Both the position numbers and the translations under genes were made by a program. Source: a virus. From it: a stretch of DNA of 12,800 nt. The notes beneath the pieces were generated by a model. The model saw only the letters and a program-made list of their open reading frames with translations. It did no database searches and was not told where the DNA came from. The stretch lies in UHGV virus genome UHGV-0088363. One strand, 5' to 3'. This document shows, one piece after another, positions 1 to 12,800 of this stretch. How positions within the stretch are numbered: position 1 is the stretch's first letter; each line of letters starts with the position of its first letter.

Positions 1-178
1 TGAGTTTTGGGTTTAGCGTGACAAGTTTGCGAGGGTGATCGGAGTAATCAGTGAATAGCTCTCCGCCAACAATGACGTCATAACCATGATTTCTGGTTTT
101 CTGCCGTCCGTTATCAGTTCCCTCTGACCACGCCAGCATATCGAGGAACGCCTTACGTTGATTATTGATTTCCACCAT
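1..178 (-). CDS. R: Endolysin R (lambda R-type), N-terminal part; gene continues beyond the window start
   Basis: Reverse complement from 178 reads ATG GTG GAA ATC AAT AAT CAA CGT AAG GCG TTC CTC GAT ATG CTG GCG TGG = [17 protein letters not shown], the lambda R N-terminus as I recall it. Start overlaps the S stop as in lambda. Confidence 0.9.
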
Positions 179-485
179 CTTCTACTCCGGCTTTTTTAGC
201 AGCGAAGCGTTTGATAAGCGAACCAATCGAGTCAGTACCGATGTAGCCGATGAACACGCTCGTTATATAAGCGAGATTGCTACTTAGTCCGGCGAAGTCG
301 AGAAGGTCACGAATGAACCAGGCGATAATGGCGCACATCGTTGCGTCGATTACTGTTTTTGTAAACGCACCGCCATTATATCTGCCGCGAAGGTACGCCA
401 TTGCAAACGCAAGGATTGCCCCGATGCCTTGTTCCTTTGCCGCGAGAATGGCGGCTAACAGGTCATGTTTTTCTGGCATCTTCAT
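162..485 (-). CDS. S: Class I holin S (S107/S105 dual-start type)
   Basis: 107-aa ORF beginning [22 protein letters not shown], essentially the lambda S sequence as recalled, including the Met-Lys-Met dual start; hydrophobic segments; sits immediately upstream of R. Confidence 0.95.
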
Positions 486-530
486 GTCTTAGCCCCAATA
501 AGGGGATTTGCTCTATTTAATTAGGAATAA

Positions 531-569
531 GGGCAAAACGGCAGGAGGTTGTTAGCGCAACCTCTTGCC
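531..569 (-). terminator. GC-rich hairpin followed by a U-tract in the S leader (lambda-homologous element)
   Basis: On the minus strand: GGCAAGAGG-loop-CCTCCTGCC (9-bp stem, one mismatch) followed by GTTTTGCCC. The surrounding 486..660 resembles the lambda S-upstream leader from memory. Confidence 0.35.
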
Positions 570-656
570 ACCCACTTTCACGAAGATCATGTGTAGAAGG
601 CCGCAGCGTAACTATCACTGATGAATTCAGGATAGTCAGTGGCTACGGCTCAGTTA

Positions 657-732
657 TGGTGCTGGTTAACGGACTTGAACCGCTACCCATTCGCTTACAA
701 GGCGACTGCTCTACCATTGGAGCTAAACCAGC
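657..732 (-). tRNA. tRNA gene, anticodon read as UGU (Thr-like), encoded CCA end
   Basis: Minus-strand sequence folds by hand as a 76-nt cloverleaf: acceptor GCTGGTT/AACCAGC (7 bp), D-stem GCTC/GAGC with GG in the loop, anticodon loop CTTGTAA, T-stem with T-loop TTCAAGT, discriminator A, CCA. One G-A pair at the top of the anticodon stem. Confidence 0.6.
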
Positions 733-737
733 ATGTT

Positions 738-812
738 TGGCGGGACAGCGTGGACTCGAACCACGATAAGAAGGTTAACAGCCTTCCGTAATGACCTTTA
801 TACGACTGACCC
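738..812 (-). tRNA. tRNA-like gene, anticodon read as GUU (Asn-like), possibly degenerate
   Basis: 75-nt cloverleaf 5 nt upstream of the previous tRNA: perfect anticodon stem GAAGG/CCTTC with loop CTGTTAA, perfect T-stem CGTGG/CCACG with T-loop TTCGAGT, then GCCA. Acceptor and D stems each have one mismatch. Confidence 0.45.
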
Positions 813-866
813 AAATAAAAAAAGCCACCGTTGCAACTTAAGAGTCACTAACGGCAGCTTACATCT

Positions 867-1379
867 TTAAACGGTATGATATTTCATTCTGGCTGCCTCA
901 AAAGCCGCAGCGGCAAGTTCGGCAGTGTCATGGTATCCAAGGTTAATACACTTTCCAGACGCATTAATTCTTGCTCTCCATTTCCCGTACTTAGCATCCC
1001 AAGACACGCCACGGTATCCAGATTTATTATTCTTCTGAATTTTCCTGTTTTGCATATTTTCGGAATGAGTGACAAGACGAAGATTTGATATCCGGTTATC
1101 TGTTCTTACCCTGTTGATGTGATCAATAAAACCATCTGGCATGGTGCCATAAACAATCAACCATGCCAGTCTGTGAGCAGGGTATGCTTTACCATTAATC
1201 ATAATCATTAAATACCCATCAGAATTTATTGATGAGCATTTCTTGAAAGCAAAACGAGAGTTCCATGTCAAAGTGGTCCTCTCTCTCCCCTGCCTCCACC
1301 TCCAGTGAAAGTCGCCTGATGATGGATTGTAATCAACAACAGAAAGCACCATTTCTGGCGTTAATTTTATTTCTTTCAT
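867..1379 (-). CDS. HNH homing endonuclease with C-terminal AP2-type DNA-binding domain (copy 1)
   Basis: 170-aa ORF with HNH motif DHINRVRTDNRISNLRLVTHSENMQN followed by SGYRGVSWDAKYGKWRARI...LGYHDTAELAAAAFEAA (AP2-like). RBS AAGGTAAAG upstream of the ATG. AT-rich relative to flanks. Confidence 0.8.
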   Translation of the reverse strand: MKEIKLTPEMVLSVVDYNPSSGDFHWRWRQGRERTTLTWNSRFAFKKCSSINSDGYLMIMINGKAYPAHRLAWLIVYGTMPDGFIDHINRVRTDNRISNLRLVTHSENMQNRKIQKNNKSGYRGVSWDAKYGKWRARINASGKCINLGYHDTAELAAAAFEAARMKYHTV

Positions 1380-1500
1380 CGCTTTACCTTAGGGATAGAG
1401 CCTGTTCGCGTAGATATGACAGCCAAGAGCGGAGCGATGTTTCCACCACCATATCTCAGGCCCATATCACTAAGACTCTTGTTTTGATTGCACGCGAATG

Positions 1501-1525
1501 CAAAAAAGCCCACAGGAGGTGGGCT
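1501..1525 (-). terminator. Rho-independent terminator downstream of pR' (tR'-type)
   Basis: Minus-strand RNA AGCCCAC-CUCCU-GUGGGCU (perfect 7-bp stem, 5-nt loop) followed by UUUUUUG, about 55 nt downstream of the predicted late promoter. Confidence 0.6.
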
Positions 1526-1557
1526 TGTGATGGTTGCTGAATGCAAAAGCAGCAGCA

Positions 1558-1596
1558 TATGTGAATATTATGGCTAAATGGATAATTGCATGTCAA
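1558..1596 (-). promoter_or_regulatory. Late promoter pR' (Q-dependent late operon promoter)
   Basis: Minus strand has a perfect -35 TTGACA (1591..1596), an 18-nt spacer and -10 CATAAT (1567..1572), abutting the Q stop codon. Confidence 0.55.
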
Positions 1597-2092
1597 GGCC
1601 TTTAACAGCAACATGCTTAACTTTCTCAACACGTTTACGCATTTTGAAAGCATTTTGCATTGGCTGGTACAAAACAAATAACGACGCTTTCAGGATGTCG
1701 TCAATTTCGTTTCTACAGGTTACCAGTGAAGGTTTTCTCCATCCCTCGCCACCACGTCCACACATCTTGCGTGGCTTTGCAGTCGCGTGATAGTAGGATG
1801 CAATTGCTCGCTTAGATGAACCATGAGCATAGTAGCTGAGGAGGATGCCAAAGGCTTTCTTGTCAATGTACATGACGGAATCGACGACCTGAGAAATCAA
1901 CATTCCATCATCATCATTACACATTGGCCTTGTCATAACTCTTCCCGGCTCTACGCTCTCCATGAACTTCGCTATTACGCTGCTCATGCGCTTTTCCAGA
2001 CGACCTGAATAAACCCATGCGCCCCACAGTTCAAGCCAGCCATTCAGCCACTCATGCTGTTCTTTGGTGAGGTTTAGTTCTCTTATGCCCAT
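1574..2092 (-). CDS. Q: Late antiterminator Q, non-lambda type (QuuD/phage 21-like family)
   Basis: 172-aa ORF with the motif pattern I recall for the short Q family (WGAW ... CNDDD ... YY.HG); RBS AAGGGAGAAGG; position immediately upstream of pR'. Not similar to lambda Q. Confidence 0.7.
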   Translation of the reverse strand: MGIRELNLTKEQHEWLNGWLELWGAWVYSGRLEKRMSSVIAKFMESVEPGRVMTRPMCNDDDGMLISQVVDSVMYIDKKAFGILLSYYAHGSSKRAIASYYHATAKPRKMCGRGGEGWRKPSLVTCRNEIDDILKASLFVLYQPMQNAFKMRKRVEKVKHVAVKGLDMQLSI

Positions 2093-2135
2093 GCGCCTTC
2101 TCCCTTGTTATCTGGAATGATTTTTACTGAGAACG

Positions 2136-2741
2136 TCATGCAGCCTCACTTCTGCTGTTTCGCAGTTTTTTAAGTTTCTGTTGATACTCCGCCTTGATGG
2201 TCCTGCACTCTTCGACAGTCCAGCGATGGCGGTTATGGTTTGATTCGATTTCGTCTACTGCTTCCTGCCCGATGCGGTTAATCAGTTCGACGCGATACGG
2301 AACGAGATTTCCGCTTTTGTGCTGGTTGCACACCACGCATTGCTTGTGAATATTGCGTTCATCAAATCGGAGTTGAGGCGCCGCAGCAGTTGTCCGGTAA
2401 TGCCCGGCATCCCACTGAGCAGACGTGAGCGTTCCGCACGAGATACATGGTAAGTCGCGGTCTCTTTCTCTGATGAAGGCGTTTACGGCTTGTTGGGCTT
2501 GTTTAATCCAGTAACTGCGGGGCTTTAAGGCGAGTTTTCGAATCTTAAGTTTATCTTTCTGTTTCTGCTCCTCTCGTCGTCGTTTCTTCTCTGCTGCTTT
2601 TTCCGCTTTTTTGCGCTGTTTGCTTCGTAGTTTGAGTGCTAATTGAGTTCCGTGTTCCGGGCAGCACCACCACTGATTTGAGAATGCCGGGTGAAACCAT
2701 TCCTTGCATATTTTGCATTTCCTTCGCGCTGATTTAGCCAT
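2136..2741 (-). CDS. ninG: NinG / Rap recombination-promoting structure-specific endonuclease
   Basis: 201-aa ORF, near-collinear with lambda NinG as recalled ([52 protein letters not shown]...). Confidence 0.9.
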
Positions 2742-2794
2742 AATCTTCTTCCTCGTGCATTGAGCTATTCTGATCGCTCATCAGTTCTGCGCAG

Positions 2795-3301
2795 TTATGG
2801 TCTACCATGGTTTTCATGAAAACCCAGTTCTTTTTCTGCCCTCTTCCTTTCTGCAATAGCGTCAATGATGCTAGCAAATATTCCAAGATATTTGGTGCGC
2901 CCATCTACGCATATATTCGCAATCCACTTACATCTCTCTTTATTGAAATATACTCCAGTCACTCCTGACGAATTGGTTATTTTTCTCTTTTGGTTCTGTG
3001 CATTCTGTTGGTGTGTAACCAATCGAAGATTAGATAGCCTATTATCTGACCTTACTCCATTTATATGATCAATTTTATACCCTAATGGAATCTCACCATT
3101 ATTTATCATCCATATAACGTGGTGAGCATAAGTAATTACACCATCGATAGTTAACATCCTATAACCATCACTCCTAATGTAACCAGCAACACTGCCAACC
3201 TTAACATTATTAGAAGGAGACACTTTCCATCTAAGTACACCTAAAACATCATCATATGATAATTTATTTCTTAATTCGTCTATGTTGCTTATATTTCTCA
3301 T
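2795..3301 (-). CDS. HNH homing endonuclease with AP2-type domain (copy 2)
   Basis: 168-aa ORF with IDHINGVRSDNRLSNLRLVTHQQNAQN followed by SSGVTGVYFNKERCKWIANI (AP2-like). AT-rich. Its start overlaps the 3' end of ninF. Confidence 0.8.
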   Translation of the reverse strand: MRNISNIDELRNKLSYDDVLGVLRWKVSPSNNVKVGSVAGYIRSDGYRMLTIDGVITYAHHVIWMINNGEIPLGYKIDHINGVRSDNRLSNLRLVTHQQNAQNQKRKITNSSGVTGVYFNKERCKWIANICVDGRTKYLGIFASIIDAIAERKRAEKELGFHENHGRP

Positions 3302-3449
3302 TATGTTCCACCATATTTAAGCATTCATATATACAACGCTCACACACGTGAACTTCCAGCACATGCAGCTTCTGACCGCAATTAGCGCACGTTAAAGCCC
3401 GCTCGACGCTTTCTTTCTGGTATTGAAGGGATTGGGATGGGCTAAGCAT
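3264..3449 (-). CDS. ninF: NinF-like protein with altered C-terminus
   Basis: N-terminal 37 residues [37 protein letters not shown] match lambda NinF as recalled; the C-terminal approx 24 residues overlap the HNH copy 2 start and differ. Confidence 0.7.
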   Translation of the reverse strand: MLSPSQSLQYQKESVERALTCANCGQKLHVLEVHVCERCIYECLNMVEHNEKYKQHRRIKK

Positions 3450-3814
3450 TATTGGATTCTCTGCATCATGAGAAAGACAATCATGGCGGCGCGGAGGGGA
3501 TTTTCATGTATAGCTCGCTTAGATTTACAGTAGGCCACACCGCGTGCACCCCACTCGTCTTCATCGAGATTGATAATGCTAATCCTGTATTTTTCAATAA
3601 TCGGCCATGCGTCTGCTGGGTTTGCGCATGGGTTAAAGGATCCGCGCTCAACTTCTACTTCAACTGCGTCTCCGTTTACAATGTCTCCCTCAAATGAGAT
3701 AAACACCATCGCGCCATTCTCACCTTCTTTGTAATCCGGTGATCCGTTATGAATGGCTTCGAATACCGCCACGTTAATTTCAAAATCACTTAACTGTGAA
3801 TAATCCATTGTCAT
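3449..3814 (-). CDS. Conserved nin-region protein of unknown function
   Basis: ORF starting at the ATG that overlaps the ninE stop (ATGA); its stop overlaps the ninF start (TAATG). Acidic protein beginning [21 protein letters not shown]. The six-frame track extends it to a GTG at 3850. Confidence 0.55.
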
Positions 3815-3987
3815 TTCCTCGCACGATGTCTTAGCCACCGGATATCCCACAGGTGAGCCGTGTAGTTGAAGGTTTTTACGTCAGATTCTTTTGGGATTGG
3901 CTTGCGTTTATTTCTGGAGCGTTTCGTTGGAAGGTATTTGCAGTTTTCGCAGATTATGTCGGTGATACTTCGTCGCTGTCGTCTCAT
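3811..3987 (-). CDS. ninE: NinE
   Basis: 58-aa product [52 protein letters not shown] matches lambda NinE as recalled; ATG overlaps the methyltransferase stop (ATGA). Confidence 0.8.
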
Positions 3988-4514
3988 GCCGCCCTCCTGA
4001 CGCCCTGCCCGATCGCCATCAATGCCGCTTTGGATACGGTAGTAAACATCCGTCGAGGACTGATGAACGGTCGCCAAATTAGCAGCATGGAGCCTTTGCT
4101 GTTTCCCTTCTTCTCCAGCCCTGTCGATGGTTCGATAAAATTAATCCGTCCATCAGTGATAATGCGAACTTCGTCGACACTCTCCAGAGCTTTGCTGAAC
4201 CATCCGACTGACATATCCTCTGGCACAAGCATAACTACCGTCTGTCGCTGTTGTATGCACTGCTCAGCGGCTTTTTCCACCCACGGCCTGATATTGCTGT
4301 ACGGTGGGTTATTCCAGATTGCACCGTGGCTTACCCACTCAGAATTGAGCGCGTCGTCGGCCTCAGTTAGCCAGTGAGCACACAGAGCATTTTTGTCGCT
4401 CGCTGCCGAATCCAGCCAGAATCCAAACTCAATATCCAGTGCATCAAAAAGCCAAAGCGGCGTTTGCCAGCAGTCTCTAACTTCTTTTGGTGTTTCTGAT
4501 TTATGCTTAATCAT
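3984..4514 (-). CDS. Phage Dam-type DNA N6-adenine methyltransferase
   Basis: 176-aa ORF with the N6-adenine MTase catalytic motif NPPY ([20 protein letters not shown]) and an N-terminal [26 protein letters not shown] region typical of small phage Dam-family enzymes. Confidence 0.8.
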
Positions 4515-5038
4515 TCAACCCTCGCATATTGCCCGTGATATTTGTTGATAGCCTCACTGGCAACCAAACCAGCAAGATCAAGATCTTCATAGAACCCAAA
4601 ATGCAACCGGCCAAAATCTGTGCGCACTTGAACGGCCCATTTATTTTTTTGCTTGTTCCATAAAACATTTTTTATTCCAGAACGGCTATTGCACTTAGTT
4701 TTCTGATTTCGGCTGTTTGCTATCCGGCTTGCCTCCCTAAGATTTTTTGGGGAATTGTCCAGCCTGTTTCCGTTAATATGGTCAATATTTTTCAATGGCA
4801 TTCTTTTGTTGTGCAGCGCAAAAACAACTACGTGAACAAACATCTGAATGCCTGCAAAACACACCTGTCTATACCCAGATCCATTTATCGATGTTTTAAT
4901 TTCATCTCCGGCCCGGTGGCTGTGGTTGGGGTGTTTTAGCGAGTCCTTTTTGTATCTGACTGTATCTCCGTCTAAATACAGATAATCCTCAATAAGCCGA
5001 TACCTATCTGACGCTGGCGTATTTGATTTGATAGTCAT
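4511..5038 (-). CDS. HNH homing endonuclease with AP2-type domain (copy 3)
   Basis: 175-aa ORF from the ATG overlapping the ninB stop (ATGA); HNH motif IDHINGNRLDNSPKNLREASRIANSRN followed by SGIKNVLWNKQKNKWAVQV...FGFYEDLDLAGLVASEAINKYHG; its stop overlaps the methyltransferase start. Confidence 0.75.
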   Translation of the reverse strand: MTIKSNTPASDRYRLIEDYLYLDGDTVRYKKDSLKHPNHSHRAGDEIKTSINGSGYRQVCFAGIQMFVHVVVFALHNKRMPLKNIDHINGNRLDNSPKNLREASRIANSRNQKTKCNSRSGIKNVLWNKQKNKWAVQVRTDFGRLHFGFYEDLDLAGLVASEAINKYHGQYARVE

Positions 5039-5475
5039 GCAGCCCGATCTCCCCATCTCGCTTTCCACTCCAGAGCCAGTCTCGCTTCGTCTGACCACTT
5101 AACGCCACGCTCTGTACCGAATGCCTGTATAAGCTCTAATAGCTCCGCAAATTCGCCTACACGCATCCTGCTGGTTGACTGGCCTATTACCACAAAGCCA
5201 TTCCCGGCAAGGTTAGGAACAACGTCCTGCTGCTTTAATGCTGCTGTAAAAACGCACTTCCAGCTTTCTGCATCCAGCCAGCGACCATGCCATTCAACCT
5301 GACGCGAAACGTCACCAAGGCAAGCCCAAAGCTTCCGATTTTGGTCTAAGCTGCGGTTGCGCTCCTGAATGGTTACTACGATTGGTTTTGTTGGGTCTGG
5401 AAGGATTTGCTGGATGGCTTGAATGGCGTTCTGCTGATGGATGGGGCTTCTTAGTTCAAACGTTAGTTTCCTCAT
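5035..5475 (-). CDS. ninB: NinB (Orf-family recombination mediator)
   Basis: 146-aa ORF, nearly collinear with lambda NinB as recalled (PDPTKPIVVTIQERNRSLDQNRKLWACLGDVSRQVEWHGRWLDAESWKCVFTAALK...). Confidence 0.9.
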   Translation of the reverse strand: MRKLTFELRSPIHQQNAIQAIQQILPDPTKPIVVTIQERNRSLDQNRKLWACLGDVSRQVEWHGRWLDAESWKCVFTAALKQQDVVPNLAGNGFVVIGQSTSRMRVGEFAELLELIQAFGTERGVKWSDEARLALEWKARWGDRAA

Positions 5476-5710
5476 TGCTCACCTTCTGCACACATGGATT
5501 AATTAACGCCAAAATAGCTTCTGGTTTCTCAATAACATCGAACCGCTCACCACTTGCCATTCTTACAATCGTAATCCCGGCCTCAAATAGGGTTTCGATG
5601 TTGTCAGAGTTAACGTACAAGGGCTCATATGCACTTCTGGTGCTTTCTATCACGCCTGTGCTTGGTGGCTGATAGATGCTGCATTGCATGGTTAATTTTA
5701 TAAATGGCAT
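5456..5710 (-). CDS. Hypothetical phage protein (84 aa)
   Basis: ORF in the operon frame chain, start 2 nt after the upstream stop; no family recognised from sequence. Confidence 0.45.
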   Translation of the reverse strand: MPFIKLTMQCSIYQPPSTGVIESTRSAYEPLYVNSDNIETLFEAGITIVRMASGERFDVIEKPEAILALINPCVQKVSNEETNV

Positions 5711-5714
5711 ATAC

Positions 5715-6035
5715 TCACTCCTTCACTTTGACTCCAGCAGCGCGGATGTTTTCCTCATAAGCATCCATTGCATCACCGAAGCCATTGGAATAATCAACAG
5801 TAAACCCTTTGGCTAATGCTTCTCTGCTGTTGATAAACTTTGGCGCGGTTATTTCAATAGCTGATCGCGATGCCTGCCACGTTTGCCAGTGGCCTTGAAC
5901 ATCGTCCATCACGTATTGACCACCAATATTACCGCTGCCAATTTCATGGTGATTTTCAGGGTAACGGATAAGGTCTGAAGATTCGCCTCCACGTCGCAAC
6001 CAACTTTCTTCAAACTGCCTTCTTGATTCGTCCAT
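5715..6035 (-). CDS. Hypothetical phage protein (106 aa)
   Basis: ORF in the same-strand operon; no family recognised. Confidence 0.45.
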   Translation of the reverse strand: MDESRRQFEESWLRRGGESSDLIRYPENHHEIGSGNIGGQYVMDDVQGHWQTWQASRSAIEITAPKFINSREALAKGFTVDYSNGFGDAMDAYEENIRAAGVKVKE

Positions 6036-6052
6036 CGGTACTTACCCTCAGT

Positions 6053-6259
6053 TCAACTCACAAAACGCCACGCCATTTTTGCTACAGCGACAGGCATAAC
6101 ACCGATAATCACCCAGACAAATGCAGCGCCAAACAACGTATACCATGGGTCTTTACCGTCATTCACAAGACGAATGTAGCTATGCAGAACAATAAAAAAC
6201 GTCAGAAGAATCCATCCAACGCCAACGCATTTGAGTGAGACGAGCATAAACTCAGCCAC
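6053..6259 (-). CDS. Small putative membrane protein (approx 64-68 aa, start uncertain)
   Basis: Two hydrophobic stretches (GWILLTFFIVLHSYI and AAFVWVIIGVMPVAVA); the track start is a GTG, an ATG lies 4 codons in. Confidence 0.4.
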   Translation of the reverse strand: MAEFMLVSLKCVGVGWILLTFFIVLHSYIRLVNDGKDPWYTLFGAAFVWVIIGVMPVAVAKMAWRFVS

Positions 6260-6273
6260 GATTTACTCTCCCC

Positions 6274-6306
6274 CAAATAAAAAGGCCTGCGATTACCAGC
6301 AGGCCT
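6274..6306 (-). terminator. Rho-independent terminator after the replication genes (tR2-like position)
   Basis: Minus strand: AGGCCUGC-UGGUAAUC-GCAGGCCU (perfect 8-bp stem) followed by UUUUAUUUG, directly downstream of the helicase stop. Confidence 0.5.
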
Positions 6307-6334
6307 GTTATTAGCTCAGTGATGTAGATGGTCA

Positions 6335-7771
6335 TCAGAATCCTCCTTTCTTCTTGGACTGCGGTTCCTCGCGTTCACGGCGGCGCATTTCAGCAGACTG
6401 TTGGTCTGTGTCATAAATAGCGCCATTTGCCTGAATGCAATACACCGTGCCGGTATTGCCATGACGATTGAGACGAAGGATTAGTTCGGTTTCACCAGGT
6501 GGAACACTGTCATCAAAAGCACCTTCACGATGGATCCCCACCCAATAATCGCAATCCTGTTCAATCTGCCCTGTATCGCGCGAGTCACTTGGTAATGGGC
6601 GTTTATTGGTTCGGCTTTCCAATGCGCGGTTAAGCTGTGTCAGAAGCACAACAACGCAATCAAGCTCTTTGGCAAGGTTCTTCAATCCTTTGGTGATCAT
6701 GCCGTAAGCAAGGTCGTTGCGATCGGCCTTCTCAGCAGTCATTAGTGTCAGGTAATCGACCAGAATCATGCCAACACATCCTTTTTCTCGCTTGATTCGA
6801 CGGCTTTCGCTGACGATTTGAGCCAGAGATAATCCCGGCGTGTCGTCGATGTAAAGCAGGTCGATTTCACTCAAGCGATTGGCTGTTTCGATCGCCCTGT
6901 TGAAGTCACCATCGTAATCACCCTGATAGCCGTCATCAGCGTCATTTGTCGCCGGAAGGTAAAAAATATTCGGGTTAACACCAGACTTCTGCCCTACCAG
7001 TTTTTCCAGTATCTGATCACCTGGCATTTCAAGGCTGAACATCAGAGCGGGCTTTTTCTCATGCACTGCGCAGTTGATTGCCATCTGGCTGTATAGCGTC
7101 GTTTTCCCCATCTTAGGGCGAGCGCCAATGACAAACAGAGAGCCTTTCACCAGACCTTTCGGTGACAGCATCCTGTCCAGCGATGGGATCCCTGTGCTCA
7201 TTCCTCGTTGTTCGCCTGACGGGTCAAATCGCTTCTCAAGGTCGCTAACCCAGTCTTCCATGACCTCACCAAATGAGCGAAGGCCGCGACGCGATCCGGT
7301 TTTTGCATGGTCTGTCAGTTGCGTGAAAATCGCCTGAATAGCTTCGTACTTCTGCGTTGCAGTCATTCCGTTGCGGGAATAGAGCAATTCCGTCGCTTCA
7401 GTTATGCGGTTGATGGCGTAGCGTTCCATTGCGGTTTCACGAACCTGCATTGCATAGGCAACGATGTTTGCGGCGCTTGGCGTGTTCTTTGCGATCTCAG
7501 CGATATAAGCAAAACCGCCAACAGACGACGTTAACGATTTACGCTCCAGTTCATCGAAAAGCGTCAGGCCATCTACTGGATTTTGCTCCCGGTGCATTCT
7601 GGTTATTTCTTCGAAAAGGATTTTGTGTGGTCGGCTGTAAAATGAATCAGGCTTCAGCATCGCCAGAACTTTCTGGACGCGCTCACTGCTGTCATCATCC
7701 AGAAGCAATCCACCAATCACCGCCTGCTCTGCCTCGATGCTATGGGGCGGCGCATAAAAATTATCGGTCAT
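6335..7771 (-). CDS. Replicative DNA helicase, DnaB family
   Basis: N-terminus [26 protein letters not shown] (DnaB N-domain signature), Walker A GARPKMGKTT, and a downstream ILVDYLTLM-type motif. Start set at the ATG with RBS GAGGGTG rather than the upstream GTG of the track. Confidence 0.85.
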   Translation of the reverse strand: MTDNFYAPPHSIEAEQAVIGGLLLDDDSSERVQKVLAMLKPDSFYSRPHKILFEEITRMHREQNPVDGLTLFDELERKSLTSSVGGFAYIAEIAKNTPSAANIVAYAMQVRETAMERYAINRITEATELLYSRNGMTATQKYEAIQAIFTQLTDHAKTGSRRGLRSFGEVMEDWVSDLEKRFDPSGEQRGMSTGIPSLDRMLSPKGLVKGSLFVIGARPKMGKTTLYSQMAINCAVHEKKPALMFSLEMPGDQILEKLVGQKSGVNPNIFYLPATNDADDGYQGDYDGDFNRAIETANRLSEIDLLYIDDTPGLSLAQIVSESRRIKREKGCVGMILVDYLTLMTAEKADRNDLAYGMITKGLKNLAKELDCVVVLLTQLNRALESRTNKRPLPSDSRDTGQIEQDCDYWVGIHREGAFDDSVPPGETELILRLNRHGNTGTVYCIQANGAIYDTDQQSAEMRRREREEPQSKKKGGF

Positions 7772-8660
7772 CGTGTTCACCCTCACGAACTTTCAGGTAG
7801 GTATTATCGTTAAGCAGGAAATCAAATCCCTTTTTGTGCCAGACGGTTCCGCGTTGATGGTTTGGGCGTTCTTCGAACATCCATCGGCAATTTTCGCCTA
7901 CGTAGCTCAAATAATTTCTCCAGTCCTGCATCGTGAACCCATGCCCGTCAAGCTGGCGGGTTATCACTCCGGCTTTGCGCCAGAACGTTCGGATCTGGTT
8001 TTTACGCTTGTCATTCAGTGCGCGGATTCTTGGCGCTTCAGGAAGGATTTCGTGGTAAGCATCGACAACATCCTGACAGCTGACGGAAGGTTTTTTCTTG
8101 TCAGACTTTTTGTCTGCTGTGGCACTCTCTAATACGTCAGTATTAGAGATAATATTATTATATTCTTTATCTGTGGTAATTTGCTGGTAATCTGCTGGCA
8201 TAGTATTGCTTACAGGCATTGGTATTGCTGGCTTTGAGGTGGTAATTTGCTGGTAATCTGCTGGTACAGAATTTGACTGATAATCGTCATATTTCTCTAC
8301 CGAGAAAACTGAAAATTTACCGTGTGAAACCCAGTCAATCATGCCGAGTTTTTTGAACTTTCTAAGCAGGTACTGAACGCGATCTGGTTTGAGTCCTGTT
8401 TCAAACGCCAGAGAGTTTCTACCGCCAAGTAGCTTCCCTCTGCCTACCAGAATTTCTCCTGCGTCAGTCATTACATACTCAGGCGTATGCTTTGCTTTGA
8501 GGATTAAGTGAACCCACAGATGCGCTGCTTCTGCGTCCTTGTAAAACGGCACATCCATAATTTTACGGTGCAGCAAGGCATACCCCTTACCGCTGCTTTG
8601 ATGCGGTTGTTGTAGCCTTCTGGCCTCTCTGGCTTCGGCTAGATTAGATATGTTACTCAT
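7761..8660 (-). CDS. Replication initiation protein (O-like, iteron-containing), non-lambda allele
   Basis: 299-aa ORF directly upstream of and overlapping the helicase gene; contains the origin-like iterons, which encode a repeated PADYQQITT segment; RBS AAGGAGAAAGG. Not the lambda O sequence. Confidence 0.7.
8129..8264. repeat. Putative replication origin: iterons plus adjacent AT-rich tract inside the O-like gene
   Basis: Exact 26-bp direct repeat GTGGTAATTTGCTGGTAATCTGCTGG at 8173..8198 and 8239..8264, each made of two approx 12-bp GGTAAT(T/C)TGCTG units, with degenerate units between; AT-rich stretch at 8129..8170. Confidence 0.55.
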
Positions 8661-8799
8661 GACCTTTCTCCTTCTGCATCAGCTTCACTTTTTCCAACTC
8701 AGCCCGGAATCGACCAGGCTGCTTGAAGCTGGACAGGAAGCGATCACGTAGTATGTGTTTGTGAATTTTGTCCTGGTAAGGACTGAGTTGTTTTGTCAT
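8653..8799 (-). CDS. Small ORF (48 aa) between cII and the O-like gene; possible recombination-junction ORF
   Basis: Not in the six-frame track (under 60 aa). ATG preceded by ACAGGAGTCATT, which matches the lambda O ribosome-binding region as recalled; stop lies 5 nt past the O-like start. Confidence 0.35.
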
Positions 8800-8833
8800 A
8801 ATGACTCCTGTGGATTGATCCAGTCTTTCTACA

Positions 8834-9112
8834 TCAGGCCTCGAAGAATTCGCCGTTCTTCGGGGCTTTTTCTTTTGTCAGCATTCTGGCTACTTGCTTA
8901 GCCAGTTCCGCCAACTCCTCGTCTTCAACACCCCATTCCAGCACAGCCAGAAGCATGGCCATCTTTGGGATAAAGCTGTCTTTCCATCGCGAAATTTGCG
9001 ATTCATTAATCCCTAACGCGTCGGCAACCTTTCGCTGACCACGTACAGCAATTCGATTCAGGATGTTGCTTGTAATTGCATTCGCTTTCTTGCGAGTACT
9101 TGTAAGTTGCAT
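8834..9112 (-). CDS. cII: CII-family transcriptional activator (divergent allele)
   Basis: 92-aa product from the ATG with RBS AAGGAAAT; core SQISRWK...[15 protein letters not shown] matches the lambda CII core, N- and C-termini differ. The track's upstream extension lacks an RBS. Confidence 0.8.
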
Positions 9113-9191
9113 ATGTAAGTATTTCCTTAGATAACAATTGATTGAATGTATGCAAATAAATGCATACACCATAGGTGTGGTTTAATTTGAT

Positions 9192-9223
9192 GCCCTTTTT
9201 CAGGGCTGGAATGTGTAAGAGCG
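9192..9223 (-). promoter_or_regulatory. nutR (boxA CGCTCTTA and boxB GCCCTGAAAAAGGGC)
   Basis: Minus strand reads CGCTCTTACACATTCCAGCCCTGAAAAAGGGC, matching lambda nutR as recalled. Confidence 0.85.
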
Positions 9224-9230
9224 GGGTTAT

Positions 9231-10245
<1,015 letters not shown>

Positions 10246-10331
10246 GTCCGCAGCAAGAGACTTTATACGCATCTAGATGTAGGAAATAAAAAAGAAGATC
10301 CCTACAATAAAAATAAGGAAATCATTAAGAT

Positions 10332-11237
10332 ATGTCGATTAACAGCAATAGCGAATCCCTGCATCAAATGCAGCTTTTCCCTGTAGTAGAGGTTGTTTCT
10401 GATGATATTCCTATGGGCGTTCTCAATGATGGAACTCCTTACCTAACTCTCTACGGTCTCGCAAAGTTATGCGGCATTGATGACACGCCACTGAGGGTGT
10501 TCACATCAAACTGGAACACAGAGAAAAACAAACCCAGAGGTCAAAAAGTAGCTGCGTATTTAGCTGAGAAAGGGTTTCATAACGTCGAAAAGCTATACAC
10601 TCGCGTTTTAAATAGCTCAAACGTGGAAACTCATGCTTATCCTGACTATGTTTGCATGGCTATCCTCCGTTACTACGCTCTAGATGCCACCAATTTTGAT
10701 AGGTCAGTCGCAATAGGTAATTTTGTTCGCTTGGCTGAGTACACGCTTAAGCGAATGATTTATGAAAAGTCAAATTACAACCCAAATGCTTCAATAGATA
10801 TCTCATTCGAGAACTATAGAGCAAGGATTAAGCTAAACGATCAGATACCGACAACTCATTTTGCAGTATTCAGAGAGATAGCTGACATTGCCATGAACCT
10901 GATCGGAGGAGGATTCCCAATGGATGACACCACATCTTTGGATGGAAGTGTTGGAATTCACTGGGGAAAGTATTGGACAGCTAATGGGCTATCTGAGAAA
11001 TTCGGGGAAAGGGTGCAGTACCCACATTTATTCCCCGAAAATTACAGGCAGTCAGCTGCAAATAAGCATATAACAGCTTGGATTTATCCTATTGAGGCAC
11101 TTGGCGTGTTCAGAAAATGGCTACACGATAATTACGCAATGGAAAAACTGCCAAATTACCTTGGGAACAAAAAGATTAGTAACGCCTCCGAGCTATTAGA
11201 GTCGATAAAAAAACCAGCACTCCCAAATAAGCATTGA
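10332..11237 (+). CDS. Unknown 301-aa protein in the position occupied by rexA-rexB in lambda; candidate lysogen-expressed exclusion/defense gene
   Basis: Uninterrupted ORF with RBS AAGGAAAT, co-directional with cI, followed by a terminator; AT-rich versus flanks; no similarity to RexA/RexB and no kinase or NTPase motifs visible by eye. Confidence 0.7.
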   Translation: MSINSNSESLHQMQLFPVVEVVSDDIPMGVLNDGTPYLTLYGLAKLCGIDDTPLRVFTSNWNTEKNKPRGQKVAAYLAEKGFHNVEKLYTRVLNSSNVETHAYPDYVCMAILRYYALDATNFDRSVAIGNFVRLAEYTLKRMIYEKSNYNPNASIDISFENYRARIKLNDQIPTTHFAVFREIADIAMNLIGGGFPMDDTTSLDGSVGIHWGKYWTANGLSEKFGERVQYPHLFPENYRQSAANKHITAWIYPIEALGVFRKWLHDNYAMEKLPNYLGNKKISNASELLESIKKPALPNKH

Positions 11238-11247
11238 TCTCCACCAC

Positions 11248-11276
11248 AACCCGGCATCTGCGCCGGGTTTTCTTTG
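11248..11276 (+). terminator. Rho-independent terminator ending the cI-moron transcription unit
   Basis: CCCGGC-ATCTGC-GCCGGG (6 to 8-bp stem) followed by TTTTCTTTG, 11 nt after the ORF stop. Confidence 0.6.
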
Positions 11277-11425
11277 CCTAACGCCCCCAAAAAACGCATA
11301 ACCAATTGTATTTATTTCAAAATTAATAGATACAACTCACTAAACATCGCAATTCAGATCTCTCGATCACCTTCCCAATCCACACAACCCTGCAAAAAAT
11401 AAATCTATATAAAAAACATACAGAT

Positions 11426-11495
11426 AACCATCTGCGGTGATAAATTATCTCTGGCGGTGTTGACATAAATACCACTGGCGGTGATACTAAGCACA
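11426..11495 (+). promoter_or_regulatory. Left operator region OL3-OL2-OL1 with promoter pL
   Basis: AACCATCTGCGGTGATA (11426..11442), TATCTCTGGCGGTGTTG (11446..11462), TACCACTGGCGGTGATA (11470..11486); -35 TTGACA at 11460..11465 and -10 GATACT at 11483..11488, as in lambda. Confidence 0.9.
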
Positions 11496-11526
11496 TCAGC
11501 AGGACGCACTGACCACCATGAAGGTG

Positions 11527-11558
11527 ATGATCTTAAAAATTAAGCCCTGAAGAAGGGT
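11527..11558 (+). promoter_or_regulatory. nutL (boxA-like TGATCTTAA and boxB GCCCTGAAGAAGGGT)
   Basis: Lambda-like nutL spacing and boxB loop; boxA and the last boxB base differ from the lambda sequence as I recall it. Confidence 0.7.
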
Positions 11559-11756
11559 AGCATTCAAAGCAGAAGGCTTTGGGATTGGATGAATGAGCAG
11601 GCTGATGCTCGACCAATGTATAAACAGCGCTCATGGCAAGCAGTAACCAATCTGCGCCTCAAGACAGCGTCACTGGTAGTGCGGGCGCTCTAACCAGTAA
11701 GCCGGGGTTCAGCGCCGGCCATCCAATCACCAAAGCTAACTGACAGGAGAATCCAG

Positions 11757-12083
11757 ATGGATGCACAAACACGCCGCCGCGAACGTCGCGCAGAGAAACA
11801 GGCTCAATGGAAAGCAGCAAATCCCCTGTTAGTTGGGGTAAGCGCAAAACCAGTTAACCGCCCTATTCTCTCGCTGAATCGCAAACCGAAATCACGAGTA
11901 GAAAGCGCACTGAATCCGATAGACCTTACGGTGCTGGCTGAATACCACGAACAGATTGAAAGCAACCTGCAGCGTATTGAGCGCAAGAATCAGCGCACAT
12001 GGTACAGCAAGCCACGCAGTGAAATGGGTGTGACTTGTGTTGGTCGCCAGAAAATGAAATTAGGCAGCAAACCACTTATTTGA
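11757..12083 (+). CDS. N: N antitermination protein
   Basis: 108-aa ORF MDAQTRRRERRAEKQAQWKAANPLLVGVSAKPVNRPILSLNRKPKSRVESALNPIDLTVLAEYH..., arginine-rich motif at the N-terminus; RBS ACAGGAGAATCCAG; the C-terminal approx 20 residues differ from lambda N as recalled. Confidence 0.95.
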   Translation: MDAQTRRRERRAEKQAQWKAANPLLVGVSAKPVNRPILSLNRKPKSRVESALNPIDLTVLAEYHEQIESNLQRIERKNQRTWYSKPRSEMGVTCVGRQKMKLGSKPLI

Positions 12084-12094
12084 GAGGAATTAAT

Positions 12095-12718
12095 ATGTCA
12101 TCAATCCGCTTAACTACGAGAATGAAAGAGGAAATCGCTCGTAACGCTTTAATTAAGTCTGGGTTTTTCACTGAACTTAAAGAAGTAACAAAGTTAAAGA
12201 ACCAGCTTGCACTTGACGCCAGAGTTATTGCGTTTGGCGGTAAAAAGAAAACTGAGGAAGTGGATCAGTTATCATCCAAGTTGGTAGCTATAAGTGAAGA
12301 ACTTGAAAAGATGGGATGTTCATTTTACTCATACGATGTTCGTTCTACTTCAATTTATCTGACTGTATCTGGCAGAAGGGTTGGATGGCATTCATATGGG
12401 AAAGACGGCAACGGCGAAGATATATTGCTCCCTACTCCGACCAAAGATAAATGCATGTTTAGCGCAGAACACGAAATAACAAAAAGGTTTGATGAAATCT
12501 GCGCATTGCAACAAAAACTTGAAGCCAAGAAAAAGGATATCGAATCAAATGTATGGGCTGCTTTGAACTCAGTCACAACAGTTAAGCGACTTATTGAAGT
12601 TTGGCCTGAAAGCAAAGAATTGCTACCAGAAGAAGCAGATAAAGCAAGTACAGCACTTCCTGCTTTACGGGTAGAAGATTTGAATAAGATGATTGGACTT
12701 CCTTCCGAGGCCGCATAG
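12095..12718 (+). CDS. Unknown 207-aa protein immediately downstream of N; candidate moron
   Basis: ATG 11 nt after the N stop with GAGGA inside the N 3' end; AT-rich; charged, coiled-coil-like sequence; followed by a hairpin and T-rich tract. The track's upstream extension (12035) overlaps N and is not used. Confidence 0.65.
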   Translation: MSSIRLTTRMKEEIARNALIKSGFFTELKEVTKLKNQLALDARVIAFGGKKKTEEVDQLSSKLVAISEELEKMGCSFYSYDVRSTSIYLTVSGRRVGWHSYGKDGNGEDILLPTPTKDKCMFSAEHEITKRFDEICALQQKLEAKKKDIESNVWAALNSVTTVKRLIEVWPESKELLPEEADKASTALPALRVEDLNKMIGLPSEAA

Positions 12719-12735
12719 TCGGCCTTTACTTTTGG
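12708..12735 (+). terminator. Possible rho-independent terminator after the 207-aa ORF
   Basis: AGGCCG-CATAGT-CGGCCT (6-bp stem, stop codon in the loop) followed by TTACTTTTGG; the T-run is interrupted. Confidence 0.4.
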
Positions 12736-12800
12736 CATAAACAACAGAATAAACACTGCACTGTGTATTCATTCCAACGAGTGAATACACGGAGCAATGT

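Follow-up and report, generated by a model that had tools for sequence, protein, structure and literature searches.

The combination of a phage 21-type Q switch with lambda-type lysis genes belongs to the textbook modular mosaicism of lambdoid phages. The closest described systems are those of phage 21 itself (OL657228; 6P18/6P19/6JNX), with the same Q family and the same layout of −35, tandem Q-binding site (QBE), −10, transcription start and −10-like pause as the locus considered here, and of Sf6 (AF547987) and phage L (PMC8022706), which have the same Q subtype (98–99% identical). For Sf6 such a hybrid has been on record for two decades, its annotation listing a 21-like Q, pR′, tR′, tRNA-Asn, tRNA-Thr and a lambda-like S, and the Q/QBE subtype has been described for phage L, where the proposed QBE is the identical AATTATCC/ATTTAGCC (PMC8022706). 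In Q21 the QBE is read by an HT[loop]H whose loop comprises approximately residues 105–121 (Yin, Kaelber and Ebright, 10.1101/651190).

The window, that is, the whole 12,800-nucleotide stretch of viral DNA analysed, carries all features of its late-control segment on the minus strand. No single record accounts for all 12.8 kb, the best coverage being 65% among E. coli genomes and 49% among phages, so the whole window is a new mosaic combination; the late-control segment is not new. It is an ordinary, already described lambdoid late-gene switch, mildly unusual only in a selfish-looking HNH endonuclease gene that, along with an extra terminator, is inserted directly downstream of the promoter.

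The Q gene and the promoter overlapping its end

The upstream features of the segment, in the order of transcription, are:

2092..1574, minus strand: Q antiterminator gene, 172 aa, phage 21 family (type 3), Sf6/phage L subtype
1596–1591, minus strand: −35 of pR′, TTGACA, from a promoter scan and in alignment with the annotated phage 21 pR′ −35
1587–1572, minus strand: QBE, two tandem 8-bp subsites AATTATCC and ATTTAGCC, from alignment with the phage 21 QBE ATTGAGCA/AATGAGCA
1572–1567, minus strand: −10 of pR′, CATAAT, with an 18-bp spacer, in alignment with the annotated phage 21 −10
A1560, minus strand: predicted +1 of the late transcript, from positional homology with the mapped phage 21 +1
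1559–1553, minus strand: predicted sigma-dependent pause element (SDPE) TATGCTG, in alignment with the phage 21 SDPE TAAGCTG

The initial annotation assigned Q to a short, QuuD-like family. QuuD of DLP12 does have the Pfam family PF06530 (E 1e-25 in Q) in common with it and is alignable in its N-terminal region, but BLASTP gives just 28% identity over 85 aa (E 6e-11), the lengths are 172 and 127 aa, and the C-terminal, DNA-reading part of QuuD is dissimilar; it is not the closest relative. Against the Q21 structures (PDB 6jnx/6p18) phmmer returns E 6e-92 over residues 1–162. The protein is a phage 21-type Q, and QuuD is a distant relative of it. Its identity to Q21 is 99% over aa 1–102 and 61.7% over aa 103–162, and its identity to Sf6 gp59 is 98–99% along the whole of Q; the QBE-reading HT[loop]H (10.1101/651190) falls in the part that has diverged.

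The promoter that had been placed after Q is present as TTGACA-18-CATAAT, but it overlaps the gene instead of following it: the −35 and QBE share sequence with the last ~8–10 codons of Q, and the gene's TAG stop (1576–1574) falls within the QBE. It is the sole site in 1..2800 with at least 11 of 12 consensus matches, for which the chance expectation over the same interval is 0.056 (1000 mononucleotide shuffles). Between its −35 and −10 there is a tandem direct 8-bp repeat, the predicted Q-binding site, and each of the −35, QBE, −10, +1 and SDPE lines up with its annotated phage 21 counterpart without a shift in position. Neither the QBE nor the SDPE has the sequence tested in phage 21, and the spacer is one base pair longer (18 bp against 17); the QBE is identical to that of phage L and differs by 1 nt from that of Sf6. 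The TATGCT of the pause element corresponds to predicted +2 to +7. From the phage 21 work we infer, by analogy, the start site, the pause, the loading of Q and readthrough.

Two terminators and an endonuclease cassette

Downstream of the predicted start the following are found:

862..1566, minus strand: block co-travelling with the HNH gene in Sf6/L-type backgrounds, made up of ATTCACA, TATGCTGC, t1, a 120-nt leader, the ORF and 5 nt
1526–1506 (hairpin) with a T-run to 1500, minus strand: terminator t1, an 8-bp GC-rich stem, 5-nt loop and T6
1379..867, minus strand: HNH-AP2 endonuclease gene, 170 aa, with HNH_3 and AP2 domains
861–855, minus strand: second pause-element copy, TAAGCTG, before the phage 21-type tR′
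860–822 (hairpin) with T7 at 821–815, minus strand: phage 21-type tR′, after the endonuclease gene

There are thus two strong intrinsic terminators between pR′ and the late genes, t1 and tR′. The first spans +35 to ~+60 from the predicted start and folds, within a 66-nt leader, with −21.5 kcal/mol (z −4.2); for the second the values are −20.2 kcal/mol and z −3.95, and for neither was any of 200 shuffles as stable. The sequence 861–815 is 99% identical to phage 21 3740–3788, which carries the annotated SDPE and terminator. A terminator about 55 nt downstream of the promoter had been recognized from the start, and its hairpin (1526–1506) stands; the idea that it is the Q module's own tR′ does not, as it is linked to the HNH gene, which accompanies t1 in 38 of 39 viral contigs. 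By these comparisons t1 is evidently not the tR′ of phage 21 and belongs to an inserted endonuclease cassette. The anatomy is therefore to be corrected to two tandem terminators, with the proximal one coming from the cassette; the second (860–815) was missing from the initial annotation, as were the extent of phage 21 homology, to 595, and a 71-bp deletion at 531/532 considered below. In the HK629 record (JQ182735) the label ‘pR′’ stands downstream of t1, at odds with the phage 21 homology, and appears to be a mislabelling.

In the endonuclease the HNH_3 match is full length (1–46 of 46, E 2e-18) and AP2 is matched with E 1.6e-8. The AP2 domain matches PDB 7wq5 with E 2e-6, and a PDB sequence search with the whole protein returned the plant AP2 domain only and no solved HNH relative. 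The protein is 100% identical in HK629; its remaining phage matches are below 60% identity, and many of these relatives are annotated as homing endonucleases. The gene is probably that of a free-standing homing endonuclease, for which we infer homing activity. On the minus strand from 1500 to 1380 no promoter for it reaching 9/12 consensus was found, though a weak or non-sigma-70 one may exist, and in the papers searched no lambdoid phage was described as having an HNH gene in its late leader.

Measured against 21-type empty sites, the inserted sequence itself is ~862–1556, which puts it at ~+3/+4 of the late transcript, with TATGCTGC as its left border and TAAGCTGC as its right one; the ATTCACA at the left of the block is the 21-type start region. 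The block is missing from both phage 21 and Sf6. Its junctions are constant in 39 IMG/VR loci, bar a single-base difference in five, and the modules downstream vary. The cassette occurs behind the 21-type as well as the L-type QBE, and its presence behind two Q/QBE subtypes would be compatible with transfer. Near-complete copies are present in 39 of 5426 E. coli genomes. Cassette-free at the same site are at least 221 related late regions, all of which read TAAGCTG; in cassette-free sites ATTCACA and the L-type QBE never occur together and TATGCTG never occurs. Taken together the t1-HNH block is most likely a free-standing homing-endonuclease cassette whose expression would be late only.

Two other candidate features were set aside. 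One was the 8-bp flanking repeat TAWGCTGC as the trace of a transposon-like event, for which there are, by eye, no obvious terminal inverted repeats at the cassette ends and no transposase. The other was an ORF of 60 aa, 1558..1376, as a leader peptide: such a length has a chance of ~0.06 per frame, and its conservation is uninformative because the copies are all near-identical. The stop codon of this ORF overlaps the HNH start as ATGA.

The tRNA pair, a shared linker and the lambda joint

The remaining features run from the tRNA genes to the holin gene:

812–738, minus strand: tRNA-Asn (GTT), ARAGORN; RF00005 55.3 bits
732–657, minus strand: tRNA-Thr (TGT), ARAGORN; RF00005 61.5 bits
595..655, minus strand: linker common to lambda, phage 21, Sf6 and HK629, from alignment and blastn
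532..594, minus strand: lambda-type S leader with a conserved terminator-like hairpin, 569–540, followed by GTTTTGCC
531/532, minus strand: deletion junction with 2-nt microhomology; the missing 71 bp are present in lambda, Sf6, HK629 and E2348/69
505–493, minus strand: lambda-type sdi stem, from alignment with lambda
485..162, minus strand: holin S, PF05106 (E 2e-30), dual start ATGAAGATG

The initial order of an endonuclease gene and tRNAs, then a lambda-like S leader and S, is borne out by the ORF at 1379..867, the tRNAs and PF05106. The genes first termed tRNA-like are there, and they are more than that: ARAGORN and Rfam (55 and 61 bits, the RF00005 gathering score being 29) make them genuine tRNA genes, the same ones as in phage 21 and Sf6. 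Rfam at permissive thresholds returned no RNA family in 1..2800 beyond these two tRNAs. In lambda, and in the spacers of HK629 type and WCHEC type found where the pair would be, ARAGORN detected no tRNA; Rfam gave one sub-threshold tRNA-like/tmRNA match, in L149.

A recombination joint had been proposed near 660, at the 3′ end of a tRNA that was itself thought to be the crossover point. The boundary is real, since lambda homology starts at 655, 2 nt beyond the 3′ end of tRNA-Thr (blastn). The tRNA is nonetheless not the crossover site, because 655–595 is common to lambda and phage 21, and phage 21 homology runs on to 595 (blastn), the window being 21-like at 4 of 5 informative sites. This linker occurs behind at least four different upstream modules, and in other phages different late-control modules are joined to the same S leader at ~585. 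It is probably here that late-control and lysis modules exchange by homologous recombination. The real module boundaries can accordingly be placed at 655, 595 and ~585, in the shared linker, and the late-control/lysis join, in or at the edge of these 60 bp, is old and common and not a new tRNA event.

Beyond the linker the S-leader hairpin has a z of −2.98, and the phage 21 sequence at this point is unrelated; from 532 to 1 the window is 98.5% identical to lambda. The junction of the 71-bp deletion is found also in 11 IMG/VR contigs, with 0 matches among GTDB species representatives. Holin S has its Phage_holin_3_1 domain, a Met-Lys-Met dual start and the upstream sdi stem. Lambda shares both ATGAAGATG and the CCCC/GGGG stem, past which there is one G-to-C change; the sdi stem taken alone is not above shuffles in strength (z +0.67).

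A predicted switch with an insertion, and its relatives

Comparison with lambda and phage 21 agrees with the initial description of a mosaic in which what looks like a short-transcript late switch with a non-lambda Q is joined to a lambda-type S leader, S and R. The segment is very probably the late-gene switch of a mosaic lambdoid phage, composed of known modules and one insertion. Q would be produced at the end of the early-right operon, its N-terminal RNA-polymerase-binding part being the same as in Q21 and its C-terminal DNA-reading part presumably having diverged together with the QBE. The promoter pR′ would be constitutive, with the sigma-70 holoenzyme pausing at the −10-like TATGCT, and two Q protomers on the tandem 8-bp QBE would load onto the paused polymerase and make it terminator-resistant. 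Without Q, transcription would stop at t1 with an RNA of ~60 nt; with Q, the polymerase would read through t1, the HNH-AP2 gene, tR′, the two tRNAs and the lambda-type leader hairpin to reach S, R and the remainder of the late operon. The t1-HNH insertion would have entered a 21-type late transcript at ~+3/+4 in such a way that its left end retains a working pause element and the original copy of that element, with tR′, follows on the right. The homologies, the positions of the junctions and the distribution across genomes are direct observations.

That the segment is instead a novel recombinant, with a non-lambda Q, pR′ and tR′ newly joined to lambda lysis genes via homology in a tRNA or tRNA-like sequence, is highly improbable. 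The start of lambda homology so close to tRNA-Thr is in keeping with it, and the edges of HK629 homology, 812 and 655, fall exactly on the two outer ends of the tRNA pair, so that the pair behaves as a sharp-edged module. However, phage 21 itself has the 60-bp lambda-like linker after its tRNA, and the tRNA offers no homology for recombination because lambda is without a tRNA here. Nor is the hybrid new: besides its annotation in Sf6 it is common in viral contigs (at least 73 have it, lambda-type S following 73 of 120 sampled L/Sf6-type late regions), and 26 E. coli genomes are collinear over the whole segment, bar the 71-bp indel, E. coli O127:H6 E2348/69 with its prophage being one of them. 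This is essentially the collinearity that the initial annotation had itself named as its refutation. The polarity of the insertion could also be reversed, t1 being the native tR′ and the mobile unit consisting of the 120-nt leader, HNH gene, pause-element copy and 21-type hairpin, set in the t1 T-run. A rare lineage, WCHEC115106 and L164, reads pR′-TATGCT-t1-T7 and then an HK629-type spacer, with neither the HNH gene nor the 21-type hairpin; t1 is thus the sole terminator there and might in principle be a native allele of tR′. Moreover, TATGCTG is never found without t1. Yet t1 without HNH is confined to this single lineage (one viral contig out of 39 and no more than ~2 out of 41 E. coli genomes), the T7 and downstream sequence of these t1-only loci match HK629 post-tR′ sequence, as expected for a T-run/T-run deletion, and the 21-type SDPE and tR′ are the native, experimentally mapped leader of phage 21, with hundreds of empty sites. 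Reversed polarity is consequently unlikely.

What of the endonuclease gene itself? Its late-operon position, with the co-expression with packaging and lysis genes to be expected from it, and an intact ORF, whose conservation reaches at least 99% in 36 of the 41 E. coli genomes, would suit a domesticated phage function (terminase-associated like HK97 gp74, or a host-DNA nuclease) or a moron. It lies between Q and S, however, and not beside a terminase gene; AP2 is typical of HNH-AP2 homing endonucleases, the annotation carried by phage relatives; and it is dispensable, at least 221 related late regions being without it and 39 with it. Unlike a classic moron it has a terminator upstream and no promoter of its own that was found. 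Domestication, or a moron, is thus very unlikely. A single ancient insertion spread by ordinary flanking recombination instead of homing would also fit, as all copies have the same two junctions. Bolder is the proposal that the t1-HNH-AP2 cassette is an active homing element specifically parasitising the phage 21-type antitermination switch, which we put forward as a tentative possibility, with the balance somewhat against it. It would be directed at the pause-element/tR′ DNA of relatives that have no cassette; by inserting at +3/+4 it would remake a working pause element, TATGCT, at its left junction, so that Q loading survives, its own terminator would keep the switch tight, and it would be expressed only after Q acts. 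If this were true, a selfish element would have been shaped to preserve a transcriptional regulatory element and not a coding sequence.

Returning to the switch as a mosaic of known modules with one insertion, its nearest relatives each share a different portion of it. Phage 21 has the same tR′ and tRNA pair (861..595 is 99.25% identical), but no 690-bp t1-HNH insert between pause element and tR′, and its lysis genes are those for the S21 pinholin and a SAR endolysin where the window's are lambda-type; identity over the last 60 aa of Q falls to 62%, the QBE is AATTATCC/ATTTAGCC in place of ATTGAGCA/AATGAGCA, and the window's −10 is CATAAT with the 18-bp spacer. In Sf6 the tRNA pair is the same, and lambda-type S107/S105, R and Rz are joined on in the same way; this phage is without the HNH cassette, its start region is TAGAAGG-TAAGCTG as against ATTCACA-TATGCTG, and its S leader is undeleted. 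HK629 and the E2348/69 prophage have the same Q, pR′, t1, HNH gene, tR′ and lambda-type S, and in both the S leader still has the 71 bp that are deleted in the window. The prophage has the tRNA pair too and is collinear with window 2107..1 except for the 71-bp indel, whereas HK629 has an unrelated 195-bp spacer where the window has the tRNAs.

The point of interest is the cassette: can an HNH homing cassette sit inside a pause/terminator leader without breaking the antitermination switch? Like the free-standing HNH genes of phages (T4 mobE-type, HNH-AP2 class), it has a small intergenic ORF with HNH_3 and AP2, is present or absent at one precise site between conserved neighbours and is accompanied in carriers by a variant insertion-site sequence. 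In contrast to them it lies not between coding genes but inside a promoter-proximal leader, between pause site and terminator.

The late switch and its Q protein

Every gene in this part of the window lies on the minus strand, and the late-control features of the initial annotation are all found on that strand, at the coordinates first given. They are confirmed since pR' is the sole site with at least 11 of 12 consensus matches in 1..2800 (0.056 expected) and the t1 and tR' hairpins each fold about 4 SD better than shuffles. The promoter had been placed after the Q gene; it is present near Q but overlaps the gene's final codons.

Features of the late-control region in the direction of transcription; the five entries from -35 to pause element are aligned with phage 21 record OL657228
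2741..2136, minus: NinG, first in gene order
2092..1574, minus: Q, 172 aa
1596-1591, minus: TTGACA, -35 of pR' (18-bp spacer to -10)
1587-1572, minus: tandem repeat AATTATCC/ATTTAGCC, putative Q-binding element (QBE)
1572-1567, minus: CATAAT, -10 of pR'
A1560, minus: predicted +1
1559-1553, minus: -10-like TATGCTG, putative pause element
1526-1506, T-run to 1500, minus: terminator t1, GC-rich hairpin
1379..867, minus: HNH_3 + AP2 ORF
860-815, minus: second long hairpin with T7 run
812-738, minus: tRNA-Asn(GTT)
732-657, minus: tRNA-Thr(TGT)
between tRNA-Thr and S, minus: leader, 171 nt long
485..162, minus: lambda-type holin S

The phage 21 record marks -35, QBE (ATTGAGCA/AATGAGCA), -10, +1, the sigma-dependent pause element (TAAGCTG), terminator and two tRNAs, and the window aligns with these marked elements position for position. 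Its tandem repeat is identical to the QBE proposed for phage L, AATTATCC/AtTTAgCC (PMC8022706). The solved structures of phage 21 Q, 6jnx and 6p18, are matched by the window Q at E 6e-92. Its identity to Q21 is 99% over residues 1-102; residues 103-162 are 62% identical to Q21 as against 98% to Sf6 gp59, and the protein is extended by 10 residues at its C-terminus. Q21 reads two 8-bp subsites via an HT[loop]H motif whose loop spans approximately residues 105-121 (Yin, Kaelber and Ebright, 10.1101/651190), and the diverged part of the window Q takes in this loop region. The same situation is described for phage L, whose type 3 Q shares 80% identity with Q21, the divergence setting in at residue 94 (PMC8022706). 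The label 'QuuD-like' holds to the extent that the Pfam family, PF06530, is common to both, but QuuD of DLP12 is only distantly related (28% identity over 85 aa), so that the label is loose and, judged by sequence, the switch is accurately called 'phage 21-type, Sf6/L subtype'.

In phage 21, pR' is constitutive; the -10-like element makes sigma-70 holoenzyme pause, and two Q protomers on the QBE then load, building a nozzle at the RNA exit channel that prevents hairpin formation (10.1101/651190; OL657228). From homology with that switch, start site, pause, Q loading and readthrough can be inferred for the window: without Q an RNA of ~60 nt would end at t1, and with Q polymerase would continue past t1, the HNH gene, tR', the tRNAs and the lambda-type leader hairpin (conserved, 569-540), on into S and R.

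Two further promoter assignments may be mentioned. The HK629 record (JQ182735) has a 'putative late promoter pR'' at TCTACG, downstream of t1 (2194-2199 of locus L001); homology with the mapped phage 21 promoter places the real pR' ~180 bp upstream (2012-2041 of the locus), overlapping the end of Q. Antisense to Q in the window, on the plus strand, a CII-type site TTGCGTGGCTTTGC (TTGC-N6-TTGC, 1767-1780) and a -10-like TAGGAT (1794-1799) stand where the phage 21 record has the promoter paQ and its CII binding site, so it seems that an anti-Q promoter has been conserved.

An endonuclease cassette in the late leader

Homology to phage 21 and Sf6 stops just past the pause element at ~1552 (alignment and blastn) and picks up again at 861, where TAAGCTGCCGTTAG... 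gives a second pause-element copy ahead of an authentic phage 21-type tR' that directly precedes tRNA-Asn; from 861 to 595 the window and phage 21 are 99.25% identical. The 690 bp between these breaks comprise t1, a leader of 120 nt and the HNH-AP2 gene, which ends with its stop codon 5 nt short of the right junction, and an imperfect 8-bp repeat marks the ends (left TATGCTGC, right TAAGCTGC). By these alignments t1, initially taken for the Q module's own tR', belongs to the insert. The HNH_3 + AP2 architecture is that of phage homing endonucleases, distant relatives are annotated likewise, and the promoter scan found no promoter in front of the gene, which points to a homing-endonuclease origin and to late, Q-dependent expression. 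A 60-codon ORF (1376-1558, minus strand) starts with an ATG at position +3 of the late transcript as predicted here, reads through t1 and ends in a TGA that shares bases with the start codon of the HNH gene (ATGA); it lacks a Shine-Dalgarno sequence, its copies are near-identical so that conservation is uninformative, and it is probably a chance open frame.

Of 5426 complete E. coli genomes, 39 carry the cassette in near-complete form, as do 39 IMG/VR contigs and HK629 (protein 100% identical). Both junctions are the same in 39/39 viral loci, save a single-base left-junction difference in five, while the downstream modules vary, with or without tRNAs and with or without lambda S; in three contigs (L042-L044) a true phage 21 QBE and -10 are joined to the same cassette. 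Cassette-free sites are far commoner (101 21-type contigs and at least 120 Sf6/L-type), and all have TAAGCTG. Since the 21-like start region of the window, ATTCACA, is absent from all the cassette-free L-type contigs (at least 120), the block from 1566, just past the -10, to 862 came into the window lineage as one, from a 21-type background.

The t1 hairpin accompanies the HNH gene in 38 of the 39 viral contigs. The exception, L164, is the same as E. coli WCHEC115106 (locus L149, 1760-1860), and the two carry a rare allele with pR', TATGCT and t1, lacking the HNH gene and the 21-type tR', in which T7 and the spacer found after tR' in HK629 come next after the t1 stem. A deletion between the T-runs of the two terminators is the probable origin of this allele; if so, t1 alone can serve as late terminator. 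In E. coli NCTC9112 (locus L047, 2001-2237) the cassette is reduced to its first 237 bp (t1, leader, HNH 5' end); beyond these lie unrelated DNA and a gene for a SASA-family carbohydrate esterase, which adds another recombination joint inside the cassette.

The joint to the lysis genes

Blastn matches of the window
Lambda: 655..531 (92.8%), 532..1 (98.5%)
Phage 21: up to 595
Sf6: 862..531, 532..2
HK629: 2107..812, 655..531, 532..1
E2348/69 prophage: 2107..531, 532..1

The recombination joint had been put near 660, with the tRNA suggested as crossover point; that suggestion is not supported. Lambda homology does begin (blastn) 2 nt past the 3' end of tRNA-Thr, but the next 60 bp, 655-595, align with both lambda and phage 21, the window siding with phage 21 at 4 of 5 informative sites, and the change to lambda-only sequence comes at 595/594. 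Lambda has no tRNA at this place, so a tRNA cannot have supplied the homology; the 655-595 linker can. The same linker stands behind at least four different upstream modules, and ten other viral contigs combine this S leader with a lambda/P22-type pR' (TTGACT...TAAATT...AACGAT), the join falling at ~585. Module boundaries thus cluster in 655-585, which, as read from these alignments, is ordinary lambdoid mosaicism.

In place of the tRNA pair, locus L149 has a spacer with a tRNA-like acceptor/T-arm remnant (GGTTCGATTCCGGCCGCCA; 1989-2047) that matches the tmRNA model at E 3.6e-4, under the gathering score; ARAGORN finds no tRNA in the spacer. The remnant ends near the shared-linker boundary, where the window's tRNA-Thr ends, a hint at repeated replacement or decay of tRNAs in this place.

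Relative to lambda, Sf6, HK629 and E2348/69, the S leader carries a 71-bp deletion at 531/532 (minus strand) with 2-nt microhomology, the deleted segment holding two interleaved inverted repeats, GAACAAATC/GATTTGTTC and TGATTACT/AGTAATC. A scan for this junction gave 11 IMG/VR contigs, of which ten have it downstream of a lambda/P22-type pR', and no hit among the GTDB representative genomes.

The combination among known phages

That the region was a new hybrid, not collinear with any one known phage, is not borne out. The Sf6 record already has a phage 21-like Q, a late promoter 'nearly identical to phage 21', qut site and tR', together with tRNA-Asn, tRNA-Thr and lambda-like S107/S105, R and Rz, and lambda-type S follows 73 of 120 sampled Sf6/L-type late regions. 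Segment 400..1700, HNH cassette included, is fully covered in 26 E. coli genomes. These include the E2348/69 prophage, whose sole difference is the 71-bp S-leader deletion in the window; viral locus L200 has the window arrangement, deletion included, without the cassette. The late-control segment is a real feature, correctly spotted, and a known, common module combination. Only the precise position of the HNH cassette, between pause element and terminator of a Q21-type switch, is modestly new; we found no discussion of it in the searchable literature. Over 1-12800 the best coverage is at most 65% in any complete E. coli genome and at most 49% in any phage record (best: Sf6, HK542), so that, by this comparison and unlike the late-control segment, the combination of immunity, replication and nin regions is the window's own mosaic.

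Follow-up and report, generated by a model that had tools for sequence, protein, structure and literature searches.

The classic interference of P2 with lambda has Old as its effector. This nuclease has been shown to kill cells by cutting host tRNA-ThrU at a paired CNG motif, which removes the anticodon stem-loop, and phage tRNA-Thr(UGU) genes rescue cells from it (Nucleic Acids Res 2025, PMC12445682). In these experiments tRNA-Thr21 of phage 21 protected E. coli against P2 Old plus Gam and resisted Old in vitro by means of a shortened anticodon stem and the C28U/G42A changes; the rescue was partial, and was obtained with plasmid-expressed tRNA in cells making Old and Gam, with no phage infection (PMC12445682). 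AriB, the nuclease of PARIS, targets Lys(UUU), Thr(UGU) and Asn(GUU), of which Lys(UUU) is the main target and host Asn(GUU) a secondary one, and the Lys, Thr and Asn variants encoded by phage T5 jointly neutralise PARIS, with escape requiring the T5 tRNA-Lys (PMC12409363). When the AriB site was put back into T5 tRNA-Lys cleavage was not restored, and as such the site alone is not decisive (PMC12409363). Phage 21 itself was announced as a genome with 2 tRNA genes.

Here we report that a stretch of viral DNA of 12.8 kb, referred to throughout as the window, carries two tandem tRNA genes identical to those of phage 21, located between the late promoter and the lysis genes. The window belongs to a mosaic phage of lambdoid or P22-like character, of which it covers the early-right region together with the beginning of the late operon. 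Transcription runs towards lower coordinates, and the genes include lambda-type cI and cro, cII, an O-like initiator, a DnaB helicase and a nin region with a Dam methylase, NinB, NinX and NinG. Its closest whole-window relatives are Sf6 and HK542, at ~98% identity over just under half of the window. It is probable that the two genes are functional elongator tRNAs of the phage-21/Sf6 type, which would supply nuclease-resistant, codon-matched tRNA during late expression. The local order is Q, pR', a terminator, an HNH gene, a phage-21-type tR', tRNA-Asn, tRNA-Thr and holin S, with the following features.

1574..2092, minus strand: late antiterminator Q of the phage-21/Sf6 type (Pfam PF06530 Phage_antitermQ, E 1.2e-25)
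1567..1596, minus strand: late promoter pR' (TTGACA, 18 nt, CATAAT), overlapping the end of Q, 11/12 matches
1506..1526, minus strand: first intrinsic terminator of the late leader, HK629 type, an 8-bp stem followed by TTTTTT
867..1379, minus strand: open reading frame of 170 aa resembling HNH_3 + AP2 homing endonucleases (Pfam HNH_3 E 2e-18, AP2 E 1.6e-8)
815..860, minus strand: phage-21/Sf6-type tR' terminator, nearly the same as the tR' annotated in Sf6 (T-run longer by one T)
738..812, minus strand: tRNA-Asn(GUU), 75 nt, CCA encoded, discriminator G73 (ARAGORN, Rfam)
733..737, minus strand: 5-nt spacer, AACAT on the coding strand (direct reading)
657..732, minus strand: tRNA-Thr(UGU), 76 nt, CCA encoded (ARAGORN, Rfam), the 'tRNA-Thr21' of phage 21
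535..569, minus strand: candidate terminator-like hairpin or 3' processing barrier, 12 bp with one A-C mismatch, then U4
162..485, minus strand: lambda-type holin S, the first lysis gene (Pfam PF05106, E 2.4e-30)

ARAGORN called a tRNA-Thr with anticodon tgt at 657-732 and a tRNA-Asn with anticodon gtt at 738-812, both on the minus strand, so that Asn is transcribed before Thr; it called no other tRNA in the whole 12.8 kb window. Both genes covered the full Rfam tRNA model RF00005, at 660-732 on the minus strand for Thr (61.5 bits, E 1.4e-11) and at 741-812 on the minus strand for Asn (55.3 bits, E 6.8e-10), both well above the gathering score of 29. On the plus strand the encoded CCA ends appear as TGG at 657-659 and 738-740, and the minimum-energy fold of either sequence is a cloverleaf. 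A first-pass annotation, made by a model from the letters of the window, had proposed two tandem cloverleaf tRNAs with anticodons UGU (Thr) and GUU (Asn) and CCA ends, lying 5 nt apart, and ARAGORN and Rfam agree on this description, with ARAGORN returning the same anticodons. The Rfam alignments place U8, A14, the D-loop GG and the T-loop GTTC(G/A)A(G)T in both genes, and the 7-nt anticodon loops, CUGUUAA and CUUGUAA, both have U33 and a purine at 37. The threonine identity elements G1-C72, C2-G71, G35 and U36 are present in the sequence of the one gene, and the asparagine identity elements G34, U35, U36 and G73 in that of the other. AsnRS uses the GUU anticodon and G73 as identity elements.

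This Asn-Thr cassette, which automatic annotation pipelines call, is already known, since it is identical in phage 21 and annotated in Sf6, in other phages and in E. coli genomes. All 156 of its 156 nt are identical to phage 21 (AJ237660, 4702-4857), and it is also 100% identical to Sf6 (AF547987, features 36065-36220), whose record lists, directly after tR', a tRNA-Asn and a tRNA-Thr, each 'similar to phage 21'. The region is matched by 171 phage records, in many of which both tRNAs are annotated, and annotated copies occur in many P22-like and lambdoid phages. The cassette is also present in 369 of 5426 complete E. coli genomes (~7%), where RefSeq labels the genes tRNA-Thr and tRNA-Asn. Among GTDB species representatives the true cassette was found only in Escherichia sp., E. 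albertii and Shimwellia, together with two probably mis-binned MAG contigs, and no chromosomal donor of the Asn gene was found among these representatives. The remaining 10 GTDB matches were rejected as chance GGAAGG...CCTTCC hairpins. An identical match in Origami2-DE3 was considered as a lambda-DE3 prophage and rejected, its neighbourhood being a phage-21-like Q-tRNA-S21 segment beside plasmid-type genes.

Stx phages of the 933W type carry an ileZ-argN-argO cluster, encoding Ile/Arg rare-codon tRNAs, downstream of pR' and upstream of stx. The first-pass annotation had stated that tRNA clusters at this position in lambdoid phages typically have different identities; it probably had this Ile/Arg cluster in mind, and the statement is misleading, as the Asn-Thr pair is standard in phage 21, Sf6 and many P22-like and lambdoid phages. 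The anticodons in the window, GUU and UGU, are not of the Ile/Arg identity.

The late-operon setting of the tRNAs can be followed from Q to the lysis genes. The 3' end of Q is identical to Sf6 gene 59. The pR' assigned here is the top sigma-70-like site within positions 1-3500, and as far as the -10 element it aligns colinearly and almost without change with the pR' annotated in Sf6, which the Sf6 record describes as 'nearly identical to phage 21 late promoter'; downstream of the -10 the leader of the window diverges from Sf6. The HK629 record puts its 'putative pR'' elsewhere, after the first terminator. We prefer, on the strength of homology, the probable promoter shared with Sf6 and phage 21 over the placement in the HK629 record, and under either placement the tRNAs come after pR' and at least one terminator. 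The leader fold at the first terminator has an energy of -21.5 kcal/mol (z -3.5), and a rho-independent terminator is annotated at the matching place in HK629. The HNH open reading frame, which is also matched by PADLOC homing-endonuclease models, is a 513-nt insertion between pR' and the phage-21-type tR'; it is absent from this locus in Sf6 and present in HK629, and the variant with the insertion is in the minority (6 of 120 IMG/VR contigs, and 31 E. coli genomes). The tR' hairpin (-20.2 kcal/mol, z -4.15) is followed by U7, and this U-run stops 3-4 nt upstream of G1 of tRNA-Asn. As the whole block from Q through the terminator and HNH gene to tR' is common to the window and HK629 at 99.4% identity, and HK629 is viable, it is a working arrangement. 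The first-pass annotation was thus right in placing the tRNAs between the late promoter and the lysis genes, and overlooked the HNH gene and the two intrinsic terminators that lie between. Downstream, the candidate hairpin at 535..569 sits between tRNA-Thr and S. In phage L there is an annotated terminator downstream of the tRNAs.

A promoter scan upstream of the tRNAs found no promoter-like site besides pR'. Taken with pR' and the leader terminators, this anatomy implies that the tRNAs would be made only from Q-antiterminated late transcripts, and as such they should be expressed during lytic growth. RNA polymerase would start at pR' and would normally halt at the leader terminators, of which there are two here with the HNH gene between them, while polymerase modified by Q would continue through the tRNAs into the genes for lysis and the virion. 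Both tRNAs would be released from this transcript by RNase P and the 3' trimming enzymes of the host, with no need for CCA addition because CCA is encoded, and charging by host AsnRS and ThrRS is expected because the identity elements are present. For phage L, previous authors left two alternatives standing, excision of these tRNAs from the late mRNA or expression from a promoter of their own (PMC8022706).

Sequence variation bears on whether both genes work. In a set of 120 IMG/VR contigs retrieved with an 18-nt pattern from the Asn anticodon arm, Asn is followed by Thr at identical spacing in about 105. Nucleotide diversity across these contigs is 0.007 in Asn and 0.013 in Thr, values in which 18 Asn and 9 Thr positions are fixed by the selection pattern, against 0.11 in the spacer and 0.12-0.31 in the flanks, where it largely reflects mosaic replacement rather than point change; the third base of the spacer is a C/T polymorphism. 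On this comparison the locus appears as a conserved island with exchange points at both edges. Its most conserved element is the Asn gene, with 88 of 114 copies identical. For tRNA-Thr, an alignment of cassette variants with P7 Thr and host thrU gave clear covariation, with 9 pairs changed on both sides, 95% of cells paired and 0/500 shuffles reaching the observed value, and the signal was lost when partner columns were slid. Inside the 21-type lineage compensatory Thr changes are also found, from GC to UA at 5:68 and from AU to GC at 49:65. The 15 distinct Asn variants, 98% identical and with the anticodon arm fixed by the search pattern, gave no covariation signal, and none is possible between variants so nearly identical.

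The first-pass annotation had suggested that the gene at 738-812 may be a pseudo-tRNA on account of mismatches in its acceptor and D stems. These mismatches, U4-U69 and U13-U22, are real, and a third was overlooked, the G27-A43 mismatch at the top of the anticodon stem of tRNA-Thr. If the Asn gene were decaying and Thr alone were functional, the two non-Watson-Crick pairs would be readily accounted for, as would the ViennaRNA centroid structure, which has no D arm, and the presence of degenerate second tRNAs at the same locus in phage L and JLK-2012; covariation, in a sequence that barely varies, gives the gene no support of its own. However, the gene is called by ARAGORN and scores 55.3 bits against the threshold of 29, with U8, A14, G18G19, TTCGAGT, G73 and the GUU anticodon all kept, so that its tertiary and AsnRS identity positions are intact. 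The mismatches are moreover fixed rather than scattered (in 13/15 and 15/15 distinct variants), and where the pair 4:69 does vary, which is rare, the change is U4 to G or U69 to G and gives a wobble pair. It is the adjoining Thr that is scrambled in phage L and JLK-2012, next to an identical Asn. Because the gene is conserved, retains its tertiary and identity nucleotides and carries mismatches that are fixed rather than scattered, we reject the pseudo-tRNA reading, which we regard as very improbable. A 13:22 mismatch is common in working tRNAs.

The island-like conservation of the cassette could also reflect tRNA-like structures that act mainly in cis, as RNase P/E processing sites or as targets of recombination or homing. 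In keeping with this, the cassette is a discrete exchangeable module, mosaic breakpoints fall at its edges, and recombinants with host thrU exist; in HK629 it is swapped exactly, boundary to boundary, for an unrelated 189 nt. An HNH homing-endonuclease-like gene also adjoins the cassette here, and in T5 the tRNA genes have HNH genes scattered between them. A mainly cis-acting role would, however, leave unexplained the conserved anticodons, identity elements, CCA ends and compensatory stem changes, and the HNH gene is nearby in few carriers (the same 6 of 120 IMG/VR contigs). The published rescue furthermore depends on decoding, since a change of the UGU anticodon in a rescue tRNA-Thr abolishes protection (PMC12445682). 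We therefore consider that structures serving chiefly in cis are a most improbable explanation, the least probable of those weighed here. The 189-nt segment of HK629 had no Rfam match and no convincing open reading frame; it was compared with lambda as a candidate source and rejected as lambda sequence.

If the genes are functional tRNAs, the simplest benefit would be supply of the codons that they read. In E. coli, thrU is the sole UGU tRNA (PMC12445682). ACA occurs 17.2 times per 1000 codons in Sf6 late genes and 14.3 in the open reading frames of the window. In one stretch of the E. coli chromosome the corresponding values are 6.2 for ordinary genes and 3.0 for those encoding ribosomal proteins and elongation factors. 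This is an enrichment of 2-3 times over ordinary and ~5 times over highly expressed E. coli genes, whereas Asn codons are enriched only ~1.3-fold over E. coli genes. Codon supplementation alone, for ACA and to a lesser extent AAC/AAU, with any nuclease resistance incidental, would be in agreement with these figures, and the authors of the phage L study proposed an Asn codon role for their tRNA, 24/25 Asn codons of the coat gene being AAC (PMC8022706).

Codon usage does not, however, separate phages with the cassette from those without. Among 67 non-redundant viral contigs with the same holin S, 15 carry the cassette and 52 have no tRNA there, and in the 10 kb of late genes downstream the density of ACA is 11.4 per 1000 with the cassette and 12.4 with none (p 0.35), and that of Asn codons 44.7 and 44.3 (p 0.98), in an estimate based on open reading frames and on contigs that are mutually related. 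Codon demand therefore does not track carriage of the cassette, which appears to behave as an accessory module whose carriage is not set by codon usage. Such behaviour fits a benefit that depends on the contents of the host. E. coli K-12 has four asn tRNA genes, and as such Asn is not obviously limiting. The altered anticodon stem of tRNA-Thr21 also has a demonstrated effect on Old, which a role in codon supply alone would leave as incidental. Codon supplementation as the whole explanation thus seems to us rather unlikely, and tRNAs that are both codon-matched and nuclease-resistant remain the preferred reading.

The anticodon arms of the two tRNAs and of their host counterparts bear directly on nuclease resistance.

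tRNA-Thr of the window: UCG/CGA at positions 28-30/40-42, UAAGCG at positions 36-41
Host thrU: CUG/CAG at positions 28-30/40-42, UAAUCA at positions 36-41
tRNA-Asn of the window: AAG/CUU at positions 28-30/40-42, UAACCU at positions 36-41
Host asnT: CGG/CCG at positions 28-30/40-42, a paired CNG, and UAAUCC at positions 36-41

The tRNA-Thr of the window has the sequence of tRNA-Thr21, with G27-A43 unpaired and U28-A42 replacing the host C28-G42, a replacement that breaks the paired CNG motif. It thereby shows the pattern of an Old-resistant tRNA, namely the UGU anticodon, an altered CNG motif at 28-30/40-42 and a shortened anticodon stem. Resistance to Old and rescue from it have been published for the identical tRNA-Thr21, and the most likely role of the cassette has in this way recently been demonstrated for its Thr half.

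Reading of the anticodon arms indicates that both phage tRNAs are without both cleavage motifs, the paired CNG and the UAAU site; by sequence, the AriB site U36-A-A-U39-C40, with N41 following, is substituted in both. It may be that Asn and Thr together form a two-part counter-defence cassette against Toprim anticodon-stem nucleases (Old and AriB-like enzymes), a reading which we advance only tentatively, as possible rather than probable. Such nucleases are carried by competing P2-like prophages and P4-like satellites. In favour of a two-part cassette are the documented targeting of both host counterparts, the loss of the motifs in both phage copies and the same pair of anticodons, apparently assembled independently in P1/P7. 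In the work on Old, host Asn(GUU) was among the tRNAs whose cleavage was timed against that of ThrU, the fastest to be cut, and our literature search found no published test of the tRNA-Asn of this cassette. Several observations speak against a defence role for the Asn gene. A tRNA-Lys(UUU), the main target of AriB and needed for full coverage of its targets, is absent from the 12.8 kb window by ARAGORN; the cassette alone could therefore not neutralise the PARIS of E. coli B185, the only one characterised. P1/P7 also have an Asn-Thr pair, and there UAAUCA is retained in the P7 Asn and the paired CNG in the P7 Thr, so that loss of the motifs is not general. An unrelated tRNA would by default lack such motifs, and restoring the site to T5 tRNA-Lys did not bring back cleavage (PMC12409363). 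Codon supply alone could account for a benefit.

Functional, nuclease-resistant elongator tRNAs remain the reading that we favour for the pair as a whole. Once released and charged, the tRNAs would sustain late-gene translation at ACA and AAC/AAU codons. ACA would otherwise depend on a single minor, single-copy E. coli tRNA (thrU), yet it is the codon that is 2-3 times commoner in these phages. In a host whose tRNA-ThrU is cut by the P2 prophage nuclease Old, the phage tRNA-Thr would replace it, and tRNA-Asn may likewise stand in for a host tRNA that is a secondary target of this class of Toprim tRNases. As a feature the cassette is ordinary, having been annotated at least since the Sf6 record. 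It nevertheless offers a clean example from a temperate phage of tRNAs that would outlast tRNA-cutting defences, the Thr gene being the very sequence tested against P2 Old. If the two-part reading is true, tRNA-Asn21 together with tRNA-Thr21 should rescue better from Old or AriB, and this would explain the inheritance of the pair as a unit.

The locus can thus be set beside the described systems. Compared with phage 21 and Sf6, the window has the same gene order, 5-nt spacer, 21-type Q and location immediately after tR' and before the lysis genes; it differs in having the 513-nt HNH gene and a second leader and terminator between the -10 and tR', and in being without 71 nt between tRNA-Thr and S. 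Its tRNA-Thr is the same sequence as the published tRNA-Thr21, which was assayed without the neighbouring tRNA-Asn. The cluster of Stx phages is comparably placed, with Q/pR'/tR' upstream and late genes downstream of it, and its sequences are unrelated. The pair of P1/P7 has the same anticodons in the same order, adjacent with a 2-nt gap, and its Thr is 78% identical to that of the window. Its Asn, however, at only 56% identity is at least as distant from that of the window as host asnT is, an indication that the pairing arose on more than one occasion. The P1/P7 pair lies in a C1-controlled operon, in contrast to the Q-dependent late leader of the window, and of the two motifs that P7 retains, UAAUCA in Asn and the paired CNG in Thr, the window pair keeps neither. 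With the anti-PARIS tRNAs of T5 the window shares two of three anticodons, and its tRNA-Thr has G39 like T5 tRNA-Thr, where the host has U39; both tRNAs of the window are without U36-A-A-U39 and differ from the host at 41. Unlike the T5 set, that of the window is without Lys(UUU), and it shows no sequence relationship to the T5 genes. T5 is virulent and encodes ~25 tRNAs, in contrast to the temperate phage of the window with its two, for which resistance to AriB is putative.

The second gene of the tRNA-Asn(GUU)-tRNA-Thr(UGU) cassette exists in altered forms in several relatives. In JLK-2012 (positions 781-856 of its locus, L004) and in about 10 of the viral contigs from IMG/VR that were retrieved through the Asn anticodon arm, the Thr gene is chimeric, following the phage tRNA-Thr for its first 25 nt and resembling thrU, the E. 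coli host gene for tRNA-Thr(UGU), thereafter. From position 26 on, one of these copies is identical to thrU; others have a broken anticodon stem and receive no ARAGORN call. These chimeric genes look like the product of recombination between a prophage tRNA gene and host thrU. A third tRNA, Gly(UCC), is often present at the loci that carry them. The second tRNA of phage L (positions 781-852 of its locus, L003) is annotated as tRNA-Leu(UAA); ARAGORN returns no call for this gene, its anticodon arm lacks the standard pairing of a 5-bp stem and a 7-nt loop, and it appears to derive from the Thr gene by decay.

In HK629, JEP4 and E212 both tRNAs are exchanged, boundary to boundary, for an unrelated and unannotated segment of 189 nt (positions 2312-2500 of the HK629 locus, L002), which has no Rfam match and contains no convincing ORF. 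The sequence around this segment is unaltered in all three, both upstream, where tR' lies, and downstream. The GenBank record of HK629 also places a 'putative late promoter pR'' at positions 1707-1712 of L002, equivalent to 1409-1414 of the window and 3' of the first terminator. The sequence at this position is TCTACG, which is unlike a promoter, and the promoter homologous to those of Sf6 and phage 21 lies further upstream, over the end of Q. The placement of pR' in the HK629 record is probably a mis-annotation. An identical Asn-Thr cassette is also present in E. coli Origami2-DE3, a strain used for expression in the laboratory (positions 4019-4174 of its locus, L147), where it accompanies a Q of the phage-21 type and a holin of class II and adjoins plasmid-type genes (ParB, Ssb).

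Between tRNA-Thr and the holin gene S the window lacks, at about 532/533, 71 nt that Sf6, HK629 and nearly every relative have. The spacing from the start of tRNA-Asn to the start of S is long in 56 IMG/VR contigs (398 nt in 50 and 397 nt in 6), and the 326 nt of the window recurs in just one; the longer form is the one seen in every E. coli genome that carries the HNH variant (31 of 31). The deletion in the window begins right after a terminator-like hairpin (540-569, followed by U4).

An ORF of 301 aa between cI and N (10332-11237, plus strand) has a strong match to BstA, an abortive-infection defence protein encoded by prophages (PADLOC PDLC02356, E 1.3e-105), and a Pfam search with it gave no match; in lambda this place is taken by rexAB. 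The ORF 3' of N (12035-12718, plus strand) has an Nmad5 domain (nucleotide modification associated domain 5; PF18757, E 4e-72). Three separate ORFs resembling HNH_3 homing endonucleases lie within the 12.8 kb of this early/late region:

867-1379, minus strand, HNH_3 homing-endonuclease-like ORF with an AP2 domain, directly 5' of the tRNA cassette
2795-3301, minus strand, HNH_3 homing-endonuclease-like ORF
4511-5098, minus strand, HNH_3 homing-endonuclease-like ORF

HNH genes are likewise scattered among the tRNA genes of T5.

Follow-up and report, generated by a model that had tools for sequence, protein, structure and literature searches.

We suggest that the viral DNA analysed here (12,800 nt of UHGV virus genome UHGV-0088363, from a lambda-like gut phage; hereafter the window) most probably carries three free-standing homing endonuclease genes that were acquired independently and are of the I-HmuI-like HNH_3 type with an AP2-type domain. 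The kind of element is already known, and it is the anatomy of the insertions, in dam, in ninF and behind the late promoter pR', that is the interesting part. The features of the region are collected in Table 1.

Table 1. Features of the window by position (L numbers are comparison loci)
Feature	Position	Strand	Evidence or remarks
Holin gene S	162-485		tRNA genes sit between S and cassette 1
tRNA-Asn(GTT) and tRNA-Thr(TGT)	657-812	minus	ARAGORN; Rfam tRNA 55-61 bits
Original pR'-proximal terminator	812-862	minus	17-bp stem and U-run; fold -20.2 kcal/mol, z -4.5
Cassette 1, 704 bp	863-1566	minus	Boundaries vs L003/L004/L005
HNH copy 1 ORF	867-1379	minus	170 aa, intact
Late promoter pR' candidate	1567-1596	minus	TTGACA, 18 nt, CATAAT; promoter scan, 11/12 matches
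Q	1574-2092		3' end overlaps pR' candidate
ninG (rap-family recombination endonuclease), flanking gene	2136-2741	minus	Pfam NinG E 3e-88
Displaced original ninF 3' end	about 2734-2794	minus	Translation within ORF 2734-2904
Cassette 2, about 543-548 bp (new ninF tail and HNH copy 2 ORF)	2795-3342	minus	Boundaries vs L002/L005
HNH copy 2 ORF	2795-3301	minus	168 aa, intact
Rewritten ninF, 61 aa	3264-3449	minus	Pfam NinF E 6e-12
Complete dam, phage N6-adenine methyltransferase of 176 aa	3984-4514	minus	Pfam Dam E 8e-66
Cassette 3, 537 bp	4476-5012	minus	BLAST boundaries vs L004/L005
HNH copy 3 ORF (HNH_3 + AP2-like endonuclease)	4511-5038	minus	175 aa from ATG at 5038, intact
ninB (orf-family recombination gene)	5035-5475	minus	Pfam NinB E 4e-54

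All three ORFs are predicted to encode HNH_3, I-HmuI-like endonucleases with an AP2-type C-terminal DNA-binding module, the AP2 part being weak in copy 2. Copies 1, 2 and 3 match Pfam HNH_3 above the cut-off (E 2e-18, 1e-19 and 5e-11, respectively) and the phrog_99 'HNH endonuclease' family over their full length (E 3e-73, 3e-70 and 2e-42). The pattern D-H...D-N...N-L-R...N is invariant in their alignment, residues D86, H87, N95, N99 and N108 are also invariant in 22 relatives, and the His-Me finger (beta-beta-alpha metal) motif with its catalytic His and Asn residues is present in every copy; checked for disruption, the catalytic motif proved intact in all three. The AP2 domain of copy 1 scores 35.1 bits in Pfam (curated cut-off 33.3) and matches that of WRI1 (E 2e-6), and the C-terminus of copy 3 matches that of copy 1 (BLASTP E 9e-9). 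An AlphaFold model of copy 3 (pLDDT 85) has I-HmuI as its top Foldseek match and also matches plant AP2 domains, with probabilities of 0.99-1.0 and all E-values >0.001. The assignment is weakest for copy 2, where the Pfam AP2 match (E 0.0065) lies below the cut-off and the full-length phrog_99 match is the other support. A first-pass annotation of the window had described three diverged, AT-rich HNH-AP2 ORFs and recognised the fusion as a homing-endonuclease architecture, which agrees with both the literature (PMC10448857) and the base composition: G+C is 0.409, 0.353 and 0.417 in copies 1 to 3, as compared with 0.463 in the rest of the window and 0.46-0.51 in the flanking genes. The coordinates and junctions given in that annotation were all confirmed.

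The same annotation proposed repeated independent invasions, and the comparison of the proteins points the same way. Copies 2 and 3 are 37% and 28% identical to copy 1, all pairs fall within 28-37%, and relatives at 25-52% identity occur in thousands of phage records. Because the copies are so diverged, have different closest relatives and are found elsewhere singly or in pairs, the three genes appear to have been acquired independently and not to be local duplicates.

Copy 3 had been described as wedged between ninB and the methyltransferase gene with ATGA overlaps on both sides. The overlaps are there (the ninB TGA stop with the copy 3 ATG, and the copy 3 stop with the dam ATG), but the gene is not merely wedged: the junctions with the empty alleles of L004/L005 indicate that cassette 3 inserted within dam after codon 9 and that copy 3 borrows the dam start, its codons 1-9 (MTIKSNTPA) being identical to dam codons 1-9 of those alleles. 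The cassette takes the place of 10 bp of the empty allele and comprises HNH codons 10-175, then a new start for dam and 13 codons that are likewise new, and the patched dam covers positions 1-167 of 169 of the Pfam Dam profile. Scored as present at ≥80% coverage, cassette 3 was found in 34 of 5,426 complete E. coli genomes. Its 3' patch is of identical type in 18 of 18 loci with a readable 3' junction, in at least four upstream contexts; copy 3 is found behind two ninB alleles unrelated to each other, behind a third variant, and behind a gene other than ninB, in which case its start codon is GTG. SNPs in the flanks show no linkage to copy 3 in a small sample whose collection introduced bias, a result that fits short conversion tracts as well as their absence. 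A relative with 77% identity to copy 3 likewise lies directly 5' of a diverged dam.

Cassette 2 replaces 4-9 bp within ninF. As revealed by alignment to intact ninF in L002/L005, codons 1-37 of the rewritten gene are native and the tail from codon 38 (RCIYECLNMVEHNEKYKQHRRIKK) is derived from the cassette, which agrees with the earlier claim that copy 2 overlaps ninF (by 38 nt) and rewrites its 3' end. The supplied tail, common to all copy-2 loci, retains the second CxxC, and the NinF Pfam profile is matched at 1-25 of 25 positions. The displaced original tail, 96% identical to the intact one in L002/L003/L005, is cut off from the 5' part of the gene and still overlaps the start of ninG. Cassette 2 occurs in 44 of the 5,426 genomes, always within ninF and with at least six different downstream genes. 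In strain E2348/69, filled and empty ninF alleles are present on one chromosome, showing no conversion in the lysogen; such an outcome would follow from repression of the gene there and is not positive evidence.

At the late promoter, the junction alignment places the first base of cassette 1 right after the -10 hexamer of pR', where it replaces 6 bp (TAGAAG). The cassette opens with a new transcribed leader and terminator (1502-1566); a Shine-Dalgarno sequence lies in the 122-nt spacer that leads on to the copy 1 ORF. The hairpin of the new terminator (1506-1526) folds at -21.5 kcal/mol (z -3.3). The original terminator, now downstream of copy 1, stands in identical form directly after pR' in empty alleles. 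Thus the annotated position of copy 1 between a terminator and the tRNA genes is right, with the correction that the upstream terminator belongs to the cassette itself and a second one (about 815-862) precedes the tRNA genes. Cassette 1 is carried by 39 of the 5,426 genomes, its arrangement is the same throughout, and its backgrounds include two different pR' types with or without tRNA genes, which vary among relatives and are absent in L002/L003/L005. The copy 1 protein is 100% identical to HNH endonuclease HK629_061 of phage HK629 (JQ182735), a plaque-forming and hence viable carrier of the cassette.

Had the three ORFs been vertically inherited core genes, they would be expected throughout related genomes; a clear presence/absence polymorphism at fixed sites was observed instead. 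In the survey of complete E. coli genomes, 2,331 of which contain the region itself, each cassette is present in 34-44 (<1%), at ≥98% identity and always at the same site, and empty alleles of all three sites exist in related prophages. In 80 viral contigs picked only by NinB similarity, empty and filled alleles numbered 38 and 0 at site 3, 53 and 4 at site 2, and 15 and 1 at site 1. The insertion point is the same to the base in every background, and the patches occur only together with a cassette or its footprints. The identity of 98-100% across very different backgrounds suggests recent rapid spread. Full-length ORFs were seen in 42/42 copies of copy 1, and in 30/32 and most of 19 copies of the other two; premature stops were found in three loci (L100, L103, L145), L087 holds a 41-nt footprint left by a deletion between CTATCAA repeats, L086 has another footprint, and L088 a leader-only allele. 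These are signs of a cycle of invasion, decay and loss.

From these sequences we infer nuclease activity, target sites, biased inheritance and a protective role of the patches, as follows. Host transcription would carry each gene passively, copies 3 and 2 within the delayed-early pR/nin operon and copy 1 directly behind the Q-dependent late promoter, as its first gene. When a carrier replicates in the same cell as a cassette-free related phage or prophage, the enzyme would nick or cut the uninterrupted site (the 5' end of dam, the middle of ninF or the pR' leader/terminator), and recombinational repair would then copy the cassette from the carrier genome. The sites named here are taken from the insertion points, a guess tempered by the fact that free-standing enzymes of T4 often cut hundreds of bases from their own gene (PMC2988022). 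Each cassette also brings a diverged substitute for the segment it interrupts, namely the start and N-terminus of dam, the tail of ninF, or the leader and terminator of pR'; host functions therefore stay formally intact and, with the uninterrupted recognition sequence gone, the carrier would be resistant. It is possible, though we hold it only tentatively, that these are natural 'home-and-rescue' cassettes, in which each endonuclease gene travels as one unit with a recoded patch, the zinc-ribbon half in the case of ninF, and this patch both restores the interrupted function and abolishes the target of the enzyme itself. If so, such genes could colonise gene interiors and regulatory sites with neither intron nor intein; if general, this would be a third solution to insertion into functional sequence, in addition to introns/inteins and to placement between genes.

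Lambdoid genomes are so mosaic that the cassettes could also be distributed by ordinary recombination where genes meet, and the genes may then be passive cargo: descendants of homing endonucleases that no longer spread themselves and are moved by homologous or illegitimate recombination. In favour of this, mosaicism is high in the nin region and ATGA-type junctions occur throughout it; two allelic versions of the local sequence flank each cassette, as a recombination joint would produce; the cassettes are rare (about 1%); and some copies have decayed. Homing endonucleases usually lie near critical genes, and the phage can dispense with ninF, dam and the nin region, which also speaks against homing. 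However, the intact catalytic residues, the nearly universal full length of the copies, the near-identity of the cassettes in unlike backgrounds, the base-exact insertion point and the dam association kept by the 77% relative of copy 3 make passive carriage unlikely. Somewhat less likely still is a domesticated function, be it the exclusion of rivals' markers, DNA processing for ninB/ninG or action against host defences. The genes do adjoin the recombination genes ninB and ninG, marker exclusion can itself favour a carrier (PMC2988022), and T4 SegB is reported to aid immune evasion (PMC13096335), but the great majority of otherwise similar prophages lack the genes, decay and clean loss are observed, and no conserved partner gene was found. 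PADLOC returned only generic homing endonuclease ('HEase') models (E 8e-7 to 8e-4) without partners, and so yielded no anti-phage defence system. The suggestion in the first-pass annotation that the phage exploits the endonucleases finds nothing in the present results to show it.

An origin as intron- or intein-borne endonucleases, or as a transposon or IS insertion, is brought to mind by the location of copies 2 and 3 inside coding sequences and by the classically intron-encoded nature of I-HmuI-type enzymes, but is extremely improbable given that Rfam, splicing-frame and terminal-repeat checks were all negative. Rfam searches for a group I intron, at the gathering threshold and at E up to 1, returned the two tRNAs only, and a ribozyme core is excluded from cassettes 2 and 3 because the ORFs fill them, leaving ≤41 nt of other sequence. 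The reading frame of copy 2 differs from that of ninF, and copy 3 ends in a stop before the new dam ATG, which rules out protein splicing. A search for terminal inverted repeats, target duplications and transposases found none, the HNH gene being the sole ORF of each cassette. A terminase-associated HNH protein of the HK97 gp74 type was likewise rejected, the genes lying in the nin region and at pR', with the terminase well downstream in a 54-kb contig, and belonging to HNH_3 rather than PF01844. That contig, from a different metagenome assembly, contains the whole window at 100% identity, and the three-copy arrangement is therefore not an assembly artefact. The window is itself a metagenome contig and none of the complete E. 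coli genomes or IMG/VR contigs examined has all three copies together, but every pairwise combination is found in complete genomes; a chimera absent from any real genome has next to no probability.

We conclude that homing endonuclease genes remain the best explanation, and the closest catalytic parallel is offered by I-HmuI and I-HmuII of Bacillus phages SPO1 and SP82 (PDB 1U3E), of the same HNH_3 family. I-HmuI is a nicking enzyme that starts gene conversion; phage-encoded and sequence-tolerant, it matches copy 1 weakly in sequence with the DH...N...N residues aligned. Unlike the free-standing genes described here with their AP2-type domain, it lies within a group I intron and has a C-terminal region of the helix-turn-helix type. 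Marker exclusion by I-HmuI-like enzymes is described in Skunavirus (PMC12724721). The domain order, N-terminal HNH and C-terminal AP2 in sporadic phage genes, is that of the HNH-AP2 homing endonucleases (ICP1 'IPA-HNH', T7 gp3.8-like), a family to which Magnani et al. 2004 drew attention (cited in PMC10448857). Those described are mostly from virulent phages, and the ICP1 versions are too diverged for the HNH_3 profile, which the present three match strongly. In coliphage HK629, the copy 1 protein is encoded at the equivalent place, with Q/pR' on one side and the lysis genes on the other; copies 2 and 3 are absent and a second family match lies elsewhere in that genome.

The three genes also resemble the free-standing seg and mob endonucleases of T4, which combine intronless homing with marker exclusion (PMC2988022). 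There, as here, starts overlap upstream genes (mobE by UAAUGA; segC, segF, mobA and mobC by 11-24 bp), SegB lies in a tRNA cluster, which recalls the tRNA genes next to copy 1, and gene-splitting insertions are also known (Aeh1 nrdA, T4 gene 60; PMC2988022). Together with the 'HEG islands', clusters of such genes in other phages (PMC10448857), and with at least one prophage of a complete E. coli genome (L003), whose nin region likewise contains three HNH-AP2 genes, these cases indicate that the density and translational coupling were overstated when first called unusual. The seg enzymes, however, are GIY-YIG rather than HNH, and the split T4 and Aeh1 genes give two polypeptides that reassemble, whereas here the cassette supplies a substitute end and one functional-looking ORF remains. 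The actinophage DNA methylase 'ShiLan domain' (PMC11855218) likewise places an HNH gene within a phage methyltransferase gene with neither intron nor intein, but there the methylase frame runs on through the out-of-frame HNH gene, so that the insert becomes part of the methylase, whereas in the present case the nuclease takes the first nine codons of dam, and dam restarts at a new ATG.

The window corresponds to the immunity, replication, nin and late-control segment of a lambdoid phage and reads on the minus strand in the order cI, cro, cII, O, P (DnaB-like), small ORFs, ninB, HNH copy 3, dam, ninE, ninX, ninF, HNH copy 2, ninG, Q, the late promoter candidate pR', HNH copy 1, tRNA-Asn, tRNA-Thr and the holin gene S. 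Many lambdoid phages match it in pieces (95–98% identity), and none of the records spans more than half of the window. The sequence is a metagenome contig (ENA ERZ1741601 NODE_175), and since a 100% identical stretch lies within a 54-kb contig of human-gut origin in another assembly (ERZ917937), the arrangement is not a chimera. The three HNH copies occurred together in none of the complete E. coli genomes or IMG/VR records, and only in two metagenome assemblies. Beside the cI repressor gene, a 301-aa ORF carries a BstA_C domain (PF26567) according to Pfam hits already computed for the identical contig; BstA is a prophage-encoded abortive-infection defence, so the immunity region may include a defence gene here. 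The leftward early operon carries an N-type antiterminator (N36 domain) and then an Nmad5-domain protein, which is ordinary for the region.

As the first-pass annotation had it, the window holds three AT-rich HNH ORFs: copies 1, 2 and 3 match Pfam HNH_3 (E 2e-18, 1e-19 and 5e-11) and, over their whole length, the PHROG family phrog_99 ('HNH endonuclease'), and their G+C contents are 0.41, 0.35 and 0.42 vs 0.46 in the remaining window. The motif D-H-I-N...D-N...N-L-R...N is invariant in all three and in 22 database relatives. An AP2 domain had also been assigned to each, and here support differs between copies. That of copy 1 scores above the Pfam cut-off and also matches the plant WRI1 AP2 domain; the copy 3 C-terminus aligns with that of copy 1 (E 9e-9), and its AlphaFold model (pLDDT 85) returned I-HmuI first in Foldseek and AP2 domains at probability 0.99–1.0 and rmsd 1.5–1.8 Å, every E-value being ≥0.001. 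Copy 2 is the weakest case. Copies 2 and 3 share 37% and 28% identity with copy 1. The cultured coliphage HK629 has, at the same position, an annotated HNH endonuclease identical to the copy 1 protein. For copies 2 and 3 the best matches among 50,697 phage records, none exceeding 60% identity, are in Klebsiella phage KP12 (52%) and Salmonella phage STP03 (36.5%), respectively. The copies are therefore separate arrivals and not local duplicates, in line with the independent invasions originally proposed.

Comparison with E. coli prophages uncovered an empty allele at every one of the three sites, bearing out the predicted presence/absence polymorphism, and BLAST boundaries against these alleles set the limits of the inserted units, hereafter cassettes 1–3. 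Among the related prophage loci (L-numbers), L005 lacks all three copies and L004 lacks copies 1 and 3, while L002 carries copies 1 and 3, L003 copies 2 and 3, and L001 copies 1 and 2. Matches to the region occur in 2,331 of 5,426 complete E. coli genomes, and cassettes 1, 2 and 3 are found in 39, 44 and 34 of the 5,426, respectively (≥80% coverage; all at ≥98% identity). In 80 viral contigs picked solely by a similar NinB, site 1 was empty in 15 and filled in one, site 2 empty in 53 and filled in four, and site 3 empty in 38 and filled in none. No flank SNPs were linked to copy 3 in a small, biased sample of 13 filled vs 36 empty distinct alleles. The EPEC reference strain E. coli E2348/69 (NC_011601.1; L197, L198) has cassette 1 in one prophage, whose ninF and dam sites are empty; a second prophage of the strain, which is partly decayed, carries cassette 2 in its ninF. 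A single chromosome thus combines filled and empty target alleles, which for ninF fits a gene that is silent in the lysogen.

Coordinates of the nuclease genes, their cassettes and neighbouring features (window positions except in the last three rows, where they are those of the original loci)
Feature	Position	Strand	Size	Remark
HNH copy 1	867-1379	-	170 aa	
HNH copy 2	2795-3301	-	168 aa	
HNH copy 3	4511-5038	-	175 aa	
Cassette 1	863-1566		704 bp	replaces 6 bp of empty allele
Cassette 2	2795-3342		about 545 bp	replaces 4-9 bp of empty allele
Cassette 3	4476-5012		537 bp	replaces 10 bp of empty allele
Spacer	1380-1501	-	122 nt	imported terminator to copy 1 start
tRNA-Asn(GTT), tRNA-Thr(TGT)	657-812	-		between late terminator and holin gene
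BstA_C-domain ORF	10332-11237	+	301 aa	beside cI
N-type antiterminator, then Nmad5-domain protein	12035-12718 and 11757-12083	+	207-227 aa (Nmad5-domain protein)	leftward early operon
HNH-AP2-type gene, L001	6283-6894			just upstream of ninB
HNH-AP2-type gene, L003	6260-6661			just upstream of ninB
DnaB-like replicative helicase, L190 (GCA_021452625.1)	5097-7490		797 aa	instead of 478 aa

The dam gene of empty alleles begins at an ATGA shared with the end of ninB and reads MTIKSNTPAHDKDCWQTP (site ...AAATACGCCAGC/ACACGACAAG/GACTGCTGG..., slashes marking junctions here and below). In the window the same 27 nucleotides (MTIKSNTPA) open the HNH ORF, whose stop shares an ATGA with a new dam start; 13 diverged dam codons come next, and homology to the empty allele picks up again at DCWQTP. 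The junction sequence confirms both ATGA overlaps noted in the first-pass annotation, and its comparison places copy 3 inside dam, where it takes over the start of dam together with the coupling to ninB and supplies a substitute dam 5' end. The patched Dam matches its Pfam profile over profile positions 1–167 of 169. Alternatively, the common dam N-terminus could be the product of a cassette deletion; we rejected this, as the 10 bp found solely in the empty allele are unlike both the HNH and the patch sequence. A KS-x-TP motif forms part of the Pfam profile of Dam, recurs in L188, whose Dam is diverged, and is absent from the other HNH relatives; being native to Dam and foreign to the HNH family, it argues that the nuclease captured dam codons and not the reverse, which is the better reading of these sequences. 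The upstream context of cassette 3 varies and its dam patch stays constant: it follows either of two ninB alleles unrelated to each other, a third variant, or a gene other than ninB, in which case the start codon is GTG. In another phage, a relative of copy 3 at 77% identity sits immediately 5' of a dam that has diverged strongly.

Cassette 2 enters ninF at codon 38 (empty site ...GTGTGTGAGCACTG/CTGCGCAGAAC...), changing the native ...HVCEHCCAELMSD... to ...HVCERCIYECLNMVEHNEKYKQHRRIKK and a stop, with the second CxxC kept via different codons; the rewritten NinF still matches the full 25-residue Pfam domain. Copy 2 begins 38 nt ahead of the new ninF stop, which confirms the reported overlap, and the original ninF tail persists downstream, overlapping the ninG start. 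The site is exactly the same in 34/34 loci, with at least six types of gene following ninF. In some viral contigs ninF and ninG are separated by 278 or 394 bp; these gaps are extra genes behind an intact ninF and were rejected as alternative insertions. Genomes are annotated inconsistently here: RefSeq/PGAP calls copy 2 an 'incomplete' pseudogene with two NinF fragments in L001, L004 and L086. Decay was rejected for these, each translating to an intact 168-aa ORF.

Cassette 1, positioned as the first-pass annotation gave it, has its first base directly after the -10 hexamer of pR' (TTGACA, 18 nt, CATAAT), which lies at the 3' end of Q. Empty alleles (...CATAAT/TAGAAG/GTAAGCTGCC...) have a terminator with a 17-bp stem directly behind the promoter, whereas the order downstream of the window's promoter is a different leader bearing its own terminator, the spacer, the nuclease gene and the original terminator minus its first 6 bp. 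Both hairpins are stable (imported, -21.5 kcal/mol, z -3.3; original, -20.2 kcal/mol, z -4.5). All 42 of 42 copies are intact and share this arrangement, across two promoter types and with or without tRNA genes. Because of this order of promoter and terminators, copy 1 expression should depend on Q antitermination. The spacer is conserved in 42/42, carries a ribosome-binding site and has no Rfam or tRNA match. TAAGCT or TATGCT occurs at the same offset past the -10 in both leader types; a role as sigma-dependent pause signal for Q was dropped, the motif being part of the terminator stem in the original leader. The tRNA pair is present in L001, L004 and E2348/69 and absent or replaced in L002, L003, L005 and L088, varying independently of cassette 1.

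Decay is also visible. Premature stops occur in L100, L103 and L145; in L087 a deletion between a pair of CTATCAA repeats has reduced copy 3 to a 41-nt remnant; L086 is left with the last nuclease codons fused to ninB and with the dam patch; and L088 has the new leader and terminator and no nuclease, explicable by recombination between two GGCTTTTTT runs. Patches without a nuclease are rare (2/41, 1/45 and 8/42 genomes for cassettes 1, 2 and 3) and those examined are footprints; the patches thus seem to be part of the mobile unit. That each cassette brings a replacement for what it interrupts is the point most worth following.

Other classes of element fit poorly. An intron was rejected: the two tRNAs were the sole Rfam matches, whether the whole window was searched at the gathering threshold or positions 500-5200 at E up to 1. 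An intein is excluded by reading frames and stop codons. A transposon was rejected too, since a repeat search covering all three cassettes found neither terminal inverted repeats nor target duplications. The terminase-associated HNH type was rejected on family and location, and a defence-system search gave nothing beyond generic homing-endonuclease models. The nuclease genes are best read as free-standing homing endonuclease genes, which would be expressed from host operons in lytic growth. Each enzyme would nick or cut the uninterrupted site in a co-resident relative, recombinational repair would copy the cassette in, and the carrier would be protected by its split and recoded site. Nuclease activity, target and drive are inferred for the three genes; I-HmuI, among their closest characterised relatives, is a nicking enzyme.

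The finding of the first-pass annotation is real and its core interpretation correct. Its view of the density as unusual was overstated: besides copies 2 and 3, L003 has another HNH-AP2 gene, and L001 one further. These two different genes lie just upstream of ninB (that of L003 is short at its N-terminus, with a partial HNH remnant alongside), which brings the distinct sites of endonuclease insertion in the nin region to at least four or five. The enlarged helicase of L190 gives a faint LAGLIDADG_3 hit, which suggests an intein with its own homing endonuclease; if real, it would add one more selfish-nuclease site to this part of the genome.

Lambdoid phages are textbook mosaic genomes, and to our knowledge the role of homing endonucleases in this mosaicism has hardly been examined. 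Here are three cleanly delimited elements with empty sites, decayed copies and footprints in tractable coliphages, cassette 1 even in the cultured HK629, so homing, co-conversion and the rescue-patch idea are testable by lambda genetics. On the practical side, ninF, dam and the pR' leader are rewritten where RefSeq annotation is inconsistent. We found no description of the three insertion sites in the literature, and a recent lambdoid survey calls HNH genes just 'sporadic' and 'apparently mobile' (PMC12315714). The HNH-AP2 architecture is also recognised in homing endonucleases (PMC10448857). The coupling to host-operon genes, also called unusual, is borne out as overlaps and has precedent in T4-type phages, where start codons overlap upstream genes, suggestive of translational coupling, and insertions split genes (PMC2988022, which also cites the SPO1/SP82 work). 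Skunavirus carries I-HmuI-like enzymes at variable positions with marker-exclusion activity (PMC12724721), and actinophages a hidden HNH gene within a phage methylase gene (PMC11855218). The window nucleases are further members of this already known kind.

Follow-up and report, generated by a model that had tools for sequence, protein, structure and literature searches.

The overlap between the gene of an HNH endonuclease and that of a Dam-type adenine methyltransferase raises the question of whether the two constitute a functional pair or whether the endonuclease gene is a mobile element that has entered a phage methylase locus. The window, that is, the whole stretch of 12,800 nucleotides analyzed here, corresponds to that part of a lambdoid phage or prophage genome which holds the immunity and replication genes and the nin region. 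All genes of interest lie on the minus strand, and cI (9532-10245) is found on the plus strand. After cI and cro come an O-like gene for replication and a gene for a DnaB-type helicase (6335-7786, minus strand), then two small ORFs; further on, ninB (5035-5475), which encodes an Orf-family recombination mediator (Pfam NinB, 182 bits), stands immediately upstream of the HNH ORF (4511-5038; 175 amino acids plus stop; Pfam HNH_3). Then come dam (3984-4514), predicted to encode an orphan N6-adenine methyltransferase of 176 amino acids (Pfam PF05869), and ninE (3811-3987; Pfam NinE), followed by ninX. A truncated ninF precedes another HNH_3 ORF (2795-3301), and ninG and Q precede an HNH_3/AP2 ORF (867-1379), all on the minus strand, with two tRNAs and the S holin gene beyond. 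As originally predicted, the HNH ORF abuts the methyltransferase gene with an ATGA overlap. RefSeq already labels both genes. The exact 12.8-kb mosaic of the window was absent from complete E. coli genomes, where the best coverage was 65%.

Taken together, the evidence described below indicates that the HNH gene is very probably a free-standing HNH(N)-AP2 homing endonuclease gene that resides in the 5′ end of an orphan dam gene in a lambdoid nin operon. Sequence and fold analyses of the protein agree with this assignment. The ORF matched Pfam HNH_3 (PF13392) with 42.6 bits, for a cut-off of 24.8, and the catalytic motif of HNN type (IDHINGNRLDNSPKNLREASRIANSRN, residues 86-111; 4706-4783, minus strand) is conserved in homologues, with D86, H87, I88, N89, D94, N95, N99, L100 and N108 invariant among 37 of them. 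The DNR, NLRE and N boxes are present, in agreement with the HNN-AP2 endonucleases of phages (PMC2248197). Next to the predicted beta-beta-alpha-metal core, the C-terminal part (residues ~121-167; 4538-4678, minus strand) forms a separate, putative AP2-like DNA-binding domain, delimited from the secondary structure of an AlphaFold2 model (pLDDT 90.7), in which it consists of three strands and a helix, and from Foldseek comparisons. The plant AP2 domains 7et5 and 7et4 matched the model with an rmsd of 1.5-1.9 Å and a probability of 0.99-1.0, while the top PDB match was I-HmuI (1u3e; probability 1.0, E = 1.6e-3), a globally weak match with a TM score of 0.39. A sequence search of the PDB returned nothing meaningful, I-HmuI and the AP2 domains being recovered by fold search only; likewise, the Pfam AP2 model stayed below threshold on this HNH copy and was detected in the paralogue HNH1 and in homologues.

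The protein differs by one residue from RefSeq WP_052167194.1, and the dN/dS ratio of 0.10 against a 77%-identical relative indicates that its gene is under purifying selection. PADLOC assigned all three HNH proteins of the window to the homing endonuclease model (HEase), weakly in the case of the present protein (E = 8e-4), which matched no restriction-enzyme (REase) model. In Jersey-like, T5-like and Stx1 phages, proteins 35-38% identical to it carry the annotation of homing endonuclease, and their genes adjoin holin, endolysin and other genes, not methylases. The three HNH-AP2 genes of the window lie within 4.2 kb of its nin/Q region and differ from one another. Since they are mutually only 26-30% identical, they are paralogues rather than copies of a single element. 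One of the other two lies in ninF and one after Q, and neither is accompanied by a methylase. A packaging-type HNH protein (HK97 gp74-like) was also considered and was rejected on position, because genes of this type are terminase-adjacent and the present gene lies in the nin region, away from the terminase. We likewise rejected a derivation of the C-terminus of the protein (..ARVE*) from the 3′ end of ninB, given that distant homologues end in KYHGQ(Y/F)AR..

The neighbouring methyltransferase belongs to a widespread type. It matched PF05869 over model positions 1-167 of 169 (221 bits), and the NPPY motif expected from the first reading of the sequence is present at residues 69-72 (nucleotides 4299-4310). 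The GATC mark is already made in E. coli by the host's own Dam. The window Dam is 97% identical to M.EcoVT2Dam of phage VT2-Sakai, an orphan Dam of VT2-Sakai/933W-type phages that occupies the same position between ninB and ninE; all differences fall within the first 13 residues, where the MTIKSNTPAHDK start of M.EcoVT2Dam is replaced, and from residue 14 to the end the two proteins are 100% identical. M.EcoVT2Dam has been described as an orphan GATC methylase (PMC6602927), and this identity, together with the literature, suggests that the window Dam is a GATC N6-adenine methylase as well. The best PADLOC match of the window Dam was the orphan methyltransferase model (oMTase).

These properties bear directly on the idea that the two genes act as one restriction-modification-like unit, in which the HNH enzyme would cut DNA that lacks the methylation of the adjacent Dam. 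The genes are indeed adjacent, co-oriented and joined by an overlap, an arrangement shared with Type II restriction-modification systems that employ an HNH nuclease, and the HNH gene is always accompanied by a neighbouring Dam gene. Unlike in those systems, the methylase here is of a common kind that stands alone, and the nuclease belongs to a homing family. The identity of the Dam from residue 14 onwards with an orphan enzyme whose mark E. coli already produces, the PADLOC assignments, free of any restriction-enzyme match, and the window paralogues without a methylase all argue against such a unit.

The adjacency of the two genes is instead explained by insertion within dam. Breakpoints were obtained from a BLAST alignment of the window with phage HK544, which carries an HNH-less dam allele. 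Window positions 3773-4475 match HK544 1501-2203 and window positions 5013-5469 match HK544 2214-2670, so that a cassette of 537 nt (4476-5012, minus strand), comprising the body of the HNH gene, the ATGA and a replacement dam 5′ end, stands in place of 10 nt (ACACGACAAG) of the HNH-less allele. The dam gene of HK544 thus begins with ATGACTATCAAATCAAATACGCCAGC, followed by ACACGACAAG and GACTGCTGG, whereas the window has the 26 nt of ATGACTATCAAATCAAATACGCCAGC, then the 537 nt, and then GACTGCTGG (Asp-Cys-Trp, dam codons 13-15), at which homology with HK544 resumes. The HNH-less dam start, as in HK544 or VT2-Sakai, includes GGGCTGCATGACTATCAAATCAAATACGCCAGCACACGACAAGGACTGCTGG. The HNH ORF opens with 26 nt (5013-5038, minus strand) that are identical to the dam start of HK544. 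They represent a captured dam start, or left homology arm, and give the HNH ORF dam's own first nine codons (MTIKSNTPA); the HNH gene therefore uses the start of dam and is coupled to ninB.

At its other end the cassette terminates in GAGGGTTGA-ATGA, with a Shine-Dalgarno-like GAGGG before the ATGA, and then supplies 13 recoded dam codons. As defined by the alignment with HK544, this cassette-borne dam 5′ end (ATG plus 12 codons; 4476-4514, minus strand) is of MIKHKS type and repeats the resident MTIKSNTPAHDK start in diverged form, recoded at ~40% of positions. The original prediction of a homing endonuclease gene beside a phage methylase is supported as to the homing endonuclease and inexact as to the position, the gene lying inside the 5′ end of dam and using its start codon.

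The ATGA overlap between the two genes (4511-4514, minus strand; HNH stop TGA at 4513-4511, Dam ATG at 4514-4512) is one of three in a row, as the same tetranucleotide joins the NinB stop to the HNH start (5038-5035) and the Dam stop to the NinE start (3987-3984). Since in HK544 and other HNH-less phages NinB and Dam are joined by an identical ATGA, the coupling of HNH and dam was inherited from the operon. Stop/start overlaps of this kind are known to couple translation (PMC6728339), and translation of the window Dam would depend on the HNH ORF, in contrast to that of M.EcoVT2Dam, which would depend on ninB. The HNH/dam ATGA is kept in all 18 HNH-containing loci of the window's dam lineage and also in a second, diverged lineage. 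At one locus (L017) an additional TAA occurs one codon ahead of the HNH stop. In RefSeq records the dam start is placed one base past the likely ATG-containing ATGA overlap.

The distribution of the two genes in E. coli is very uneven. Among 5426 complete genomes, the shared dam segment was found in 1376 and the HNH body in 34, at 41 places, so that ~97% of the ~1376 dam carriers are without HNH. The nuclease and the Dam are therefore not inherited as one unit, and the HNH-less alleles, which would be the presumed targets, encode the same Dam. With the adjacency accounted for by insertion, we consider it extremely unlikely that the two genes form a restriction-modification-like unit, and the proposal that they are a nuclease/methylase pair marking self DNA is not supported, given an orphan Dam of GATC type that so rarely has the nuclease next to it. 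In viral contigs, at least 120 empty sites stand against 19 loci with the recoded dam start, 15 of which carry HNH. A megablast search of 50,697 phage records returned flanks only and no close HNH match, meaning that catalogued phages provide empty sites and no second example of the gene.

Several observations point to mobility of the HNH gene within this region. Polymorphism for its presence at one identical site extends over two dam lineages and no fewer than four dam backgrounds. WP_052167194.1 is encoded downstream of three different genes that occupy the place of ninB, of which two are annotated as ninB and the third is unannotated, and also upstream of differing downstream modules. Strain 23CRST013 carries two co-resident prophages that differ in their replication modules and in their ninB alleles but are 100% identical from Q through HNH, the identical tract stopping ~110 nt into ninB. 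This tract fits conversion initiated by a break, but it could, like the mosaic boundaries, reflect ordinary homologous recombination among lambdoid phages without any endonuclease.

Signs of decay and loss were also observed. The recoded dam start occurs in 42 E. coli genomes, namely all 34 with HNH plus eight without it. In two loci (L013 and L023), 27 nt of the HNH 3′ end precede the recoded dam start (CACGGACAATATGCGAGGGTTGAATGA, encoding ..HGQYARVE), and a 13-nt piece of the HNH 3′ end does so in two others (L008 and L176) and in E. coli E308; as distant homologues end in the same KYHGQ(Y/F)AR.. motif, the 13-nt and 27-nt pieces are remnants of the HNH gene. One locus (L015) has a clean junction of ninB, ATGA and recoded dam without any such remnant, which leaves room for the recoded end to be a minor dam allele that occurs naturally rather than strictly a part of the cassette. 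Databases further contain frameshifted or truncated HNH variants (P0002, P0005 and P0006). Gain, degeneration and loss form the pattern of homing endonuclease genes (PMC2248197), and the scars and broken copies are as expected for the decay and loss of such an element.

A different view would be that the HNH gene is kept mainly as a weapon in competition between phages, directed against the dam/nin region of related HNH-less lambdoid phages and prophages so that their markers are excluded, with gene copying as a by-product. The clustering of three HNH-AP2 genes in the nin/Q region, the intact ORF under purifying selection, and the long one-sided identical tract common to co-resident prophages are in line with such a role, as are reports from other phages of marker exclusion and of nuclease genes located where genetic exchange has its boundaries (PMC10448857). 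On present data a weapon role is hardly separable from homing, but the low prevalence (34 of 1376), the scars and the frameshifted copies suit a selfish cycle of gain and loss better than a selected function, which makes this view improbable.

The homing endonuclease interpretation is reinforced by a second dam lineage, recognized through a 77%-identical HNH protein (P0003) whose gene, on a metagenomic contig, is flanked by a DUF1367 gene and a Dam gene. The Dam linked to P0003 is only ~50% identical in amino acids to that of the window, and the stop/start overlap is again ATGA. The sole lead to a host of this second dam lineage was a weak match to an Enterobacter phage. Scans of species-representative genomes turned up neither the 77%-identical relative nor any match to a degenerate form of the recoded dam start. 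The comparison of this lineage rests on 28 viral contigs with the second dam type. At 23 of these loci there is no HNH and dam starts with MTDKSNT.. or close variants (MTDKSNTPKEQKDLW, MTLKSNTAPNDKDCW); at the remaining five, the HNH ORF starts with MTDKS or MTDIS and the Dam restarts with MIKHKSQTPIESRDCW. The HNH ORF thus takes the dam start specific to each lineage, MTI.. in that of the window and MTD.. in the second, and a MIKHKS-type dam end accompanies it into the second lineage (MIKHKSQTPIESR). The lineage-2 cassette was found on three dam bodies that share only 60-76% identity with one another, yet its sequence, together with the first 50-90 nt of dam, is conserved at 98-100% identity; the element is thus better conserved than what flanks it, as horizontal spread would produce. 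For each dam body with HNH, the nearest neighbour is an HNH-less one with 98-99% identity.

The second lineage also settles a detail that had seemed to connect cleavage with methylation. In the window, a single GATC occurs in the 3′ end of ninB, 10 nt upstream of the ATG (5049-5046), and would have suited a restriction-modification-like pair. No GATC lies within ~50 nt of the lineage-2 insertion site, so that the GATC of the window has no counterpart there and was dropped as a link. A dependence of cleavage on the methylation, by Dam, of phage DNA as it replicates has, in our judgment, hardly any likelihood.

The comparison of the two lineages bears as well on the direction of the event. In principle, the history could be reversed, with the HNH-dam arrangement and its MIKHKS start as the ancestral state and the usual MTIKSNTPAHDK start as a scar of HNH deletion; the 26 nt common to the beginning of HNH and to the usual dam allele could be read in this way, and deletion derivatives of HNH do occur. 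Yet every HNH-less allele, in either dam lineage, has a start of MT(I/D/L)KSNT type, and the divergence of the MT.KSNTP start parallels that of the dam body (MTDKSNTPPEDKDRW, MTDKSNTPKEQKDLW, MTDKSNTPAEIKDLW, MTLKSNTAPNDKDCW), as expected of an ancestral sequence. The MIKHKS start, in turn, is tied to HNH: with the exception of L015 it is confined to the HNH gene or its remnants, and it is ~80% identical in nucleotides across dam bodies whose proteins are ~50% identical. As HNH-less alleles also exceed those with HNH by more than 30:1, we regard the reverse history as very improbable and retain insertion of the HNH cassette into dam as the direction of change.

Based on these findings, the following mechanism can be outlined for the homing endonuclease gene. 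The mobile unit is ~537 nt long and sits in frame behind dam codon 9. The HNH gene would share the nin-operon transcript; ribosomes ending ninB would reinitiate on the captured dam ATG and produce the endonuclease, and ribosomes ending HNH would restart at the ATGA to produce an almost unchanged Dam. When an HNH-less dam allele enters the same cell, either in a superinfecting phage or in a co-resident prophage, the AP2-like domain would bind the target and the enzyme would nick or cut in the vicinity of dam codons 5-13. Repair by recombination, with the HNH-containing allele as template, would then copy the cassette together with some flanking DNA, possibly assisted by the operon's own NinB/Orf and NinG/Rap. 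The carrier genome would itself be immune, its site being split and the downstream copy of that site recoded. Free-standing phage endonucleases may cut hundreds of bases from their own gene (PMC2988022), and the HNH target need not therefore be the 5′ end of dam.

Elements of this general kind are already known, including free-standing HNH-AP2 genes, overlap-coupled endonuclease genes and genes interrupted by endonucleases (PMC2988022, PMC2248197, PMC10448857). The HNH-AP2 genes are a recognized class of phage homing endonucleases (PMC2248197, PMC10448857), and those of the Xanthomonas phages Xp10, OP1 and Xop411 and the IPA-HNH genes of ICP1 share with the window gene an N-terminal HNH_3/HNN and a C-terminal AP2 domain, dispersed copies within a genome, and gain, degeneration and loss. 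The HNH protein of the window is at most 38% identical to catalogued phage members. Genes of the Xp10/ICP1 class have been described between genes or as interrupting genes, without detail; unlike them, the HNH gene of the window takes the start codon of its target and supplies replacement 5′ codons. I-HmuI of Bacillus phage SPO1 (PDB 1u3e) is likewise phage-encoded and mobile and combines a small HNH/HNN core with a separate DNA-binding module, but it is encoded by a group I intron and its C-terminal module is a helix-turn-helix, whereas the window protein, 22% identical to it, is free-standing and AP2-like. In T4, mobE and other free-standing endonuclease genes overlap the upstream ORF, in the case of nrdA/mobE by UAAUGA, and are without their own translation-initiation region, which suggests that translation is coupled and endonuclease levels are thereby held down (PMC2988022). 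These features are common to them and the window HNH gene; mobE, however, is located between nrdA and nrdB and is a member of another HNH subgroup, while the window gene lies inside its target ORF, with coupling on either side, to ninB and to dam.

We found no earlier description of start-codon capture with a cassette-borne recoded 5′ end, here seen in two dam lineages. We are inclined, by a modest margin of confidence, to regard the combination of start capture, ATGA restart and 13 recoded codons as a third, harmless route into a coding gene, free of introns and inteins, that would at the same time confer immunity.

In summary, the tempting reading of this locus as a new phage system of nuclease and methylase for self-marking is removed. 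In its place, the locus illustrates from nature how a selfish endonuclease gene can persist within a translationally coupled operon at almost no cost, by using the start signal of its target again and passing translation to a repaired version of that target. The empty site (ATGAC....AAATCAAAYAC...) provides a candidate recognition sequence for an HNH-AP2 enzyme. Furthermore, in lambdoid and Stx-type prophages the element flags a hotspot of recombination within the nin region, which could help to explain the mosaic boundaries at ninB/dam.

The second HNH_3 gene (2795-3301, minus strand) was found to break ninF at codon 38, the whole site extending over 2795-3449. Comparison with HK544, a phage without these HNH genes, revealed that 543 nt of the window stand in place of 4 nt of the HK544 ninF. 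The 5' part of NinF, which ends early at 3264 on the minus strand, retains the CxxC...CxxC zinc ribbon, with CEHC changed to CERC, and the final 19 NinF codons are still present 3' of the HNH stop in a different frame, where they are provided with an in-frame ATG at 2808 (minus strand).

A third gene of this kind, encoding HNH_3 and AP2 domains (867-1379, minus strand), has Q (1574-2092) on one side and two tRNA genes on the other, and in Escherichia coli 23CRST013 a similar HNH is also annotated downstream of Q, in the prophage L146. In all, 4.2 kb of the window holds three unrelated HNH-AP2 genes, an arrangement that resembles what has been described in other phages as "HEG islands". The tRNA genes, for tRNA-Thr (TGT) and tRNA-Asn (GTT), occupy 657-812 on the minus strand and separate the HNH gene at 867-1379 from that for the holin. 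On the other side of Q, a ninH remnant (approximately 2095-2139, minus strand) is located between ninG and Q; the ninG stop overlaps its first codons (ATGA) and the remnant continues into the start region of Q. This junction is a mosaic joint at the site of ninH loss.

The 301-aa ORF directly downstream of cI (10332-11237, plus strand) is a homologue of BstA, a prophage abortive-infection defence protein, with a strong match in PADLOC (PDLC02356, E 1e-105) and none in the Pfam search. Downstream of the N gene (11757-12083), a 227-aa ORF (12035-12718, plus strand) encodes a protein of the Nmad5 family (PF18757, 243 bits), the name standing for "nucleotide modification associated domain 5". Upstream of ninB, an 84-aa ORF (5456-5710, minus strand) scored 25.5 bits with FlbD, a marginal match given the cut-off of 24.7 bits, and its Sf6 counterpart carries the annotation "flagellar protein", a name that is probably misleading.

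In five E. coli prophages (L002, L003, L004, L145 and L146), RefSeq places the dam start within the stop codon of the HNH gene, one base in, which implies a non-ATG start. An in-frame ATG is found 3 bases upstream, creating the same ATGA overlap as everywhere else in the operon. Two of these, the lambdoid prophages L145 and L146, are co-resident in strain 23CRST013 and differ in their replication modules; they share approximately 3.9 kb of perfect identity running from Q into ninB, of which about 110 nt are covered, a tract that looks like the product of recent gene conversion between prophages within one cell.

Follow-up and report, generated by a model that had tools for sequence, protein, structure and literature searches.

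The DNA analysed here, a window of 12,800 nt, contains what is very probably an ordinary early-right region of a lambdoid prophage, built from interchangeable modules. The window is oriented in reverse of the lambda map, and the genes discussed all lie on its minus strand. The modules follow one another as a lambda cI-cro-nutR segment, a cII gene of the HK620/Sf6 type, an oop/pO unit, orf48, and an O gene of the HK620 type with a DnaB-like helicase gene. Their borders fall on three short conserved patches, each of which carries overlapping signals. At a coverage of at least 80%, the combination of lambda immunity, HK620-type cII and orf48 was confined to 4 of the 5,426 complete E. coli genomes. 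The same joints are also present in HK542, HK544, Sf6, HK620, mEp235 and many prophages, and are not peculiar to the window.

An earlier note on this sequence had placed mosaic joints at the cII start and at a lambda O-like start, and had proposed a crossover as the possible origin of a new small coupled ORF of 48 codons. Alignment to lambda and other lambdoid genomes shows that both joints are genuine, with breakpoints where the note had put them. The ORF is not new: it belongs to an established family, DUF2740, and is conserved as a bona fide gene. The joints, the patches and orf48 are already in the literature (Oberto 1994; Clark 2001; Hayes 2012) and in the curated P22 and Sf6 records. Since the joints coincide with known patches and orf48 is a long-known conserved gene, the finding is an ordinary one.

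The cII start

Identity to lambda is 99.2% from position 9700 down to 9110 and then gives way to divergence, in agreement with the earlier description of the sequence as lambda-like up to the cII ribosome-binding site. Position 9110, the last lambda-identical position, is the G of the cII ATG and corresponds to lambda 38362; identity to HK620 starts at 9129. The first conserved patch (9110..9129, minus strand) is 20 nt long and reads TAAGGAAATACTTACATATG. Its minus strand includes the ribosome-binding site and ATG of cII, and its plus strand the -10 and start region of the leftward promoter pRE. This 20-nt core is common to neighbours of the lambda, HK620 and CUS-3 types.

The pRE-type promoter predicted from the sequence (9090..9122, plus strand) has CII-binding repeats ttgc (9090-9093) and ttgt (9100-9103) on either side of a poor -35, a 17-nt spacer, and the -10 element aagtat at 9117-9122. 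HK620, P22 and Sf6 have pRE and cII-binding features annotated at the corresponding place, and the HK542 and HK544 immunity records carry a "minus_10_signal" beneath the match to the cII-start patch. As in lambda, the cII ribosome site and ATG overlap the pRE -10 (AAGTAT) and the TTGC-N6-TTGY repeats lie within the first cII codons, but the second repeat is TTGT here and TTGC in lambda.

The gene itself (8834..9112, minus strand) encodes a cII-like transcriptional activator of 92 aa, of the HK620/Sf6 allele type. Its product matches Phage_CII (PF05269) along the entire profile (positions 1-91 of 91; 143 bits, E 3.4e-42), the gene follows cro-nutR-tR1 as is usual for phage CII activators, and it shares 98.6% nucleotide identity with HK620 cII. 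The protein shares 54% identity over 85 residues with lambda CII, so that the resemblance goes beyond the short core to which the earlier note had limited it. An alternative product of 112 aa, from the upstream ATG at 9172 that is used as the start in the HK542 record, was rejected; we prefer the ATG at 9112 because the conserved ribosome site lies there and because it is the annotated start in HK620, P22 and Sf6.

The boundary sequence bsq5

The second patch (8792..8824, minus strand) is the lambdoid boundary sequence bsq5, 33 nt in length. Read from 8824 to 8792 on the minus strand it is ACTGGATCAATCCACAGGAGTCATTATGACAAA; the corresponding lambda O start is ACTGGATCTATCAACAGGAGTCATTATGACAAA. 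The two are identical at 31 of 33 positions, and neither flank of the block aligns to lambda, so the earlier observation that the 48-codon ORF opens with the lambda O ribosome site and first codons holds. By our own estimate, such a match within about 300 nt cannot be due to chance. Identity to mEp235 starts at 8824, and identity to HK542 stops at 8790.

The block contains the 5' end of oop, the -10 element of pO, a strong AGGAG ribosome site, the ATG and the first two or three codons of the downstream gene. It is present in 352 phage records, ahead of O, orf48, genes similar to HK97 gp53, ES18 gp58 and others. It is labelled "bsq5; boundary sequence" in the Sf6 genome record and is "sequence 5" of Clark et al. 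(2001, J Mol Biol 311:657). The block in the window does not differ from that of known lambdoid phages, in which the same 33 nt occupy the same place ahead of the first gene after cII. An alignment of this box across 23 phages was made by Hayes et al. (2012), who describe pO as spanning it.

The slot that follows bsq5 can be filled by another gene. In HK97 (gp53), Sf6 (gp42) and HK542 (gp40) it holds an ORF of PHROG 1331 that has the same ATGACAAAAC start, carries TACCAGGA at the position of the pO -35, and overlaps the start of the initiator gene. This ORF differs from orf48 in its length of 53 aa, its unrelated sequence and its PHROG. It is therefore the slot, and not the gene, that is constant.

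The predicted oop antisense RNA and its promoter

A leftward sigma-70 promoter of the pO type was predicted from the sequence at 8774..8802 on the plus strand, with a -35-like tggtaa at 8774-8779, TG at 8794-8795 and the -10 element cataat at 8797-8802. It maps onto the oop promoter annotated in P22. The -10 is the complement of the orf48 start-codon region (ATTATG). The "lambda O first codons" of orf48 are thus the pO promoter read on the opposite strand, with ATG complementing the CAT of CATAAT and the second codon, ACA, complementing TGT. The lambda-like start of orf48 is the conserved pO/oop promoter box, which in lambdoid phages stands ahead of whichever gene comes after cII, and not a scar. 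Lambda (TGT CATAAT gactcct G...) and nine other elements share exactly this layout. A simple scan for two-hexamer promoters did not list pO, because its -35 is weak.

The oop-type antisense RNA predicted downstream of this promoter (8810..8876, plus strand) would be about 62-67 nt long, with its 5' end at g8810. A terminator scan found an intrinsic terminator with a stem at 8836-8868, of 14 pairs, followed by a T tract; its fold has a free energy of -27.9 kcal/mol (z = -4.4). The RNA would overlap the last 13 or so codons of cII, whose stop is at 8834-8836. These positions agree with the curated P22 record, in which the oop promoter lies across the orf48 start and the terminator lies in the 3' end of c1. 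An Rfam scan of the whole window returned two tRNAs only and nothing at the oop position; oop was therefore assigned from its sequence, its fold and the annotation of P22. Equivalent hairpins with T runs, of different sequence, are found in lambda, P22, mEp235 and the Erwinia, Klebsiella and Pluralibacter elements, and the pO layout and terminator hairpin are kept across 12 elements despite the changed sequence.

The likeness to lambda extends to the extended -10 (TGnCATAAT), the 7-nt discriminator gactcct and the G start, to the first 13 or so nucleotides of the transcript (GTGGATTGATCCAG here, GTTGATAGATCCAG in lambda), to a strong intrinsic terminator, and to an overlap with the cII 3' end. 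In contrast, the body and terminator of the predicted RNA are those of the P22/HK620 type, its length falls about 10 nt short of the 77 nt of lambda, and the -35 region (tggtaa) falls within codons 7-9 of orf48 rather than within O. OOP has been detected by RNA-seq in BTP1, a prophage that carries orf48 (PMC7067206). In lambda genetics, the oop transcript lowers cII expression in an RNase III-dependent manner. A role for pO in the control of lambda replication has been demonstrated (Olszewski et al. 2014).

The orf48 stop and the replication genes

A third joint, absent from the earlier note, lies at the end of orf48. The patch found there (8653..8664, minus strand) is only 12 nt long, GGTCATGAGTAA, and has the C-terminus and stop of orf48 (G H E *) running into the first codons of the gene that follows (M S N). 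The last codons of orf48, GGT CAT GAG TAA, contain the ATG of the O-like gene (8660-8658), giving an overlap of 8 nt, ATGAGTAA; the ORF had indeed been described as stopping inside the start of a non-lambda O-like gene. The patch is invariant in 10 of the 11 elements compared, and at least four unrelated downstream genes start there. An internal AAGGAG ahead of the O-like ATG is conserved, as is the overlap.

The gene that begins here (7761..8660, minus strand) encodes a replication initiator of 299 aa, of the HK620/HK022 type. It matches PHROG 345, "replication initiation O-like" (E 2e-87), as well as DnaD-like loader PHROGs; it has no BLASTP similarity to lambda O and no match to Pfam Phage_rep_O (PF04492). 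Origin iterons lie within the gene at about 8173-8273, including two direct repeats of GTGGTAATTTGCTGGTAATCTGCTGG, and map to the rep_origin feature of HK620. The initiator is of a family distinct from lambda O and P22 gp18, yet it works in an O-like manner, with iterons inside its gene and a helicase gene next to it. This helicase gene (6335..7771, minus strand) overlaps the end of the O-like gene and encodes a DnaB-like replicative helicase of the P22 gp12/HK022 gp55 type (Pfam DnaB, E 6e-31; DnaB_C, E 3e-60); its start at 7771 was taken from the HK620 annotation.

In prophage EC19 a GIY-YIG nuclease follows orf48. No such nuclease was present after orf48 in the 89 loci examined, and this arrangement is a rare insertion.

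Breakpoints and the mode of exchange

The ends of identity were located in 82 independent orf48 loci by ungapped extension, which an indel would also terminate. By this measure the left breakpoints most often fall at 8824 (19 loci), 9129 (18) and 8881 (16), and the right breakpoint is exactly 8653 in 50 of the 82. Identity to the KE40 and EC19 prophages likewise stops at 8653/8652. Breakpoints at or inside bsq5 were seen in 25 of the 82 loci, six of them inside it (8802-8811). Some breakpoints are located away from the patches, among them those at 8833, 8842, 9152 and 9209.

We propose that the double duty of the patches on two strands would keep them conserved, and that the conserved patches would in turn serve as homology islands, at which homologous recombination could swap the flanking modules in frame. 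An unlikely alternative is that recombination is illegitimate and strikes at random positions, with selection leaving those products joined at gene boundaries; the patches would then be by-products of shared regulation and not substrates for exchange. Selection for intact genes would also put the surviving joints at gene borders, so that the clustering at patch edges is compatible with this alternative too, and the breakpoints outside the patches fit it. The third and first patches are, moreover, just 12 and 20 nt long, and 12-20 nt is short for a RecA-type exchange. However, dozens of independent combinations have breakpoints that coincide with patch edges to the nucleotide, and some breakpoints lie within bsq5. 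Reading frame and promoter spacing are also preserved exactly at the joints, which is what exchange within homology would give. In a laboratory lambda/P22 hybrid, the crossover was mapped inside pO, within the bsq5 box (Hayes et al. 2012).

The orf48 gene and its family

orf48 (8653..8799, minus strand), also known as hkaW or as the DUF2740 gene, encodes a basic protein of 48 aa. The protein matches Pfam DUF2740 (PF10872) across the whole profile (positions 1-43 of 43) with 99.4 bits and E 8.9e-29, against a curated cut-off of 27 bits, and matches PHROG 1913 with E 2.7e-28. It is identical to HK022 gene 53 and HK620 hkaW (100% in each case), and shares 85% identity with P22 orf48 and 58% with a protein of an Erwinia phage. 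The gene was found in 127 phage records and in 400 of the 5,426 complete E. coli genomes (about 7%). The HK022 homologue was described in 1994 (Oberto 1994).

P22 orf48, HK620 hkaW and HK022 gene 53 are all 48 aa long, lie between cII (or c1) and the replication initiator, and show the same overlap with it; the copy in the window differs from them in nothing intrinsic, only in its combination with a lambda immunity region and an HK620-type cII. Synteny holds for the family at large: a product of 46-48 aa, encoded between a cII-like gene and an initiator and with the stop/start overlap, is found in P22, HK022, HK620, the Erwinia phage and prophages of Klebsiella and Pluralibacter. Length, position and overlap are kept in elements of Escherichia, Salmonella, Klebsiella, Pluralibacter, Citrobacter, Atlantibacter and Erwinia.

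The gene is absent from several deposited annotations, and other P22 papers mention it only within cloned fragments. PHROG 1913 bears the label "tail protein", which has been carried into RefSeq; we reject this label, since in every element examined orf48 is an early-right gene that sits in the operon after cII and ahead of the initiator. The "orf48" of Silas et al. (gnarl1) apparently follows that paper's own numbering and is unrelated, as judged by context without a sequence comparison.

The dN/dS of orf48 is about 0.05-0.35, a value that rests on few, short sequences of a narrow family. Protein identity peaks in the middle 30 codons. By contrast, it is only the first 11 and the last 7 codons whose synonymous sites hardly vary; 92-94% of codons are identical there, versus 67% otherwise. 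This pattern fits a constraint from promoter and ribosome sites at the ends and a constraint on the protein in the core. Nine residues are invariant in 28 sequences of the family (H13, K14, I16, D19, R20, L22, E34, E36 and K39), and the motif HK.I.RD is kept in its most distant members. Judged from these comparisons, orf48 is a conserved, old gene of the DUF2740 family under purifying selection at the protein level.

It may be asked whether translation of orf48 matters only as a leader or spacer, by which ribosomes loaded at bsq5 would reach the initiator ATG and the distance from pO to the origin would be set, the peptide itself being without function. The conserved 8-nt overlap and internal AAGGAG are compatible with such a role, as is the unrelated 53-codon ORF that fills the slot in other phages; lambda manages without the ORF (Hayes et al. 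2012), and Olszewski et al. (2014) treat the relative position of pO and origin as a variable in lambda plasmid replication. We nevertheless consider this reading unlikely. The middle 30 codons have no known overlapping signal, yet they combine the highest amino acid conservation with free synonymous change (dN/dS 0.05-0.3); the invariant residues and the persistence of HK.I.RD likewise speak against it.

That the crossing-over of a lambda-like O start with foreign DNA produced a scar, open by accident for 48 codons and possibly translated as a new coupled ORF, is scarcely credible: the ORF does start with the lambda O ribosome site and ATGACAAA and does lie between two mosaic joints, but it is a curated Pfam family, annotated in P22 and HK620 and known since 1994 in HK022, with a dN/dS far below 1 and with its length, position and stop/start overlap all maintained, and it is conserved at 58-100% amino acid identity in elements of at least eight genera of Enterobacterales, where the members at 58-85% identity exclude the homologues being recent copies of one recombinant. 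An old gene under selection at the protein level is therefore not a crossover scar.

Possible roles of the orf48 product

orf48 would be translated off the pR transcript by means of the bsq5 ribosome site, and termination within ATGAGTAA would couple translation of the initiator gene to it. An AlphaFold2 model of the product is a hairpin of two helices (residues 7-23 and 28-44; mean pLDDT 81). This confident model, the low dN/dS and the strong AGGAG site lend indirect support to a stable, active protein. A Foldseek search of the PDB with this model gave no match, a hairpin of 48 aa being too generic. A profile search of 1.84 billion cluster representatives gave 19 matches, all of them DUF2740 or fragments, and no family of known function. 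None of the papers searched deals with DUF2740, and orf48 is part of no known defence system model in PADLOC. The product, a predicted basic helical hairpin with an invariant HK-I-RD...E-E..K core, most likely acts early, as an accessory factor in either the replication or the lysis-lysogeny module.

Across 89 loci orf48 is linked to cII genes of three types and to initiators of two or three, and the downstream helicase is always phage-encoded, either DnaB-like or a toprim primase-helicase. A loader of the lambda P type, which hijacks host DnaB, accompanied orf48 in none of the 89. This linkage might suggest that orf48 is a dedicated accessory factor for those lambdoid replication modules that bring their own helicase, although we hold this to be very unlikely. 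If the linkage were functional, the 48-aa hairpin could recruit the helicase or shut out the host DnaB-DnaC pathway. A simpler reading is that lambda-type O genes have bsq5 at their own start, such that an exchange at bsq5 removes orf48.

Significance

Beyond correct annotation, the region is of little significance. It is a clean textbook example of module exchange among lambdoid phages at short patches that are kept constant by signals on two strands, and it shows how a small ORF can seem to have "borrowed" the start of another gene.

Gene order and nearest relatives

The window is in the reverse orientation to the lambda map. Cro (9231-9431), a cII-like gene (8834-9112, 92 aa from the ATG at 9112), a 48-aa ORF (orf48, 8653-8799), an O-like gene of 299 aa (7761-8660) and a DnaB-like helicase gene (6335-7771) lie on the - strand, and cI (9532-10245) on the + strand. 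No phage record singly spans more than 49% of the window. The 1.2-kb study region has its nearest match in a prophage of E. coli CS18F (99.2%), and the exact combination of modules was found in only 4 of 5,426 complete E. coli genomes.

Directly 3' of the lambda-type cI, in the slot of lambda rexA-rexB, lies a BstA abortive-infection defence gene (301 aa, 10332-11237, +), assigned by PADLOC (BstA, E 1.3e-105) and PHROG 6287; the same ORF had no match in Pfam. Three HNH_3 endonuclease ORFs, all on the - strand (867-1379, 2795-3301 and 4511-5098), are spread over the nin/Q region, an unusually large number of homing-endonuclease-like genes within 5 kb. The first of these additionally carries an AP2 domain and sits downstream of Q, with phage-borne tRNA-Thr(tgt) and tRNA-Asn(gtt) genes (657-812, -) between it and the holin gene. 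The nin region also includes a Dam-family adenine methyltransferase (3984-4514, -), and an ORF with an Nmad5 (nucleotide-modification-associated) domain lies just beyond N (12035-12718, +), its listed TTG start overlapping the 3' end of N.

The joint at the cII start

An earlier note on this DNA had proposed mosaic joints at the cII and O starts and had suggested that the 48-aa ORF might be a new ORF born of a crossover scar. What the note had observed proved correct throughout. Alignment to lambda and other lambdoid genomes bears out half of its interpretation: both joints are real and lie where they had been placed, but the ORF is no scar. Identity to lambda is 99.2% from 9700 down to 9110, equivalent to lambda 38362, where the cII ATG ends; beyond it the two diverge, as the note had described. 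The cII-like protein is a homologous, divergent allele of lambda CII (54% identity across 85 residues; Pfam Phage_CII, E 3e-42). Its frame is open upstream as far as an ATG at 9172, giving a 112-aa form that is annotated in the HK542 record; the conserved ribosome site, the pRE layout and the annotations of HK620, P22 and Sf6 favour the ATG at 9112.

A 20-nt patch at the joint (9110-9129, TAAGGAAATACTTACATATG) is common to three classes of neighbours: lambda, 434 and SfI, which match on its upstream side; HK620, HK630 and N7, which match on its downstream side; and CUS-3 and Gally, which match in the patch only. It contains the cII ribosome site and ATG and, on the opposite strand, the pRE -10 (aagtat, 9117-9122); the CII-binding repeats ttgc (9090-9093) and ttgt (9100-9103) fall within the first cII codons.

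orf48 is a conserved lambdoid gene

The 48-codon ORF matches Pfam DUF2740 (99.4 bits, cut-off 27) and PHROG 1913. Its protein is identical to HK620 hkaW and HK022 gene 53, 85% identical to P22 orf48 and 58% identical to ORF62 of Erwinia phage Midgardsormr38. The gene was found in 127 phage records and, at nucleotide identity of at least 95%, in 400 of 5,426 complete E. coli genomes, with the PGAP name "DUF2740 family protein" in the latter. Members were also found in Klebsiella, Pluralibacter, Citrobacter, Enterobacter, Atlantibacter, Pseudescherichia, Biostraticola and one metagenomic contig, in every case between a cII-like gene and a replication initiator, and nearly all keep the ATGAGTAA overlap between the orf48 stop and the ATG of the next gene. 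Searching 1.84 billion representatives with a profile gave only 19 matches; the family is narrow and restricted to lambdoid elements of Enterobacterales. Mention of the gene goes back to HK022 in 1994, and the P22 and HK620 annotations list it as orf48 and hkaW, respectively; being thus conserved and long noted, it is not a crossover scar. RefSeq re-annotations (HK620, HK630, mEp043, Stx2-converting phage 86 and others) call it a "tail protein", a label apparently taken over from PHROG 1913, and in Stx2 II, ST64T and BTP1 it has no annotation. The records thus combine a propagated mis-annotation with a set of missed gene calls.

Pairwise dN/dS (Nei-Gojobori) is 0.19-0.51 for the whole ORF and 0.05-0.31 for the middle codons. 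In the first 11 and last 7 codons synonymous sites are almost frozen (92-94% identical codons among same-residue pairs) and protein identity is modest, whereas protein identity peaks in the middle 30 codons (0.71), where synonymous sites change freely (67% identical codons). Constraint thus acts on the DNA at the two ends and on the protein in the core. Residues K3, H13, K14, I16, D19, R20, L22, E34, E36, K39, H47 and E48 are invariant among 28 sequences. An AlphaFold2 model has helices at 7-23 and 28-44 (mean pLDDT 81), and Foldseek found no neighbour for it in the PDB.

A putative leftward promoter behind the orf48 start

The orf48 start codon lies in a 33-nt block (8824..8792, -), downstream of the cII stop, which contains ACAGGAGTCATTATGACAAA and matches the surroundings of the lambda O start at 31 of 33 positions; neither flank aligns to lambda. 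The ORF does open with the lambda O ribosome site and first codons, as noted earlier, but those codons are a promoter read backwards. The + strand of the block reads ttgttT GT CATAAT gactcct G, a putative extended -10 promoter (TG 8794-8795, CATAAT 8797-8802) followed seven bases on by G 8810, an arrangement identical to that of lambda pO, from which the oop antisense RNA is transcribed. The start codon of orf48 is therefore complementary to the CAT of the -10, and codon 2 (ACA) to the extended -10 TGT. A conserved TACCAGGA in codons 8-10 lies at the -35 position, and an unrelated 53-codon ORF in HK542 and Sf6 has it in common with orf48.

Downstream on the + strand is a 14-pair hairpin (8836-8868), followed by a T run. 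The predicted RNA of about 65 nt (-27.9 kcal/mol, z = -4.4) has fold values comparable to those of lambda oop and, judged by position, would be antisense to the final 13 or so cII codons. The curated P22 record has exactly these features, with an oop promoter spanning the orf48 start and an oop terminator in the 3' end of c1. The promoter-to-terminator layout was the same in all 12 elements examined, with differing hairpin sequences. OOP RNA has been detected by RNA-seq in prophage BTP1 (PMC7067206), which carries orf48. It is established for lambda that pRE and pO function, that CII expression is lowered by oop, and that pO modulates transcription and replication driven by pR.

A third joint and the clustering of breakpoints

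The block is present in 352 phage records, ahead of lambda-type O, orf48, HK97-gp53-type ORFs, ES18 gp58 and others. The Sf6 record annotates it "bsq5; boundary sequence", and Hayes et al. (2012), who aligned it across 23 lambdoid phages, identify it as "sequence 5" of Clark et al. (2001).

The orf48 stop, which as the note had stated overlaps the start of the non-lambda O-like gene (GGT CAT GAG TAA, holding its ATG), is a third joint, one missing from the note. In E. coli KE40 and EC19, prophage sequence follows that of the window to 8653/8652 and then departs from it, KE40 continuing into a different initiator and a toprim primase-helicase and EC19 into a GIY-YIG nuclease gene. A 12-nt GGTCATGAGTAA at the stop is invariant ahead of at least four unrelated genes, each starting MSN. 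The EC19 nuclease gene (L007:3442-4044 in that prophage locus) starts in ATGAGTAA as initiator genes do, and an HTH protein and a toprim helicase are encoded after it; this insertion was absent from 89 other loci.

We extended similarity outward from orf48 in 82 orf48-bearing loci of IMG/VR and GTDB. The right breakpoint fell exactly at 8653 in 50 of these, and the left at 9129 in 18, at 8824 in 19, at 8881 in 16 and inside bsq5 in 6. The oop terminator patch (CTGACAAAAGAAAAAGCCCC), which is kept even in lambda, has its outer edge at 8881; given the recurrence of this endpoint, the last 15 or so cII codons and the terminator travel with orf48 as a unit. The clusters define as modules cro-nutR, the cII body, the oop unit, orf48 and initiator-helicase, which reassort freely; among 89 loci there are three types of cII, two or three of initiator and two of helicase. 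Such joints could also arise by illegitimate recombination and later selection, but we consider this unlikely: the clustering is nucleotide-exact, and a laboratory lambda/P22 hybrid sequenced by Hayes et al. (2012) has its crossover within pO, both of which point to exchange within the patches.

The initiator module

No similarity to lambda O was detectable in the O-like protein, which is not a member of that family. Its gene nevertheless works like lambda O, having iterons within it and a helicase gene behind it. The origin-type iterons (8173-8273) comprise two copies of GTGGTAATTTGCTGGTAATCTGCTGG, built from 11-nt CTGGTAATYTG sub-repeats, and encode a repeated peptide, PADYQQITT. In none of 89 loci was orf48 paired with a lambda-P-type loader, a mildly new observation. 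The simplest explanation is that lambda-type O starts at bsq5, so that an exchange there deletes orf48.

Module exchange in the lambdoid early region

The region is ordinary and already described, and the finding maps wholly onto known entities (DUF2740/orf48/hkaW, bsq5, oop/pO and cII/pRE). What is added here is a quantitative picture of the breakpoints, the third joint at the orf48 stop and the regional split of constraint inside orf48. The comparisons establish where the joints lie, that the patches are conserved, that in them rightward translation signals overlap leftward promoter or terminator signals, and that orf48 is constrained at the protein level. We suggest that orf48 is translated from the pR transcript, that its termination inside the overlap may couple translation of the initiator, and that its peptide may be an early accessory factor. 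The double function would hold the patches constant, and patches so held would serve as islands of homology for the in-frame exchange of modules.

Follow-up and report, generated by a model that had tools for sequence, protein, structure and literature searches.

A putative replication origin with 11-bp iterons, an AT-rich tract and a palindrome inside the O-like initiator gene of an HK022/HK620-type lambdoid prophage module

The replication origin of phage lambda is located in the linker part of its initiator gene and consists of iterons (39034-39118), an AT-rich tract and a palindrome with a 4-nt centre. The four lambda iterons are 18 bp long, each with an internal dyad. Lambda O is a two-domain initiator with a swappable C-terminal domain, and this domain works with the P loader and the host DnaB. 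Iteron origins of theta-replicating plasmids (Rep, pi, TrfA) are likewise built of direct repeats for their own initiator, placed beside an AT-rich unwinding element. Plasmid iterons are typically ~17-22 bp in length and are accompanied by DnaA boxes. In the general lambda scheme, O binds to the iterons, and unwinding depends crucially on the AT-rich tract (PMC7466680). In phage P22, the origin is situated inside the initiator gene 18, which contains four repeats of ~20 bp and is followed by a phage gene for a DnaB-type helicase (gene 12); the gene 18 protein of P22 is only ~25% identical to gp18 of phage L (PMC8022706). For phage L, the likely origin was reported to be a set of six imprecise 11-bp repeats located in gene 18 (PMC8022706).

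Several sequence records already mark the element examined in this study. The stretch of DNA analysed, hereafter the window, comprises 12,800 nt of the viral genome UHGV-0088363. A two-part rep_origin feature in the record of phage HK620 (AF335538) maps to positions 8173-8268 of the window. The VT2-Sakai record (AP000422) contains the misc_binding features 'ori iteron 1/2', described as bound by O protein, which correspond to positions 8239-8268 and 8173-8202. At the equivalent place, the record of Sf6 shows a repeat region likened to the lambda origin and to phage HK620, while that of phage L shows a putative ori. These database annotations rest on analogy with lambda. No ori-plasmid assay, footprint, binding assay or origin mapping for the HK022-type origin was found in the searchable literature. 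The putative origin is thus an ordinary one, known by annotation from HK620, VT2-Sakai, Sf6 and phage L, and the scientific weight of describing it once more is small. The refinements made here are minor: a palindrome with compensated changes, frozen synonymous sites, variants with one to four blocks of repeats, and a strict pairing between the C-terminal domain of the initiator and the helicase gene.

The locus is the early-right operon of a lambdoid prophage, with cII-like, cro-like and cI-like genes located upstream of the O-like gene (Table 1). The product of the latter gene was assigned to PHROG 345, 'replication initiation O-like', with E=2e-87. Over 900 bp, the gene is 98.8-99.0% identical at the nucleotide level to the O genes of mEp235, HK620, HK630, VT2-Sakai and many Stx phages (megablast). 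HK022, mEp235 and HK630 have the same O gene as the window, and the N-terminal domain of HK022 O is identical to that encoded here (tblastn). The best 120 protein homologues listed were 86-100% identical to the O-like protein, and four contigs in the public collection encode an identical protein (P0028). The last part of O overlaps the beginning of the helicase gene (7761-7786), the true start of which is likely near 7771, still overlapping O. A small upstream gene (~8653-8799, minus strand), equivalent to hkaW of HK620 and orf48 of HK022, overlaps the start of O at 8653-8660. This tight packing of genes around O suggests translational coupling.

Table 1. Coordinates of the putative origin, its host gene and the adjacent helicase gene in the 12,800-nt window
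Feature	Position	Strand	Sequence or basis
O-like replication initiator gene, 299 aa	7761..8660	-	ORF, translation, megablast, PHROG 345
N-terminal domain, aa 1-128, last residues KYDDYQ	8277..8660	-	Alignments
Iteron block 1, three 11-bp direct units	8235..8267	-	Period, conservation in relatives
Block 1, first unit (O sense strand)	8257-8267	-	GTACCAGCAGA
Block 1, second unit (O sense strand)	8246-8256	-	TTACCAGCAAA
Block 1, third unit (O sense strand)	8235-8245	-	TTACCACCTCA
33-bp spacer between blocks	8202..8234	-	Holds blocks 66 bp (6 x 11) apart
Iteron block 2, three 11-bp units, adjoins AT tract	8169..8201	-	
Block 2, first unit (O sense strand)	8191-8201	-	ATGCCAGCAGA
Block 2, second unit (O sense strand)	8180-8190	-	TTACCAGCAAA
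Block 2, third unit (O sense strand)	8169-8179	-	TTACCACAGAT
AT-rich tract, candidate DNA-unwinding element	8150..8172		AT tract at same position in all relatives
Perfect palindrome, 10-bp arms and 4-nt centre	8126..8149		TCTCTAATAC-GTCA-GTATTAGAGA (+ strand)
C-terminal domain of initiator	7761..8125	-	Co-occurrence of C-domain and helicase
DnaB-type replicative helicase gene (HK620 'P' equivalent)	6335..7786	-	Pfam DnaB_C 3e-60, DnaB 6e-31

The O-like protein is a two-domain initiator, as is lambda O, and the repeats are located in the part of the gene that encodes the linker between the domains. The N-terminal domains of both proteins are homologous at the profile level; namely, aa 16-169 of lambda O match phrog_345 with E=5e-17. 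Searches with the O-like protein gave no significant match in Pfam (best hit PF09681, E=0.12), NCBIfam or, by sequence, the PDB. Residues 1-130 were modelled by AlphaFold from the single sequence with low confidence (mean pLDDT 61), and the best Foldseek match of this low-confidence model in the PDB had E=0.28, with mostly winged-helix regulators among the top matches.

Comparative analysis included 10 annotated phage loci and 131 further loci encoding relatives of the N-terminal domain (51 from bacterial genomes and 80 from viral contigs). The type of C-terminal domain was strictly paired with the gene located downstream. In 124 of 124 related loci, the C-terminal domain of the window type occurred together with a gene for a DnaB-type helicase, while that of the lambda O type was accompanied by a gene for a lambda P-like loader in all six loci where it occurred (L006, L032, L034, L035, L044 and L056). 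These six loci share the kind of N-terminal domain and the 11-bp iterons with the window type. Such pairing fits a division of labour in which the N-terminal domain reads the origin and the C-terminal domain recruits the helicase. From the sequence comparison, the N-terminal domain is predicted to bind the iterons, and the C-terminal domain would bring in the helicase, which in the window is encoded by the phage itself, the partners in lambda being the P loader and the host DnaB.

The exact 26-bp direct repeat on which the original prediction was built, GTGGTAATTTGCTGGTAATCTGCTGG on the plus strand, is present at 8173-8198 and 8239-8264, with its starts 66 bp apart. It is the longest exact direct repeat of the window; the longest repeat in 200 first-order Markov simulations had a mean length of 13.1 bp and a maximum of 17 bp. 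Each copy had been described as two units of about 12 bp, but the period revealed by Tandem Repeats Finder was 11 for both copies, and each block holds three units. Self-matching of the repeat region gave the same period, with a value of 0.47 at lag 11 vs 0.19-0.36 at the neighbouring lags and a second peak at lag 66 (0.60). All six units are mutually spaced by multiples of 11 bp. The degenerate units thought to lie between the copies were found in part: the first 11 bp of the 33-bp spacer are unit-like (AAGCCAGCAAT, 8224-8234), and the remainder of the spacer is not. By inspection, the 11-bp units, which are direct repeats, show no evident internal inverted repeat or dyad. Outside the O gene, the 12.8-kb window has no further unit cluster, and matches there with at most two mismatches were scattered singles.

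The annotated origins of HK620 and VT2-Sakai have essentially the same sequence, with the same 26-30-bp repeats at the same positions. They differ from the window in the first unit of the AT-proximal block, which is ATGCCAGCAGA here and GTACCAGCAGA in these phages, so that the exact repeat is 26 bp instead of 30 bp long. The window version deviates by one change from the family consensus GTACCAGCAGA, and this change replaces Val154 by Met. Most relatives examined, including 13 of 13 diverged members of the clade that were compared, have the consensus unit at this place, and HK022 has GTCCCAGCAGA.

The A+T content is 79.5% at 8129-8172 and 91% at 8150-8172, compared to 54.5% in the whole window. 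This confirms the A+T-rich stretch that had been placed just downstream of the repeats in the direction of O transcription, that is, at lower coordinates, as the gene is on the minus strand. The tract at 8150-8172 would act as the DNA-unwinding element. Beyond it, and within the stretch that had earlier been called AT-rich, is a perfect palindrome that was overlooked in the original prediction. The annotations of the phages compared here mark the repeat region alone, without the palindrome. As single-stranded DNA, the palindrome folds with -8.6 kcal/mol (z=-5.4). The lambda origin possesses a palindrome of 28 bp (12+4+12; positions 563-590 of locus L142) at the same relative position.

Among the relatives (L004-L141), the palindrome is found at the same position in 33 distinct versions with at least 14 arm cores, and all 33 versions have a 4-nt centre of the form T[AG]A[CA]. 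In the alignment of these versions, which is biased towards pairing because the best hairpin was picked for each sequence, 97.3% of cells are paired and each of the 10 pairs has changed on both sides. None of 500 shuffles attained the observed percentage paired or the covariation score, and alignment in slid registers gave a pairing of only 29-47%. Of the shuffled segments, 0.45% contained a perfect stem of 8 bp or longer by chance. At the nine inner pairs, 297 of 297 cells are strictly Watson-Crick, with 89 double changes, while the only two G-U cells belong to the outermost pair. The arms reassort freely with respect to iteron type, 8 of the 14 arm cores being found with more than one type. 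As judged from this alignment, the palindrome is maintained through compensatory changes, and its structure rather than its sequence seems to matter.

The same layout was found in ~130 related loci from many enterobacterial genera. In the enterobacterial relatives, which share 39-100% identity in the N-terminal domain, it begins directly after the end of this domain (KYD[DE][YF]Q) and has a conserved order, in which two triplets of 11-bp units flank a 33-bp spacer, and an AT-rich tract and then a perfect palindrome come next. The window shows this layout of the 11-bp-iteron family, with its 3+3 units 66 bp apart after the N-terminal domain and followed by the AT tract and the palindrome. The absence of the repeats from relatives had been named beforehand as evidence that would speak against an origin. 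They are kept in all enterobacterial relatives examined, the only exceptions to the 3+3 layout being copy-number variants (one to four blocks) and incomplete contigs. In distant homologues from metagenome assemblies (L055, L057 and L058), an AT-rich tract comes after 4-5 contiguous 11-bp units. Prevotella sp. oral taxon 376 (L060 and L061) also has a distant homologue of the N-terminal domain, and there about nine contiguous 12-bp units, CAAACAAATGAG, come after the domain; the reading frame of L061 is broken by stop codons.

The 66-bp module consisting of one block and the spacer varies in copy number among otherwise near-identical O genes. Locus L092 carries a single block, and the window and most other loci carry two (299 aa); L062 and the 321-aa proteins have three blocks, and P0001 (343 aa) has four. 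Accordingly, O-like proteins of 277, 299, 321 and 343 aa exist, the copy-number variants including P0001 and P0002-P0027. This variation would be explained by unequal recombination between the 26-30-bp repeats.

The gene 18 of phage L and gene 43 of Sf6 encode homologous initiators, with N-terminal domains 57% and 48% identical, respectively, to that of the window; the C-terminal domain of Sf6 appears, by eye, identical to the window version in the alignment. Both phages also have six 11-bp units in a 3+3 arrangement, 66 bp apart, and then an AT tract and a palindrome. However, their unit is TGTCCAACGGA, as compared to TTACCAGCAnA in the window, which implies a different binding specificity. 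Unit sequences differ between other relatives as well. TTACCAGCAnA is the unit of the window clade, TGTCCAACGG that of L, Sf6 and ENT47670, TGTCCAGCC that of the CobraSix/Enterobacter clade, and GTGCCAACAGA that of the Klebsiella/Erwinia/Pantoea/Yersinia clade; AATCCAAAGGA, TTCCCAGAAGA and others are further types. The N-terminal domains associated with TACCAGC-type units are at least 71% identical to one another and at most 68% identical to those of any other type. Unit sequence tracks the clade of the N-terminal domain, although this association partly reflects simple linkage, the iterons and the domain being adjacent. The distinct initiator specificity proposed earlier fits these data.

Compared to lambda, where iterons of 18-19 bp with a dyad are bound by O dimers, no iterons of this kind are found in the window. 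Its six units are 11-bp direct repeats without an evident dyad, and the mode of binding may therefore differ from that in lambda. The window origin is also unlike the origins of theta-replicating plasmids in the length of its units, in its location inside the initiator coding sequence and in the absence of a DnaA box. The survey for the latter at 8100-8300 (TTWTNCACA, at most one mismatch) was negative, and neither an IHF consensus nor an Rfam family was found in the origin region. The lack of a DnaA box and an IHF consensus leaves no host initiator site as a competing explanation.

We interpret the region 8126-8267 as the vegetative (theta) origin of the HK022/HK620/VT2-Sakai-type lambdoid prophage module, contained in the linker of the initiator gene, and assign to this interpretation a probability of about 85%. 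The lambda-like arrangement inside O that was initially proposed is supported by the position of the repeats in the linker, by an AT tract on the promoter-distal side and by the existing origin annotations. In the protein, the in-frame repeats give rise to a duplicated peptide, and variation in module copy number, as seen here in the series of four protein lengths, is common in linkers; the DNA repeat could thus be a mere trace of a peptide duplicated in a flexible linker, with no function as DNA. The 11-bp sub-period is not explicable in this way. It is not a multiple of three, so that successive units are read in different frames and the three units of a block occupy all three. Moreover, synonymous positions are nearly frozen in the units but freely variable in the N-terminal domain. 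Among 47 distinct sequences of the TACCAGC clade, 9 of 11 third-codon positions are invariant in block 1 and 8 of 11 in block 2, as compared to 11 of 94 in the N-terminal domain and 1 of 11 in the spacer. Mean pairwise nucleotide identity among 14 diverged members is 94% in block 1 and 97% in block 2, but 80% in the N-terminal domain, 60% in the spacer and 57% downstream; only 5 of 33 spacer columns are invariant. Between clades, the peptide encoded by the blocks is wholly different, while the 3+3 geometry with its 66-bp distance is retained. These patterns argue that selection acts on the DNA and not on the peptide. Mere peptide duplication, which we regard as extremely improbable, was rejected on the codon-position evidence. 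Throughout the family, conservation of the DNA covers all three parts, namely the units, the AT tract and the palindrome.

Alternatively, the units might be genuine sites of the O-like protein that serve for control, e.g. autoregulation, handcuffing copy control or exclusion of related phages, with replication starting elsewhere. Control roles, such as handcuffing, are known for plasmid iterons. Cloned iterons of the lambda ori inhibit rep-lambda phages in trans (PMC3349717). We nevertheless consider an exclusively regulatory array very unlikely: conservation extends to the neighbouring AT tract and the palindrome, as would befit an unwinding site, the order of the parts is that of the experimentally defined lambda ori, and the 12.8-kb window lacks a second unit cluster outside the O gene. 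The palindrome and its T/A-rich tail (8126-8149 and 8150-8172, plus strand) might, on the other hand, represent not a part of the origin but the intrinsic terminator of an O-antisense transcript. A consensus scan rated the plus strand as terminator-like (10 pairs, 3 G-C), and the record of phage L contains predicted antisense-strand terminators that overlap the equivalent hairpin region. Yet a promoter scan of 7700-9300 revealed no promoter-like site, the stem is A+T-rich, the tail is a mixture of A and T rather than a T run, and the lambda ori has its palindrome at the same relative position. An RNA hairpin made from one strand would tolerate G-U pairs; the strictly Watson-Crick inner pairs fit a constraint on both DNA strands better. 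With regard to these pairs and the missing promoter, the antisense-terminator reading was judged highly unlikely.

The following sequence of events may be envisaged for an origin at 8126-8267. As suggested by the layout of the repeats and the homology to lambda O, the N-terminal domain of the O-like protein would bind the six units, probably head to tail, since these are direct repeats without an evident dyad. The bound initiator may assemble a wrapped complex resembling the lambda O-some. Such a complex would strain and destabilise the adjacent AT tract, leading to its opening, and the C-terminal domain would then recruit the DnaB-type helicase that the phage itself encodes just downstream. 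The palindrome would be needed for its structure and not its sequence, and a hairpin or cruciform may arise from it where the opened region ends. A more far-reaching proposal is that opening is materially unlike that in lambda: monomers would bind head to tail on the 11-bp units, in two triplets placed six units apart, and the palindrome, relevant by structure only, would be extruded into a hairpin or cruciform, serving the phage DnaB-type helicase as its site of loading or priming without a separate loader. In this proposal, which we consider doubtful, the palindrome might also be sensed by defence systems of the Lamassu/DdmABC type. For Lamassu/DdmABC, enrichment at the lambda ori in the course of replication has been reported, and palindromes are described as its trigger (PMC12663957).

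This replication module is very common in prophages of E. coli and Shigella, including Shiga-toxin phages, and single variants of the O-like protein occur on at least hundreds of contigs. Knowledge of the origin aids annotation, the prediction of replication incompatibility and the interpretation of defence systems that sense origins. Two features offer cheap experimental handles, namely the correspondence of iteron type to the N-terminal domain clade and the compensatorily maintained palindrome.

Two further elements were recorded in the window. A strong terminator-like hairpin is present on the plus strand at 8836-8868; it has 14 pairs, 6 of them G-C, followed by the T run TTTCTTTTGT, and gave no match in Rfam. 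It faces, in antisense orientation, the 3' end of the cII-like gene, which is located at 8834-9172 on the minus strand, and its position is that of the terminator of the oop antisense RNA in lambdoid phages. In addition, adjacent genes for tRNA-Thr (tgt; 657-732) and tRNA-Asn (gtt; 738-812) were identified on the minus strand by ARAGORN and Rfam.

What the first reader, a model, noticed from the sequence alone, without database searches (positions are those of the whole stretch)
12084..12735. AT-rich 207-aa ORF translationally coupled to the end of N
In lambda, N is followed by a terminator region and then ral. Here the N stop codon lies inside the RBS of a 207-aa AT-rich ORF of unknown family, which would be made whenever pL fires. 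The early-left region after N is another known slot for host-takeover, anti-restriction or exclusion functions. The product is charged with coiled-coil-like segments and I cannot assign it to a family.
Basis: partly seen in the sequence, partly recalled or inferred. Interest (0 to 1): 0.6.

Follow-up and report, generated by a model that had tools for sequence, protein, structure and literature searches.

The report
Nmad5-family early gene after N
The ORF is a real, conserved phage gene of the already named but functionally uncharacterised Nmad5 family, carried as a swappable one-gene cassette just downstream of the N antiterminator in many E. coli lambda-like phages; it is known and annotated, but what it does is not known.

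Summary
A 207-aa ORF (12095-12718, +) starts 11 nt after the stop codon of a lambda-type N gene. The N stop TGA overlaps its GAGAGG Shine-Dalgarno. GC is 40% against 50% for N.

The claim that it belongs to no family does not hold. It is a full-length member of Pfam PF18757 Nmad5 (E 3e-72) and PHROG 1965. RefSeq names it "Nmad5 family putative nucleotide modification protein". Copies 95-99% identical occur in phages HK542, HK244, mEp235, Kapi1 and Stx1 phages, and in 211 of 5426 complete E. coli genomes.

It is a self-contained cassette: an invariant RBS, the ORF, and a terminator-like hairpin. It follows at least five different N-type antiterminators, or follows ral. Here it occupies the lambda sieB-orf28-ral slot. 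It is under purifying selection (pN/pS 0.33). IS elements disrupt it in Stx2a phages.

The confident AlphaFold model is a helical coiled coil with a small conserved C-terminal domain. It has no enzyme fold and no solved relative. No nucleotide-modification genes flank the lambdoid copies. In other phages it sits beside SSB, family-A polymerase or thymidylate synthase.

The only experimental data are Tmn-escape mutations in Dhillonvirus, which map to its most conserved motif. My best inference is a non-enzymatic immediate-early binding factor. Novelty is low.

The parts
11460..11488 (+). pL promoter (TTGACA-17-GATACT) that drives N and the ORF
   Evidence: Promoter scan. Window 11400-11583 is 96.7% identical to the lambda oL/pL-nutL region.
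11544..11558 (+). nutL boxB-like hairpin sequence (GCCCTGAAGAAGGGT)
   Evidence: Read from the sequence. It lies inside the block homologous to lambda 35494-35677, which contains the annotated Nutl site.
11757..12083 (+). N antiterminator gene, lambda type, 108 aa. Its last ~25 nt are not lambda-like and travel with the downstream cassette.
   Evidence: Pfam N36 E 1.5e-26. PHROG 271. 93% identity to lambda N up to window 12058.
12076..12094 (+). Invariant cassette leader TTATTTGAGAGGAATTAAT, containing SD GAGAGG (12082-12087). It overlaps the N stop codon TGA at 12081-12083.
   Evidence: Identical in all 85 loci compared. Unstructured in the RNA fold.
12095..12718 (+). Nmad5-family gene, 207 aa
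   Evidence: PF18757 E 3.2e-72, covering 1-206 of 206 profile positions. PHROG 1965 E 2e-84. RefSeq name seen. pN/pS 0.33. AF2 mean pLDDT 84.7.
12578..12703 (+). Codons 162-203, the most conserved part of the family (TT.K[RK]L[ILV]E.WPE..ELLP ... LPA..V.DLN..IGLP). R165 aligns with the Tmn-escape site K296 of phage SM_S22.
   Evidence: Alignments A1 and A2. BLASTP against SM_S22 CDS6. PMC11846954.
12707..12736 (+). Terminator-like hairpin (7 bp, 5 of them G-C) with the ORF stop codon TAG in its loop, followed by a T-rich tract. This is the first terminator-like site after pL.
   Evidence: Present in most related loci, but with a stem mismatch in roughly a dozen of the 85. The right arm and tail are homologous to lambda sequence just after ral.
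12761..12792 (+). Perfect 14-bp hairpin downstream of the cassette. It is part of the conserved boundary segment shared with lambda 34003-34087.
   Evidence: RNA fold z -5.4 for 12690-12800. 96.5% identity to lambda.

Best explanation
Shown. The ORF is a genuine protein-coding gene of the Nmad5 family (PF18757 / PHROG 1965). In E. coli lambdoid phages it moves as a one-gene cassette made of an invariant SD leader, the ORF, and a hairpin with a T tract. The cassette is inserted in the variable slot after the N-type antiterminator. In this window it replaces lambda's sieB-orf28-ral segment exactly, between the 3' end of N and the conserved post-ral segment.

Inferred from anatomy. There is no terminator-like site between pL and the end of the ORF, and the RBS is open and strong. 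The protein should therefore be made with N from the immediate-early pL transcript, before N-dependent read-through, and not in the repressed lysogen.

Inferred mechanism, the weakest step. The product is not an enzyme. It is a helical coiled-coil protein that acts by binding through its small, highly conserved C-terminal domain and tail. Two observations suggest the target is a conserved component of DNA replication or repair metabolism, or DNA itself. First, the motif is almost invariant in phages of very different hosts. Second, the gene recurs next to SSB, family-A DNA polymerase, thymidylate synthase and recombination genes. In lambdoid phages, which use the host replisome, that target would be a host component. 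This would make the protein an accessory early host-takeover factor, dispensable in the laboratory. At least one immune system (Tmn) interacts with it genetically.
For: Identity:
- for family and naming.
- for near-identical annotated copies in phages and prophages.

Real gene:
- Intact in 82 of 84 loci.
- pN/pS 0.33 against about 1 or more in the shifted frames.
- Homologues at 41-59% identity in Klebsiella, Pantoea, Providencia and Serratia.

Cassette structure:
- The leader is invariant in all 85 loci, while the upstream gene varies. It is one of five N/ARM types, Ral, DUF5484, or only an N 3' remnant. The downstream genes also vary.
- The lambda homology breakpoints are at window 12058 and 12715.

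Immediate-early expression:
- The only terminator-like sites are at 11248 and 12707, and the only promoter-like site is pL.
- The translation initiation region is unstructured.

Non-enzymatic binder:
- The AF2 model has mean pLDDT 84.7. It consists of long helices, a beta hairpin, a small C-terminal helical domain and a low-confidence but sequence-invariant tail.
- BFVD returns only uncharacterised family members.
- Invariant residues include no His, Cys or Asp catalytic-type set.

DNA-metabolism neighbourhood:
- Between Enc34-type SSB and PolA, with DUF2800, in at least 8 viral contigs.
- Next to thymidylate synthase and DNA polymerase in N4-like phage Pollock and in Pseudomonas phage Rocky.
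- Next to YqaJ exonuclease or an AAA_24 ATPase.
- Inside the M6-type thymidine hypermodification cassette (PMC9476957).

Accessory status and link to host physiology or immunity (PMC11846954):
- The Dhillonvirus homologue can be deleted.
- It could not be cloned, which the authors attribute to apparent toxicity.
- A K-to-E change gives escape from Tmn, whereas deletion does not.
- That residue aligns to R165 in the K[RK]L.E.WPE motif.
- IS-disrupted copies occur in Stx2a phages.
Against: - No experiment addresses the lambdoid protein.
- Neighbourhood associations differ between phage groups and could reflect only 'early operon' placement.
- In Dhillonvirus and Vibrio phage vB_VchM-138 the gene is an isolated opposite-strand insert inside structural modules, with no DNA-metabolism neighbour.
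- The conserved C-terminal tail has low pLDDT, so its role as a binding motif is a guess.
- No partner has been identified.
- A cryptic catalytic activity in a helical fold cannot be excluded by structure comparison alone.
- The terminator hairpin carries a stem mismatch in about a dozen of the 85 loci, and its activity is untested.
Confidence: 0.45

Rival explanations
1. Dedicated counter-defence protein. It would be an immediate-early inhibitor of a specific host immune system, analogous in role to Ral, Ocr or anti-Tmn. It would neutralise the defence by direct binding before phage DNA is attacked.
For: - It occupies the same slot as the anti-restriction gene ral and is expressed at the earliest possible time.
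- It behaves as a mosaic single-gene cassette with moron-like placement in Dhillonvirus and a Vibrio myovirus.
- A single charge-reversal in the conserved motif of the Dhillonvirus homologue confers escape from Tmn, while deletion does not. This fits a gain or extension of inhibitory specificity (PMC11846954).
- It is dispensable.
Against: - The C-terminal motif is nearly invariant across phages of distant hosts. This is unusual for inhibitors of fast-evolving immune proteins.
- Wild-type Nmad5 does not protect Dhillonvirus from Tmn.
- It co-occurs with ral directly upstream in 8 of 85 loci, so it is not a ral substitute.
- It is not acidic like the DNA mimics: pI is 6.8 and net charge is 0.
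- It was absent from the supplementary files held as text for the accessory-gene screen (PMC12373910) that I searched.
Confidence: 0.2
2. True nucleotide or DNA modification function, as the family name suggests. The protein would catalyse or scaffold a base modification of phage DNA or of the nucleotide pool.
For: - The family was named for its association with modification genes (Iyer et al. 2013, cited in PMC11846954).
- In M6-like Pseudomonas phages it lies inside the thymidine hypermodification cassette (PMC9476957).
- It lies next to thymidylate-synthase homologues in phages Rocky and Pollock.
- The window phage does encode a Dam-family N6-adenine methyltransferase (3984-4514).
Against: - In 85 lambdoid loci no hydroxymethylase, kinase, aGPT-Pplase, glycosyltransferase or similar gene neighbours it.
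- The Dam gene is 7.6 kb away in the rightward operon.
- The predicted fold is a coiled coil with no nucleotide-binding or catalytic architecture and no structural relative among enzymes.
- There is no conserved catalytic-type residue set.
- Most of the 150 best family representatives are stand-alone proteins of about 200 aa, never fused to enzymes.
Confidence: 0.1
3. Prophage-encoded superinfection exclusion or defence function that benefits the lysogen, like sieB or rexAB, which occupy neighbouring slots in lambda.
For: - It replaces a segment that contains sieB in lambda.
- The same prophage carries a BstA abortive-infection gene next door.
Against: - There is no promoter-like site between pL and the ORF, so it should be silent in a repressed lysogen.
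- There is no PADLOC hit.
- The model shows a soluble helical protein rather than a membrane protein.
- The family is common in virulent phages (N4-like, Dhillonvirus, YuA/M6-like), which cannot benefit from lysogen protection.
Confidence: 0.05
4. Chance ORF or decaying remnant with no protein function.
For: - It is disrupted by an IS element in the Stx2a phage lineage.
- It is AT-rich relative to its neighbours.
Against: - Pfam E 3e-72.
- 2486 clusters at 50% identity with E of 1e-3 or better.
- Intact in 82 of 84 loci.
- Frame-specific purifying selection.
- Confident AF2 model.
Confidence: 0.01

Closest known systems
Nmad5 family (Pfam PF18757, InterPro IPR040835, PHROG 1965; 'Nmad5 family putative nucleotide modification protein' in RefSeq)
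   Same: - Full-length, end-to-end profile match.
- The same stand-alone architecture of about 200 aa.
- The same N-terminal motif (M..RLT..I..NA..K.G ... GG) and C-terminal motif (K[RK]L.E.WPE..ELLP ... LPA..V.DLN..IGLP).
   Different: The genomic association that gave the family its name, neighbouring nucleotide-modification genes, is absent in this window and in all lambdoid loci examined.
HK542_033, HK244 gp01, the mEp235 homologue, Kapi1_018 and SH2026Stx1 gp17 (hypothetical proteins directly after N in sequenced coliphages)
   Same: - 95-99% identical protein (96.5-98.8% at the DNA level), with the same leader, the same 11-nt distance from N in HK542, HK244 and SH2026Stx1, and the same downstream hairpin.
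- The GenBank records for HK542 and HK244 already annotate this ORF and a 'boundary sequence' at the junction.
   Different: - The immunity-region content differs. HK542 has two small ORFs where this window has BstA.
- Kapi1 has a different ARM protein that ends 136 nt upstream.
- Kapi1_018 is annotated from the upstream TTG (227 aa).
Dhillonvirus Nmad5 (phage SM_S22 CDS6 and the SM_A8 homologue, PMC11846954). This is the only family member with genetic data.
   Same: - Shares the conserved C-terminal half (31-33% identity over residues 104-203) and the N-terminal RLT motif.
- The Tmn-escape residue K296 (K216 in SM_A8) aligns with R165 of the window protein.
   Different: - It is longer (254 aa from the likely true start), with an inserted middle region.
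- It sits on the opposite strand inside the head-gene module of a virulent phage, not in an early-left operon.
Lambda ral, orf28 and sieB (early-left genes in the N-to-ea10 slot)
   Same: - Same position. The cassette lies between the 3' end of N and the conserved segment that follows ral in lambda.
- Same leftward early transcription unit for ral.
   Different: - There is no sequence or family relationship.
- Ral (PF11058) is a 66-aa protein that can sit directly upstream of Nmad5 in the same phage.
- sieB is a separate exclusion gene.
Nmad5 genes inside phage DNA-replication or thymidine-hypermodification modules (M6/SN1/YuA-like Pseudomonas phages, N4-like Pollock, DUF2800-SSB-PolA prophage modules)
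   Same: Same family and size, and presumably early or middle expression with DNA-metabolism genes.
   Different: - Only 23-35% identical.
- These phages encode their own polymerase, SSB or thymidylate synthase, which lambdoid phages lack.

Membership tests
Nmad5 (PF18757) | Profile match above the curated gathering score over the whole domain | tested here: met
   243.4 bits against a cutoff of 27, E 3.2e-72. Protein residues 4-203 match profile positions 1-206 of 206. PHROG 1965 E 2e-84.
Nmad5 (PF18757) | Conserved N-terminal (RLT..I..NA..K.G, GG) and C-terminal (K[RK]L.E.WPE..ELLP; LPA..V.DLN..IGLP) motifs | tested here: met
   All invariant columns of alignments A1 and A2 are present in the window protein: R5, L6, N17, A18, G23, G48, G49, W170, P171, E172, L196, N197, G201, P203.
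Nmad5 (PF18757) | Stand-alone phage or prophage protein of about 200 aa | tested here: met
   The protein is 207 aa. Most of the 150 best representatives are about 190-230 aa and match end to end.
Nmad5 (PF18757) | Genomic association with nucleotide or DNA base-modification genes (the basis of the name) | tested here: not met
   No such gene neighbours it in the window or in the lambdoid loci. The association is seen only in other phage groups. This is a contextual feature, not a sequence criterion for membership.
Nmad5 (PF18757) | Biochemical activity in nucleotide modification | not testable with these tools
   No activity has been reported for any member in the papers found. The predicted fold is non-enzymatic.
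Ral anti-restriction (PF11058) | Sequence match to the 66-aa Ral family | tested here: not met
   There is no Ral hit for the ORF. A true Ral ORF (E 2e-48) is a separate gene upstream of Nmad5 in 8 of 85 loci.
DNA-mimic anti-restriction proteins (Ocr/ArdA type) | Strongly acidic surface, and family or fold match | tested here: not met
Known anti-phage defence or exclusion proteins (PADLOC; SieB/Rex type) | Match to a defence-system model, and expression in the lysogen | tested here: not met
   No PADLOC hit at E up to 1. No promoter-like site other than the repressible pL.
Translationally coupled gene pair (N to ORF) | Downstream RBS occluded or dependent on upstream translation, and the arrangement conserved | tested here: inconclusive
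   The stop-to-start distance is 11 nt and the stop overlaps the SD. However, the initiation region is unstructured. Only 36 of 85 loci have a full N ending there, and in the others the same RBS follows non-coding or unrelated sequence.

The most novel reading that the evidence does not exclude
Nmad5 proteins may not be nucleotide-modification factors at all. They may be a very large family (at least 2,400 clusters at 50% identity) of non-enzymatic, immediate-early phage effectors. Their invariant C-terminal motif would dock onto a conserved bacterial DNA-replication or repair component. The immune sensor Tmn would sense this docking, or be blocked by it after a single charge change. The lambdoid cassette in culturable K-12 phages (HK542, mEp235) would then be the tractable model for a widespread, misnamed host-takeover or immune-interface protein.
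Probability: 0.3. Interest if true: 0.55.

Novelty: already known. Interest (0 to 1): 0.3.

Why it matters
As a sequence feature it is ordinary. It is a named family, annotated by RefSeq, present in published phage genomes and in about 4% of complete E. coli genomes.

What remains open is the function of the family. It is widespread across siphoviruses, podoviruses and myoviruses, both temperate and virulent. It is expressed at the very start of infection in lambdoid phages. It has no recognisable enzymatic fold, and it has one intriguing genetic link to the Tmn defence system.

Solving it in a lambda-like phage would annotate thousands of phage proteins. It would probably also correct a misleading name. 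The finding itself does not reveal a new kind of system.

Tried and rejected
- NCBIfam and PADLOC scans gave no meaningful hit for the ORF.
- A single-sequence search and a profile search against PDB sequences gave only coiled-coil noise.
- Foldseek against PDB gave no match with E of 0.001 or better.
- Foldseek against BFVD returned only uncharacterised Nmad5 relatives.
- The afdb50 library was unavailable.
- An Rfam scan of 11200-12800 gave nothing near gathering scores.
- Literature searches for PF18757, IPR040835 and phrog_1965 returned no papers.
- A search for the protein in the supplementary files of a phage accessory-gene screen found no occurrence.
- Searches for HK542, HK244 and mEp235 papers returned nothing about this gene.
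- The Iyer et al. 2013 paper that defined the family is not held.
- The GTDB scan returned only 9 loci, because the back-translated patterns were narrow.
- The weak Pfam hits (YfjL_C, SKA2, matrilin coiled coil) and the 'Smchd1' label in phage APC_JM3.2 were dismissed as coiled-coil artefacts.
- The upstream TTG start (12035, 227 aa, used for Kapi1_018) was rejected. It overlaps N, the family N-terminus aligns to M1 at 12095, and the SD sits in front of that ATG.
- The antisense 133-aa ORF at 12355-12756 was rejected, because selection is specific to the + frame.
Full report
**What is there**

The window is the immunity and early region of a lambda-immunity lambdoid prophage, read with the leftward operon on the + strand.
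- cI lies at 9532-10245.
- A pL promoter-like site, TTGACA-17-GATACT, lies at 11460-11488. It sits inside a block 96.7% identical to lambda oL/pL-nutL.
- N lies at 11757-12083. It is 108 aa, with Pfam N36 E 1.5e-26 and PHROG 271.
- The N stop codon TGA (12081-12083) overlaps a GAGAGG Shine-Dalgarno at 12082-12087.
- Seven bases later, ATG 12095 opens a 207-aa frame that ends at TAG 12716-12718.

The ORF is 40.1% GC, against 50.0% for N and 45.5% for the window. Its interval 12084-12735 corresponds to the RBS, the ORF and the downstream hairpin.

**It is a real gene**

- The frame is intact at 207 aa in 82 of 84 related loci. The other two stop three codons early.
- Across 68 distinct alleles, pN/pS is 0.33 in this frame, against 1.0 and 1.4 in the shifted frames.
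- Homologues at 41-59% identity occur in Klebsiella, Enterobacter, Pantoea, Erwinia, Providencia and Serratia.

**It has a family**

- The protein matches Pfam PF18757, 'Nucleotide modification associated domain 5' (Nmad5), end to end: E 3.2e-72, 243 bits against a cutoff of 27.
- It matches PHROG 1965, function unknown, at E 2e-84.
- RefSeq already calls it 'Nmad5 family putative nucleotide modification protein'.
- DNA 96.5-98.8% identical is present in phages HK542 (HK542_033), HK244, mEp235, Kapi1 (Kapi1_018, annotated with IPR040835), SH2026Stx1 (gp17), a series of Stx1a phages and the PhiR12 phages.
- It is present in 211 of 5426 complete E. coli genomes.
- A profile search of 1.84 billion cluster representatives finds 2486 clusters at E of 1e-3 or better. 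Most of the 150 best are stand-alone proteins of about 190-230 aa.

**Anatomy of the locus: a one-gene cassette**

The 22 bases TTATTTGAGAGGAATTAATATG are identical in all 85 loci compared. What lies upstream varies:

| Upstream element | Distance to ATG | Loci (of 85) |
|---|---|---|
| Lambda-type N | 11 nt | 20 |
| Two other N types sharing the ...GSKPLI end | 11 nt | 8 each |
| PF25694-type N | 61 nt | 14 |
| A different arginine-rich protein | 136 nt | 7 |
| Ral (PF11058, E 2e-48) | 36 nt | 8 |
| Non-coding remnant of the N 3' end only | 11 nt (remnant stop) | 7 |
| DUF5484 or other small ORFs | various | the rest |

Downstream neighbours are equally variable. They include ea10/DUF2528, several unrelated ORFs and transposases.

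Against lambda, homology runs through N to window 12058. It resumes at window 12715, which corresponds to lambda 34087, the base after ral. The cassette therefore replaces lambda's sieB-orf28-ral segment exactly. It lies between two conserved boundary sequences, and the HK542 and HK244 GenBank records already annotate a 'boundary sequence' there.

The ORF stop codon lies in the loop of a 7-bp, GC-rich hairpin followed by a T tract (12707-12736). This is the first terminator-like site after pL. About a dozen of the 85 loci carry a stem mismatch, so terminator function is an inference. A perfect 14-bp hairpin follows at 12761-12792 and is shared with lambda.

**Expression**

No promoter-like site other than pL, and no terminator-like site, lies between pL and the ORF end. 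The gene should therefore be co-transcribed with N on the immediate-early transcript and be silent in the repressed lysogen.

The initiation region is less structured than shuffled controls (z +1.5), and the SD and spacing are near-ideal. Translation therefore does not need to be coupled to N. More than half of the related loci use the same RBS without an N stop codon 11 nt upstream. 'Translationally coupled' describes proximity, not a demonstrated dependence.

**The protein**

The AlphaFold2 model, built on a 25-sequence alignment, has mean pLDDT 84.7 and pTM 0.71. Its elements are:
- Long helices at 8-21, 24-47, 50-72 and 127-158, forming a coiled-coil bundle.
- A beta hairpin at 86-100 at one end.
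- A small C-terminal helical domain at 163-199.
- A tail at 184-207 that has low confidence yet is almost invariant in sequence (LPA..V.DLN..IGLP).

Structure and sequence comparisons find no characterised relative:
- Foldseek against PDB gives nothing with E of 0.001 or better.
- A profile against PDB sequences gives coiled-coil noise.
- BFVD returns only uncharacterised Nmad5 relatives from many phages.

The invariant residues (R5, L6, N17, A18, G23, R43, G48, G49, F132, W170, P171, E172, E175, N197, G201, P203) do not look like a catalytic set. The pI is 6.8 with zero net charge, so the protein is not an Ocr- or ArdA-like DNA mimic.

**Context elsewhere**

- In M6/SN1-like Pseudomonas phages, Nmad5 is listed within the thymidine hypermodification cassette (PMC9476957). 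In phage Rocky it is next to a thymidylate-synthase homologue and near the DNA polymerase.
- In N4-like phage Pollock it lies between thymidylate synthase and the gp42-primase-SSB replication genes.
- In at least eight IMG/VR contigs it lies between an Enc34-type ssDNA-binding protein and a family-A DNA polymerase, preceded by DUF2800. In two more it is the first gene of that operon, opposite an S24-type repressor.
- Other loci put it beside a YqaJ exonuclease or an AAA_24 ATPase.
- In Providencia-type prophages at about 46% identity, it lies one or two ORFs downstream of arginine-rich, N-like ORFs.
- In Dhillonvirus and Vibrio phage vB_VchM-138 it is an isolated opposite-strand gene inside structural modules.

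The common denominator is early or DNA-metabolism context, not nucleotide modification specifically. The lambdoid loci contain no modification genes next to it. The Dam methyltransferase of this prophage is 7.6 kb away in the other operon.

**Experimental knowledge**

The only data found are from Dhillonvirus (PMC11846954):
- Tmn-escape mutants carry K216E (SM_A8) or K296E (SM_S22) in nmad5.
- Reverting the mutation restores sensitivity.
- Deleting nmad5 does not give escape.
- The gene could not be cloned, which the authors attribute to apparent toxicity.

I fetched SM_S22 CDS6 and aligned it. K296 corresponds to R165 of the window protein. This is the second residue of the conserved basic pair at the start of the K[RK]L[ILV]E.WPE motif, the most conserved element of the family.

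In the Stx2a phage lineage the gene is split at about codon 35 by an IS3-family element. RefSeq annotates it there as a pseudogene. It is therefore dispensable for that prophage.

**Interpretation**

The identity, the cassette structure and the immediate-early placement are well supported. The mechanism is inferred. I favour a non-enzymatic binding protein whose conserved C-terminal domain and tail contacts a conserved component of DNA replication or repair metabolism. In lambdoid phages, which have no polymerase or SSB of their own, that component would be a host protein or DNA itself. This makes it an accessory early takeover factor.

The reasons are:
- The helical fold.
- The unusual conservation of the C-terminal motif across phages of distant hosts.
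- The recurrent SSB, polymerase, thymidylate-synthase and recombination neighbourhood.
- The cloning toxicity.
- The dispensability.

A dedicated counter-defence inhibitor is the main rival. Its slot, its timing, its cassette behaviour and the Tmn genetics speak for it. The motif conservation and the failure of the wild-type protein to protect against Tmn speak against it. A real nucleotide-modification role, a lysogen-protecting exclusion role and a non-functional ORF are progressively less likely, for the reasons given under each rival.

**Verdict**

The gene is already known and named, so novelty is low. Interest (0.3) comes only from the unresolved function of a large, probably misnamed phage protein family. 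This lambda-type cassette would be a convenient genetic model for that family.

Noticed in passing
window 10332-11237 (+), with a hairpin at 11248-11269: The rexAB slot between cI and pL holds a 301-aa BstA abortive-infection homologue (PHROG 6287 E 6e-133; PADLOC BstA E 1e-105). It has no Pfam hit and is followed by a terminator-like hairpin. RefSeq labels the 99.2%-identical STEC1587 region 'hypothetical protein'. HK542 has two different small ORFs in this slot.
   Followed up: partly
window 867-1379, 2795-3301, 4511-5098 (all -): Three separate HNH_3 endonuclease ORFs lie in the nin/Q region. The first also has an AP2 domain. This is an unusually high number of free-standing homing-endonuclease-like genes for 5 kb.
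   Followed up: partly
window 657-732 and 738-812 (-): tRNA-Thr (tgt) and tRNA-Asn (gtt) genes lie between the Q-side region and the holin gene. The related STEC1587 prophage has the same pair.
   Followed up: partly
window 3984-4514 (-): A Dam-family DNA N6-adenine methyltransferase (PF05869, E 8e-66) lies in the nin region. It is the only DNA-modification enzyme in the window. It is not linked to the Nmad5 gene.
   Followed up: no
window 12761-12792 (extended 12753-12800): A perfect 14-bp hairpin with no T tract follows the cassette terminator. It is 96.5% identical to lambda 34003-34087, just downstream of ral. It could be an RNA processing or termination element of the pL operon. Its function was not examined.
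   Followed up: partly
window 11584-11727: The N leader between the nutL block and the N start codon has no detectable similarity to lambda, whereas the flanks are 93-97% identical.
   Followed up: no
L100 1585-3521 (E. coli 2015C-3107) and L101 (Stx2a phage Stx2_3725): The Nmad5 gene is split by an IS3-family insertion, with a 4-bp overlap of the two halves, at the position equivalent to window ~12198-12201. About 48 Stx2a phage records show the same two-piece match.
   Followed up: yes
L099 5005-6009 (-) (phage SM_S22 CDS6) and L003 5033-5716 (Kapi1_018): Both annotated Nmad5 CDSs appear over-extended at the N terminus. The family N-terminal motif (M.RLT..I...I..N) begins at M81 of SM_S22 CDS6, which matches the 254-aa BF9 protein. 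Kapi1_018 starts at the upstream TTG rather than at the conserved ATG behind the SD. This probably explains the 'truncated N-terminus' difference between SM_A8 and SM_S22 reported in PMC11846954.
   Followed up: partly
Related loci, e.g. L018, L057, L032, L059, L041: In 8 of 85 loci a Ral gene sits 36 nt upstream of the Nmad5 start. The two genes therefore co-exist rather than being strict alternatives.
   Followed up: yes
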